Assembly: GCA_014905635.1 (NCBI GenBank)
Contig: JABVCE010000008.1
Location: 372,001-436,000 of the forward strand
From: Scenedesmus sp. PABB004
Lineage: Eukaryota
Length of the DNA stretch: 64,000 nucleotides
Direction: 5' to 3'
The position numbers and the translations under genes are program-made. The notes beneath the pieces were generated by a model. That model had not been told where the DNA came from, ran no database searches, and saw nothing but the letters and a program-made list of their open reading frames with translations. Shown piece by piece: positions 1 to 64,000 of this stretch (the first letter of the stretch is position 1; the number at the start of each line of letters is the position of its first letter).

Positions 1-583
1 TCGCGGGCGCGGCGCAGCTGTTTGCGCTCGCGGAGGGCCAGTCCGAGGCGGCGCGTAAGGAGCTGGCGTGGGCGTCGTTCGCGCTGCTCAAAAACGTCAA
101 CGCCTGCAGCGTGGTGCTGCTGCAGCCGGAGCGCGGCGCCGCGCTGCTCGCGCGCGGCGCGCTCGCCGCGGCGGCCGTCGCCGGCGGCGACGCGGCGGTC
201 GCACTTGCGCACGTCGGCGCCGACGCGCGCGACGGCGGCGCCGGCGGCCTGCTGCAGGGCGGGCAGCAGCAGCGCTGGCTGCCGGACCGCGGCGCGATGC
301 GGGCGGCGGGCGTCGCCGGCTGGGCGTGCGTGCCGGAGGGCGCGCAGTCGGCGCTCGTGCAGGCGGTGCCGGGCGGCGCGCTGCTGCTGGTGCTCGGCGA
401 GCGACCGAGGTGCGCGCGCGGCGCGCGCGGGGCGCGCGCGGGGCGCGCGCGGGGCGAGCATGGCTGCGGCGGCGACCTGACGCCGCACGTGCAACGGCCG
501 CCCGCCGCAGGGCGCTGTCGGACAAGGACCAGCGCTGGGTGGCAGCGCTGGCCGCCAAGCTCGGCGGCGTGCTGGCCGCGTGA
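1..583 (+). CDS. CCB2: 3' part of a CCB2/CCB4-type cytochrome b6 heme ci assembly factor (5' truncated by window)
   Basis: Exon <1-409 (ELAWASFALLKNVN...LPDRGAM...PEGAQSALVQAVPGGALLLVLGERPR), intron GT410..AG510, exon 511-583 (ALSDKDQRWVAALAAKL*). Motifs recalled from the CCB2/CCB4 family. Confidence 0.7.
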
Positions 584-729
584 CGCGCGGCGCCTGCCGC
601 TGGCCGCGCCGCCGCGGGTGCGGGCGTGCTGGTCACTGGCTCGTCACACGCGCGGGATGCGCACCGCAGGTGCAGTGCAGTCCTGCAGGCATGCACACTG
701 ATCGGTAAACGCCCGCGCGCAGCGCCCCC

Positions 730-1515
730 CTACGCGCGCCGCTTGCTGCTGCGGCGCCAGCTCCAGCTGAAGCCGCCGCCGCCGCGGTGCCAAAACATGC
801 TCCCGCCCGTCGGCGCGCCGCCGCCGGCCGCCGCCGCCGCCGCCGCCGCGGCCTGCACGCGGTCCGCGTCCTGCGCGCCCTCGCCCTCCAGCAGCCCGCC
901 GAGGCGCAGGCTGCTGCCCGCGGCGCGGCGCGGCAGCGCGAGCGCCTGCGGCCGCGCGCTGGAGTTGCCGCCGCTGCCCGCGTTCATGTGGACCAGCTCC
1001 TCCTCCTCCTCATACGTCACGCCGTTGGCGGCGCGCCAGCGCCGCGTGCGGCGGATCGTGACCAGCTTGCCGCCGCCGCCGCCGCCGCCCCGCCCGCCGC
1101 CTGCGCGGGCGCGGCGCGCGGGCAGCAGGGCCGCGGGTGAGCGCGCGCCACGCGCCGCACCGCACCGCACCGTGACCGGGGCGAGCGACGGCACCCGCCG
1201 CGCCCCCGCCCGCCCGCGAGCGCGGCGCCCACCTCCGCCGCCGCCGCCGCCGCCGCCGCCACCTGTAGCGGCAAAGGGCAGCGGTGAGGTCGCGCCGGCA
1301 GCGCGCGGCGCGGCCACGAGCGTGGCAAGCGCGCGAGGGCGCCAGCGCGCGAGGGCGCCAGCGCGCGGCGCTCACCGCCGCCGCCGCCGCCGCCGCCACC
1401 GTCGTCGCCGCCGCCGCCGCCACCGCCTGCGGGGTCAAAAGAGGCGGCGTGCGCGTCAGGTGCCGCCCGCGCCACACGACGCCCCCCCCCCCCCCCCCCC
1501 CGCCGCCGCCGGCCT

Positions 1516-1551
<36 letters not shown>

Positions 1552-2448
1552 GTCGCCGCCGCCGCCGGGCGCAACGCCGCCGTAGAGCTCGCACGCCATG
1601 CAGCAGCCGCGGCGGCCGCGGCCGCCGAGGATGCGGTACGCGCACTTGCCGCCGTCGTACGCGCAGAGCGCGCCCCAGTAGGGGCAGGCGCTGCCCGCGT
1701 CGAGCGTCACGCACAGCTGCGCGTCGCCGACGTCGAAAAAGTCCATGCCCAGGTGCCCGACCACGAGCCGCGGCCCCGCCGCCGACTTGGTCACCTCCCA
1801 GGACGGCAGCGGCACGCGGTTCAGCGACACGCCGAGCACCGAGCCGTCGCAGCCCGGGTCTGCGCGCCGCGCGGGGCGGGCGCGGGGGCGGGGGTGGGGC
1901 GCGAGCGGGCGCGCGGGCGGCGCAGGGCGCGAGCGCCGCCGTGCTCGACCGCCACCGCGCCCGCGCCGCCGCCGCGCGCGGCCGCCGCGGCTCACTGATG
2001 CTGAACTCCAGGCCCGTGAAGCGCCGTGCGACCGCGGGGCAGCAGCCCTTGGGCGACGCGTAGCAGCCGATCGCGACAAAGGCGAAGCAGGCCTCGACGG
2101 TGCCGTTGGCGCTGCCGTTGCCCTGCCGCGCGGGGTGCATGATGAACGGCGAAGACCGGCAGTCCTCCTCGAAGCAGCCCGGCGCGTCGCCGCCGCCGCC
2201 GCCGCCCTGCACGAGCGCCCACGCGGCGGCGGCCGACGCCGGCGCGCGCGCGCCTGCGGCAGCAGCGGGCGGGCGGCGGTGAGGGGCGCCGCCAGCGGGC
2301 GGGCAGTCACGCGAGGCGGAGTGTCCGTCACGGCCGAACGCGCTGCGCGCCGGCCCGGCGCACCCTGCGCGCCGGCGGCGCAGAGGACGGCGAAGATGGC
2401 AGCCGCCGCCAGGGCTGCGCGGCGTGGCCGGCGCCTGGCTGGAGCCAT
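730..2448 (-). CDS. Secreted pherophorin-domain (DUF3707-like) extracellular matrix protein, spliced
   Basis: Signal peptide (AALAAAAIFAVLCAAGAQG); Cys pattern DCRSSPF...CFAF...GCCP...LEF|PGCDGSV...LCVTLDAGSACPYWGALC...KCAYRI...CCMAC typical of pherophorin domains; low-complexity C-terminal exon ending TAG at 730. Some exon junctions uncertain. Confidence 0.65.
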
Positions 2449-2768
2449 GGACAGTTCTGGCGGTGCCTATCAACGGTCCCGGCCACCGATCGGCGGGCGA
2501 CGCCGGCTGGACGCAGGGATCGCGCCGCTGCTGTCCAGCGGTATCTGAGGCGGCGCGCAGGAGTGCTCAGCGTACGCTGCTGCAACAGCAAAGGCTGGCC
2601 CGCAGCTGCGCTGAAAAAAGCTGCGGGGCGCTCCTCTTGGGGTTCCGGCGGGCGCGCCGTTCTGACGGCGCGTGCGACGGCTGGGCGCGGCGGCACGCGG
2701 CCGCAAGTGCTTGCACGCTGCACAGAAATGCCCAGTGCCCAGTGCTCCCGCTACCCCGCGTCATCACC

Positions 2769-3516
2769 TCACCCCGCCGGCGGCTTGGGCGCGGGGCTCG
2801 GCGGCTTGGGCATGGGGCTCGGCGGCCGCGGCGCGCCCGCCGGCGCGCCCGCTGCGGCGCCCGGCGGCGCGCCCGCCGCGCCGGCCGGCGCGCTCGGCGG
2901 GTTCGTCGGGCTGACGACGAGGTAGGACGAGAGGAAGTAGATCGTGTTGGCGCTCGTGGGCGGGCCCTTGTGCCCGACCGCGGCCTCGACGATGTAGTTG
3001 GCCTGCGGGAGGCGGCCAAAGTTGGGCGCCTTGCCGACCTGGGTCGTGATCTTCTGCGTGTCGGCCCGCGTGATGCGCCACGCCCACACGAGCTCGTCGC
3101 CGCTCGGCGCGCCGTCGGGCGAGAGCGCCTTGAGCCCGGGGCAGGACAGCACGGTGTCGGACGCCGGGTTGGACTTGAACGGCGGGCACGTCCCCGTCAT
3201 GCGCGGCAGCGCGGGCGCGCCCTCGGGCAGGGGGATGATCTTGAGGTTGCTCGCGCCGCTCGCGGTGCGCGACGTGCGCGGCTCGGACACGTTGAGCGAG
3301 AGCGCGAGGCTCTCGGCCTCATCGAGCGGCAAGCTCACGTGCTGCCCCTCCTTGGCGACGACCGTCTGCCCCGTGGCCTTGGACTTGAGCGCCCAGCGGT
3401 AGGTCAGCGAGGTGAGGTTGCGGAACGGCACGCCCGTGCTGCCGGCGTCGATCTCCAGCACCGCGCCCTGGCTGAGCGTGAGGCTCGGCAGGCGCAGGTC
3501 GATGTCCAGCGGCACC

Positions 3517-3549
<33 letters not shown>

Positions 3550-6500
3550 GCGGGCACGGTGCCGCGCCGCACGCGCAGCTCGTACGTCCCTGTCGACGTG
3601 AGCCGCCCGTCGCTCGCGGTCACGAGGATGGTGTAAGACCCGGGGGGCACGTTGAGCAGCGACACGACGCTCCCCGCGCCGCTGCGCACGACCGCGTCGC
3701 CCGACTTGAGGTCCCACTTTACGTCGACGGGGTCGCCGTTGGGGTCGGTGATCGTCGGCAGCGCGACGCGCCCGCCGCTCTCGCCGTCGAGCGGCGCGAC
3801 GAGCGCGGGGATCTCGGGCGGCGACTGCTCCCCCGGGCGCGGGCTCGGCGGCGGCGCGGGCGGGCGGGGGTTGTCCGTGTAGGGGATCTGCCCCGGCGGC
3901 AGCGGCGGCATGGGCCCGATGACAAAGTTCTTCTGCGCGATCGCGTTGTTGTTGGCGCTGTCCAGCAGCAGCAGCCCGACCTGCGCGCGCGGGCGTAAGC
4001 GTCAGCGCCGGCCAGGCGTGCGCACGCGTGAGCACGAGCGCGAGCGCCGGCCAGGCACGCGAGGGCGCGGGTGCGGCGCGTGCGCGGCCGGCGGCGCCGG
4101 CGACCCCCCTGCGCGGCGCAGCGCGGCGCGCGCCTGGTACGACCCCGGGCGCAGCCGGACTTGCGCGAAGCGCCCCGTCGCGTTGGCCACGGGCGTGGGC
4201 TTGCCGTCGGTGGTGAGGTTGACGCGGTCCACGATGGCCCAGACGTACTGGTTGATGGTGCTGCCGGGCTTGGGGCTGCTGTTCTGGGCGTCGAGCAGCA
4301 CCGTCGTCCAGCCGCCGGGCGAGGCCGGCACGTAGGACTGCGGCTGCGTGATGACCGCGATCAGCCCGCCCTCGGTGCCGCCCGCGACCACAAAGTTCTG
4401 CGACGGCCGCGGGCGCGGGCGGGGGCGGGGTGGGCGCGGCCGGGCGCGCGCGCGGGGCCGCGCGCCGTCGCCGCCGCGGTCGCGCGCCGCGCAGCGCGCC
4501 GCTGCGCGCCGCCGCCGACCTGCACGATGCTCGCGTTGCGGCCCGACGTGTCCTCAATCGTGAGGCTCACGATGTAGCTCCCGACCGGCAGGCTCACAAA
4601 CGCGACGTTGGGCGCGGCGGCGGTCTGGTTGAGCAGCACCACCTGCCCGCCCGCCTGCTGCGTCGTGACGGTCCAGACGTAGCGCTTGATGAGGTGCCCC
4701 GGGCTGGGCGTCGACCCGGTGGCGTCGAGCGGGATGGACTTGTTGCCCCCGTCGGGCGCGGCGAGCACGATGGGCGCCGGCGACTTGATGACCGCGACCA
4801 TGACGGCGTTGGGCCCGATGCCGTCGCCGCCGCTCTGGCCCGCGCCGCCGACGACGAAGCGCACGGGGCCCTGCGTCGCGCTCGCGCCGGTGTTGTCGAC
4901 GACGTTGACGCTCGCCACGTACTGCCCCGGCGGCAGCAGCACCGTCGCGGTCGCGCCCGTCGCGGTGGCCTTGGGCGTGCCGTCGATCGCAGACTTGACC
5001 ACCCACCCGTACGCGACCTGGCGCGCGGCGCGAGGCGCGGCGGCGGCGCGGCGCGGGCGTGGGCGGCGGCGGCGGCGGTGCGCGGCGCGCGCACCAGCGC
5101 GGCCCGCGCGGCGCAGCGCGCAGCGCGCGCGCGCGCGCGGCACTCACGATGCGCCGCCCCGGCGCGGGCGCGCTGCCGCCGGCGTCAAGCAGGACCTGCG
5201 CGAGCCCCGTCGGCCCTGTCGACCACTCGCTGAGCGGCTGCGGCGACTTGATGACCGCAAAGGTGTTGCCCGGCGGCGGCGGCGGCGACGCGGGCCCCGG
5301 CCCCGGCGGGGCGGGGGGCGGGCAGTAGCCCCAGTACCCGCCGCTCCAGTAGAAGCCGCCCGGCACCGCGCCCTGGCCCGGCGGCGAGGCCGTGAACTGG
5401 CCTGCGGCGGCGGCAAGGCGCGGCGCGGCAAGGCGCGGCGCGGCGGGGGTGGGCGCGCGCGGCGCGGCGCGCGGGCGGGCGCAGCGGGGCGGGGCGCGCC
5501 GGCGCGCCGGCGGCGCTGGTCGGTCGCGGCGCACCCGTGCTGGGGTCGAACGCGCCGCCGGGGTTGGGGTTTGACCCGACGAAGCCGCCGCCCGTGCCGA
5601 GCTGGCCGCCGGCGTACTGCTCGCCTATGTTGGTGCTCGAGACGAGCTGCCCGCCCGTGAGCGCGCCCTGGCCGGGCGTGTAGGCCGTGCCCGACGCGGG
5701 CCCGCCCGCGCCCGCCTGGCCGACGCCGCTCGAGCCGCCGGCGTAGTAGTCTGAGCCGCCGAGCAGGTAGGTGTTGGGGTCCTGCGCCAGCCCCGGCACG
5801 ACCGCGGGCTGCTGGTTGCCGCCCAGCAGCGGCTGCCCCGGCGCCGCGAGCGACGACGCCGCCTGCTGGGTGAGCGTCTTGCCGAGGTCGACTGCCGACG
5901 TGAGGCCCTGGCTGGTCAGGCCCGTGCCGTAGCCCATGAGCGCGCCCTTGGCCTGGCCGGGCACCGCCGCGAGCTGCGCAAACTGCTGGTCGTACTGCAC
6001 CGAGGCGTAGGGGTTGTACGGCGCGGCGCCGCCCGCGACGCCGGCCGCCGCGGCGCCGCCCGACGGCGCCGCCGACGCCGCCGCGCCGCCCGCCGGCGCC
6101 TGCTCCCAGCCGCGCAGCGCGCCGCCAAAGGGGCTCGCCGCGGCCGACGACGCGCCGGTGGGCTGCGCGGGCGCGGGCCCCGCCGCGGCCACGGGCGTCT
6201 GGCCGCGGCCGCCGGGCTTGAGCGCGCCCAGCAGGCCGCCGAGGCCGCCGCCGGAGCGCGCGCCGGCGCCGAGGCCGAGGCCCGGCAGCCCGCCGCCGCC
6301 CAGGCCCGGCAAGGCGCCAAGGCCGGGCAGGCCGCCGCCGCCGGCACCGAGGCCCAGGCCAGGCAAGCCGCCGCCGCCGGCGAGGCCCGCGAGGCCGCCA
6401 GCGCCGCCGGCGAGGCCCGCGAGGCCGCCAGCGCCGCCAGCGAGGCCCGCGAGGCCGCCGCCGCCGGCGAGGCCCGCGAGGCCGCCGCCGCCGGCGAGGC

Positions 6501-9500
6501 CCGCGAGGCCGGGCAGGCCGCCTCCAAGGCCGCCGCCGAGGCCGCCGAGCGCGCCGCCGAGGCCGCCGAGCGCGCCGCCGAGGCCGCCGCCGAGGCCGTA
6601 GTCGGCCGCAAAGTTCTGCAGCCCGCCCGAGTTGATCGCGCCCATGCCAAAGTTGGTCATCTCGGGGTTGGTCATCCAGCTCGCCAGCTGCTGCAGGCCG
6701 CGCGCCGCGCTGCTCTCCAGCTCCTCCGCCGACAGGCCGGGCGCGACGGCGCCGCCGCCGGCGCCGCCGCCGGCGCCCAGCTGCGCGCCCGCATCGCCGC
6801 CGAGCTGCAGGCTGCGGCCCTGCCGCGCGCCGAGCCTGCCAAACAGGCCGCCGCCGGCGCCGCTGTCCGCGCCGCCGGCCGCGGGCTCCGCGCCGTCGCC
6901 GCCCGCGAGGCGCGCGCCGGCGAAGAGCCCCGCCGACAGTCCGCTCATGCCCGCCTGGCCGAGGCCGTAGAGCCCGCCCGCCGCGAGGTTGCCCACGCTC
7001 TGGCCCGCCGAGTTGGCGAGGCCGGCGGAGACCTGGTTGCCCAGGCTGCCGACCTGGTTGACCACGCCCTGCCCGACCGCGCCGAGCGACTGCGTCGCGT
7101 GGCGAATGAACTGCTGCGTCGGGATCTCGGGGACCACCGTGCCGGTGTTGGGGTTGTACGCGGCGTTGGGGTACTGAGGCAGGTTCTGGGGCGCCACCGC
7201 GGGGAAGGGGAGCTGGCCGTTGGTCGTGAAGTAGCACAGCGGCACCGTGGGCGGGAACGGCGGCGGCGGCGGGCTCGGGGGCGGGCTCGGCGGCGGCGGC
7301 GGCCGCGGAGGCGGCGGCGGCCTGCGCGGCGCGGCGGCGGGCGGGCGGGGCGCGCGCGCGGGTGAGCGGGGCGCGCGCGCGGGTGAGCGGGGCGCGCGCG
7401 CGGGTGCGCGGCGCGCTGCCGGCACGCAGCGCGGCCGGCCGCAGCGCCCCCGCAGGCAGGGAGCCCTCCGCAGCGGCAGCGCGCACCTCGGGGATGGCGG
7501 CGGCGGCCGCGGGGCGGCGGCGGCGGCGGGGGCTCGGGCTTGGGGGCGGCGGCCGCGGTGGCGGCGGTGGCGGCGGCGGGGGCCGCGGCGGGAAGGGAGG
7601 GAAGGGCGGGAAGGGCGGCCGTGGCGGCCGGGGGCTCGGCGGCGGCGGGCTCGGGGGCTCGGCGGCGGCGGCGGGGGCCGCGGCGGCCGCGGGGCCGCGG
7701 CGGCGGGGGCGCCTGCCGGCCGTTGAGGCGCGGCCCCCACGCCGTCGGCCCCGCGTCGCCGGGCGCCCGCCCCGGCGCCGCCTGCAGGCCGCCGTTCTCG
7801 GGCGTGCCCGCGCCGGGCATGATGGGCACGTCGCCGGCGACGACGATGAGGGCGCTGTTGTTCCAGTGCGCCACGCCGGCCTCGCTCTCCACGGTGAGGC
7901 CGACGACGTACGACCCCGGCGTGGTGAGGCTCACGTACGCGGTCGGCTCGGTGACGTCCTGCCGCACGCTCGACGTGAGGTCGGCCTCGCGCGGGCTGAT
8001 CATGCGCAGCGCCCACGTCCAGCTCACGAGCGGGTCGGCCGCCGACGCGAGGCTCCACGAGCCGTCGAGCAGCAGCGTCGACGCGGCGGACAGCGAGACG
8101 ATGCCGTCGTTGGGCAGCGTGATGATCGGGACGGGCCAGTCCTCGGCGCTCTGCACGCGCACCGCGGTCTTGCGCCCCGCCGCCGGCGCCGGGGCCGCGG
8201 CGGCCGCGACGGCCGCGAGCGGCGGCGGCGGCGGGAGGCCCCAGATGGTGCGGCCAAACGGCTCGCCCGCGAGCCGCGCGTAAGGCAGCGGGTCGGGGCC
8301 GTCAAACGGCAGCCGCCCGCGCTCCAGCGGGATCGTCCGCGCGCCGCCGCCGCGCGCTGCGGCCGCGTCGCCGGGGTCCAGCCCCGCCAGCAGCGCCAGC
8401 ACGTCCGGCCCGGGCTGCGCGGACGACGCGTCGCCGCCGACGGCGTCCGCGCCGGCCGCGTCGTCGTCCCAGCCAAATAGTGAGACCTGCAGGCGCCGCG
8501 CGGCGGCGGCGCCCTCGTTCCCCGCTGCCGCGCCCTCGCCCCGGGCTGCTGCGGGGAGCGGGCCCAGCTGGCCAGCGCCACCGTTGCCGGTGTGATACGG
8601 CGGCGGCGCCGGCGCGGCCGTGCTTAGCGCTGGCGGCGGCGCCGGCGCGGCCGTGCTCGGCGCTGGCGGCAGCGCCGGCGCAAACGGCGGCGGCGCCCGC
8701 TGGTGCGCGTGCTGCTCCGGCGCCGGGCGAGCGCCACCGCCCCCGCCGCCGCTGCCAGCCGCCACGCCCGCCTCGGCTGACGGCGGAGGCAGCGGCGGCG
8801 CAGCCGCGCCCGCTGCGAGGCTGGGGGCGAGCAGCGGCGGCGCGAGGAAGGGCGGCGCCCGGGCTGCGGCGAAGCTGTCGCCGCCTGCCGCCTCTGGCAG
8901 CGGCGGCGCGCCCGCCATGGCGCTGCCGGCCGGCGGCGGCGCTGCCATCATGGCCGCCTCTGCCGCGTCCGCCAGCGCGCTGCTGACGACGACCGAGCCT
9001 GGCTGACCCTGCTGCTGCTCCGGCTCCTGCTGCTCCGGCTCCTGCTCCTGCTCCCGCTCCGGCACCGGCACCGGCTCCTGCCGCTCGCCAGCGCTCTGCC
9101 GGCCGCGCGCGCCGCCGCCAGCGCCCGCGCCCGCGTGCGGCTCCGCCAGCTGCAGCGCGCCGGGCAGCAGCAGGATGCGCGCGCCGGCGCCGCCGGCGCT
9201 GCCGTCCCGCGCTGGCAGGCGCAGCGTGAGCGTGTAGCTGCCGCCAGCTGCGACCGGGAAGGGTGAGGTGGACAGCACCTGCGGGCCGGCAGCCGCGCGT
9301 TGCCGCCGCTCAGCCGTGCGCCGCGCGCCTCCTGCGCGCTCCGCCAGCGCGGGCGGCGCGCGGCGCGGCGCACGCACCTCGGCCGGCGCGTCATCGCTCC
9401 GCCACGCCGCCGCTGCCGCGCCGCCCGCGCCCAGGTCGCCGCCGCCGCCGCCGGGCCCCGCCGGCGCTGCCTGCTGCAGCGCGGCACCCAGCACGTCGCG

Positions 9501-10091
9501 CCGCTGGTGGTCCGCCCACTCGCCGCGCGGCTCGAGCCAGACCTGTGGCGCCGGCCCGCCGCCGCTGCTCACGGCGCAGCGCAGTGAGAGGTGAGAGAAG
9601 AAGGGACCGCCCTCGGCCACGCTCACGTCCAGCCGCAGCTCCGCCGCGGCGTCGCCCGCCGCCGCGGGGCCGGCGGGCGCCGCGAGCTGCGCGCTGCTCA
9701 GCACCACGCCGACCTGCTGCGCCGCGGGCGCGCCCGGCGCGGCGCCGGCGGCCGGCGCGGCGCAGAACGCGAGCGCCGCGCACGGGCCCTCGAGCGCCGC
9801 GCCCGTCACGCGCAGCGCGCCGTCGCCGCTGCCGAGCGCGCCTGCCAGCCAGGCCAGTGCCTGCGCCCGCGCCGCTTGCGGCTTGGCGCAGAGTGAGGCG
9901 CAGCCGCCGCGCGGCGGCGCCAGCGACGGCGCCGCGTCCTGCTGGGGCTGCAGCTGCGACGGCGTGCCGCTCCCGCCCGCCGCTGCCGCGTCGCCGGCCG
10001 CGGGCGTCGCCGCCGCTGCCGCCAGCAGCGCCAGCAGCAGCACCCCGCGCCGGCGCCATGGCCGGGCGGGGGCCCGCCGCGGCGGCGGCAT
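2769..10091 (-). CDS. Very large secreted/cell-wall protein: signal peptide, about 7 PKD/Ig-like beta-sandwich repeats, Pro-rich linkers and a GGL-rich block
   Basis: ATG 10091 then GVLLLALLAAAAATPAAG; repeats of the form AVIxxP...LLDAxxSxPxPGxxIxxYxW...L.PGxYxVxLxVxD at ~7850-8130, 4860-5260, 4390-4800, 3920-4360, with more divergent units at 3570-3810, 3235-3500, 2910-3200; several introns. Frame breaks at ~7540-7700 mean it could be two genes. Confidence 0.6.
6230..6600 (-). repeat. Coding tandem repeat encoding GGL/GGGGLAGLA units
   Basis: Plus-strand units such as gaggccgccgccgccggcgaggcccgc and gaggccgccgagcgcgccgcc repeated many times. Confidence 0.85.
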
Positions 10092-10812
10092 GCGCGCGCC
10101 GGCGCTCACTGTGTACTGCTGCCGCCGCCGCCGGGCGGCATGCCGGCCGCTGCACGCGGTGCCGCCGAGGCCTCAGTAAGGAATTGCGTGTCGAGACCCG
10201 AAAACGCGCCGATCCCGGGTCCTTAATGCGGCGTCGCGGAGTTTGGCGAGCCAACAGAATCGATGCTGGTCGGCGGGCGCCCGCGCGGCCTCTGCGATGC
10301 CCCCGGCTATCGTCTCTGTCACATTGACGCGAAAATGAACTGCGGGCCGCGCGGAGCTGCAGCTAGCAGCACTTTTTGGGCGTGCTGTTGCCGGCGCGCG
10401 CGACGAGACTGCTGCCGCTACACGCTGCTGCAGTTCAATTGCCCAGGCGGCCAGTCAAGCCCCAGCTGCTGCAGGGGCGCGGGGTGTCGTCGCTGCCGCC
10501 GCCAGCGCGGCGCAGCACGCAGGGCGCGACCGCGGCTTGTGCCCTGCCGACCACGCTGACGCGCCGTGCACCGCGCGGCACTGCGCGCGGCACTGCGCGC
10601 GCGCTAGGCAGCGCCCCAGCTCCGCGCTGCGCGCTGCGCGCCGCAGCAGCAGCAGCGGCCGCGCCCCAGCCCGCGCCGGCACGGCCGGCGCACGGCGTGC
10701 CGCTTGGCCGTCTGAATTCGCGTCGAGGCTCCGCGGCCGACCGACTCGCGGGGGGCGCGAGGGCGGCTCCGCTTTCCGCGGCGGCGGGCGCGGCGCAGCA
10801 GCGGCGGCGGCG

Positions 10813-11506
10813 ATGGCGGGCCCGGCGCGGGCGCCGGCGGCGCCGGCAGCGCCGCCGCGCCCCCCGTACGACCACTGCCGGGACGCGCCCTTCACGTGGG
10901 TGGTCCGCTTCATGGAGGCCTGCGCGCAGGCGAGGAGCAAGGACAAGACGCGCCTGTTCCGCGACTTCCTGGACCGCGTCGTGCCGCGGCCGAGCGACGA
11001 CATCTTCCAGATCTTTCGCCTCCTCATGCCCGCGGTGCGGCGCCCCACGCCCGGCCGGCGCGGCCGGCCCCGCTGCTCCGGGAGCGGCCGGCGGCCGGCG
11101 CCGCGTGCGCGCGCCGCCGGCGCCGAGCGCGCGCAGCGCGCGCCGCCGCCGCCGCTGCGCGCTTGCAGGAGGACAGCGAGCGCGGCAACTATCTGCTCAA
11201 GGAGGACAAGCTGGCCAAGGTGCTCGTCGAGGCGGCGGGCCTGACGGCGGAGAGCCCCGACGCACGGCCCGCGCTCAAGTGGTGCGCTGGCGCAGGCTGC
11301 GTGCTGAGCTGCTGCGCGGGCGCACCCGCGGCGCCAGCCGCGGCCGGCCTGGCTGACGCGCGCGTGCGTTTGCGCGCCACCGCAGGCGCGCCGCGGGCGT
11401 GCGCTACGCGGGGAACTTCCCAGAAGTCATGTACCAGGCGCGGCGGCACCGCGGGCGGGCGGCAGGGGCGCGCCGCACACGCACGCCCGGCAAAAGACGG
11501 GCGGCC

Positions 11507-11543
<37 letters not shown>

Positions 11544-14500
11544 CCCACGCCCGACCCCTGCCGCGGCCGCGCAGTACCTGCTGCTGAAGCACCTCTGCCA
11601 GGACGAGCACGCCGACGCGCCGCAGCAGCTCACCGTGGGCGCGGTGAACGCCCAGCTCAACGCCCTGGCCGCCGCGGAGAACAACAAGGGCCAGGTCTCG
11701 GTGCTGCGCGGCCTGCTGGGGCGGTGCAGCGCGGTGCAGGGCAAGTGGCTGCTGCGCGTGATCATCCGAGACATCAAGGCGCGCGCCGCCGGCGCAGCAG
11801 GCGCCGCCGCAGCCTCGCGCGCCGCCAGGCGCTGCCCCCGCTGCGCCGCCGCCGCGCGCGCCCCGCCGCGCGCTGCTCATGCCACCGTCGCCGGCGCCGC
11901 CAGATCGGCATGAGCTCGGACCGCCTGCTGGGCCTGTTCCACCCCGACGCGCTCGACCTGTACAGCATGACCACCAACCTGCGCGGCGTGTGCGAGACGC
12001 TCGCCGACCCAAACACGCGCGTCGCGCGCAAGGCGAGCTCCGCGCGGCGGCGAGCTCGCGCGCGCGCGCGCGCGCGCGCGCACGCGCCCTGCCGCGCCGG
12101 CGCGCGCGGGCGTCCGGGCGAGCGCCCCGCCGCACGGTGCGCCGCGGCGCGGCTCGCAGGACGTGGTGCCGGGGTCCTGCGTGAAGCCGCAGCTCTGCCG
12201 GCGCGCCAACAGCATCGAGGACGCGTACGCGCGCATGAGGGGCCGGCCCTTCTGCACGGAGGTCAAGCTCGACGGCTTCCGCATCCAGGCGCGCCCGCGC
12301 GCGGGGAGGGCGGGCGGGCGGGAGGAGCGGCGCGGCGCCCGCCTCCCGCGCGCGGGCCCGGCGGCCGCGCTGCGCCGACGCGCCGGCCCTCGGCGGCCCT
12401 GCGCCGCGGCGCCCCGCGCGTGCGCGTGTGCGCCGCGCGTGCGCCGCGCCGCAGGTGCACGTCAAGCCGGGGGGCGAGGTCGACTACTTCAGCCGGCGCG
12501 GGCGCGAGCACGGCAGCATGAGCGACTACAGGGTCTTTGATGACGTCATGCGCGCGCAGGCGCGCGGCCGCGGCCGCGGGCGCGGCGAACGCACAAAGTA
12601 GCAGGCCCCCGCCGCCTGGGCCCAGGGCCGGCCGCCGGCTGCGCGCGCGCGCGCGCGCGCGCGGCGGACCGCCCGCCCTCCAGCCACGCCGCCGCGCGCG
12701 CCGCGCAGGTGCCGCTGAGCCCGGACGACCAGGGCATCATCCTCGACGGCGAGCTGGTCGTCTGGCACAAGCACCGCGGCGTGTTCGAGGAGTTTGGCGG
12801 CGTGCGCTCCGCGATGCTCGCCGCGCGCGACCGCGTGAAGCCCGACCACGTGCGCGTGCCGCGCCGCGCCGCGCCGCGCGCCGCCTCGCGCCGCGCCGCG
12901 CCCACCGCTCACCGCGCCGCGCCCCGCCCGCGCCGCCGCAGGTCATCCGGTCCTCGCACGCCGGCGCCGGCGCCGTCACGGCAGACGCGGACGACCTGCC
13001 GACGGCGGCCGACGTCGAGGTGCGCGTGCGGCGGCCGCGCCGCCGCGCACCCGCGCCCCTCGGTGCTCCGTCCGACACGGCCAGCGTCCCGCCCCACGCT
13101 CCCTGCTCCCTCCCCGCTCGCACACGCTCACACACGCACACGCGCGCGCAGCTGGTGTACGTGGCGTTTGACATCATGTTCCTGGGAGACCAGAGCGTGA
13201 TCAATCGCTCGCTCAGCGATCGGCACAAGCTGCTCGCGCGCGCGGTCCGGTCGCTCCCCGCGAGCGACCCCGGCCTGCCCTGCGGCGGCAGCCCCATCCA
13301 CGGCCGCGTCGTGACGCTGCTGCCCGGCGTGCCCGTCCCGCTGCACGTGGCGTGGCGCGCCGACGCCAGCGCGGCGCCGCAGGGCGGCGCGTTTGCCGGC
13401 GCGGGCGCGGCGGGCGGCGAGCTGCCAGACATGGTCCTCTCGCGCGTCGGGCGCTCCCAGGCGGACGTCCAGGCGGTCTACGACACCGCGCTCGCGCGCG
13501 GGGTGCGGGGAGGGGGCCGCGCAGCGCCGCGCGGCCGCCGCGCTCGGCCACGCGCGCACGCCTGCATCATCACTGGCTCAACCCTAAACGCCGCGCGGCC
13601 GCCGCACCGCCCGCGCCGCCTGCGCCCGCCCCTCCCTCCCTGCGCCAGGACGAGGGCATCGTGGTGAAGGCCCTCGACGCGCCCTGGCGGCCCGACGACC
13701 GCAGCGGCGTGTGGGTCAAGATGAAGCCCGACTATGTGAGAGCGGCGCGCGGCAGGGTTTTACAACCCCTCCCGCGCGCGTGCGCGTGCGCGCGCGACCC
13801 GCCCACACACGAGCCTCCACTGCCGCCGCCTCCGCCGCCTCCGCCGCCGGCGCCTCGCCACCGCCGCGCCGCGGACGCCAGGTGGAGCTGAGCCAGGAGA
13901 TTGACGCGCTGATCATCGGCGTCTACCTGGGCGAGGGCGGCCGCGGCGGGCAGCTGTCCGAGTTCCTGCTCGGCCTGCGCGAGGGCGGCGGCCTCGGCGG
14001 CGCCGGCGGCGCGGAGCCCGTGCGCTGGTGCAGCTTCTGCAAGTGTGGCGGCGGCGGCGGCGGCGGCAGCGGCGTGCGCGCGGGGGCGCGCCGGGGCCCC
14101 GCGGTCCGCTCATGCGTGCACGTGCGCGCAATGGCGAATTGCGCAGGGTCGGCACAGGCATGAGCAACGCGGACCGCGGCGAGCTGCGGCGCCTGCTGGA
14201 GAGCCGGCTGACGCCGGCGGGGCCAGGCGTGCGGCCGCCGGCCTGCTACCGGTGCGCCCCGCCGTGCCGCTCGCCTCCTCGCCCGCCGCTGCTGCCGCTG
14301 CCGCCCGCCGCCTCACGCCGCCGCTGCCCCCCTCGCGCCGCCGCCCGCCGCGCGCCGCCGCCCGCCGCCAGGCTGTGCGGGCGCGAGAAGCCCCACTTTT
14401 GGGTGAGCGAGCCGCTGCACAGCGTGGTGGTCGAGGTGCGCGCGGACGCGCGGACCATCGTCTCGCGGCAGTACGCCGCCGACATCTGCCTCCGCTTCCC

Positions 14501-17500
14501 TCGCATCAGCAAGATCAAGTGCGCCGCGCGCTGCCGGCGCGCGGCATGCACGCAGCACGCGCAGCGCACAGCGCGCGCGAGCGGCAGCGACGAGCGCGCC
14601 GCCGCCGCCGCCGCAGGTGGGACCGCAACGCGCTGAGCGTGACGAGCTACGCCGAGCTGGAGCAGCAGGTGCAGGAGAACAAGGGCCGCCTGGCCGAGGC
14701 CAAGCGCGACCTGGAGCTGGGCGGTGCGCGCCGCGCCGCGGGCGCGCTGCACGCGCGCCGCGCCGCGCATGCCCACTGCGCTGAGGCCCGGCCGGCCCCC
14801 GCGCCCCGCAGTGCCCGTCGTGCCGCGCCGCGGCAAGCAGGCGCGGGGCCGCAACGCCGGCAAGGCCGCGGCTGCGCGCCGCCCGCCGCGGCCGCTGCTG
14901 GCACCGGGCGCGGAGCTTCCCGACGTCAGCGGTGCGCGACGCCGTGGCAGCCGCGCCCGCCGCCCGCGCGCGCCTGCTGCAGGCTGCCCCTGGCCGAGCG
15001 CTTCCCGCCGCTCACCCTCCCACCCGCCCACCCGCCCGCCCGCCCGCCTGCCCGCTGCGCAGGCGTGGAGGTGGTCACCGGGCTGCTGGCGGGGCGGGAG
15101 GTCGCATTCCTGAGCTACGCCCCCGACGGCCTGCCCGCCGCCGCGCGCGACGCGGCGAAGCGAGACCTGGGCGCCATCGTGGCGCGGCACGGCGGGCGGC
15201 AGGTCACGACGCGCGGGGCCAAGGTGCGTCGGCGCGCGCGCCCTCATCCCGCGGCGCGCGCGCTTGCTGCCGACCGCGCTCGCGCCGCCCCGGCTGAGCG
15301 GCCGCGCCCCCACCGCCGCCGCTGCCCGCCGACCTGCCCCGCCGACCTGCCCGACCTGCCCAGACCGCGTACGTCTTTGCCGCCTCGCTGAACGACGCGT
15401 ACGTCGAGGCGCTGCGCCGCCAGGAGGACACCAGCCCGCAGTCCGCGGCCGACGTGCTGAGCGTGGAGTGGCTGTGCGAGCTGGACGCGGCGAGCGAGCT
15501 GCCGCCCATCATGTGCGCGCCGCGCGGGCGCCGGCAAGCCACGCAGCGCCTGGCTGGCGCGCGACGCGCGCGCGCGAGCGTGCCCCGCCGCCGCCGCCCG
15601 CCGCCGACGCCCGCTGCGCCCTCCTCTGCCGCTCTCTCTGCCCTGCCGCGCTGCCCCCGCTGCAAGGCCGCGCCACCGGCTGTACCTCACGCACACCACC
15701 CGCGCGGCGCTGGCGGGCCGCGCGCCCGGCGGCGCCCGCGTCGCGCCGGGCGAGGCGGACGAGTGCGGCGCGCCGTTCACACTGGAGGTCAACGTGAGCG
15801 CACCGGGCCGGGGCGCGCCGCGGCGCAGCGCGGTCGGGCGCGTGGCCGCCGCCTCGAGCGCCCGTGGCTGACCCGGCCCGACCCGCCCGCGCCTCACGCT
15901 GGGGGCCCGGGCCTGCAGGCCGACGACGTGGCGGCGCTGCTCGGGCGGCTGATGCCGCACCGCGAGCTCGCTGCCTTCCAGGCGCAGCTCGCCGCGGGCG
16001 AGGCGGCGCAGCAGCGCGCGCTCGAGGCGGCGGCCAGCCTCGAGCCGGGCGCGACGCAGCTGCCGCCGGCGACGCAGGGCGCGGCCGAGGGTGCGTGGCC
16101 CGCAGGGCAGGCAGGGCTCACCTCCCACGCGGGGCCCGACCCCCCGCCGCTGCCTGCGCGCAGCGCCGCGCCGACCTTGCCGCCGCCGCCCCCGCCGCCG
16201 CCGCCGCCGCATCCGCGCGCGCAGCCGATGGAGCCGCGGCCGGCCCGGTGACGCCCAAGTCGGTGCTGCTGGATGTGCAGCGCGAGCTGCTGACCGGGAC
16301 CGACTGGTGCGACCGCGCCACGCTCTTTGCCGGCTGCCGTGTCTTCTTCCTGGAGCTGCCGCCGCCGCCGGGCGAGGCGGCGGGGCCCGAGCCGGGTCCC
16401 GGCCCCGCGCACGGCGGCGCGCCGCGCGGCGACGAGTGCGCGTGCGCGTGCGGCGACGGCGGGCCCGCGCTCACGCCGGGCGCGCTGGAGGCGCGCGCGC
16501 TCGCGGCGAGCTGGCGCGCGCGGCTGGCGGCGCAGCAGCTGGTGGACGTCCGCCTCGCGGTCATGCTTGCCGGCGGCACGGTGGCGGAGGCGTACGACCC
16601 GCAGGTCACCCACGTCGTGCTCTGGCCGCCCCCGCAGCCCGAGCAGGGGCCGGAGCAGCAGCAGGGCGCCGCCGCGGCGGCGGCGCCGCGCCGCGTGTGG
16701 CTGCCGGGCACGGCGCGCGCGTGCGGCGGTGAGGGCTGGGTGGGCGAGGACGCGGGCGGACGCCTGCAGCTCGAGCTGACGGCGGCGCAGCTGCTGCGCG
16801 CGTTGGCCGGCGCGGCCGAGGCCGCGGCGGCTGCCGCGGCCGCGGCGGCGGCCGAGGGCGCCGCGCGCGCGCGGGCGGCCAAGCGCGGCGGCGCGCGAGG
16901 CAGGGGCGCCACGCGGCTGCGCGTGCAGCCGCCGGCCGCGCCAGGCGGCGCCGCGCCCGGCACGCAGGCCGGGGGCGGCGCGGGTGGCAGCCTGCTGGAG
17001 GCGGCGGGTGCCTCGCTGGCGGTCGACGCATCGGGGCTGCCAACGCACCCGGGGCAGCAGGAGCAGGCGTGCCCCGCGCTGAGCCCCGCGGGCCTCAAGC
17101 AGCTGCGCTTCATCCGGCGGCGCCTCGCGGCGGCGCAGGAGCAGCACGGCCTGCTGGCGGACGATGAGCCGGGGGCCCACGTCCTGAGCAGCGACGGCGG
17201 CGGCACGACCGACGGCGGCGCGCCCCCGCGCCCGCGCCGGCGCGGGCTGCCGCTGCCGCCGCTGTTCCTGGTGGGCCCGCAGTGGGTCACGCACAGCCTG
17301 GCCGACCTGCGCGCCGTCGCGGGCGGCGCCGGCGACGTGGCGGAGGCCGGCTGGCTCACGCAGGCGCAGCCACGCGAGGTCGTCTGGCGGGGCAGTGAGG
17401 CCCTGTACGCACCGGCGGTGGCGCTGCCGCCCCCGCCGACGGCGGACGGGCAGCCCGGCGGCCAGGAGCAGCCGCCGGCGGCGGCGGTCGCCGGCCACGA

Positions 17501-18668
17501 CGTGCGCGGGTGGCCCTGGCAGGACGTGGGCCTGGCGCCATGGGGCGGCGGCGGCGCCGTCGGCAGCGACACGGGCGACGGTGAGCGCGGGCGGCGGGCG
17601 GCGCGGGACCGGCGCGTCGCGCGCGCAGCGCCTGCGCTGGCGCGCCATCTCACTGCCGCGCCCTGCCCGCCTGCCCGGCCCGCAGCCGGCGTGGGCTCCT
17701 GCGGCGGCTCGTCTGGCCAGCAGCCAAAGCGCTGCCGGCGCACGAGCAGCGACGACGCCAGCGCCGAGGCGGGCGCGCCGGGCGGCGGCGCGGCCGGGCC
17801 GCCCAAGCGGCGCGCCGCCGGCAAGGGCCGGGGGCGCGGCCGCAAGGCGGCCCGCAGCGACGGCGCGGACGGCGACGGCGAGGACAGCGACCGGCCCGCG
17901 CCGAGCCGCCGCGCCAGCCAGCGGCGTGGCGCGGCCATGCGGCGCGGCGGCGGCCAGGCGGACGGCGGCCACGAGCAGGCGCCCGGCTGGCTGTGCAGCG
18001 ACGACGAGGAGGAGGAGCGGCGGCGGCGGGCGCTGGATGCGGCGCAGACCGCTGACGCGGCCGCAGAGGTCGCGGCCGCGGCCGCGGCCGCGGCCGGCCC
18101 GCCCGTCAAGCGGCAGCGCCTGCCGGCAGTGCCGGTTGCAGCCGGTGCGACGGCGGCGACGACGGCGGCGGCAGTCGCTGCAGCCCCACAGGCCGGAGCC
18201 GGCGCTGGCGGCAGCCGCGGCGGCCTGAGCCTCGCGTCACTGCTGCTGTCCGGCGGCACGGCGCCGCGAGCGGCTGGCGGCGCCTCGCAGCTGCCGGCGA
18301 CACTGAGCAGCCAGGCGGGCGGCGGGCGGAGCCTTGCGGCGGCGCTGCTGCAGGCCCCGGCGCCGCTGGAGCAGCCCGCCGCGCGGCCGCCGTGGGCGGC
18401 AGGGGCCAGCAGCAGCGGTGCGCCGGCCGGCGGCAGCATGGGGCGCACGCCCCTGCTGGCGCGCCTGGGGCTGCTCGAGGACCGAGCCACCGCGCCGAGT
18501 GCCACGCCAGGCGCCGTCGCGCCCGCGCCCGCCGTGGGTGCGGCGCCCGCCGGCGGCAACGGCGGCGCCGGCGGCCAGCCCAAGCGCTCGCTGAAGGCCC
18601 TGCTGGCGAGCCACGGCATGGCCAGCGGCGGCGCCGGCGCAGACGGCAGCACCGGCGGCACGGCGTGA
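10813..18668 (+). CDS. LIG4: DNA ligase IV (NHEJ) with DNA-binding, adenylation, OB and two BRCT domains; about 21 introns
   Basis: IFRLLMP|EDSERGNYLLKE, motif I EVKLDGFRIQ, IILDGELVVW, VYVAFDIMF, EGIVVK, WVKMKPDY, VGTGMS, LRFPRI, BRCT-like LLAGREVAFL...SVEWLCEL and LFAGCRVFFL...VTHVVLW...VGPQWVTHSL. Confidence 0.93.
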
Positions 18669-18753
18669 GGGAGGGACGTCCCGCCCGCGCACGTTACCCT
18701 GCGGCGCGGGCGAATAAAACGAGGCCCCCCGAGTTGCTGCAGCAGTTGCAACG

Positions 18754-19588
18754 TCAGCGGTTGACGTCCGACGCCCCCGCGCCCGCTCCCACGCCCGCTC
18801 CTGCGCCTGCTGCCGCCGCTGCTCCCCCTGCTGCGCCGCCTGCCGCCGCTGCGCCGCCCTTGGCCGCCGTGATGCCCAGCGCGTCCAGCTCCTTGCACAC
18901 GCGGCGCTCCGCGAGCACCTGCCAGCGGGCGCGGGCAGGCGGGGCCCGGGGGCGGTCGGTCCGCGGCGATCCGCGGCGCGCGGCGGCGCGGGCGGCCGCG
19001 CGCGCGGGCGGGGCTGCGCACGCACCTGCAGCATGTCTGCATTGGGCGGCAGGTTGCACGAGCACACGACCGGCCGCCCCGCTCGCCGCGCTGCGGCAGG
19101 CGGGCGGGCGCGCCGCGCGTGAGGCAGCAGCCCGGGCCGCCGGCCGCGCGCTCGCTTGAACGCGCGCGCGCCGGCGCGCGGCGCTCGCCCCGGGCGCGCG
19201 CCCGCGCGCCGCACCTAGCCGCTGCGCCATCGCGGACGCGCCGCTGCTCGCGCCGTCGGGCAGCAGCGTCGCGACCGCAGGCGCCGCCGCGTCCTGCGCC
19301 CCCGAAGCGCGCGGCGCGGCGTCGGGTGGCGGCGCGCCTGGCGCTGCACGCACGGCGGCCAGCAGCGATGCGCGGCCGCCTGCGCTCGCACGCAGCGGCG
19401 GCGGCGCTGCTGCCGGCACGCACCGCGCGCGACTGGATCGCGAGGTACAGGTTGCCCAGCTTCGCGCCGCCCACGCCGAGCCACACGAACACCTGGGACC
19501 CCAGGTCGATGATCTGGCCGTGCAGCACCGCGTCGGGCGCGGCCTCGGCGAAGCAGACCATGCGCGCGCGCGGGGAGAGGCGCTGCTG

Positions 19589-19632
<44 letters not shown>

Positions 19633-19699
19633 GGCCGAGGCCGCCCAGCGCCGGCGCGAGCGCGTCACCGGGAGCCGGGTGCTGCTGTGGCGCCGCCAT
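18754..19699 (-). CDS. PSMG4: Proteasome assembly chaperone 4-like protein, 4 exons
   Basis: LHGQIIDLGSQVFVWLG...LGNLYLAI|...ATLL...SAMAQRL|ARRAGRPVVCSCNLP|VLAERRVCKEL matches the recalled PAC4 pattern. Confidence 0.75.
19583..19629 (-). repeat. CAG microsatellite encoding polyGln in the PAC4-like protein
   Basis: (ctg)n run on plus strand translating to EQQQQQQQQQQQQEQQ. Confidence 0.9.
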
Positions 19700-19847
19700 G
19701 GCGGCGGCCGTCGCGGCGGGGGAGCAGCAGCGGCGGCGGCGGCGGCGGCTGCGGTTGCGCTGCGAGGGCAAGGGAGGCGCGTGCGATCGATCTCCGGCAG
19801 CCGGTTCGCGGGCAAGCCACCAAAAAAAACACTCCAGGTCTGGGCGC

Positions 19848-19938
19848 GCGCCAAAAGCTCCGAGCGCGTTTGAATTCCCGCCGTCCTTCACACGCGCAGC
19901 CCCGTCCCGGCGCAGCGTCACATCGATCGACCGCCAAA
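19848..19938. promoter_or_regulatory. Cluster of E2F/DP-like sites in the bidirectional PAC4/MCM7 promoter
   Basis: GCGCCAAA 19848-19855 (TTTGGCGC on minus), ATTCCCGC 19874-19881, CCGCCAAA 19931-19938; MCM genes are classical E2F targets. Confidence 0.55.
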
Positions 19939-20085
19939 GCGCAGCGCCGCAGCCGCCAGAGCTCTCCAGCGGTTCGCGAAGGCCGCGCATCGCAGCAGCA
20001 GGCCGCGCCCGCCGCGCCCGGCGCGCGCCGCGCCGTGCCGCGCCGTCCAGGCATTAGGGCGCGTGCAGTTCGCGCCTCAGGCAGC

Positions 20086-25527
<5,442 letters not shown>

Positions 25528-25827
25528 GGGACTTCACCGTGACGCTCCCAAAGCGAGGGCATCGCCCTCGCGTGAGGAGGCGCGCGAGGCCGAGGCCGCG
25601 CGCGGGAGGCCACGGCCCGCGGCGCAGGGGCCGGCCGCGCGCGCGCGCCGCGGCGGCGGCAGCTGCGGGGGCTGTGCGCGCCGGCCGGCGCGCCGGCGCG
25701 GCGGCGGCGTGTACAGGAGTCGGGGCGGTCTGCGCCACACGGCGGCGGGGGCGGCGCGGCACTGCTGCTGAGCTGGCGGCCGCGGGGCGTGCTGCGAACG
25801 CACGCGCGCGGCGGCGGGGCGAGCGCC

Positions 25828-25832
25828 TGTAA
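25828..25832 (+). promoter_or_regulatory. TGTAA chlorophyte polyadenylation signal of MCM7
   Basis: TGTAA about 300 nt after the MCM7 stop; UGUAA is the known green-algal near-upstream element. Confidence 0.5.
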
Positions 25833-26287
25833 ACGGCACACAATCACGACATGGTCGGCTGCCCACTCGCATGAAATGGTCGCCTGCCTGGCCAACTGAT
25901 CGCTGCCGCCGATGAAATGAGCCATGTGGCATGCCCCCCCCCCCCTCAAGACCCCCCGGGGCGCCCAGGCGCATTCTTCATCACGTCAACACCTCGCTCA
26001 GAGGGACAGGCCGCACGCACAGGGACTGCCGCGCTGGCGGCCCTGGAATCACGCGCGAGCGTGCACGCCGTCTCCTCTCTTGGTGTCAGCCGCGGAGCTG
26101 CCAGCGGCAGCATGCCGCCGCCGCTGCAAGTGTGTGGTGGTCGCAACAACGCTTCTTCGCTCCCCCACCCGGCCCCGGTCGCCGGCGAACAAAACTGCGA
26201 CCGCCCGGCGCGGGTGCGCGGCCGCGCCGCCGCCGGCGCGGCGCCCGCGCCCGCCCACGTCGCGCGCGTCCTCGCGGGCCCGCCTCG

Positions 26288-27038
26288 TCACCACTTGCGC
26301 GGCCCCACGTTCTTGTCGAACCAGCCGATCACGTTGCCCGGCGGCGCGTATTGGCATACATAGATTGCGCATTGGTACGCGCAGCCCATGCGCTGCGTGC
26401 CCTTCCACACCACCTGCGTGAAGTGGCCGACCGCAGGCGACCACTGCGCGGCGCGATAGTCATATGCCTTCTCCTGCGGCGCGCGGCGGGCCGGCGCGGC
26501 GTGGCGGGGCGGGCCGGCGCAGCGTCAGCCGCACGGGCGAGCGGGGGCTGCGGCCCGCAACCAGGCGGTCGCCCGCGGGCGGCGGCGGCGCGCTGGGCGC
26601 GCGCCGCAGGCACGCGTGCCGCGGCGCCGCCGCCTGCGCAGCGCGCGGCGCCCGCCGCACCTCGCCGACCCAGGCGTCGACCACGCCGCGCCAGTTGCCG
26701 TAATTCCAGGCGAGATTCTCGCCATAGCTGCCGCCCTGGCTGTGCTTGAACTCGCAGCGCCCCGCCCACGCCGCGGCCTGCGCGGCGAGCTTGGGGTCCC
26801 AGCTCAGCGGCGGCGCGCCGTGGCGCGCGCGGTACTTGTTGGTGTGCGCCAGGAGGTCGCTCCAGGTGTTGATGCCGGCCGCGTCGGGCCCGAGCCGCGC
26901 GGCGGCGCCCGCGAGCGACGCGCCTGCCGCGCTCAACGCCAGCGCGCGCCCACCCGCCGCGGGCGCCGCCGCCAGCAGCACCAGGGCGGCTGCGGCCAGC
27001 AGCACCGCCCCCGCGGCGCGCTGTCCCCGCGCCGCCAT
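26288..27038 (-). CDS. Secreted CAP/SCP/PR-1 family protein, 2 exons (27038-26661, 26473-26288)
   Basis: Signal peptide; HTNKYRARHGAPPLSWD, YGENLA, VDAWVGE|EKAYDY, GHFTQVVWKGT, YVCQYAPPGNV. Confidence 0.93.
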
Positions 27039-27454
27039 GCCGCGCGAGGGGGGCTGCGCCTGCGGCCGGCAGCAGCGGCGGCGGCGGTGAGTGGCGCGGC
27101 GGCGTTTGCCGTCACGCCCGCTCGTGCCGCCTGTCATGGAGTTGCTGAGCTGCAAGAGCGTGCGCGCCGGGCTGCGCGACGGGCTAGGGCCGCGTGCCGG
27201 CCGGGTGCGACCATCCACCGCCGTCCGCCGGCCGCTGCCGGCAACGCGACGCCCCGCCCGCCCGCTGGGAGTGCGCCGAGCACGTTCTGAGCGTGATGCG
27301 CCGCTCAGGGCCCGGGGCACCCGTGCGTCGCCGTGCTGTTCGAGGCCTCGCGCACCTGCTCAGCCCGCGGGCCGCCGCGTGCGTGGCGTTGAGGCAGGAC
27401 GCTGGTGACACCGGTGACACTGGAGGCGCCGGCGGCTGAACGTGACACGAGCGC

Positions 27455-30135
27455 CGCTGCGCCGCCCGGCGCCGCCCCCGCCGAACCCCGCCGCCCGCCC
27501 GCCCGCTCAGCTGCCGCCGCCGGCCGCTGCTACCCTCGCGCGCCGCCTGCGCCACGACCTGGAGGTCACGCACCCGGGGCTGGCCCAGGCGCCCGCTGCT
27601 CGCGCCCCCGCCGCCGCTGCTGCGCCGGCGCGCGCTGCCCGGCGCCGCCAGTGCACAGCCCGCCCCCGCCTCGCAGCGGCGGGTTGCGTGGCCAGAGAGC
27701 GTGACGCGCCCGCACTCGTGGTGCGCGGGGCCTCCGGAGAGCAGCGGGCGCGCCGCGGCGGCGCCGACAGCAGCGCGCGCAGCATCGGGCGGCGGGCTGG
27801 CGCAGCGCCAACTGCTGCGCTCGCGCGCGGCCGGCCGCGCTCCGCAGGCGCCATGCCGGTGACGCGCGGCGCCGTGCGGCGCGAGCGGGCCGCGGAGGAG
27901 GTCGCGGCTGAGGCGCGCGGCGCTCTGCTGCTCGAGCTCGTGCTGCAGCACGCCGCGCCGCTGCCGCAGCGCGCGGCGTGCGTGCTGCTCTGCGCCAGCA
28001 AGGCGGCGGCGGCGCGCGTGCGGCAGGCGCACGCCGGCCGGCTCGCGCTCAGCGTGCGGCCGCGCAGCCTGGCCGAGGCCGAGGCGCTGCACGACTGGCT
28101 GTGCAGCGAGGGCAACGGCGCCATGGTGCGCGCGCTGGAGTTTGAGCCGGCGGCCATGGCGGCCACCACGCGGGACAGCTTGAAGTGGGCCAACAGCGAC
28201 GAGGACGACGAGGACGAGGAAGCGATTGTCAGCGAGATGTTCGCGTGAGCCCGGCGGGCACAGCACGGTGGCCAGCGCTGGCCCTGCTCTCACAACAACT
28301 CGCTCTGCCGCGGCCTCGCGCGCCGTCGCCGTGCCGCTCCCGCCGGCCCAGGCTGCTGCAAAAGCGCAACGACCAGGAGGGCGCGTCGCGCTTGCTCCGC
28401 AACGCCCTGCTGCATGCGGACCTGGGCGGCCTGCGCTCGTTCACGTGCACGCTGCCGGGCGTGGTGCCCCAGAGCTACCTGCTGGTGCGTGGCGGGCGGG
28501 GCGATGAGCGCGCGCCGCAGCGGCGGCGCTCGCCCGGTGCGCGCCTCGCCCGGCGCGCGCCCAACCCCGCGGCCGCCGACACCACGCGTCCCGCACGCTG
28601 CTGCCGTGCGCAGGCGATGCCGACGGGCCTGACGCACCTGGACATCGGCTACGGCGTCATGTTCAGCGAGTGGCTGGGTTACCCAGCCTCAAACGCACTG
28701 ACGCCCCTCTACCACGACCTGCGCCGGCTGCCAGGTGCGTGCGGGGCGGCTGCGTGTGGGCGGCACTGCGACCCACCACCACCTGCGCCGCGCCCACCGC
28801 CGGCGTCGGCGCGCCGCCTGGCTCGGCTCTTGGTGCGCAAACACCGCCGTTCCGCGCCCCGCGTGCCGACTGCGCACAGAGCTGCGCAGCCTGGTGCTGC
28901 GCATGGACATGGACGGCGGGTCGGACGGCTACGATTTTTACGAGTTTGAGATGGGCTGGAGCGTGGACGTGCTCTCCTGCGTCAGCAGCCTCACGCGCCT
29001 GGAGCGCCTCGCGCTGCACGGGGTCAACTATGCCGACGAGAACGGCCCCGCTGAGGGCGTCATGGAGCGCCTGCCGGCGAGCTTGCGCAGCCTGAGCTTC
29101 GACAAGTTTGCGCGCAGCAACGGCGCGCTGCAGCTGGGCCACATGACCGCGCTCGAGGAGCTGGACGTGGGGGACTACAACATTGCTTCCGAAGGTGACG
29201 TGCTGCCGCCCAACCTGCTGCGCCTTGACGCCGCAGGGTGGTGTGAATGGGGCGAGGCAGAGCCTCTGACCAGCCTGGCGGCCCTCACACGCCTGCGCCA
29301 CATCAGCTTTGCTATGGCCGCCGACAAGCTGTCGGAGCTCAGCAAGACGCTGACCGGGCTCACGCACCTGGGGCTGAGTCACGCGGTCACCGACACCGAG
29401 GCGCACCTGCCAGACGGCGGCCTCAGCGCGGCGCTGGCGCGCGTGACGGCGGCCGGCGTCAGCAACGCTATTCGCGTGTTGCGCCTCAGCCAGTACTCGA
29501 GCACACAGCTTGCACTCGGCCCGGCGGTGCTGCAGGGCCTGCCGCAGGCCCTGCCGGCGCTCACGTGCCTGCAGCTGGCCCCCCGCACACGCCTGAGCGA
29601 CGAGGCGGTGCTGCAGCTGTCTGTCGTGCTGGCCCAGCTGCCGGACCTCGCCGCGCTTTGCTTTGAGTTGGAATGCGATGGTGCGCCCCCGCGCGACGCG
29701 GCTGTGGTGGACGGCCTGCTCGCCGGGCTGGGGGCGCTGCCGCGGCTGGCCGCGGTCACGCTGCGTCGCTGCGCGCTCCCGCACGCCGAGGTGGCGGCGC
29801 GGCTGCCGCGCGTGGCGGAGCTGGTGGTGGTCAGCCTGGGCGCCTACTAGGCGCGGTTGAGGTGCTTTCGTTTCAGCTGCGTGCTGCTTTGTGTTGCAGA
29901 GGCGCGCGTGCCAGAGTTGTTGGCCGCGGTGTCCGGAGTTGCTCCCGCTGGCGCGCTGCGCGCCGCGTGGCGAGGTAGCTGGCCGAGTTGCTCGTGCGGC
30001 GCGGCCCGACCCCGCGTGCGTGCAGGCCGGCAGCTGGCAGCAGTCAGTGCGGGCGCCGGCGGCCCCGGCGCAGCCAGCGCGACGCCGTGGTGCAGCGGCG
30101 CCCGCCCAAACCCCGCCGCCCGCCCGCGCAGCCGC
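27455..30135 (+). repeat. Arm A of a ~2.7 kb inverted segmental duplication (partner 36960-39750)
   Basis: Upstream region, exons, introns and 3' flank align in reverse complement with 36960-39750; several ORF-track translations are identical between the arms. Confidence 0.92.
27853..29850 (+). CDS. LRR (RNI-like) protein with degenerate F-box-like N-terminus, copy A; exons 27853-28244, 28352-28484, 28614-28734, 28880-29850
   Basis: LPxxLxxLxL repeats (LTHLDI, LRSLVL, LERLAL, LRSLSF, LEELDV, LLRLDA, LTHLGL, LTCLQL); GT-AG introns join in frame. Confidence 0.8.
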
Positions 30136-30360
30136 CCGCTCGGCCGCCGCCGTCCGCCAGCTCTCCGCCGGCGCTCCTTGCGCATCACCACACGATCGCG
30201 CACACGCCGACGAATCACGCGGCCACAGCGCCGCGCGGCGTGCTCCCAACCGCCGACACCTGCTGCTCGCGCGGCGGCCATCGCGCACAGCCCGCACGCG
30301 CCTGCCACGCCCGCCCACGCAGCGGCCCTGAAGCCGCGCCCCCGGATCGGAGCCGCCAGC

Positions 30361-31478
30361 ATGGCGGCGGCGCGGCTGCTGCTGGCGGCGCTCGCGCTCG
30401 CGGCCGCTGCTGCGCCGGCGGCGGCCATCAAGCTGCGTTTCCAGGCGAGTGTGCGCGGGCTGCCAGGGCAGTGGCAGTCGTCAGCCACTGGCGCCAGGGG
30501 CGGCCGCGGCGCAGCTGCCGGAGGCCGGGCGAGCGGACGCAGCAGCGCGGCGCCGGGCGCCGGCGGCAGGGGCGCCCGCGCCCCCGCGCTGCCGCCGCAG
30601 CTCGCAGCTCGCGCCGCCGCCGGCAGCGTCGCCCGGCGCCGCGGCTGCGCCGCCGCCCGCCGCCGCCCGCCGCCGCCCGCGGCCGACGTGGCCGGCGCCG
30701 CCGCGCTCCGCCGCCGCCGCGCTGCCCCGCCCGCGCGGCGCCGCGCAGGGCGAGGAGTGTCTGTCGTACTCGTTCAACCAGTACGAGTACTTTTACGGCT
30801 CCTTTGTCTCCATGCCCGACGCGTACGGGCAGACGGCCAAGTACGACCTCACCATCACCGCGCCGAGCGGGCAGAAGCTCTACGAGGCGCGCGCCGCGCA
30901 GCGCCGCGCAGCGCCGCGCCGCCGCCGCACAGCGCCGCGCCGCCGCCGCGCCGGGCGGGGGCGCGGCCGCTGTCGCGCGCGCGCGTCCGCTGCCGCCGCG
31001 CGCGCCCGCCGCCGCCGCGCGCGCCCGCCGCCGCGGCGCGCGCCGCTGATCGAGCTGCGCACGCGCCGCGCGCGCAACATCGCAGGTGCACCACGAGAGC
31101 GAGGCGACGTTCCACCTCGTGCCGGTCGAGAGCGGGGGCCACAAGTTCTGCCTGAAGTTTGCGCCCGACGCGTCGCCGTCGCGCGCGGTCATCGCGCGGG
31201 ACGTGACGTGGAACATCAACATCGGCTACAGCGAGGGCCACGACAAGATTGAGGAGACCGACACGCAGTACCTCTGGCACCACGTGTACCAGATCGACGG
31301 CCAGGTGCAGGAGCTCAAGTCGACGCTGCACTACCTCTACTGGCGCGAGCGGCGGCACCGGCAGACGGTCGAGTCGACGCACCGCCGCACGCTCTGGTAC
31401 GCGTTCCTGCGCTGCGCGGTGCTCGTCGGCGCGAGCGTGGGCCAGGTGCTCGTCATCCGCAAGATGTTCTCCAAGTGA
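30361..31478 (+). CDS. p24/emp24/gp25L GOLD-domain ER-Golgi cargo receptor, 3 exons
   Basis: Signal peptide, EECLSY, DLTITAPSG, GGHKFC, coiled coil, RHRQTVESTHRRTLWY, transmembrane helix, QVLVIRKMFSK*. Both introns have GC donors (30445, 30887). Confidence 0.92.
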
Positions 31479-31789
31479 GGGCGGCTGCCGGTAAACGACG
31501 CGGGCGCGCCCGGGAGCAGGGGCCGTGCAACGCGGCGGCGCCCCGCTGCAGCCGCGGCCGTAGCGCCGCCCGCGCCGCGGCGGCCGCCCAGCTCGCTCTC
31601 ACGAGCGCCTCCAGACGGCTCGCGGCCCAGGGCAGAGCGCAGCCAGTCCACGCGCACGCTGCGACCCAGTCTCCTCGCTCCCGCCCGAGAGCAGCTTGCC
31701 GACCGGGCGCCCCTCGCGCTGCCGTCCGTTGTGCGCCCAGCAGCAGCTCGAAAACGAGCCCTGCAGCCCGTCCCGACCTCGCGGAGGGC

Positions 31790-32410
31790 ATGGCGGGGCG
31801 ACGGCCCGGCGCGCGCTGGTCGGCGCTGCTCGTGCTCCTGCTCGGCGTCCTGCTCCGAGCGGCGGCGGCGGCCCAAACCCACGGCGAGGTGCACCCTGGC
31901 GAGCCAGCCAGCGCCTGCGCCTGGGCCAGCAGGCGGCTCGCCGCGGGCGGCGGCGCCTGCGAGAGCGCGCTGGCGGCTGACGCTGGCCCGCGCGCGGGCG
32001 CGGCGGCGGCGCTCGCCGAGCTGCGCGCGATGACCGACGACGCGCCCGGCGAGGGCGCGCCGCCGCCCTGGCCGGCGTCCGCAGCGGGCTCGGACGGCGC
32101 GGCGCCGGCGCGCGCGCTCCCCCTGCTCATCGGCCTGCCGCTCGGCCTGCTGTTCGGCATCGCTGCGCGCGCGCAGCAGCTGCGCCGCGCGCGCACGCGA
32201 GCCGCCGCCGCCGAGGGTGACCTCGGCGGCTTCTGCGGCGCGACTGGCTACGGCGGCGGCTGCGAGCCCAGCGATCCCGCGCGGCCGCGCAGCCCTGCGG
32301 AGCGCAAGGCGCCGCCGGCGCACGTGCCGCCGCCAATCTACACAGCGCGACCGGCGGCGCCCTGCGGCCCGCCGTCGCCCTTTGCCGCCGCGGCGTGGGG
32401 CGAGCTGTGA
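31790..32410 (+). CDS. Small hypothetical single-pass membrane protein
   Basis: Signal peptide WSALLVLLLGVLLRAAAAA, second hydrophobic helix LPLLIGLPLGLLFGIAA, coding-like codon usage, no intron seen. Confidence 0.55.
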   Translation: MAGRRPGARWSALLVLLLGVLLRAAAAAQTHGEVHPGEPASACAWASRRLAAGGGACESALAADAGPRAGAAAALAELRAMTDDAPGEGAPPPWPASAAGSDGAAPARALPLLIGLPLGLLFGIAARAQQLRRARTRAAAAEGDLGGFCGATGYGGGCEPSDPARPRSPAERKAPPAHVPPPIYTARPAAPCGPPSPFAAAAWGEL

Positions 32411-32500
32411 GAGGCGCGTGCGCCGCGCACAGAGCTGCCGCCTGTTGCAACGTTACCTGAACCGCAATCAACAACCGCACGTCCGTCCGCTCAGCCGGGC

Positions 32501-35500
32501 TCACGGCCGCGGCAGCTCGCCGCTCGTGCGCCGGCTGGGCATGCGCAGCAACACTGGACTGCCGCTCGGCGCGGCCGGCGCGGCCGGCGCGGCCGCCGCA
32601 ACGGCAACGCTGGGCCGCCCGCCGTCCGTGGAGTGGCGGCGCGCGATGAGGCCGCCACTGCCGTCCGAGGCGCCAGGGGGGTCGGGGTCGCCCGCGCTAA
32701 AGCTGCCGCCGCCCCAGGCGCCGTGCTGCTGCTGCTGCTGCTGCTGCGCGCCGCGCGTAGAGCGCGGGATGTCGATCGCCCGCGCCGCGGCGCCGCCGTC
32801 GCTGCTGCGCGGCGAGCGCGGCGGCAGCGCCCCGGCGCCCGTGGCAATGGCCGACTCGAGCGCCGCGCCCACGGCGTCGCCCGGCCTGCCGGCGGCGGCG
32901 GCCACCACCGACGCGACGTGGCCCTGCAGGCCCCGCAGCCCGCTCACTGCGTCCGCCGCGGCGCGCGCGGCCGCGGCGCTCTGCTCGGGCGACGCGTCAG
33001 CGAGCGCCGCGGCGGCGGGCAGCAGCGCGGCCAGCGCCTCGCTGAGTCCCTTTGCCGCAGCGACAAAGTCGGGCGTGAGCAGCAGCGCGCCGCCGGCGCC
33101 GGGGCTGCCCGCCGCGCCGCCCGCGCGGGGGCTGCCTGCCGCGCCGCCGGCCGCCGGCGCGGCGGCGCCGGCCGCCGCTGCGCCGGCAGACGAAAAGGCG
33201 TTGAGCGCCTTGCTGAGCGCGCCAGCCGCCGCCAGCACGTCTCCGCCGAGGCGGTGCCGCGTCGACTCGCGCCGCAGCAGGCGCGCGGCGTCGGGCGCGC
33301 GCCGCCGCCACCGCCGCCGCTCGAGCCACCCTCGCCGCGCGCGTCCTCGGCGACCGACGGCAGCGAGCCCACCTCCCGGCGCAGCTGCAGGCTGAACGAC
33401 CCCAGCAGCGCCGCCGCGTCGGCCGCGCCGCCGGCCGGCGGCGAGGCGGGGCTGCGCGGGCAGGCGCCGAGCGCGTCGGCAGAGTCGCCCGGCGACGCGC
33501 CCGGCGCGCTGCGGGACAGCTTCTCCAGCCTGGACGTAAACGCGGGGCGGCGGCGGAGGGACTGAGCAGGCGCGGCCGGCCGCCCGCAGCCCGCGCGCCG
33601 GCCCGGTGCTGCCGCCGCCGCCGAGCAGCAGCGCGCTGCCCCGAGACGCACCACATGCCCTTCTTGAAGGACGACCCAGACGCCAGGTACCAACCCGCCC
33701 TGGGCGAGGTAGCGCCGCCGCCGCTCCCGCCGACGCTGCCGGGCGCGAGGCCCGGCCCCTGCGCGGGCAGCAGCTCGATGTTGCTGCGGCTCACCGCGCT
33801 TGTGATGCTGAGGGGGCTCGTCGGCGCGCCGGCGCCGCGCGAGCCCGGCGGGCCGCCGCCGCTGCCGTCGGCCGCCGCCGCCGCCGCGGGCGCCGCCTCG
33901 GCCGCCGAGCCGCGCCGCTGCGCCGTGGACGAGCCGCCGCCGGCGGCCCGGCTGAGGCTGCCCAGGCCGGCGCCCTCGTACGCATCAAGCGTGTGCGCCA
34001 CCGCCTCGGCAGTGACCGGGTTGTCCTCGTTCTCAATCAGCACCTGTGGTGCGGCAGCAGGCAGGCAGGCAGGCGGCGCGGCAGGCAGGCGGCGCGCGGT
34101 CGGCGAGGCGGCCGGCGCGGTGCGGCGCGGCAGCGCGTTCTTGCGCCGCGGCTCGGCGCGGCTGACGCCCGGCGCACCTCGAACGCGTGCTGGTGAGCGC
34201 CGGCGTCCGCGGCCGCCAGGCCGGCCGCGGCGCCCCTGGCGGCGAGCAGGTGCTGCAGGTGCGCCGCGGCCGCGGCGTCCGCCGCCGCGCCGCCGGCCGC
34301 CGCCTCGCGCGCCTGCGCCGACAGCGCGCGCGCGAGCCCGCCGCGGCCTGCGCGCGGCACGGGCTGCTGGCAGGCTGAGCAGGCTGCGTGCGCGTCCGTG
34401 TTCGCGTCCGCCGACGCGCGGTCCGCGGCCGCCGCCTGCGCGTCAGCCGCCGCCCGCTCGTCTGCGGCCGCCTGCGCGTCCGCGGCCTGCCGCGCCTCTG
34501 CCGCGGCGTCGCTGGCCGCCCGCGCCGCGGCCGCCTCAGCCGCCTCGGCCTCCTGCTGCGCGCGCAGGCGCTGCGTGGCGATGTCCTCCAGCCGCGTCAC
34601 GACCTGCGGCGGCCGCACCGGCAGCGCGTCGGCCGCAGGGGGGCGCGGGCCGCGCTGCGCCGCGCGCTGCCGGGCCTGGCCCCGCACTCGCCGCCCCACC
34701 CCACGCCGCCACGCGCGCCGCCCCCCCCCCCCCCCCCCCGCGCCTAGGCATGACCCCGCGCGCCGCCCGCGTGACCTGGCGGCTGCCGCACCTCGCGCAT
34801 GCTGGGGCGGTCGCCCGGCGCGTGCGCGCCGCAGTCCCACACCAGGTCGGTGAGCGCGCGCGGCGGCGCCTCGTCGCCGCCCGCGCGGTCGCAGCGCAGC
34901 AGGTCGGGGTTGGGCGCGTGCATGCGCCACTCGCGGTCGTACACGATCGGCTTCTCCCCCGTGAGCAGCTGCCAGGCGATGACGGCAAACGCGTACGTGT
35001 CGGCGGCCTTGGACCAGCCGGCGTCCATGACCTCAGGGGCGCGGAACCCCGGCGTGCCCGTGACCTGGCGACGACGGCGGCGCGGCGGCGCGAACGGCTG
35101 GGGCCACCCCGCGCGCCCGTGCCGCACACACCGCGCCCCCGAGGTCACCAGAGCGCCCCGCGCCGCTCACCGTGCGCAGCGCGCCGCCGGGCGCGTCGGC
35201 GGCGCGGAAGCTCACGCCAAAGTCGCACCACTTGAGCGCCCACACCTGCGACGCCGCGCCGGGGCTGGCGGGCGGGCCGCCGCCGGCGGCGGGCTGCTCC
35301 GCGGGCGGCCCGGGCTCGCCCGCCCGGTCGCCGTCCGCGTCGCCGTCGCCCTCGTCCTCGTCCCAGAAGACCAGCAGGTTGCGGCTCTTCACGTCGCCGT
35401 GTACGACGTCCACGTCGTGCATGTATGCCAGCCCCCGCGCCGCGTCCAGCAGCAGCGTCAGCACCACGTCCTGCGCGCGCGGAGGCGGCGGCGGCGGCAT

Positions 35501-35987
35501 CGGCGGGTCGCGCCGGGCCGAGGCGCCGCGCGCCGCCGGCACGCCGCGCGCCGCCCGCGCGCCCGCCGGGCCCGCCGCCCCGCCGCGCACCAGGGTCGCC
35601 GCGCCGCCACGGCCGGCATGGAAGTCCCGGTCCTCGATCTGCCACCCCAGGTCGCCGCCGGGCGCGGTCTCCTGCACCAGCGCGAGGTAGGGCTTCGCCT
35701 CGACCTCCACCAGGTGCACGCCCACGACGCGCACCTGCGGCGCCGGGCGCGTGGGGCGGCGCGGCGCGGTGCCGCCGCCGGCGGCTCTACCGGGCCCGCG
35801 CGGCGGCGCGGCGCGGCGCTGCGCGGCGCACGATGTTTGGGTGGTGCAGGCAGAGCGCGAGGCAGGCCTCCTTGCGGCTGTCCTCGGCAAACACGCTGCC
35901 GATGGGCAGCAGCTTCACTGCGACGCTGTCGCCCGCGTACTCGCCTGGGCCCACGCGCGGCGGCGGCGGCGCCGCGTTCGCCCGCGC

Positions 35988-36033
<46 letters not shown>

Positions 36034-36674
36034 GCGGGAGCGGCGGCGGCGGCGCGGCGCGTGCGCTCACCCTCCTGCACCACGGCGAGGCTGCCGCGGC
36101 CGAGCACCTTGTCCTGCTGCAGGCGGAAGCTGGACAGGTTGCGCAGCTGCGCGCTGAGCGCGAGGCTGTCCTGGTAGACCTTGCCCAGCTCCGCGAGCGC
36201 GTTGAGGTCGGCGACGCGCTGCTCCAGCTCCTGCAGCTTCTGCAGGTCCACCACCGAGTCGGGGTTGGGCAGCGCGTGCGGCCCGGCCGACGCGTCGGCG
36301 TCGGGCGTGCCCGGCGCGGCGTCGTCGTCGGGCGCGGCGCCGGCGTCGCGCTGCGCAGTCGGCGGCGGGCTGCCGCCACGCGCGCACGGCGCTGGATACT
36401 GCTCCTGCGTCTGCAGCTGCCCCTGCGCCAGCTCCGGCCCCGCGTCGCCGCGCGGCGGCGCCTCCTGCTCCAGCGGCTGCTGCTGCTCCGGCGCCGCCGC
36501 CACCGGCGACGGCGGCGACAGCTTCTGCCGCTTCGCGCTGCGCTCCGACGCGTTCCGCGGGGAGCTCCCTGGCCGCGAGCGGCGCTGCAGGGCGGTCAAG
36601 ATGCCCGCGGTGGCCAGGGAGGCCGCCGCCGAGAAGAGGCCCACCGTCGCCCAGGTGGGCTCGTGCGGCAGCAT
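32501..36674 (-). CDS. TKL-type Ser/Thr protein kinase with N-terminal hydrophobic anchor and long Ala-rich C-terminal tail
   Basis: VLGRGSLAVV, VAVK, LHHPNI, HGDVKSRN, CDFG, GTPGFRAPE, KAADTYAFAVIAWQLLTG, DRPSM; 3' exons less certain. Confidence 0.85.
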
Positions 36675-36959
36675 CTGGGGGCGGGCGCGGGTCGTGTCGC
36701 ACATAAAACGCGTTCCTCACCCACAGTCCGCCCCGCCGCGCCCAGCGCGCACCACGCAGAGAGCGACAGGTCTCCGGGATCTCCGGCAGCTGCCAGCTGC
36801 GGCTGGCGACGCGATCAGGCGCTGCCCAGCCGCATGTGCGCGCAGCATACGAAGTAGATGCCGGAGGCCTGTCGGCGGGGCAACCCGAAACGGACGCGCG
36901 CGGTAGGGGGCGCGGCCGCCGCACGGCAGCAGCGGCGCCCTGTGGCGCGGACACGAAGA

Positions 36960-39750
36960 GCGGGCGCCTGGGCCGGCCGCGGGTGTGTGACCTCACGTCG
37001 TGGCGCAGGCGGCGCGCGGAGGGTGGCAGCGGCAGCCGGCGGCGGCAGCTGAGCGGGCGGGCGGCGGGGTTCGGCGGGCGCCGCTGCACCGCGGCGGGCG
37101 CCGCTGCACCGCGGCGTCGCGCCGGCTGCGCCGCGGCCGCCGGCGCCGCAATGACCGCTGCCAGCTGCCGGCCTGCACGCACGCGGGGTCGGGCCGCGCC
37201 GCACGAGCAACTCGGCCAGCTACCTCGCCACGCGGCGCGCAGCGCGCCAGCGGGAGCAACTCCGGACACCGCGGCCAACAACTCTGGCACGCGCGCCTCT
37301 GCAACACAAAGCAGCACGCAGCTGAAACGAAAGCACCTCAACCGCGCCTAGTAGGCGCCCAGGCTGACCACCACCAGCTCCGCCACGCGCGGCAGCCGCG
37401 CCGCCACCTCGGCGTGCGGGAGCGCGCAGCGACGCAGGGTGACCGCGGCCAGCCGCGGCAGCGCCCCCAGCCCGGCGAGCAGGCCGTCCACCACAGCCGC
37501 GTCGCGCGGGGGCGCACCATCGCATTCCAACTCAAAGCAAAGCGCGGCGAGGTCCGGCAGCTGGGCCAGCACGACAGACAGCTGCAGCACCGCCTCGTCG
37601 CTCAGGCGTGTGCGGGGGGCCAGCTGCAGGCACGTGAGCGCCGGCAGGGCCTGCGGCAGGCCCTGCAGCACCGCCGGGCCGAGTGCAAGCTGTGTGCTCG
37701 AGTACTGGCTGAGGCGCAACACGCGAATAGCGTTGCTGACGCCGGCCGCCGTCACGCGCGTCAGCGCCGCGCCAAGGCCGCCGTCGGGCAGCTGCGCCTC
37801 GGTGTCGGTGACCGCGTGACTCAGCTCCAGGTGCGTGAGCCCGGTCAGCGTCTTGCCGAGCTTCGCCAGCTGGCCGGCGGTCATAGGAATGCCGAGGTGG
37901 CGCAGGCGCGTGAGGGCCGCCAGGCCGCTCAGGCGCGGCTTTCTCTCGCTGAAGCCCCAGCCCCCCCACCCCGCGGCGTCAAGGCGCAGCAGGTTGGGCG
38001 GCAGCACGTCACCTTCGGAAGCAATGTTGTAGCCCCCCACGTCCAGCTCCTCGAGCGCGGTCATGTGGCCCAGCTGCAGCGCGCCGTTGCTGCGCGCAAA
38101 CCTGTCGAAGCTCAGGCTGCGCAGGCTCGCCGGCAGGAGCTCCATGGCGCTCTGAGCCGGGCCGTCCTCGTCGGCGTAGTTGACGCCGTGCAGCGCGAGG
38201 CGCTCCAGGCGCGTGAGGCTGCTGACGCAGGAGAGCACGTCCACGCTCCAGCCCATCTGATTCCATTCGTACTCGCCGTCGTCGTCCTCGTCCTCCCCGT
38301 CGTCCATGTCCATGCGCAGCACCAGGCTGCGCAGCTCTGCGCGCAGTCGGCGAGCGGCGCGCGGAACGGCGGTGTTTGCGCACCAAGAGCCGAGCAGGGC
38401 GTCGCGCCCGCGGCGGCGGTGCGTGGGCGCAGGTGGTGGTGGGTCGCAGTGGACGCAGCCGTCTCGCGCGCACGTGACAGCCGGCGCAGGTCGCCGTAGA
38501 GGGGCGCCAGCGCGGCCTCGTATGTTTCACCCATCCAGAGGGTGAACTTGCAGCCGTAGCCGATGTCCAGGTGCGTCAGGCCGGTCGGCAGCGCCTGCGC
38601 GGCAGCAGCGTGCGGCACGCGTCGGCGGCCGCGGGGTGAGGCGCGCGCTGGCCGCTGCGGCGTGCGCTCAGCGCCCCGCCCGCCACGCACCTGCAGGTAG
38701 CTCTGGGGCACCACGCCCGGCAGCGTGCACGTGAACGAGCGCAGGCCGCCCAGGTCCGCATGCAGCAGGGCGTTGCCGAGCCAGCGCGACGCGCCCTCCT
38801 GGTCGTTGCGCTCCTGCAGCCTGGGCCGGCGGGAGCGGCACGGCGACGGCGCGCGAGGCCGCGTCAGAGCGAGTTGTTGTGAGAGCAGGGCCAGCGCTGG
38901 CCACCGTGCTGTGCCCGCCGGGCTCACGCGAACATCTCGCTGACAATCGCTTCCTCGTCCTCGTCGTCCTCGTCGCTGTTGGCCCACTTCAAGCTGTCCC
39001 GCGTGGTGGCCGCCATGGCCGCCGGCTCAAACTCCAGCGCGCGCACCATGGCGCCGTTGCCCTCGCTGCACAGCCAGTCGTGCAGCGCCTCGGCCTCGGC
39101 CAGGCTGCGCGGCCGCACGCTGAGCGCCAGACGGCCGGCGTACGCCTGCCGCACGCGCGCCGCCGCCGCCTTGCTGGCGCAGAGCAGCACACACGCCGCG
39201 CGCTGCGGCAGCGGCGCAGCGTGCTGCAGCACGAGCTCGAGCAGCAGAGCGCCGCGCGCCTCAGCCGCGACCTCCTCCGCGGCCCGCTCGCGCTGCTCGG
39301 CGCCGCGCGTCACCGGCATGGCGCCTGCGGAGCAGCCGGCCGCGCGCGAGCGCAGCAGTTGGCGCTGCGCCAGCCCGCCGCCCGCTGCTGCGCGAGGCTG
39401 CTGTCGGCGCCGCCGCGGCGCGCCCGCTGCCCCGGAGGCCCCGCGCACCACGAGTGCGGGCGCGTCACGCTCTCTGGTCACGCAACCGGCCGCTGCGAGG
39501 CGGGGGCGGGCTGTGCGCTGGCGGCGCTGGGCGGCGCGCGCCGGTGCAGCAGCGGCGGCGGGGGCGCGAGCCGCGGGCGCCTGGGCCGGCCCCGGGTGTG
39601 CGACCTCCAGGTCGTGGCGCAGGCGGCGCGCGGAGGGTGACAGCGGCAGCCGGCGGCGGCAGCTGAGCGGGCGGGCGGGCGGCGGGGTTCGGCGACCGCC
39701 GCTGCGCCGCGGGCGTCGCGCCGGCTGCGCCGCGGCCGCCGGCGCCGCAC
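36960..39750 (-). repeat. Arm B of the inverted duplication, bounded by direct repeats at 36960-37150 and 39573-39750
   Basis: Both ends read gcgggcgcctgggccggcc...gtcgtggcgcaggcggcgcgcggagggtg...cagctgagcgggcgggcgg...ggggttcggcg...gcgtcgcgccggctgcgccgcggccgccggcgccgca. Confidence 0.9.
37348..39319 (-). CDS. LRR (RNI-like) protein, copy B (inverted paralogue of 27853-29850)
   Basis: Same four-exon structure; MPVTRGAEQRERAAEEV...VVVSLGAY*. Confidence 0.8.
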
Positions 39751-39845
39751 CCGTCGCTTCCAGCTTGCCGCCTCCTCCCACTCTGCCAGGGCTCTCTGCA
39801 GTGCGGCCTGTTTCCAGCCCTCCGTCCCCGCTGGCCTCACCGCCC

Positions 39846-41421
39846 TCACGCCGCCAGCGCCGCCCGCTTGACGATCGCGACCGCGTCGCCCACGCGCACG
39901 CGCCCCGGCCCCGTCACGGCCGCGTTCCAGCCCCAGAACACCTCGTGCGTCCACGAGCGCCGCGCCTCCGCCCAGCCGAGCACCTTTCCGCTCCTGAAGT
40001 CGCGCAGCGCCCGCAGCGGCTCGGTGCCAACCTCCCCGCTCGCCTGGTCAATGGTCGTCACCTGCGCGGCCGGCCGCGCAGCAGACGCGCAGCGTTCGGG
40101 GCGCGGCGAGGGAGGCCGGCGCGCGCGCGCGCGCGCTGCAGGGCGGACCGCGCCGCGCCGCGCCGCGCCGCGCCGCGCCTTGCAGCGGCTGCAGGGCTTG
40201 ACGTACTGCAGCGCCGCGCCGCCGGCGCCGCCGACGGCGATGCTGGCCCAGCCGTCGTCGGCCCACGCCTCGCCCGCGCCCGCGAGGACCACGTTGGGCC
40301 GGAAGCGGTCCATCGGCAGCGCCGCGCCGCCGCCGCCGCAGAGGCGCGCGTTGAGGTCAGCCAGGTTCTCCTGCGCAGCGCGGCAAGGCAGCGCAGCGCA
40401 GCGCGGGCAGCCCGTGTCACGAGGCCCCTGGGGCCCGGCGCGCCCGCCGCTCCCTGCGCCGCCGCCACCGCGCACCTGCATGCCGACGAGCAGCGGGAAG
40501 CCATCCGCGAAGCGCACCTCGTCGCCGCCGGGCGCGGCGCAAAACTCGGGATCGCTGCGGCGCACCGCGTCGGGCACGGCGCCGGCCGCCGCGGAGCCGA
40601 GGTGCCTGCCGGCGCGCGCGGTGTGAGCGCCAGCCGGGCAGCGCGCGGCGCGGCAGCGCGCGGCGCGGCGCCCGCCGCAGGCGCCCCAGGCGCGGTGTGC
40701 GCCGCCACTCACCGGACCAGCCGCGCCGGCGTGTCCAGGAGGCGGGAGAACCAGGCGGCCGCCTCGTCGCCCTCGTCGACGGCGTTGCCCGTCCAGTCCC
40801 ACACGGTCACGCGCCTGCGCGCACGCGCGCGCGTGCGGGTCGGTGCGGCGGCGCAGTCGCGGGGGGATCGCGCCCGCGCAGCGAGCGCTTGCGGCCGCGC
40901 GGGCGGCGCCTCGCGTCGGCCGGCGCGGGGCGGCGCACCTGGTCGCGCCCGCCGGGGCGGCGCGGCGGGGTCGACCAGCGGCACCTGCAGCTGCGGCATG
41001 CCCGGCGTGCCCAGCACGAGCGCCGCGCCGGGCGCGAGCTTCCCCCAGCCGGCGCCGAGGAGGGCCTCCGGCGGCAGCGCGGTGCTCACGAGGCAGAGCT
41101 TGGGGATTTGGCGTTGCGTGATGAACTTGCCGCTCTCCTCCCGCACCACCATCCACTGGCGGTCGAACGCCAGCCCTGTGCGCGCGGCCGGCCGGCGGCG
41201 CGCGCGGGTGTCGGCACTGCTGCTGCTTGGTGCCGGCGCGCCGCTGCGCGCGGCCGGCCGGCGGCGCGCGCGGGTGTCGGCGCCGCTGCTGCTCGGTGCC
41301 TGCGCCGGCGCTGCGCCGGCGCCGCGCCTGTGGACAGGACCTCCGCCGATTCCAGCGGGATGCCCTTGCAGCCCTTGACCGGATACACCGTCAGCGCGGT
41401 CACCACGACGGACGCCGACAT
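39846..41421 (-). CDS. MOSC-domain molybdenum-cofactor protein (mARC/ARC-like amidoxime reducing component)
   Basis: LTVYPVKGCKG, FDRQWMVV, FITQR, DEGDEAAAWFS, FADGFPLL, PMDRFRPNVV, VKPCSRCK|VTTIDQ, GRVRVGD. Confidence 0.92.
41180..41300. repeat. Two-copy tandem repeat (~66 bp period) forming most of mARC intron 1
   Basis: gcgcgcggccggccggcggcgcgcgcgggtgtcggcRcYgctgctgctYggtgcc at ~41180 and ~41246. Confidence 0.85.
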
Positions 41422-41996
41422 CGCAGCGGCGGCGGGAGCTGAGCTGAGATGGCAGCGGCGGGGGAGCGCCCAGGAGGGCGCGGTGCTGTGCGGCTGCGCG
41501 GTGCTGGAGGCGGACTGAGGCACGGGGGCGGTGGACGCGGCTGAAAAGGTTCGGCAGGGCTCTTGGCGCTGTGGCGCGGCGAGCGAACAAGCGCCCTTTC
41601 AGCTCCAACGGCGCCGCTCGCCACCGTCCGACCAACGCAGTCCCACCAGCAGCAACGTGCCACGCCCAAAACTGCGCCGCGCCGCCGCCGCAGCTGCGGG
41701 CCTCGGGTGCGCTCGCAGCACCGCGCGTTCAGTGAACTTCAGTGTGGCGCCGCGCCCACGTGCACGCAACTAGGGCGAAAAGAATGGCCCGGCAGTGCTT
41801 GCGCGAGTGTTGTGGGCTCGCCGGCCCCCCGCCGCCGCTGCGAGCTGCCGGCTGCAGCCGCGCCGCCGCGCCGCCCGCCCCGCACGCGCGCCGCCGCCGC
41901 CGCCGCGCCAGGCCCGCCGGCGCCGCGCGGCGCCCGCCCCGGCCGCGGCGGGGGCGCGCTCAGTCGAGCGGTGCTTTGGCCCAGCGGCGCCGCTGG

Positions 41997-43057
41997 TCAG
42001 AGCATGACGGTGGAGTCGAAGAACACGCGGTCGTCGTCGGTGACGTCGTGCACGTGGAAGCGGCGGATGACGTCGCTGAAGCCGTGCACGGTGCGCCGCC
42101 CGCTCACGTGGCTGCGCCGGAAGCAGCGCTCGAGGCGCTGCTTGTCCCAGCCGCGCCACGCCGCCAGGTCGCAGCCGAGGCGCTCAAACTCGCGCAGCTG
42201 CAGCGTAAAGCCCTCGTTGGGGTCGACGACCGGCCGCGCCTGCTGCACGTGCGCGAGCGCGGTCTCAAAGCTCAGGCGCTCGCGCCACATTACGTAGCCG
42301 ACCGCGATGCAGCCGCTGCGGCTCATGCCCTGCGCGCAGTGCACGAGCACGGCGCCTGCCGCGCGCGCGCGTGCGCGCGCGGGGCGCGGCGCGCCGCCGT
42401 CAGGGGTTCAGGCGGCCGCGCCGCCGCCGCTGCAGCGCACCACCCCTGGCGCCGCGCCACATGCGCCGCTCCGCGCCCCGCCCTGCTCGCGGGGCCGGCC
42501 GGCCGGCGCACCCGACTTGCGGCCCTCGTCGATGAAGTCAAAGGCCTCCCGGAAGACCGCGACCAGGTCCTCGTCCTCCTCGTCGCTCACGGAGAGGTGC
42601 TTGTACACCAGCACGCCCGGGTGCGACGGCCGCAGCTCGCCGCCCGCCTGCGGCGCCGCGGGCAGGCAGAGTGTCGGGGGCGCGCCGCGGCGCTGCGTCC
42701 AGCTGCGACCAGTCGCGCGGCCGCACAGGCGCCGCGCCTGCAGGACGTGCGTGATGCCGGCCTCCTGCAGGGCGGGAAGGCAGGCCTCGGTCTCGCGCGA
42801 GCCGATGAAGAGGTGCCTGCCGAGCGCCGGCGGCGGACACGTCGGCGCGTGCAGCGGCGGCAGCGGCGGCCAGGCGACCGCGCGGCCCACGGCGCGCCCC
42901 ACCGACGTATTTTGCCAGGCGGGTCAAGGCACGCTGCCTCACTGGAGCCCGCGGGCGCGGCAGCGGCGAGGCCACGGCGTTCCGACACCACATCCGAGCC
43001 CGCGCGCAGGTCCTTGAGCACGCGCGAGCGAATGTGGTCCGTCGTCGTGGCAGTCAT
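41997..43057 (-). CDS. Dual-specificity protein phosphatase, paralogue 1, 4 exons
   Basis: LFIGS, GITHVLQ, VSDEEDEDL, AFDFIDE, VLVHCAQGMSRS (CX5R), ARPVVDPNEGFTLQL. Confidence 0.92.
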
Positions 43058-43445
43058 CACGACGCGAGCTTCCGACGCGCCCGGGGGGAGCAGTGCGGTG
43101 CGCCAGCGCGCGGCAGCAGGCGCGGCAGCAGCAGCAGCGAGCCGGCAGCAACAGCGCGGTGGCAGCGCGCCGCGCCACCAGTTCCGGAGAGTGGCGGGAG
43201 GACGGGCGAGAGCTGTGCAAGCGGCGGCGGCGGCCGGCGCGGGTGCCGTCACGAGGGCGCAGCCGCCAACCGCAGCGCGGGGGCTCACGGCCGTCGACAG
43301 TCGGTCGTCACCGCCGCACAGCCACGCCCCTCAACAACGCCAACTCCCAACATCGCTCATCAGCACCTACTGTACAGCCGCCGCGGTGGTGCGGCGGCGC
43401 CCCGCGCCCCGCGCAGCGCCTCTCGCAGCGCACTCGCAGCTCGCG

Positions 43446-44267
43446 TCACCACGCGCGGATGAGCCGCGCGTCGGCAAACACGGTGCTGCCGTCGTCGCCG
43501 GCGTCGCCGTCGCGGACGTGCAGCGCGCGGATGACCTCGCGCGCGGTCAGCAGGCTGGGCGGGCCGCCGGCGCCGGCGGCCGCGCGCTCCGCGGGCCAGC
43601 CGCGCCACGCCGACAGGTCGCAGCCGAGGCGCTCGTACGCGTGCAGCTGCTCCAGGAAGCCCGCGTTGGGCTCGGCGGCCGGCCGCGCGGCCCGCACGAG
43701 CGCGAGCGCGGCGGCGGCGCCCATCCGCGGCGCGTGCGCGGCCGCCGCGCCGGCTGCCGCGCAGCCTGGCGGGGGCGGCACGTCGCCGTCGCCGTGCGCC
43801 ATGAGGTAGGCCGCCGCGACCGCCGCGCTGCGGCTGACGCCCTGCTCGCAGTGCACCAGCACGCCGCCTGGGCGGGCGGGCGCAGCGCGCGGTCGGCAAG
43901 GGGCTGGCCGCCTGCCGCGCGCTGGCGCACCGCGGCGCTCGGCGTGTGCGCGCGCCGCACCAGCTCGCCGGCTGGCGTTGATGAACTCGAACGCCGCCGG
44001 CAGGTGAGCCAGCAGCTCCTGCTCCTGCGTGTCCGCGAGCGCGAGCGCCAGGCGGGCGCGGGGGCGCGCGACCGCCTCGTGGGCGCCGCCGGGCGCGCTG
44101 CTGCTCTGCGGCTGCTCCATGCAGACGCTCAGCACGTGTGAAATGCCTCGCGCGGCCCGCAGAGCGTCGGCGGAGCCCAGCCAGAGGCCAGCGAGCAGCT
44201 GCGCCGGCGTGTCGCCTGGCGCCTGCTGGGGGGCCCCACGCAGGTCGCTATGCGGTCTCGAAGCCAT
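43446..44267 (-). CDS. Dual-specificity protein phosphatase, paralogue 2; one intron 43868-43960
   Basis: LWLGS, ISHVLSV, AFEFI, VLVHCEQGVSRS, ARPAAEPNAGFLEQL. Confidence 0.9.
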   Translation of the reverse strand: MASRPHSDLRGAPQQAPGDTPAQLLAGLWLGSADALRAARGISHVLSVCMEQPQSSSAPGGAHEAVARPRARLALALADTQEQELLAHLPAAFEFINASRRAGAARAHAERRGAPARGRRPAPCRPRAAPARPGGVLVHCEQGVSRSAAVAAAYLMAHGDGDVPPPPGCAAAGAAAAHAPRMGAAAALALVRAARPAAEPNAGFLEQLHAYERLGCDLSAWRGWPAERAAAGAGGPPSLLTAREVIRALHVRDGDAGDDGSTVFADARLIRAW

Positions 44268-44413
44268 GGCAGAGCTGTGAGATGCGGCGCAGCCCGCTGC
44301 ACGCCCGCACGAGCCGCGGCGGGGCGGCGGAGGTTCTTGACGCGGCCGCAGAGCTGGCGGCGGTCACACCTGGCGTGAGCCCAGAGCTCCTCGCGTGGCG
44401 GGCTGCCGTGCAA

Positions 44414-44418
44414 TTACA
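44414..44418 (-). promoter_or_regulatory. TGTAA polyadenylation signal of the OYE gene
   Basis: ttaca on plus strand about 130 nt beyond the OYE stop. Confidence 0.5.
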
Positions 44419-44549
44419 GTTCAAGGTCTGCGTTGGTGGTGCGCTGCCGCCGGAGTGCCGGCGCCGCGCTGCCCGCACGACCCGCTCGCAAACCGACGCT
44501 GTCGCCTTGACACGCTGCGCGGTGATCGCCCCGCGAATGCTCCGCTCGC

Positions 44550-47194
<2,645 letters not shown>

Positions 47195-47578
47195 CCTGCG
47201 CTGCTGCTGCTCTCCTGCTCCGGTTAAGGCCCCTCTCCTGCGCGCGCGGCTCGCAAGCTGCCTGTCTATTCGCAGCGGGGCAGGGCGTGAGGCGCGCGCG
47301 TGGAACGAGCGGGCGTTTTGACGATGACGCCCCGCCGCTGGGGCTCGGGCGCGCTTGCCCGCCGCCGCGCGCTCGCGGCTGCGCGCCGCCGACAACAAAG
47401 AATGAGAGGGAGGCTGTGGCCGCCTTCGCATGACGTCAAGAACTTGCAGCTCCCGCGCGCGGCCGCACAGGCGCGCCGCGCGGCGCAGTCAGCACGCGAA
47501 ACGGGGTCAGCCCGCGGCGTGTGCCCGAGGCAATCCCTGCCCGCAGGAATCCCTGCTTGCCGTCAGCAACCCTCCTAC

Positions 47579-50071
47579 CTACCAGCGCGCCGCGCAGCAG
47601 TCGCAGCCGCCGGTGCACAGGTCGCAGCCGCCGGCGCCGCGCAGCAGGCGCGCGAGCGTGGCGCGCTCAAACGCGCTCTCGCTGCTCGAGCTGCGGCAGA
47701 GCACGGCGAGCCGCGCCGCGCCGGGCGGCCGCGCCGCGGCGGCGGCGGAGACGGCGCCCCACACGCTCGACGCGGCGCCGTCGCCGCGCCGCGGGCAGCT
47801 GCCGGCGATGTAGACCATCGCCGGCGCGCCCGCGGGGAGCCGCGCGAGCGCGCCGGTGCTGTGCCCCACGTGCAGGCGCGCGAGGCTGGCCAGGCCCCGC
47901 GCGAGCTTGGCCACGGCGGGCGCGGGCGCGCAGGGCGTGTTGTAGAGATCCAGCGCTGACAGCGCGGTGAGGGCGGTCAGGGCGGTCAGGCCCTCGCCGA
48001 CGCGGCGGCAGTACGAGAGGTGTAGCTCGCGTACTTGGGGGAACGCGGCCGCCGCGAGGCGCAGCCCCGCATCCGACACCTGGCTGTGGCTCAGGCTCAG
48101 CCGCGCGAGGCGCGCCGCGCGGGCCGGCGGCGGCGCCGCCGCGCGCGACACGGCGCGCAGCAGCTCGTCGACGTCGCCCTGGTACCCCACGAGGCTCAGC
48201 GAGGCGAGCGCGCTGCAGCGCTCGAGCGTCGCCGCCAGCGGCGCCTGCAGGGCGACGCCGTCGACCTTGAGCCAGTCCAGGCTCAGGCTCGCCAACCGCC
48301 CGCACCAGCTTGCCGGGATGAGCAGCGCCGGCGGCGCCGCGCCCGCTGCGCAGCTGCCGCCGCAGTCGCCGCCGCCGCCGCTGCAGCAGCAGCAGCTGCC
48401 GCAGCTGGCGGCGCCGGCGGGGCCGTCCGCCGCGTTGTTGCTGGCGGCCTCCGCGGCTGTCGCCGCCGCCGCGGCCGCCGCCGCGACGGCCGCCGCGACG
48501 GCCGCCGCGACGGCCGCCGCGACGGCGGCGGACGCGGCCGCCACCACGCCCGGCTCGGGCGCCCCGGCGGCCTCTGGCGGCTCGAGCGGCATGCAGGCCA
48601 GGTCCAGCGCGGTGAGCTGCGCGCCGAGCAGGCCCGGGCGCTGCCGCTCGGCCGCCGCCAGCGCGCGCAGGCCCGCGACGGAGAGGCCCGGCCACATGAG
48701 CTCGGCTGGCAGCATCCAGCTGTTGGTGCTGCAGCCCGCCACGCGCAGCTCGCGCAGGCCGGGGCACGCGGCGAGCGCCGCCGCCATGCCCGCGTCGCCC
48801 ACGCCCGTCTGCTCCAGCCGCAGGCTGGTCAGCTGCGTGCAGTGCGTGGCAAGCACCGCGACGGCGGCGTCGCTGACCTCCACCTGCGGCGCAAGACGCG
48901 GCGGCGGCGGTCAGCCGGTGACGGCAGGGGTCAGGCGGCGCCGGCGGGCCCTCGGGGCCGCGCACGCGCGCACCGCGCTCCCGCGCCGCACCTGCACGAG
49001 CTCCAGCGCGCGCAGCGCGGGGCAGCCGCGTGCCACGGCGACGAGGCAGGCGTCGTCCAGGACGCACTTGCCCGTCAGCTCCTCGCTCAGTCGCAGCACC
49101 TGCGCGACAGAGCGGCAGCGCACAAAGAGGTTGCTCAGCGTCCCGCCGGCTCGCTCGGGCGGCGCCAGCCTCTACTGGCCCCGCGCAGCGGCACGCGGCG
49201 GCCGCGCCGCGCCTGCAGCCCGCTGCAGTTGGCGGCCAAAGCGAAGCAGGCGTCAAATCCAACGCCCGCGGCCCCGCTCTCCGGAAGCAGCACGTCCAGC
49301 AGGCGCAGCCCGGGCGTGGCCTCGAAGAAGGCCGCCAGCCCTGCCGAAGTGATCTGCGCGCGGCGGCCGCGGCGGCGGCCCGCCCTCGTGAGCGTGCCGG
49401 CCGCGGGCGCCGCGCGCAGCGCGCCGCGCGCCGCGGCGCCGCCGCCGCGCCTGGGGGCAGCCGTGCAGCGTGAGCGCCGCGAGGCGCCGCCCGGCGCCGG
49501 CGAGCGCGCGCAGGCCGGCGTCGCTGCAGGCGTGGCAGCGGAAGAGGGCGAGCGACGCGAGGCGCGGGCAGGCGCCGAGCGACGCGAGGCCGGCGTCGGT
49601 GACGTAGTTGCCAAACGCGTTGCTCTCGGTGCGCCCGACCGCGACGTGGCTGAGCCCGGGGCAGTGCTCCGCAAACGCCGCGAGCGCGGCGTCGGTGACG
49701 TCCAGGTTGAGCAGCGTGACGCGCACGAGGCGCGTGCACGCGCCCGCGAGGCCGCCGAGGCTCGCCTCGAGCAGGCTGCCACCGTAGAGGCGGTCGGCCG
49801 CAAACGCTGCGCTGACCTCGGTCAGGCCGGGCGCGTGGCGCGCGAGGAAGCGGAAGAGGCGCGCCGCCTTCATGTGAGAGACCTCGTGCGCGTCGCCGCC
49901 GCGCCACGACGTGCGCGCCGCGAGCGCCGAGAGCCCCGCCTCGTGCAGGTGGCGCCCGGCCGCCATGACGGCGGCCTGGTCGGCCAGCGGCAGCAGCCCG
50001 CACGCGAGGGCGAGCACGCCCGGCGGCAGGTCCATGAAGCTCCGCGGCGGCGGCGCGTCCGCGGCCTCCAT
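47579..50071 (-). CDS. F-box/LRR-repeat (FBXL-like) protein
   Basis: N-terminal FMDLPPGVLALACGLLP, followed by Cys-containing LRRs (VTDAALAAFAEHCPGL, VTDAGLASLGACPRL, VSDAAVAVLATHCTQL, VSDAGL). Confidence 0.85.
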
Positions 50072-50681
50072 GGCGCCGCGCGCGCGGGCAGCGCGCCTGG
50101 TCGGGCAGCGGCAGCAGCGGCGGCGTTCAGGCGCGGCACGGCGCCGCAGCGCGCGCGGCAGCGCGGCCACAGGCTGGCGGAATGGCGGACAAGCGACCGC
50201 GACTGCGACGCGCTGCCACGGCTGCCGGGCCAGCGCGTGGCGGGCCCGCGCAGCTGGGAAAGCTCGCAGCTGGGCGCACGGTGCGCTAGGCTCACCGGCG
50301 GGGCGCGCTAACTACACAATGTCTCTCAGCTGCACTCCAGGCCGGGTGCCAGGCCTGGCAGCGGCGCAGAGGCGACGGCACTCGTGGTCGAAAGATGGCG
50401 GAGCCTCCCAGCTTGGCGGGCGCCCGCGGGGTGCCGGCTCTCGGCGCGCGCTGATCGCGGTGTGTTTGGACAACCCGCGGCGGGGTACTGGCAGCTCGTG
50501 CTAACAGGGCTGTGTTTCTGGGCACGAGCACCGGCTGACCCGCGCCAGTCGTCGCCCGAGCTTACCACCGCGATCCCCGCAGCTTGCTCGCTCGCCGCGG
50601 ATCGCCGCCGCGCCCGCCGCCCGCTGCCGCTGCTGCCCGCCGCTGCCGCCGCCGCTGCCCGCCGCCGTGTGCGGGCGCGCG

Positions 50682-51987
50682 ATGGCGGAGCCTGACTTCC
50701 TGGGCCTGGGAGGCGGCACGCTCGGTGGGCGCGCCGGCGGGGCAGCGGGCGCGGGCGCAGGAAGCGCCGCAGCGAGCGCCCGCCGCCCCGGGCCGCAGGC
50801 GCGTCGTCGTCGGGCGACTCCAGCAGCAGCGGCGACTCGGACGACAGGTGTGCGGCGCGGCGGCCCGCCGCGCGCCGCCGCCGCCGCCACTGCGGCCCGG
50901 CGCGCTTTGAGCAGCGCGCCGCCCTCGCGCCGCCCGCCCGCGCAGCGCCGACAGCGCGCAACGGCGCGCGGCGGCGGCGGCGGTGCGGCTGCAGGACTTC
51001 CACGCGGAGGCGGAGATCGAGCCCACGACCGCGCTGCCGTCGGCGGCGGCCGCGTTTGACAACGTGCGGCGGCAGGGCCCCGCGCAGCCGGCGCGCGGCA
51101 GAGAGGGAGAGACGCGCCCCGCGCCCGATCAGCAGATGCGCGCCGCCGCGCCGCGCCGCGCCGCGCCGCGCAGGTGTCGGGCCGGCCGGCGTTCCTCGAC
51201 CCCGAGGCCACGCGGCCGCTCGCGGTCAGCGCGACGCACGGCCTCGCGGCGGCGCCCGGCCGCGGCGGCGGGGGCCCGGCGCGGCGCTTCACCGCCAAGG
51301 ACCGCGCGCACGTCGGCGACGACTTTGACGTCGCCAAGCTCGCGCCACCGCTCAAGGGCCAGCAGGAGTGCGTCGCGGCGACGGCGGGGCGGCGCGGGGC
51401 GTGTGGGCGGCGGCGGGCGCGCGCAGCTGCGGCCGCGCGCGGCGCCGCCGACGCGCCCCACACGCCGCGCGCGCCCGGGCGCCGGCGCCGCCGCCGCGGC
51501 CGCGCAGGCAGGAGGGGAAGCGGGGGCCGCCGGGCGCGGTGATTGAAGGCAAGGCGAAGCGCTACAAGCTGGAGGACGGCCCAGAGGCGACGCAGACCTA
51601 CACGCCCGCGCAGGCGCGGCACCGGCGGCGGCGGCGCGGCGGGGCGGGCGGCGGCGCGGCGCGCACAGCAGCGGGGGTCGCCTGCGGCGCGGGCGGCCCG
51701 CGCGGGCGGCCCACGCGCCGCCGCCGCGCGTGGCGCAGATTGCGATGATGGGCGGCAACGTGGAGCACCTGATCGGCGCCGACGGCGGCGGCAAGGCGGC
51801 GCGGGGGCCCGCGACGCGGGCGATGCCGGTGTCTGAGTTTCTCGACAAGGGCCCGGGCGGCGCGGTGCTGCCGCGCAAGCAGCAGGACCGCAAGGAGAAG
51901 GAGAAGGCCAAGCGCGCCGCGGGGCAGTCGACGCACGCGCACTGGAAGAGCGAGGCGGAGATGGCGCTGCGGCAGCAGTACGACTGA
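50682..51987 (+). CDS. Conserved hypothetical, probably nuclear, protein, about 6 exons
   Basis: LPSAAAAFDN|VSGRPAFL and C-terminus RKEKEKAKRAAGQSTHAHWKSEAEMALRQQYD*, resembling a small conserved plant protein I recall but cannot name firmly. Confidence 0.7.
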
Positions 51988-52252
51988 CACGGCGGCGCCG
52001 CGGCGCGGGTGCTGTGGGCGGGGCGGGGCGGCGCGCTGCGACGCGCGCGGGCGGGCGGGCGGGCGGGCGGCGTGAACCCCTGCGGCGGCGGCGGGTCGCC
52101 CAGCGCCACCCGCCCGCGCCCCGCCAGAGAGCCGCCCAGCGCAGCCGCCGAGCGCGCGGCCGCCGCCGCTGGCTGCGACACCCGCCCGCGCTGCGCCGCT
52201 GCTCGCTCGCCGGGTGTGCCGCGGCGCCAGGCTGCCCGCACGGCGCGGCACC

Positions 52253-53377
52253 ATGCTCCTACGACGGAGCGCCAGCTCGCCAGCGGGGCGGTCAGCGCGC
52301 AGTGCTGCGCGGCGAGCAGCGCCGCCAGCGCGGCGCGGCCTCGCGTGCGCTGCGCAGCTCGAGCAGCGCCCCGGCCCAGTCGCAGCAGTCGCATCATTGG
52401 CATCCGAGCCGTCGCTGTCCCGCCGCCAGCTTCTGGGCGCCGCCGCCGGCTGCGGCGCCGCGGGCGTGCTGCTGCGCACCGCGGCGCCGGCGGACGCGGC
52501 CGCCGCCGCTCTTGGCTGGGACCGGCGCGTGGTAGAGTTCACGCTGCCCAACAAGCTTCACTTCATCGTGCTCGAGCGCCGCAACGCGCCCGTCGTGGCG
52601 TGCACCGTCCACGCGCGCGTCGGCGCCTGGGTCGAGGAGGACGGCAGCACGGGCGCGTGCCGCCGCGCCGCGCCGCGCCGCGCAGCCGCCCGCCCGCCCG
52701 GGCCGCGGCCCCACCCCGGCGCCCGCGCCTGCGCCGCCGCACACGCGCAGGCCTCGCGCACCTGCTCGAGCACCTCGCGTTCAAGGGCACGCCGCGCGTC
52801 GGCAGCCGCGACTGGCCCGCCGAGGCCGCGCTGCTGCGCGCGCAGGACGAGGCCTTCTATGAGCTCCGCCACCTCCGCCGCGCCGCCGCCGCGGGCGGGC
52901 GCAGCGCCGCCGCCGCCGGCCGCATGGCCGCGCTGCAGGCGCGCTTTGCGGCGCTCAAGGTGCGCCGCCGCGCGGCGCAGCGCGTCCGGGCTGGGGCGCT
53001 GGCGCGGCGCTGGCGCGGCGCCGCGACACCGCCCACGCGCGCACGCGCGCGCCCCGCGCCGCAGGACGAGGCGGAGCAGCTCGCCGTGCCCAACGCGCTT
53101 GGCTCGCTCCTGCAAGAGGCCGGCGCGGTGGGGCTGAACGCTGCAACCAGCCATGACAACACCAGGTACTTCTGCCAGCTCCCGTCCAACAAGCTGGAGC
53201 TCTGGTTCGCGCTCGAGAGCGAGCGCTGGCAGTGCCCCGTGTTTAGGTCGGCCCCGCGCCCTGCGCCGCCGCCGCCGCGCGCGCGCGCGCCGCTGCGCGT
53301 GCCCTCTGCGCGCCCGCCCCGCGCTGCCACCGGGGCGCGCCGCCGCGCGCCCTCCGTGCGCCCGCGAGCACGGCGCT

Positions 53378-53419
<42 letters not shown>

Positions 53420-54716
53420 GCGCCGCAGGCAGCTGTACACTGAGAAGGAGGTCATCGTCGAGGAGCGGCGCGCGCGCTACGAAAACTCGCCGCTCGGGCG
53501 CTGGAGCGCGGGCTACCTCGCCGCCGCGCTGGACAACCCGTACGGCCGGCCCGTCATCGGCCGCGCGGCCGACTTTGACGACTTTGGCAGCGCCGAGGTG
53601 GCGGCGTTTGCGGCCAGGCGCGCGACACGCGTGCGCGCGCACCCGGCGCGGGCCGGGCCACGGCCTGCCGCAGCGGCGCGGCTCACCCACGCTTCACCGC
53701 GCCTCGCCGCGCCGCGCGCCTCGCCGTGCCGCAGGTGGTACCACCCCGCCAACCTGACCGTCGGCGTCGTCGGCGACGTCGACGCCGGCGAGGTGCAGCG
53801 GCTCGCGGAGCGCTACTTCGGGGGCTGGTCCACGCCGCCCGGCGCGCAGGCGGTGACCGCGAGCGTGGCGCAGCTCGCGGCGGAGCCGCTGCCGCGCCCA
53901 GCCGCGGCAGCGACGACGGGCGGCGGCGGGCCTGCGCCGCCGGGCGAGTTTGTCGAGCGCAGTGCGGCGGGGCCGCTGCTCGCGCTGGGCTATTACCGGC
54001 CCACGCTCACGGGGCGGCGCGGCACCGCGCTGGAGGTGCGGGCCCGGGCGGCCGCGCCGGCCGGCGGCGACGTGGCACGCGCGCGCCCGGCTGACGCGCG
54101 CTGGCCTTGCGCCTTGTGCAGGTCGCGGCCGACGTTCTGAGCGGCGGCCGCAGCAGCAGGCTGGTGAGCCGGCTCGTGCTTCGCGGCGACTGCCTGTCTG
54201 CCAGCTGCCTGCCTGGCTACCCCGGCGAGCTGCACCCAGGCCTCGCGCTCGTGTCGGCCGTCCCGCAGCCCGGTGCGCCGCGTGGGCCGGGATGCTGGCG
54301 GCGGTCGCCGCGCCGCCGGCGGAGGGCTGACCCGCGCTGCGTGACGCTCGGCACGCTCTCACAACCGGGCCGCTGCCGCCGCCGCCGCCGCTGCCGCAGG
54401 GCGCAGCCTGGACGCGCTGGCGGAGCAGCTGCAGCAGCAGCTCGACGCGCTTGCGGGCGACGGGCCGAGCCAGCAGGAGCTGGGCCGGGTCACGGCGGCC
54501 GCGCGCGTGGGCTTGTTGTCGTCGGGCACCAGCAACTCGGCCATGGCCGGCCTGCTGGCCAGCTACCACGCCGCCACGGGCAGCTGGCGCGGCGTGCTGC
54601 AGGAGCTCGACGCGGTGGACAGCCTGTCTGCAGCGGAGGTCGCGGACGTCGCAGCGGAGGTCTTTGCCGGGGGCAACGCGCCGTTCCGCGGCACGGCGCT
54701 GCCGCTGTCGGCCTGA
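52253..54716 (+). CDS. M16 (insulinase/pitrilysin-like) zinc metallopeptidase with bipartite plastid/Tat-like targeting sequence
   Basis: VEFTLPNKLHFIVLERRNAPVV, G|LAHLLEHLAFKGT (HxxEH), GLNAATSHDNTRYF, LESER, NPYGRPVIG, WYHPANLTVGVVGDVD. Confidence 0.9.
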
Positions 54717-54855
54717 TCGCGCGGTGTGCGGTGCTGGGCGGAGTGCGCGCTGTGCTGGGCTGGGCTGAGGTTCTGCTCTGCGCTGTGTGTGGGACCTGCC
54801 GCGACCCGTTCGGAACCGCCTCGACACGCGCCGAAGCCGCTTGCCGCTCACCATT

Positions 54856-57800
54856 CTAGAATAGATCTATGACCCGGGCGGCGGCGCCGTCGCCGCCACG
54901 CGCCGCGCGCGCGCTCACGCGCAGCCCGCGCCCCGCCAGCCACCGGCAGGCCCTCTTGTGCTGCGCGTAGTGCGCCTTGGCGCACGCGGGGCTGCAGTAG
55001 GTGGCGCCGCACGCGGCGCAGGCCAGCGCCGCCAGCGGCGCGTCGGGGTCGACCGAGCCTTGCGGCTGCCGCCCGCCGCGAGCGCCGCCGGCGCCCCCGC
55101 CGCAGCCCAGGTGGTTGCACACCACCGGCAGTGGCGACAGCGACGCGACTTGAGCGCAGAAGCCGCGCATGGCGGCGAGCGCGTCCAGCACGCCGGGCTC
55201 GTCGTCCTTGTCCAGCACCGCATTCGCATTCTTGAGCGTGCCGCGCACCCCGTCCATGCCAGCGAGCGCCACCACCTCGGGCGACGCCCACAGGTGGAGC
55301 AGGTGCTCCCACGCGCGGCCGACCCCGCCGCACGGGCCGCCGGCGCGGTCGCCGCCGGCGCCGCCCGGCGCGGCGCCCCCTCCGGCGGCGGGCGCGACCT
55401 GGGGCGAGGTCAGAATGGTCACCATCAAGCACATGGCGCTGGCGACGCACCCCGCCTTTGTGTGGAGCTCCAGCCTCGCTGGCGCGGGCTCGAGCGACTC
55501 CAGCGGCGGTTCGGCGAGCGCGAACGCGTACCGCGCCGCCAACGCCATCAGCAGCACCGCGCTGGCCGTGGCCTGCCTGCTGCAGCCGGCCGCCTGCACC
55601 ACCCCCCGCGCGGTGTCCAGCAGCGGGCTCAGCACCTGGTCAAAGGGATTGCTCCGCGCCGAGAGGTCGGAAGAGAACCTGCGCTCCGCCTGCGCGACGC
55701 TCGCGACCGCGCCCACCAGCGCGGTGACCGCGGGGACGTCGTCGAGCGCCCACCGTGCCGCGTCGCACGCGCCGCCGCCGGCGGCGCGCGTGTCGGCAGG
55801 CTCACAGCTGCACAGCCCGACGAGCAGCAGCGCCACGAGCCGCCGCGTGCTGGCGCGGGTGGCCTCCTGGTCATGCGGTGTGTGGCACTGCAGCAGGAGC
55901 CGCGCGCACAGCCCCAGCAGCCGGAAGTACTCGACCGGGTGGCGCGCTGCCAGCTGGGCGACGGGGAGCGCCGTCAGCCGGTCTGCGGCGGCGGCGGCGC
56001 AGCCGGGGGGTCAGTGAGGGCGCCAGCGCCAGTGCCAGCGGCTGTGCGCGCAGCAGCCGCCGCCGTGCGCGCGGCTCGTCAGCGCGCCCCAGCGGGGCCC
56101 GGCGCGCCGCCGCACCCTTGTCGCTCCAGCGCGGCTCGTCCAGGACGCCGCCGAGCATGTCTGCCACCTCGCGTGCGGGCAACGAAGCGCCGGCCGCGGG
56201 GCCCGAGCGGGCGGCGTGCGCGACCCGTGCGGCCAGGCCCTGCAGCAGCTGCAGGCCGGAGGCCTCGTACACCTGCCGCACTGATGCCTCGGCCTCAAGG
56301 CGGGCAAGGTTCAACTGCTTCCGCAGCAGGACGTGGCAGTCATCCAGCGCGGCGGCCCACTGCTGCCAGTCCTCGCCCGCCAGCTCCGCCGGCGCCGCCT
56401 GCTCCGCAAACCAGCGCGCCTGCGCCTGCGCCGCCAGCAGCAGCTGCATCTCCACCACCAGCTGCAGCGCCTCCGCGCTCAGCGCCACGCGCGCGCCCAT
56501 GAAAACGACCTGGGGCACCAGGCTGGCGGCGAGGTGGTGCAGCGTGCGCTTGATCGCGTACGCCGTGGGCGCAGGCAGCCACTGCAGGAAGCCCGCGCCC
56601 GGCGGCTGCCAGAGCAGGCGGCGGCGCGGGTCTGGCACCACGAGCAGGTCGGCCCGCAGCGCCCGCCGCAGCCGGCGCAGCAGCTGCTGCCCGCCGGCCT
56701 GCGCATCCTCGAGGCGCGCCGTGTTGGCCGCGTGCAGCATCGTCAGCTGCGAGCTGAGCTGCACGAGCGCGCCGCGCGCGTAGCGCTCGTCGCTGAGTAG
56801 CGTGCCGTACGACAGCGACGCCGCCGCGCGCACCGGGGCCGGCACGCCCGCGGGCGAGCGGTCCTGGACCATGTCCAGCACGCCGCCCAGCAGGCACGCC
56901 ACGTCCTGGCACGCGCCCACGAGCGGGTCCAGCACGGCGCCGGGCTCCATGCTGCCGGCCGCGACCAAGGCGGCGGCGGCGCGGCCGTCGGCGTCGGCGC
57001 CGCGTATCGGCGGGAACATGCCGTGCCGCTCGCCAAACGCGCACGCCACGCCCAGCAGCCCCGCGGAGTGCTGGTAGATGGACGGCGCGTGCGCGGGCAC
57101 GGCCGTCGCGGCGCTCACGGCCTCGGTCAGCGTCGCGAGCGCCAGGCACGCCGCGGCACAGGGCTCGCCCACCTCGTCCACCTCGTCGATGAGCCCCGCC
57201 AGCAGCTGCAGGCACTCCTGCACGAGGCCTGCGCGCGCGGCGGCGGCGGCGGCGGCGGCCCGGCCGGTCAAGGCGCGGCGCCGGGCGCGGCGGCGCGGCC
57301 GCGGCGGCGCCCGCGCGCTGCCGCGCCGGAGCTGCTGCGCGGGGCGCGGCCCGCCGCCTCACCGGTCTCCTCCAGCTCGTCAACCACCTTCACAAACGTC
57401 GCCGCGCCTGGCGCGAACTCGCCGTGCACCTCCCAGAGCAGCCGGAACACGCTCGACAGGTCTGCGGGCGCGGCGGCCGTGCAGTCAGCCGGGCGGGCCG
57501 CGCGCGCCGCCGCGCGCGCCGCCCCCGCCGCCGCATTGCTGCCCCCGCCGCCCGCGCCGCGGCGCACTCCGCATGCACAGCAGCCACGCGACGCCGATCG
57601 CGCTCGCGGGCAGGCCGCCGTGCTTGAACTGCACGTCGAGGCACTGCGGCGCGCGGCACATCCACGCGGCGATCCGGCCGAGCGCCTCGACCGGCCTGCC
57701 GCTGACAACCTTGGCGAGGTGCCCCGCCGCCGCCGCCGCGTCGGCGGGGCGCTCGGGGAGCGAGGGCGGGTCGAGGTGCGTGCGCAGCGCGGTGATCTGG

Positions 57801-58066
57801 GCCATGATCTCATCCGCGAGCGTCACGACCTCCACGATGAGCGGGTGGTACCTCGGCGGCACCGGCGGCGGGGACATCATCAGCGCCGACGTGTGCGAGC
57901 GCTTGAAGATCGTGCCCAGCTTCAGCGACGCCGCGGCGCACGCGGCCGCCGCGGCGGCGGCGCTGCCGCCGGCGCCGGGGCGCACGCCCGGCGGCGGGTC
58001 GGCGGCGGCCGCCGCCGCGGGCGTCGGCGTCGCCGCCTGCCCTGCCGAGCGCCGCCGCGGCGGCAT
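54856..58066 (-). CDS. Ala/Leu-rich helical protein with C-terminal MYND-type zinc finger
   Basis: PVVCNHLGC...CAACGATYCSPACAKAHYAQHKRAC; about 4 exons; this architecture is an expanded family in chlorophytes. Confidence 0.75.
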
Positions 58067-58760
58067 GCCGCCGGCGTCACCAGCACCGGCAGCCGGGACG
58101 CCGCGGACTCAGGCGGGCCGCGCCGCGCGCAGGCGGCCTGCTGCGCAGGCCTGCTGCGCAGGCGGCGGTGCCCGCGGATCGGCGCGTGGCGTTGCTGCGC
58201 TGCAGCAGCTGCGCCCAGCTGTGTGGCGCAGGACGCGCGCGCCCGTGGGGCGGCAGCGCGCGCAGGCAGGCCGCGCAGGCCGCGTGCGGGCAGCGGGCAG
58301 CGCACCGCTCGCCCGGCGCGGCCTGGCGCGGCGCGCGCACGGCTGCCGGTGGTCGCGGATGACAGCCCGCGAGGCTGCGAGCACGGCGACGCACGCGGCC
58401 GCCCGCGCGACCGGCTCTGCTGCTGCGCGTCCCCCGGCTGCGGCGAGCCTCTCTGCGAGCTAGAGGCGGTGGCGGACTGCGCGGTGGCGGACTTCCCGGA
58501 CTGCTGGGCGGGCGGGGGGCGCAGGCGCTTGTCACCGGCACACCCGGGGGGGCGCCGCCGCTGCGACGTGGCCGGCAAGTTTCAGCCGGCTGGGGCCTCC
58601 GCAGCGTCTGCTGCTGCCGTGGCCCCTCCCACTCCCATCCCGCGTGCCTGCAGCATCTGCTGCTGCCATGCCCGCGCCCGCGCGCGCGCGCGCGCGCGCG
58701 CGCGTCCAAGCTTCTTGCGCAGAAGCTCAAGTCATTGATTGAGGTCCAAGGAGGCACCCC

Positions 58761-60991
58761 TCACGCCGTGAGCGTGGCCAGGAGCACCTCGGTCAGCGTG
58801 GCGGCGTCGGTCGCGGCGCTCGCGCCGACCGCGCGCGCCGCAGGCGCCGGCGCGAACGCGGCCTCCACCCACGCCGGCCGCGCAGGCGACGGCGACTGCG
58901 GCGGCGCGGCGGCGGCGGCGGGCGGGCGGGCGGAGGGGTGTTGGGTAGCCGCGGCGGGCGTGGGCAGCGCGCCGGCGCAGCCGCGCAGCCCAGCAGCCCG
59001 CGCGCACCGGCGAGGGCGAGGGCGACGGCGACGGTGAGGGCGAGGGGGAGGGCGACGGCGAGGGTGGTGGCGAGGGCGACGGCGTCGTCGCCGGCGGCGG
59101 CGACGGCGTTATCGGCGGCGCCACCGGCGGCGGCGCCGGCGGCGGAACCGTGGGCGGCGTGCCCGGCGGCGGGGGTGCCGTCGGCGGCACGCCCGCCACG
59201 GGCGGCACGCCCGGCGGGCCGGACGCCGGCGTCTGCGCGGGCGCGCGGGCGGGCGGCGCACGGGCGCGGGTGGTGGGCGCCGGCCGCGCCGGCGCGCGCC
59301 CCGCGCGGCCACGCCGCGGCGCCCCCGCCATGCATGGGCACCGCCGCCGCCGCGCCGCGCGCCGGGCTCTCACCGCCGGGATCAGCGGCGCCGAGGGCAG
59401 GCCGTTGATGGTCGGCAGCCGCGCCGCTGGCATGCTGGTGAGGTTGAAGCCGCAGGGGATGCCCACCGAGATCATGGTCCCGTTGGGCGCGCCCACGGGG
59501 CAGGGGTAGGAGATGAGCGCCGCGTCGGGGACTGCGCGGCGGCGGGCGGCGGGCGGGCGGCGGGCGGCGGGCGGGCGGCGGTCGTGAGCGGCCGCGCCAG
59601 AGGAGCGACCCGCCCTGCGCCGCGCCGCGGCCCAGCACCGCCCGCCCACGCTCCCCGCCCCGGCGCCGCAGCTCACAGTAGGAGGAGTTGGTCACCACAA
59701 AGAGCGCGCTGCCCACCGCCTCGCCGTAGTAGGGCCGCGCAAAGCCGTAGCTCCCGCCGGGGCCGTACGTCCCGGTCGCCTTGTTGAACGGCCCCGCCCA
59801 GCCGCCGCCGTACGTGCCCGCGACCGCGCCGCCGGGCCCCGCGCGCACGAGCAGGCCGCCCGCGGTGCCGCCGGTGGACACGACGTTGCCCGCCGCGTTC
59901 ACCGCGGGCGTGATGCGCGACGTCGCGACCGGCCCGCCGTACGACGGCCCCACGAGCGACGCGGCGAGGCCGAGCGTGTGCTGCGAGTTGAGCAGCGTGT
60001 CGAGGAAGCCGTCCACAAAGCGCCCGCCCGTGCCCGTGCCGTACGGCTGGTCCAGGTCGATGCCGTCCGGCTGGCGGCCGGGGAAGATGATGTTGTCAAT
60101 GTTCGCGCTCGTCGGCTCGACGGGAAACACAAACGGCTGCAGCAGCCGCCGCGCCGCGCCGGCGGCGGCGAGCAGGCGCCGCCGGCGCGCGGGCGGCGGC
60201 GGCGGCGGCGCCCCGCCGCCCGTGCTGCTGCGCCGCAGCCACGCCGGCAGCAGGCGCCGCGCGAGGCGCCGCAGGCCGGGCAGCGGCGCCGGGGCGCGCC
60301 CGCCGGCGGCCGCGCCCGGCGCCGCGCCCACGCGCACGCGCGCGCCGGGCAGCTCCCTGGGCGGGGCGCCGCCGCGCGCCGCGAGGCCGGCCGCCGCCAG
60401 CTCCTGCTGCCGGCGCGCCAGGCTGGCCCCGACCCCCCGCGGCGCGCCGGCGGCGCGCCGCAGGCCCGGGTGCAGCGGCACCCAGGTGCTCGCGCCCACG
60501 CGCACCGCCGCGGCGCCGACGACCGCCGCGCCGCCGCAGCTGGCCGCGAGCACGCCGCCGCTCACGCTGCAGCGGAACGCGCCGGCGCTGCTCGCGAAGC
60601 AGCGCGTGCCCGGCAGCTCCACCGGGCACGCCACCGCCTGCAGGCGGCCGCCGTCGGCGCACCAGGCGGTGTGGCGGGCCTGGCAGGTCTCCGGCTCGCA
60701 GCGCGGCGCGGCGGCGGCGCCGCCGCCGGCGCAGAACTCGGCCGCGCGGCAACCGCCGGCGCCGCACGCGCCGCCCGCCCGCCCGCACGCCACGGGCTGG
60801 CCGGATCCGTCCGTGCAGCTCGCGCCGGCGCAGTGCCCGCCCGGGGGCGCGCAGACGCCGGGGGCCCCGCAGGGCGCGCTGCCGGGAGGGCAGCCAGCGC
60901 TGGCGGGCCGCAGGGCACGCGCGCGTGGCGCGGCGAGGGCCCACAGGAGAGCCAAAAGTGTCACCAAGCTCGTGCCAGCTCGGCGCGCCAT
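58761..60991 (-). CDS. Secreted protein with Cys-rich N-terminal domain, Gly-rich middle domain and (SP)n/Pro-rich extensin-like tail
   Basis: Signal peptide SLVTLLALLWALAAPRARA; many Cys in the first ~150 aa; RRLL motifs; PSPSPSPSPSP; last exon ending TLTEVLLATLTA*. Confidence 0.7.
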
Positions 60992-61331
60992 GCTGTGCAG
61001 CGCCGGCGCGGCCAGGCCGGGCGCCCGCCTGCGCGCATGCGCGGGCTGGTGCGGCCTGCTGAAGAAGCGCGAGAGCCGCAGGCCAAGCTCGATCAGACGG
61101 GAGGCGTGCCAGCGAGTGGTGAGCGTGCTGCGTGGGCGGCGGCGTGCGTCCAGCAGACGCGCAGCTGCGCACCCCGTCAAAAAACACACCACACCGCCCG
61201 CCCAGCCCGGGCGCCCCTCCCCCGTCTTCAGCTGACCATCATATCGCCATTGCCGAGCGCCCGCGGCCCAACTGCCGCAACCGACTCACTCGCTGCTCTC
61301 GTGGCAACGCTCGCGCTCCGCGCCCCGCGCC

Positions 61332-62884
61332 ATGGCGCTCGCGTGGCTGCGCCGCCCGCCACCACCTGCGCCCACCACGCGCCGGCGCGGCGGCGCGACG
61401 CCGCTGCGCCGCGCGGCGGCGCTGCGCGCGCGGGCGGCAGCAGCGACGCGCCCCTCGGCAGCGGTGCCGTGGTGTCGCCGCCGGCGCCGTTCACCGCTGC
61501 CGACAACGCGCACGCGCTGGCGACCAACATGGGCTGCGTGGCCGAGCCGGGCGCGCCCGTGAGCGGGTACGTGGGCCGCTGGCGCCGCTTCGCTGGCGCG
61601 TCGCAGCTGGACGCGGACGGGGACATCACATACGGCTTCAGGCGCGGCGGCCGCCGCCGGCGGCGGCGCAGGCGTCCCAGGCCCGGCCGGGCGCGCGTGC
61701 GCGCGCACGCGCACACGCGCCGCGGCCGCGCCGCCACCGCGCCCGGCGACCTGCGCGGCGCCGCGCGCCGCGCAGGCCCAAGCCGGGCGCGCCGGAGGTG
61801 ACCCAGGTCTGGAAGGCGGAGGAGGGCGACCTGTCGTCGCCGCGGCTGCAGGCGCAGCGCGCGAGCTTGCCCGCGCTGCAGACCGACCCGCTGCAGGCAG
61901 AGCTGCCCGTCGACACGCTGGTGGTCGAGCTGCCGCCCGGCGCGCCGCTGCTCAACGTGCGGCGCACGCGGCGGGCGGCAGCGGGGGCGGCCGCGCCGGC
62001 GAGCGCCCCGGCGCGCGCCGCCCACGGCGCACGCGCCCGCCCACGGCGCACGCGCCCGCCCACGGCGCGCGCGCCGCCCACGGCGCACGCGCCCGCCCGC
62101 CCGCCCGCCGGCCCACCCGCGCGCTGCACACGCCGCAGCCGAGCTTTGCCGGCGTCGAGCCCGGCCAGCTCGCGGCCGCGATGCGCGCGGTGGCGGTGCC
62201 CGGCTGGGGCAACACGGTGCTCGCGGGCGGCCTGCCTGAGGTCGCCGCGCCGGCTGAGGCCGCAGCGCGGCCGGGCGGCGCCAAGTGGTTCAACCGGCTG
62301 TACCTGCGGGTGCGGGGGCGGCGGCGCGGCGGCAGCGCAGCGGCACGGCTGCGCACCAACGCGGCGGCGACTCCACGCGGCTGCGCGGCCCCAACCCTCG
62401 CGCGCCTGCGCGCGCGCAGGTGCCCGGCCCCGACGGCGGGCGGCGCTGGAGCATCATGCTGCACTATGACGCTGCCGCGACGGGGGAGCTGGCCAGCCAC
62501 TACGCCACGTGGGAGGCGGCGATTAGCCCGCGCCCCGAGTCGCTGGAGGCCGTTTTTGCGCCGGGCGCGCACGCCGGCTGCCTCGCTGCCGCGGGCATGG
62601 CCGGGGGCGCGCGGCGCGGCGGCAGCATCGACGCGGTGCACGCCGCGCGCGCCGGCGAGCTGGAGTGCACCTGGACGCTCATCAGCTGGGACGGCGCCGG
62701 CGCGGCGAGCGTGTCGCGCGGCACGGGCGGCGACTGGGCCTCGCTGCGCGGCGGGCCCGAGGGCCATGAGGTGTGGCACCACGAGTGCGGCGCCTACTGG
62801 CGCGCGCCCCCGAGCATCGCGCCCGCGGCGCTCGCCGGGCGCGACGCCGTGCTCGAGGTCGGCGTGGCGGCGGAGCTGGGCGCC

Positions 62885-62917
<33 letters not shown>

Positions 62918-63016
62918 ATCGTGCGCTGGCTGCTGAGCTACGCCTCGACCGGCGACCGGCGGCTGCAGTGGGCGCGGCACGAGGTCTGGGCGCCGCGCGG
63001 CGGCGGCGGCGCGTGA
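61332..63016 (+). CDS. Hypothetical beta-barrel protein, tentatively DUF3598-like; 5' end uncertain
   Basis: Coding-like exons (YVGRWRRF...ITYGF|, |VTQVWKAEE, KWFNRLYLR|, RRWSIMLHYDA, VLEVGV...IVRWLLSYASTG); family call is from memory of the repeated 'R..YD..G' halves only. Confidence 0.5.
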
Positions 63017-63173
63017 GGTCGACCTGCAGCGAGCAGCGGCGGCGCAGCCAAATAACCCTTGTTGCAACTCGAAATGCAGCGCGCGCGTCACTTTCGGCAT
63101 TCAGTCGTGCTGAAACGCGCTCAGGCAGGCAGGCACGCAGCACGGCGCCAGGGAGCGACGCAAACACGGCGCC

Positions 63174-64000
63174 ATGGAGCGGCCTCGGGAGCCCAGCTCC
63201 ACCGGTGCCAGCACGCCCCGGAGCAGCAGCAGCAATTACCCCGCCCCCAGCGTGAAGGGCCGGGCCATCAAGCTCATCAAGGGCGCGAGCCAGCGCACGC
63301 CCCGGACGACCGAGGATGGTGCGCCCCCCCCCCCCCCGTGACTCGCCCGCGGCGCCCCGCGCGCCCGGACGCCGGCAGGACGCAGAGGCAGCCGGCAGCG
63401 CGCTATCGCTGCCCCGCGGTCCACGCCGCGCGGCCGGAGGGGGCGCGGCGGGCGCGCGGCGCCGCGCGCCGCTGCTCCGCGCGCGCGCCGTCCGCGCGAC
63501 CGCCGCCGCCGCGCCGCGCCGCCGCCGCCGCAGAGCCGCTGCTGCTGACGCGCTCGCCGCCGAGCGTGGAGGAGGAGAGGGGCGCGTCGCCGTGGTGGGA
63601 CCCGCAGCGCGATGTCGCGTCGTCGCTGCACATGCTGATGAGCAGCTGGCTCAACCTGCTGCTCATCACCATCCCGCTCGGCTTTGCCGCCGAGATGCTG
63701 CACTGGCAGGCCACCACCGTGTTCATGCTGGTGCGGCGCGCGTGCGCGCGCGCGCGGCGGGGGCAGCAGCGGGGCCAGCACGGCGCCGACCCGCCCGCCG
63801 CCCGCCGCCGCCGCGGCAGAACCTGGCCGGCCTCATCCCCCTGGCGCTGCTGCTCGGCGAGGTGACGGAGGACCTCGCGCTGCGCCTCGGCGAGACCATC
63901 GGCGGCCTGCTCAACGCAACGTTTGGCAACGTGGTCGAACTCATCCTCAGGTGCGCCGCCGCGCGGCCCGCGCCGCCGCGCGGCCCGCGCCGCCGCCGCC
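63174..64000 (+). CDS. CAX: Ca2+/H+ exchanger (CAX family), 5' part, truncated by window
   Basis: [12 protein letters not shown], |[42 protein letters not shown] (alpha-1 repeat GNxxE). Confidence 0.92.

Follow-up and report, generated by a model that had tools for sequence, protein, structure and literature searches.

Human and ape Y-chromosome palindromes undergo arm-to-arm gene conversion between their inverted arms, and in TIR1 and COI1 the loops that follow β-strands make up the ligand pocket. In duplicates under conversion, a 'peak of divergence' is described as a signature of sites that selection keeps different (PMC3924837; PMC3728101); the examples are the human red and green opsins, with interlocus gene conversion and a selected divergence peak, for which the model is reviewed (PMC3924837), and the copepod GOT1 paralogues, with conversion and a divergence peak (PMC3728101). 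Frequent sequence exchange is described in plant NLR clusters, namely the RPP8 family (PMC6771003) and the coffee SH3 cluster (PMC3113787).

The window analysed here (the whole 64-kb stretch of Scenedesmus sp. PABB004 DNA) contains two intact four-exon genes that are copies of one LRR gene, each in one arm of an inverted duplication. The arms measure 2.6 kb each and are separated by a spacer of ~7 kb, based on inverted repeats I1–I7 and I12 and a global alignment (the gap between the arms of repeat I1 is 7093 nt); by blastn, 27453-30152 pairs with 39725-37040 at 91.3% identity over 2735 columns. The features are as follows:

27470..30105, forward strand: arm A, the whole duplicated unit with copy A (blastn)
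27853-29850, forward strand: copy A gene, 538 aa, spliced frame open
27853..28244, forward strand: copy A exon 1, 130 codons plus 2 nt; N-terminal helical, putative F-box-like module
28352..28484, forward strand: copy A exon 2 (exon model)
28614..28734, forward strand: copy A exon 3, which holds patch 1 and is the earliest clear LRR; the variable region of the sequence-only reading starts at its first nucleotide
28880..29850, forward strand: copy A exon 4, LRR solenoid with patches 2–5 and the stop codon
30106..37074, no strand: unique spacer of ~7 kb, with an emp24/GOLD gene and a protein kinase gene (Pfam matches)
36926..37105, reverse strand: the unit's opening ~180 nt, present once more directly beyond the 3' end of B (81% over 186 nt)
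37075..39695, reverse strand: arm B, with copy B (exons 39319-38928, 38820-38691, 38594-38474 and 38336-37348)
39319-37348, reverse strand: copy B gene, 543 aa, spliced frame open

Like the opsin and GOT1 duplicates, A and B are separated by a few kb and match almost perfectly over most of their length, introns included, with short coding peaks of divergence; unlike those duplicates, they have five peaks and not just one or two, two of the peaks carry indels, and the selection that would hold the peaks is inferred from one pair rather than from a species or population series. The inverted arms, the unique spacer and the near-identity into non-coding sequence recall the Y palindromes, from which the locus differs in that its arms are merely 2.6 kb and an old central segment interrupts the identity. 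The A/B pattern is a known mode of duplicate-gene evolution and not a new kind of system, and the locus leaves the understanding of duplicate-gene evolution unchanged; it offers a clean small case of two forces, conversion that erases differences and selection or mismatch that protects five segments.

Along the arms, silent sites have diverged very unevenly, which indicates gene conversion between the copies, the latest of it in the 3' 600 bp. Upstream, 19/365 aligned non-coding sites carry a substitution; introns 1, 2 and 3 have 1/107, 6/96 and 16/137, and the downstream flank has 0/190 (Fisher tests: intron 3 versus downstream, p = 5e-7; introns 2 and 3 versus intron 1 and downstream, p = 1e-7), and Fisher p values on silent heterogeneity span 5e-7 to 7e-4. 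Counting gap columns raises the differing share to 30% in intron 2 and 17% in intron 3, levels nearer to those of the patches, which tells against the favoured reading given below. Zone by zone, dS comes to 0.038, 0.118 and 0.008. The silent divergence of 6-12% in the central introns versus 0-1% in the flanks indicates an old centre and is at odds with one recent duplication. The tract that would have been homogenised most recently is:

29440..30040, forward strand: 3' end of exon 4 and 3' flank, pairing with about 37158-37758 in B

Within this tract, 1/411 coding nt and 0/190 downstream nt differ. The sequence-only reading had described a scaffold almost unchanged between the variable blocks, even at synonymous sites; this holds for the 3' third of the coding region (1 difference in 136 codons) and only roughly for the centre, whose 161 scaffold codons still include 8 synonymous and 10 non-synonymous differences (pS 0.062). 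With a central scaffold ω of 0.45, the LRR scaffold of the centre appears to be constrained. All four exonic indel events in the global alignment are divisible by 3 (3, 9, 6 and 3 nt) as against none of the five intronic events (26, 5, 2, 7 and 1 nt; gap counts), and introns are GT..AG at every splice site in both copies; exonic indels in frame and intact splice sites suggest that both copies are under selection for reading frame. Sequence exchange clearly shapes the A/B pair, and the exchange demonstrated here homogenises A with B. The earlier proposal that segmental exchange with other family members generates recognition variants gains no support from the 64-kb window, where no donor cassette was found and a blastn-short search with the ten patch sequences returned self and low-complexity matches only.

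Aligned over 544 columns, the two proteins differ at 64, of which 57 are substitutions and 7 belong to indels. Five patches occupy 73 of the 544 columns, yet contain 47 of the 64 differing columns (tally of the difference list):

28656..28715, forward strand: patch 1 in A; counterpart in B within 38490-38561, reverse strand
28915..28950, forward strand: patch 2 in A, an acidic loop; counterpart in B within 38248-38307, reverse strand, longer by 9 nt
29041..29070, forward strand: patch 3 in A; counterpart in B within 38137-38172, reverse strand
29242..29274, forward strand: patch 4 in A; counterpart in B within 37924-37971, reverse strand, 6+3 nt longer
29302..29343, forward strand: patch 5 in A; counterpart in B within 37855-37899, reverse strand

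For both the whole protein and the central 234 columns, none of 10,000 permutations reached the observed variance of 15-column windows, and none reached the observed short-gap count; the maximum window count in the central 234 columns was reached by 373/10,000. The clustering of differences in short blocks, noticed in the sequence-only reading, is therefore supported by permutation, and the ten peptides quoted there are encoded exactly, with five at 28647-29343 (forward strand) and five at 37855-38561 (reverse strand). Exon 2 (44 aa) differs between A and B by five substitutions and one in-frame indel of 3 nt, and exon 3 at 26/121 nt. All 17 codons with two or three changed nucleotides lie inside patches 1, 2 and 4.

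Patch nucleotides differ at 67/201 positions versus 22/233 in introns 2 and 3 (p = 6e-10). Pairwise Nei–Gojobori dN/dS is 1.05 for the whole gene and 1.21 for the centre, values that do not establish the diversifying selection proposed earlier; ω in the patches is 1.62, a value biased upward by the delimitation of the patches by their amino-acid differences. Among codons for unchanged residues, synonymous change is weakly higher in the patches (4/22) than elsewhere (8/145; p = 0.055), so that an older age of the patches is not established.

AlphaFold2 predicts 12 regularly spaced strands for exon 4 (pLDDT 84.2, pTM 0.83), and on this model the protein is an LRR solenoid. A Foldseek search of the PDB with exon 4 gave 277 matches at E <= 0.001, of which the 45 listed are almost all LRR proteins; the matches include the NLRC4 LRR, TIR1 (2p1q_B), D3/MAX2 (6bro_B/7sa1_B) and COI1 (3ogl_B). 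The LRR assignment made from the letters thus agrees with both model and structural search, and Pfam scores lie below the gathering cutoffs for LRR_14 (18.9 bits for A and 22.0 for B; cutoff 40) and LRR_4 (18.7 and 19.7; cutoff 27). As for the placement of the differences just after β-strands, 26 of the 35 substituted exon-4 residues do sit 1–14 residues past a strand end (a range that takes in 98 of the first 190 exon-4 residues), but six lie within strands and 12 within helices. The expectation of a single variable surface likewise holds in part: with surface location judged from secondary structure and repeat phase, the variable residues are concentrated in surface segments that vary family-wide, but they span concave strand, loops and convex helix and do not form a single face.

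In having a short N-terminal helical module followed by a helix-backed LRR solenoid, A and B resemble TIR1, COI1, D3/MAX2 and FBXL proteins; unlike in F-box/LRR receptors, Pfam finds no F-box in the A/B protein or in the full-length relative P0028 (PF00646 and PF12937, no match at E <= 10 for exon 1 or P0028). Exon 1 shares 36% identity over 76 aa with the N-terminus of P0028, and 13 of the 30 matches to its atlas features are F-box clusters (score 0.91; only 104-107 of 256 features shared), the atlas neighbours being F-box and F-box-associated LRR clusters. Folded from its single sequence, exon 1 gave an unusable model (pLDDT 52.4), and a PDB sequence search with it returned chance-level matches only (E 1.3-1.4). 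The N-terminus is probably F-box-like; F-box identity is only a lead, and the protein may be an SCF substrate receptor. Word-indexed protein searches yielded no match at E <= 0.001 among 8000 scored candidates of near length and none at E <= 1e-5 among 2231 shorter candidates, and scans of JGI metagenome contigs confirmed none of 149 pattern matches to A exon 4 and none of 102 to relative P0006. This is an LRR protein family without annotation, known from environmental sequence only.

The reading that we favour, with a probability of roughly 0.5, combines arm-to-arm conversion with selected patches on old LRR paralogues. A and B would be old paralogues of an uncharacterised LRR protein in inverted-repeat arms, and arm-to-arm gene conversion would keep exons, introns and flanks alike across most of the unit, acting latest over the 3' end and earlier over the 5' kilobase, while the central ~0.95 kb (LRR 1–8) would have escaped homogenisation or been converted long ago. 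Within this centre, purifying selection would act on the LRR scaffold, and five post-β-strand surface segments would have diverged far past the local silent rate. The patches may thus represent two alternative versions of a binding surface, the product of past adaptive divergence that was fixed, then conserved and shielded from conversion; selection would maintain them, and they would set binding specificity. If binding specificity does depend on the protected segments, the recognition surface of an unannotated LRR family lies there, and the segments are direct targets for swaps.

A search of sequencing runs listed seven entries, all with small shares (0.05-0.12) and no RNA among them; the sequences of relatives are k-mer contigs from metagenomes and may be chimeric, and 40 of the 183 tabulated differences are listed. 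Over sequence in which A and B are ~12% apart, the X2 contig of record 13 resembles A in places and B in others: among the 33 of its 50 differences that are listed, it has no B states in patch 1, where both listed changes are synonymous, and from 28876 to 29083 it carries the B state at 16 of the 19 listed A/B-differing positions and the state of neither copy at the remaining 3; among the differences listed, private changes also occur where A and B are the same. Contigs of relatives that join an A-type patch 1 to B-type patches 2–3 favour old, stable types over ongoing hypervariation, and this suggests that the patch types are old, conserved and shared with relatives. These listed differences argue against continuing hypervariation in the patches that the sequence-only reading called hypervariable, since the relatives seem to share the patch types and, in patch 1, to depart from them at silent sites only.

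It is possible, though rather unlikely, that the patches are neutral, in that unconstrained surface loops drifted while mismatch blocked heteroduplex formation and conversion homogenised the well-matched scaffold only, with no functional difference maintained between A and B. Slippage and relaxed constraint could account for patches 2, 3 and 4, given their low-confidence, probably flexible loops (10-residue blocks with mean pLDDT 51-60), the indels of patches 2 and 4, and the low-complexity acidic run that forms patch 2. Patch 2 corresponds to exon-4 residues 12-23 (block pLDDT 51-60, residues 16-22 under 50); patch 3, with five single-nucleotide non-synonymous changes and one synonymous change, comprises a loop and the short helix 57-62; and patch 4 is the loop following strand 114-116 (AlphaFold2 model). 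In total, 17 of the 35 exon-4 differences fall in low-pLDDT positions (blocks below 70, 40 of the first 190 residues). Neutrality is also in keeping with an ω not significantly above 1 and with the wider family, across which the A/B-differing columns are variable and indel-rich; in 11 distant relatives they are the least conserved columns (mean top-residue frequency 0.376 vs 0.537), with 24/10,000 permutations as extreme, and this family-wide variability counts for the favoured reading too. Two patches fit it poorly. In patch 1, 12 of 20 codons are changed, seven of them through 2-3 nt, with no indel and a pN of 0.42, and its nucleotide divergence of 0.367 (22/60 nt) is above the intron level of 22/233; the listed changes of the X2 relative, both synonymous, point to constraint on this patch. 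Patch 5 is one whole, well-ordered repeat (strand 140-145 and helix 147-156; block pLDDT 91-92), whose single-nucleotide changes are 10 non-synonymous and 0 synonymous, also above the intron level, and in which the buried leucines are retained while other positions have changed, based on a reading of the residue list. Relaxed constraint as the sole cause is rejected for patches 1 and 5 only.

Import of cassettes is an unlikely explanation, under which A and B are recent duplicates and conversion from more diverged family members elsewhere in the genome replaced the centre or individual patches in one of them. Sharp patch edges and the confinement of multi-nucleotide codon changes to the patches would fit, as would the X2 relative, in which one contig is A-like 5' and B-like 3' of about 28870, two alternative contigs exist across 29202-29365 (patches 4–5), and the 3' contig (record 16) is about 11% from A (48 other letters in 427 nt) where A and B are 99.8% alike; the repeated unit start next to B may be the trace of a third copy since lost (direct repeat D17 pairs 36994-37064 with 39608-39678 at 97%). 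Against this, tblastn over the 64-kb window found two copies and no third, the short-sequence search of the window yielded no donor fragment, and the mosaic in X2 may have arisen through chimeric assembly. It is doubtful that a larger family reshuffles post-strand specificity cassettes (LRR 1–8) by micro-conversion on a constant scaffold, and just as doubtful that the A-like/B-like mosaic and the alternative contigs of the metagenome relatives are the footprint of such a process; if this were true, it would provide germline combinatorial recognition variants in a very GC-rich microbial eukaryote.

The comparison with plant NLRs bears on a further, highly improbable account, in which a recent duplication was followed by ongoing arms-race diversifying selection on point mutations in exposed LRR positions. 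Like the RPP8 and SH3 clusters, A and B are LRR paralogues with conversion and with variation focused in the LRR region; unlike those clusters, they have no NB-ARC, TIR or CC domain, number two copies in the 64-kb window, and carry most of their variation in the loops and helices that follow strands, not at the xxLxLxx strand positions, and their pairwise dN/dS of ~1 leaves positive selection not established. The excess of non-synonymous change in patches 3 and 5 (15 single-nucleotide changes against 1 synonymous) and the modelled fold, which resembles NLRC4 and plant LRR receptors, speak for such an arms race. The old centre evident from the intron and flank divergence speaks against it, as do the 17 multi-hit codons and in-frame indels, the seemingly shared patch types with only silent change listed in patch 1, and the domain content: Pfam found no NB-ARC, NACHT or TIR in A exons 1, 3 and 4 or in B exon 4, and a whole protein of 538-543 aa leaves no room for an NB-ARC or NACHT domain, so that the immune-receptor architecture suggested at first does not apply to this protein of ~540 aa. 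Mis-assembly of an allele, or the decay of either copy into an unexpressed pseudogene, is scarcely credible, since a single contig carries the two in opposite orientations with 7 kb and unique genes in between, both retain intact frames and splice sites with exonic indels in frame, and exact A-type pieces recur in the independent runs X1 and X3.

Inverted-repeat search, alignment and blastn show copies A and B to be one leucine-rich repeat (LRR) gene duplicated in inverted orientation, each within an arm of a duplicated unit, with a spacer of about 7 kb separating the arms. The same four-exon model, with an open frame and GT..AG at all junctions, fits both copies, and tblastn identified no third copy within the 64-kb window. 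The genes of the spacer and flank are ordinary eukaryotic genes; window genes have GT..AG introns and belong to eukaryotic families (emp24/GOLD, protein kinase, CAP).

About 27470-30105, plus strand: arm A (inverted-repeat and alignment evidence)
About 39695-37075, minus strand: arm B (inverted-repeat and alignment evidence)
27853-28244, 28352-28484, 28614-28734, 28880-29850, plus strand: exons of copy A (538 aa)
39319-38928, 38820-38691, 38594-38474, 38336-37348, minus strand: exons of copy B (543 aa)
28656-28715, plus strand: patch 1, exon 3 of copy A
28915-28950, 29041-29070, 29242-29274, 29302-29343, plus strand: patches 2-5, exon 4 of copy A
30449-31478, plus strand: emp24/GOLD gene (E 3.7e-20), in the spacer
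34744-35890, minus strand: protein kinase gene split over at least two exons, in the spacer
26700-27020, minus strand: CAP/PR-1 domain, in the flank

G+C content across the window is 72-83%; the bin 28001-30000, with most of arm A, is lowest (72.5% vs 75-83% elsewhere).

The sequence-only reading placed hypervariable blocks just after LRR beta-strands at 28614-29400, a span that in copy A begins with exon 3 and ends midway through exon 4, and attributed them to diversifying selection or segmental exchange; what it observed is borne out, and its interpretation has partial support. All ten peptides that it quoted are exactly encoded, five on the plus strand (28647-29343) and five on the minus strand (37855-38561). 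The two proteins differ at 64 of 544 aligned columns, and the five patches (73 columns) hold 47 of these differences, as tallied from the list of differences. The clustering is genuine: 0 of 10,000 permutations match the window variance or short-gap count, in the whole protein or its central 234 columns, and within the centre the maximum 15-column count is reached by 373 of 10,000. The scaffold between the blocks, described as almost unchanged even at synonymous sites, is nearly but not wholly so, with eight synonymous and ten non-synonymous changes in 161 central codons (pS 0.062; 96.3% identity between patches).

Silent divergence varies along the unit (substitutions per aligned non-coding site):

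Upstream non-coding: 19/365
Intron 1: 1/107
Intron 2: 6/96, plus 33 gap columns
Intron 3: 16/137, plus 8 gap columns
First 190 nt downstream: 0/190

Substitutions differ between intron 3 and the downstream sequence (p = 5e-7) and between introns 2 and 3 together and intron 1 plus downstream (p = 1e-7); dS by zone is 0.038 (5'), 0.118 (centre) and 0.008 (3'). A single duplication without later exchange predicts uniform silent divergence; therefore, the unit is a mosaic of differently aged tracts. Such unevenness is characteristic of gene conversion operating between copies A and B, and 29440-30040 is the youngest tract. Of the proposed interpretation, segmental exchange thus stands as exchange between these two copies. 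The favoured explanation is that the inverted pair evolves in concert, while the central region and five surface segments would stay different. For duplicates under conversion, PMC3924837 describes a divergence peak at sites under selection, and PMC3728101 islands of divergence; the LRR pair follows this already known pattern. Third-position G+C in the copy A patches (28656-29343) is 79% (53/67) vs 93% in the remaining gene (p = 0.0007), and in the copy B patches 88% vs 93% (not significant); the patches may have been shielded from GC-biased conversion.

Within the older central ~0.95 kb, scaffold omega (dN/dS) is 0.45 and patch pN is 0.358. Changed nucleotides are more frequent in the patches (67/201) than in introns 2 and 3 (22/233; p = 6e-10), and patches 1, 2 and 4 account for all 17 codons with two or three changed positions. 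Once gap columns are counted, 30% of intron 2 columns and 17% of intron 3 columns differ, so the excess over neutral sequence is insecure for patches 2 and 4, which carry indels; it is firmest in patch 1 (22 of 60 nt changed, no indel) and patch 5 (10 non-synonymous changes in 14 codons, none synonymous). Pairwise omega is 1.05 for the gene, 1.21 for the centre and 1.62 for the patches, the last inflated by patch limits drawn around amino-acid differences; Nei-Gojobori overestimates the number of synonymous sites at a GC3 of 91-93%. Gaps counted in the alignment give four exonic indel events, each with a length divisible by three, and five intronic ones, none with such a length; the reading frames of both copies are therefore being maintained. 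The patches may owe their divergence to greater age or to selection-driven change, two readings that synonymous change in residue-conserved codons, only weakly higher in patches (4/22) than in scaffold (8/145; p = 0.055), does not separate. As an alternative to selection, mere mismatch may have guarded them from conversion. Patch 2 of copy B (38252-38306) is a GAC/GAG acidic run resembling that which ends exon 1 (28197-28217); such sequence is of low complexity and slippage-prone.

No sequencing run covers the stretch well (shares 0.05-0.12); four of them (X1, X2, X3 and X5) were aligned to it. X1 and X3 contain exact copy A pieces, one spanning patches 4-5 (29129-29356), and X2 and X5 contain relatives about 89-97% alike. 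For one X2 contig (record 13, 28553-29231), comparison with copy B is based on 33 of 50 differences listed. At 28876-29083 it has the B state at 16 of 19 listed A/B-differing positions, the remaining three matching neither copy. Private changes occur at 18 listed positions that are identical in A and B. In patch 1, it has 0 of 22 copy B states among listed differences, its two listed changes (28679 and 28709) both being synonymous by codon reading; this patch is not B-like, since the 17 remaining differences are too few. A second contig (record 16) diverges from A by about 11% over 29336-29762, within which A and B are 99.8% identical from 29440 on. Over patches 4-5 (29202-29365), X2, a freshwater metagenome, yields two alternative contigs (depth 8 and 26.8) of a ~90% relative, which break at two common places, as expected if the organism too had copies that differ within the patches and match elsewhere. 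These contigs are suggestive of patch types older than the split from the X2 relative and conserved, with scaffolds homogenised afterwards, and no more than suggestive because k-mer contigs of mixed samples are possibly chimeric. Some patches may have been imported from other family members.

Pfam LRR matches are sub-threshold only, and exons 1, 3 and 4 of A and exon 4 of B gave no Pfam match to F-box, NB-ARC or TIR. An exhaustive HMMER search recovered 25 proteins at E <= 0.001 (best 2.4e-11, 44% identity); all ten checked are of metagenome or run-assembly origin and unnamed or hypothetical. Their alignment contains conserved blocks (e.g., LPASLQRL and LGHLTALTELDLG), and A/B-differing columns are less conserved in it (0.376 vs 0.537; 24/10,000 permutations). 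The N-terminus of one full-length relative (P0028, 562 aa) aligns with exon 1 (36% over 76 aa, E 3e-5); thus, the two-part architecture is conserved. By language-model features, exon 1 lies near F-box clusters (13/30 matches, score 0.91, few features in common) and exon 4 near families that include F-box-associated LRR ones; F-box identity is a lead only.

The copy A exon 4 model, from an alignment with 12 further sequences (copy B exon 4 and 11 distant relatives), is confident (pLDDT 84.2, pTM 0.83) and has 12 strands at regular spacing; the PDB structures that match it best are LRR solenoids, among them NLRC4, TIR1, D3/MAX2, COI1, internalins and TLR8. The 35 substituted exon 4 residues are predicted as coil (17), helix (12) and strand (6); 26 sit 1-14 residues past a strand end, as do 98 of the first 190 residues overall, and 17 are among the 40 of these 190 with block pLDDT < 70. 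Differences do follow strands, as proposed, but by secondary structure they occupy concave strand, rim loops and convex helix rather than one face. Patches 2, 3 and 4 fall in loops modelled at low confidence; patch 5 comprises an entire well-ordered repeat (strand 140-145, helix 147-156) in which, reading the residue list against the model, buried leucines are kept and other positions changed. Patch 1 lies in exon 3, and the model spans exon 4 alone.

The first ~180 nt of the unit are repeated directly past the copy B 3' end (36926-37105 and 39608-39781; 81% over 186 nt), best at 36994-37064 vs 39608-39678 (97% over 71 nt); this extra unit start may be left over from a tandem third copy since lost, or may be a repeat where the duplication broke. 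The two ends of the unit are also ~80% alike (27469-27527 vs 30095-30157). Beyond arm B lie a 66-nt tandem pair at 93% identity (41179-41305) and a 128-nt direct repeat at 81% (42135-42262 and 43584-43711, 1.4 kb apart).
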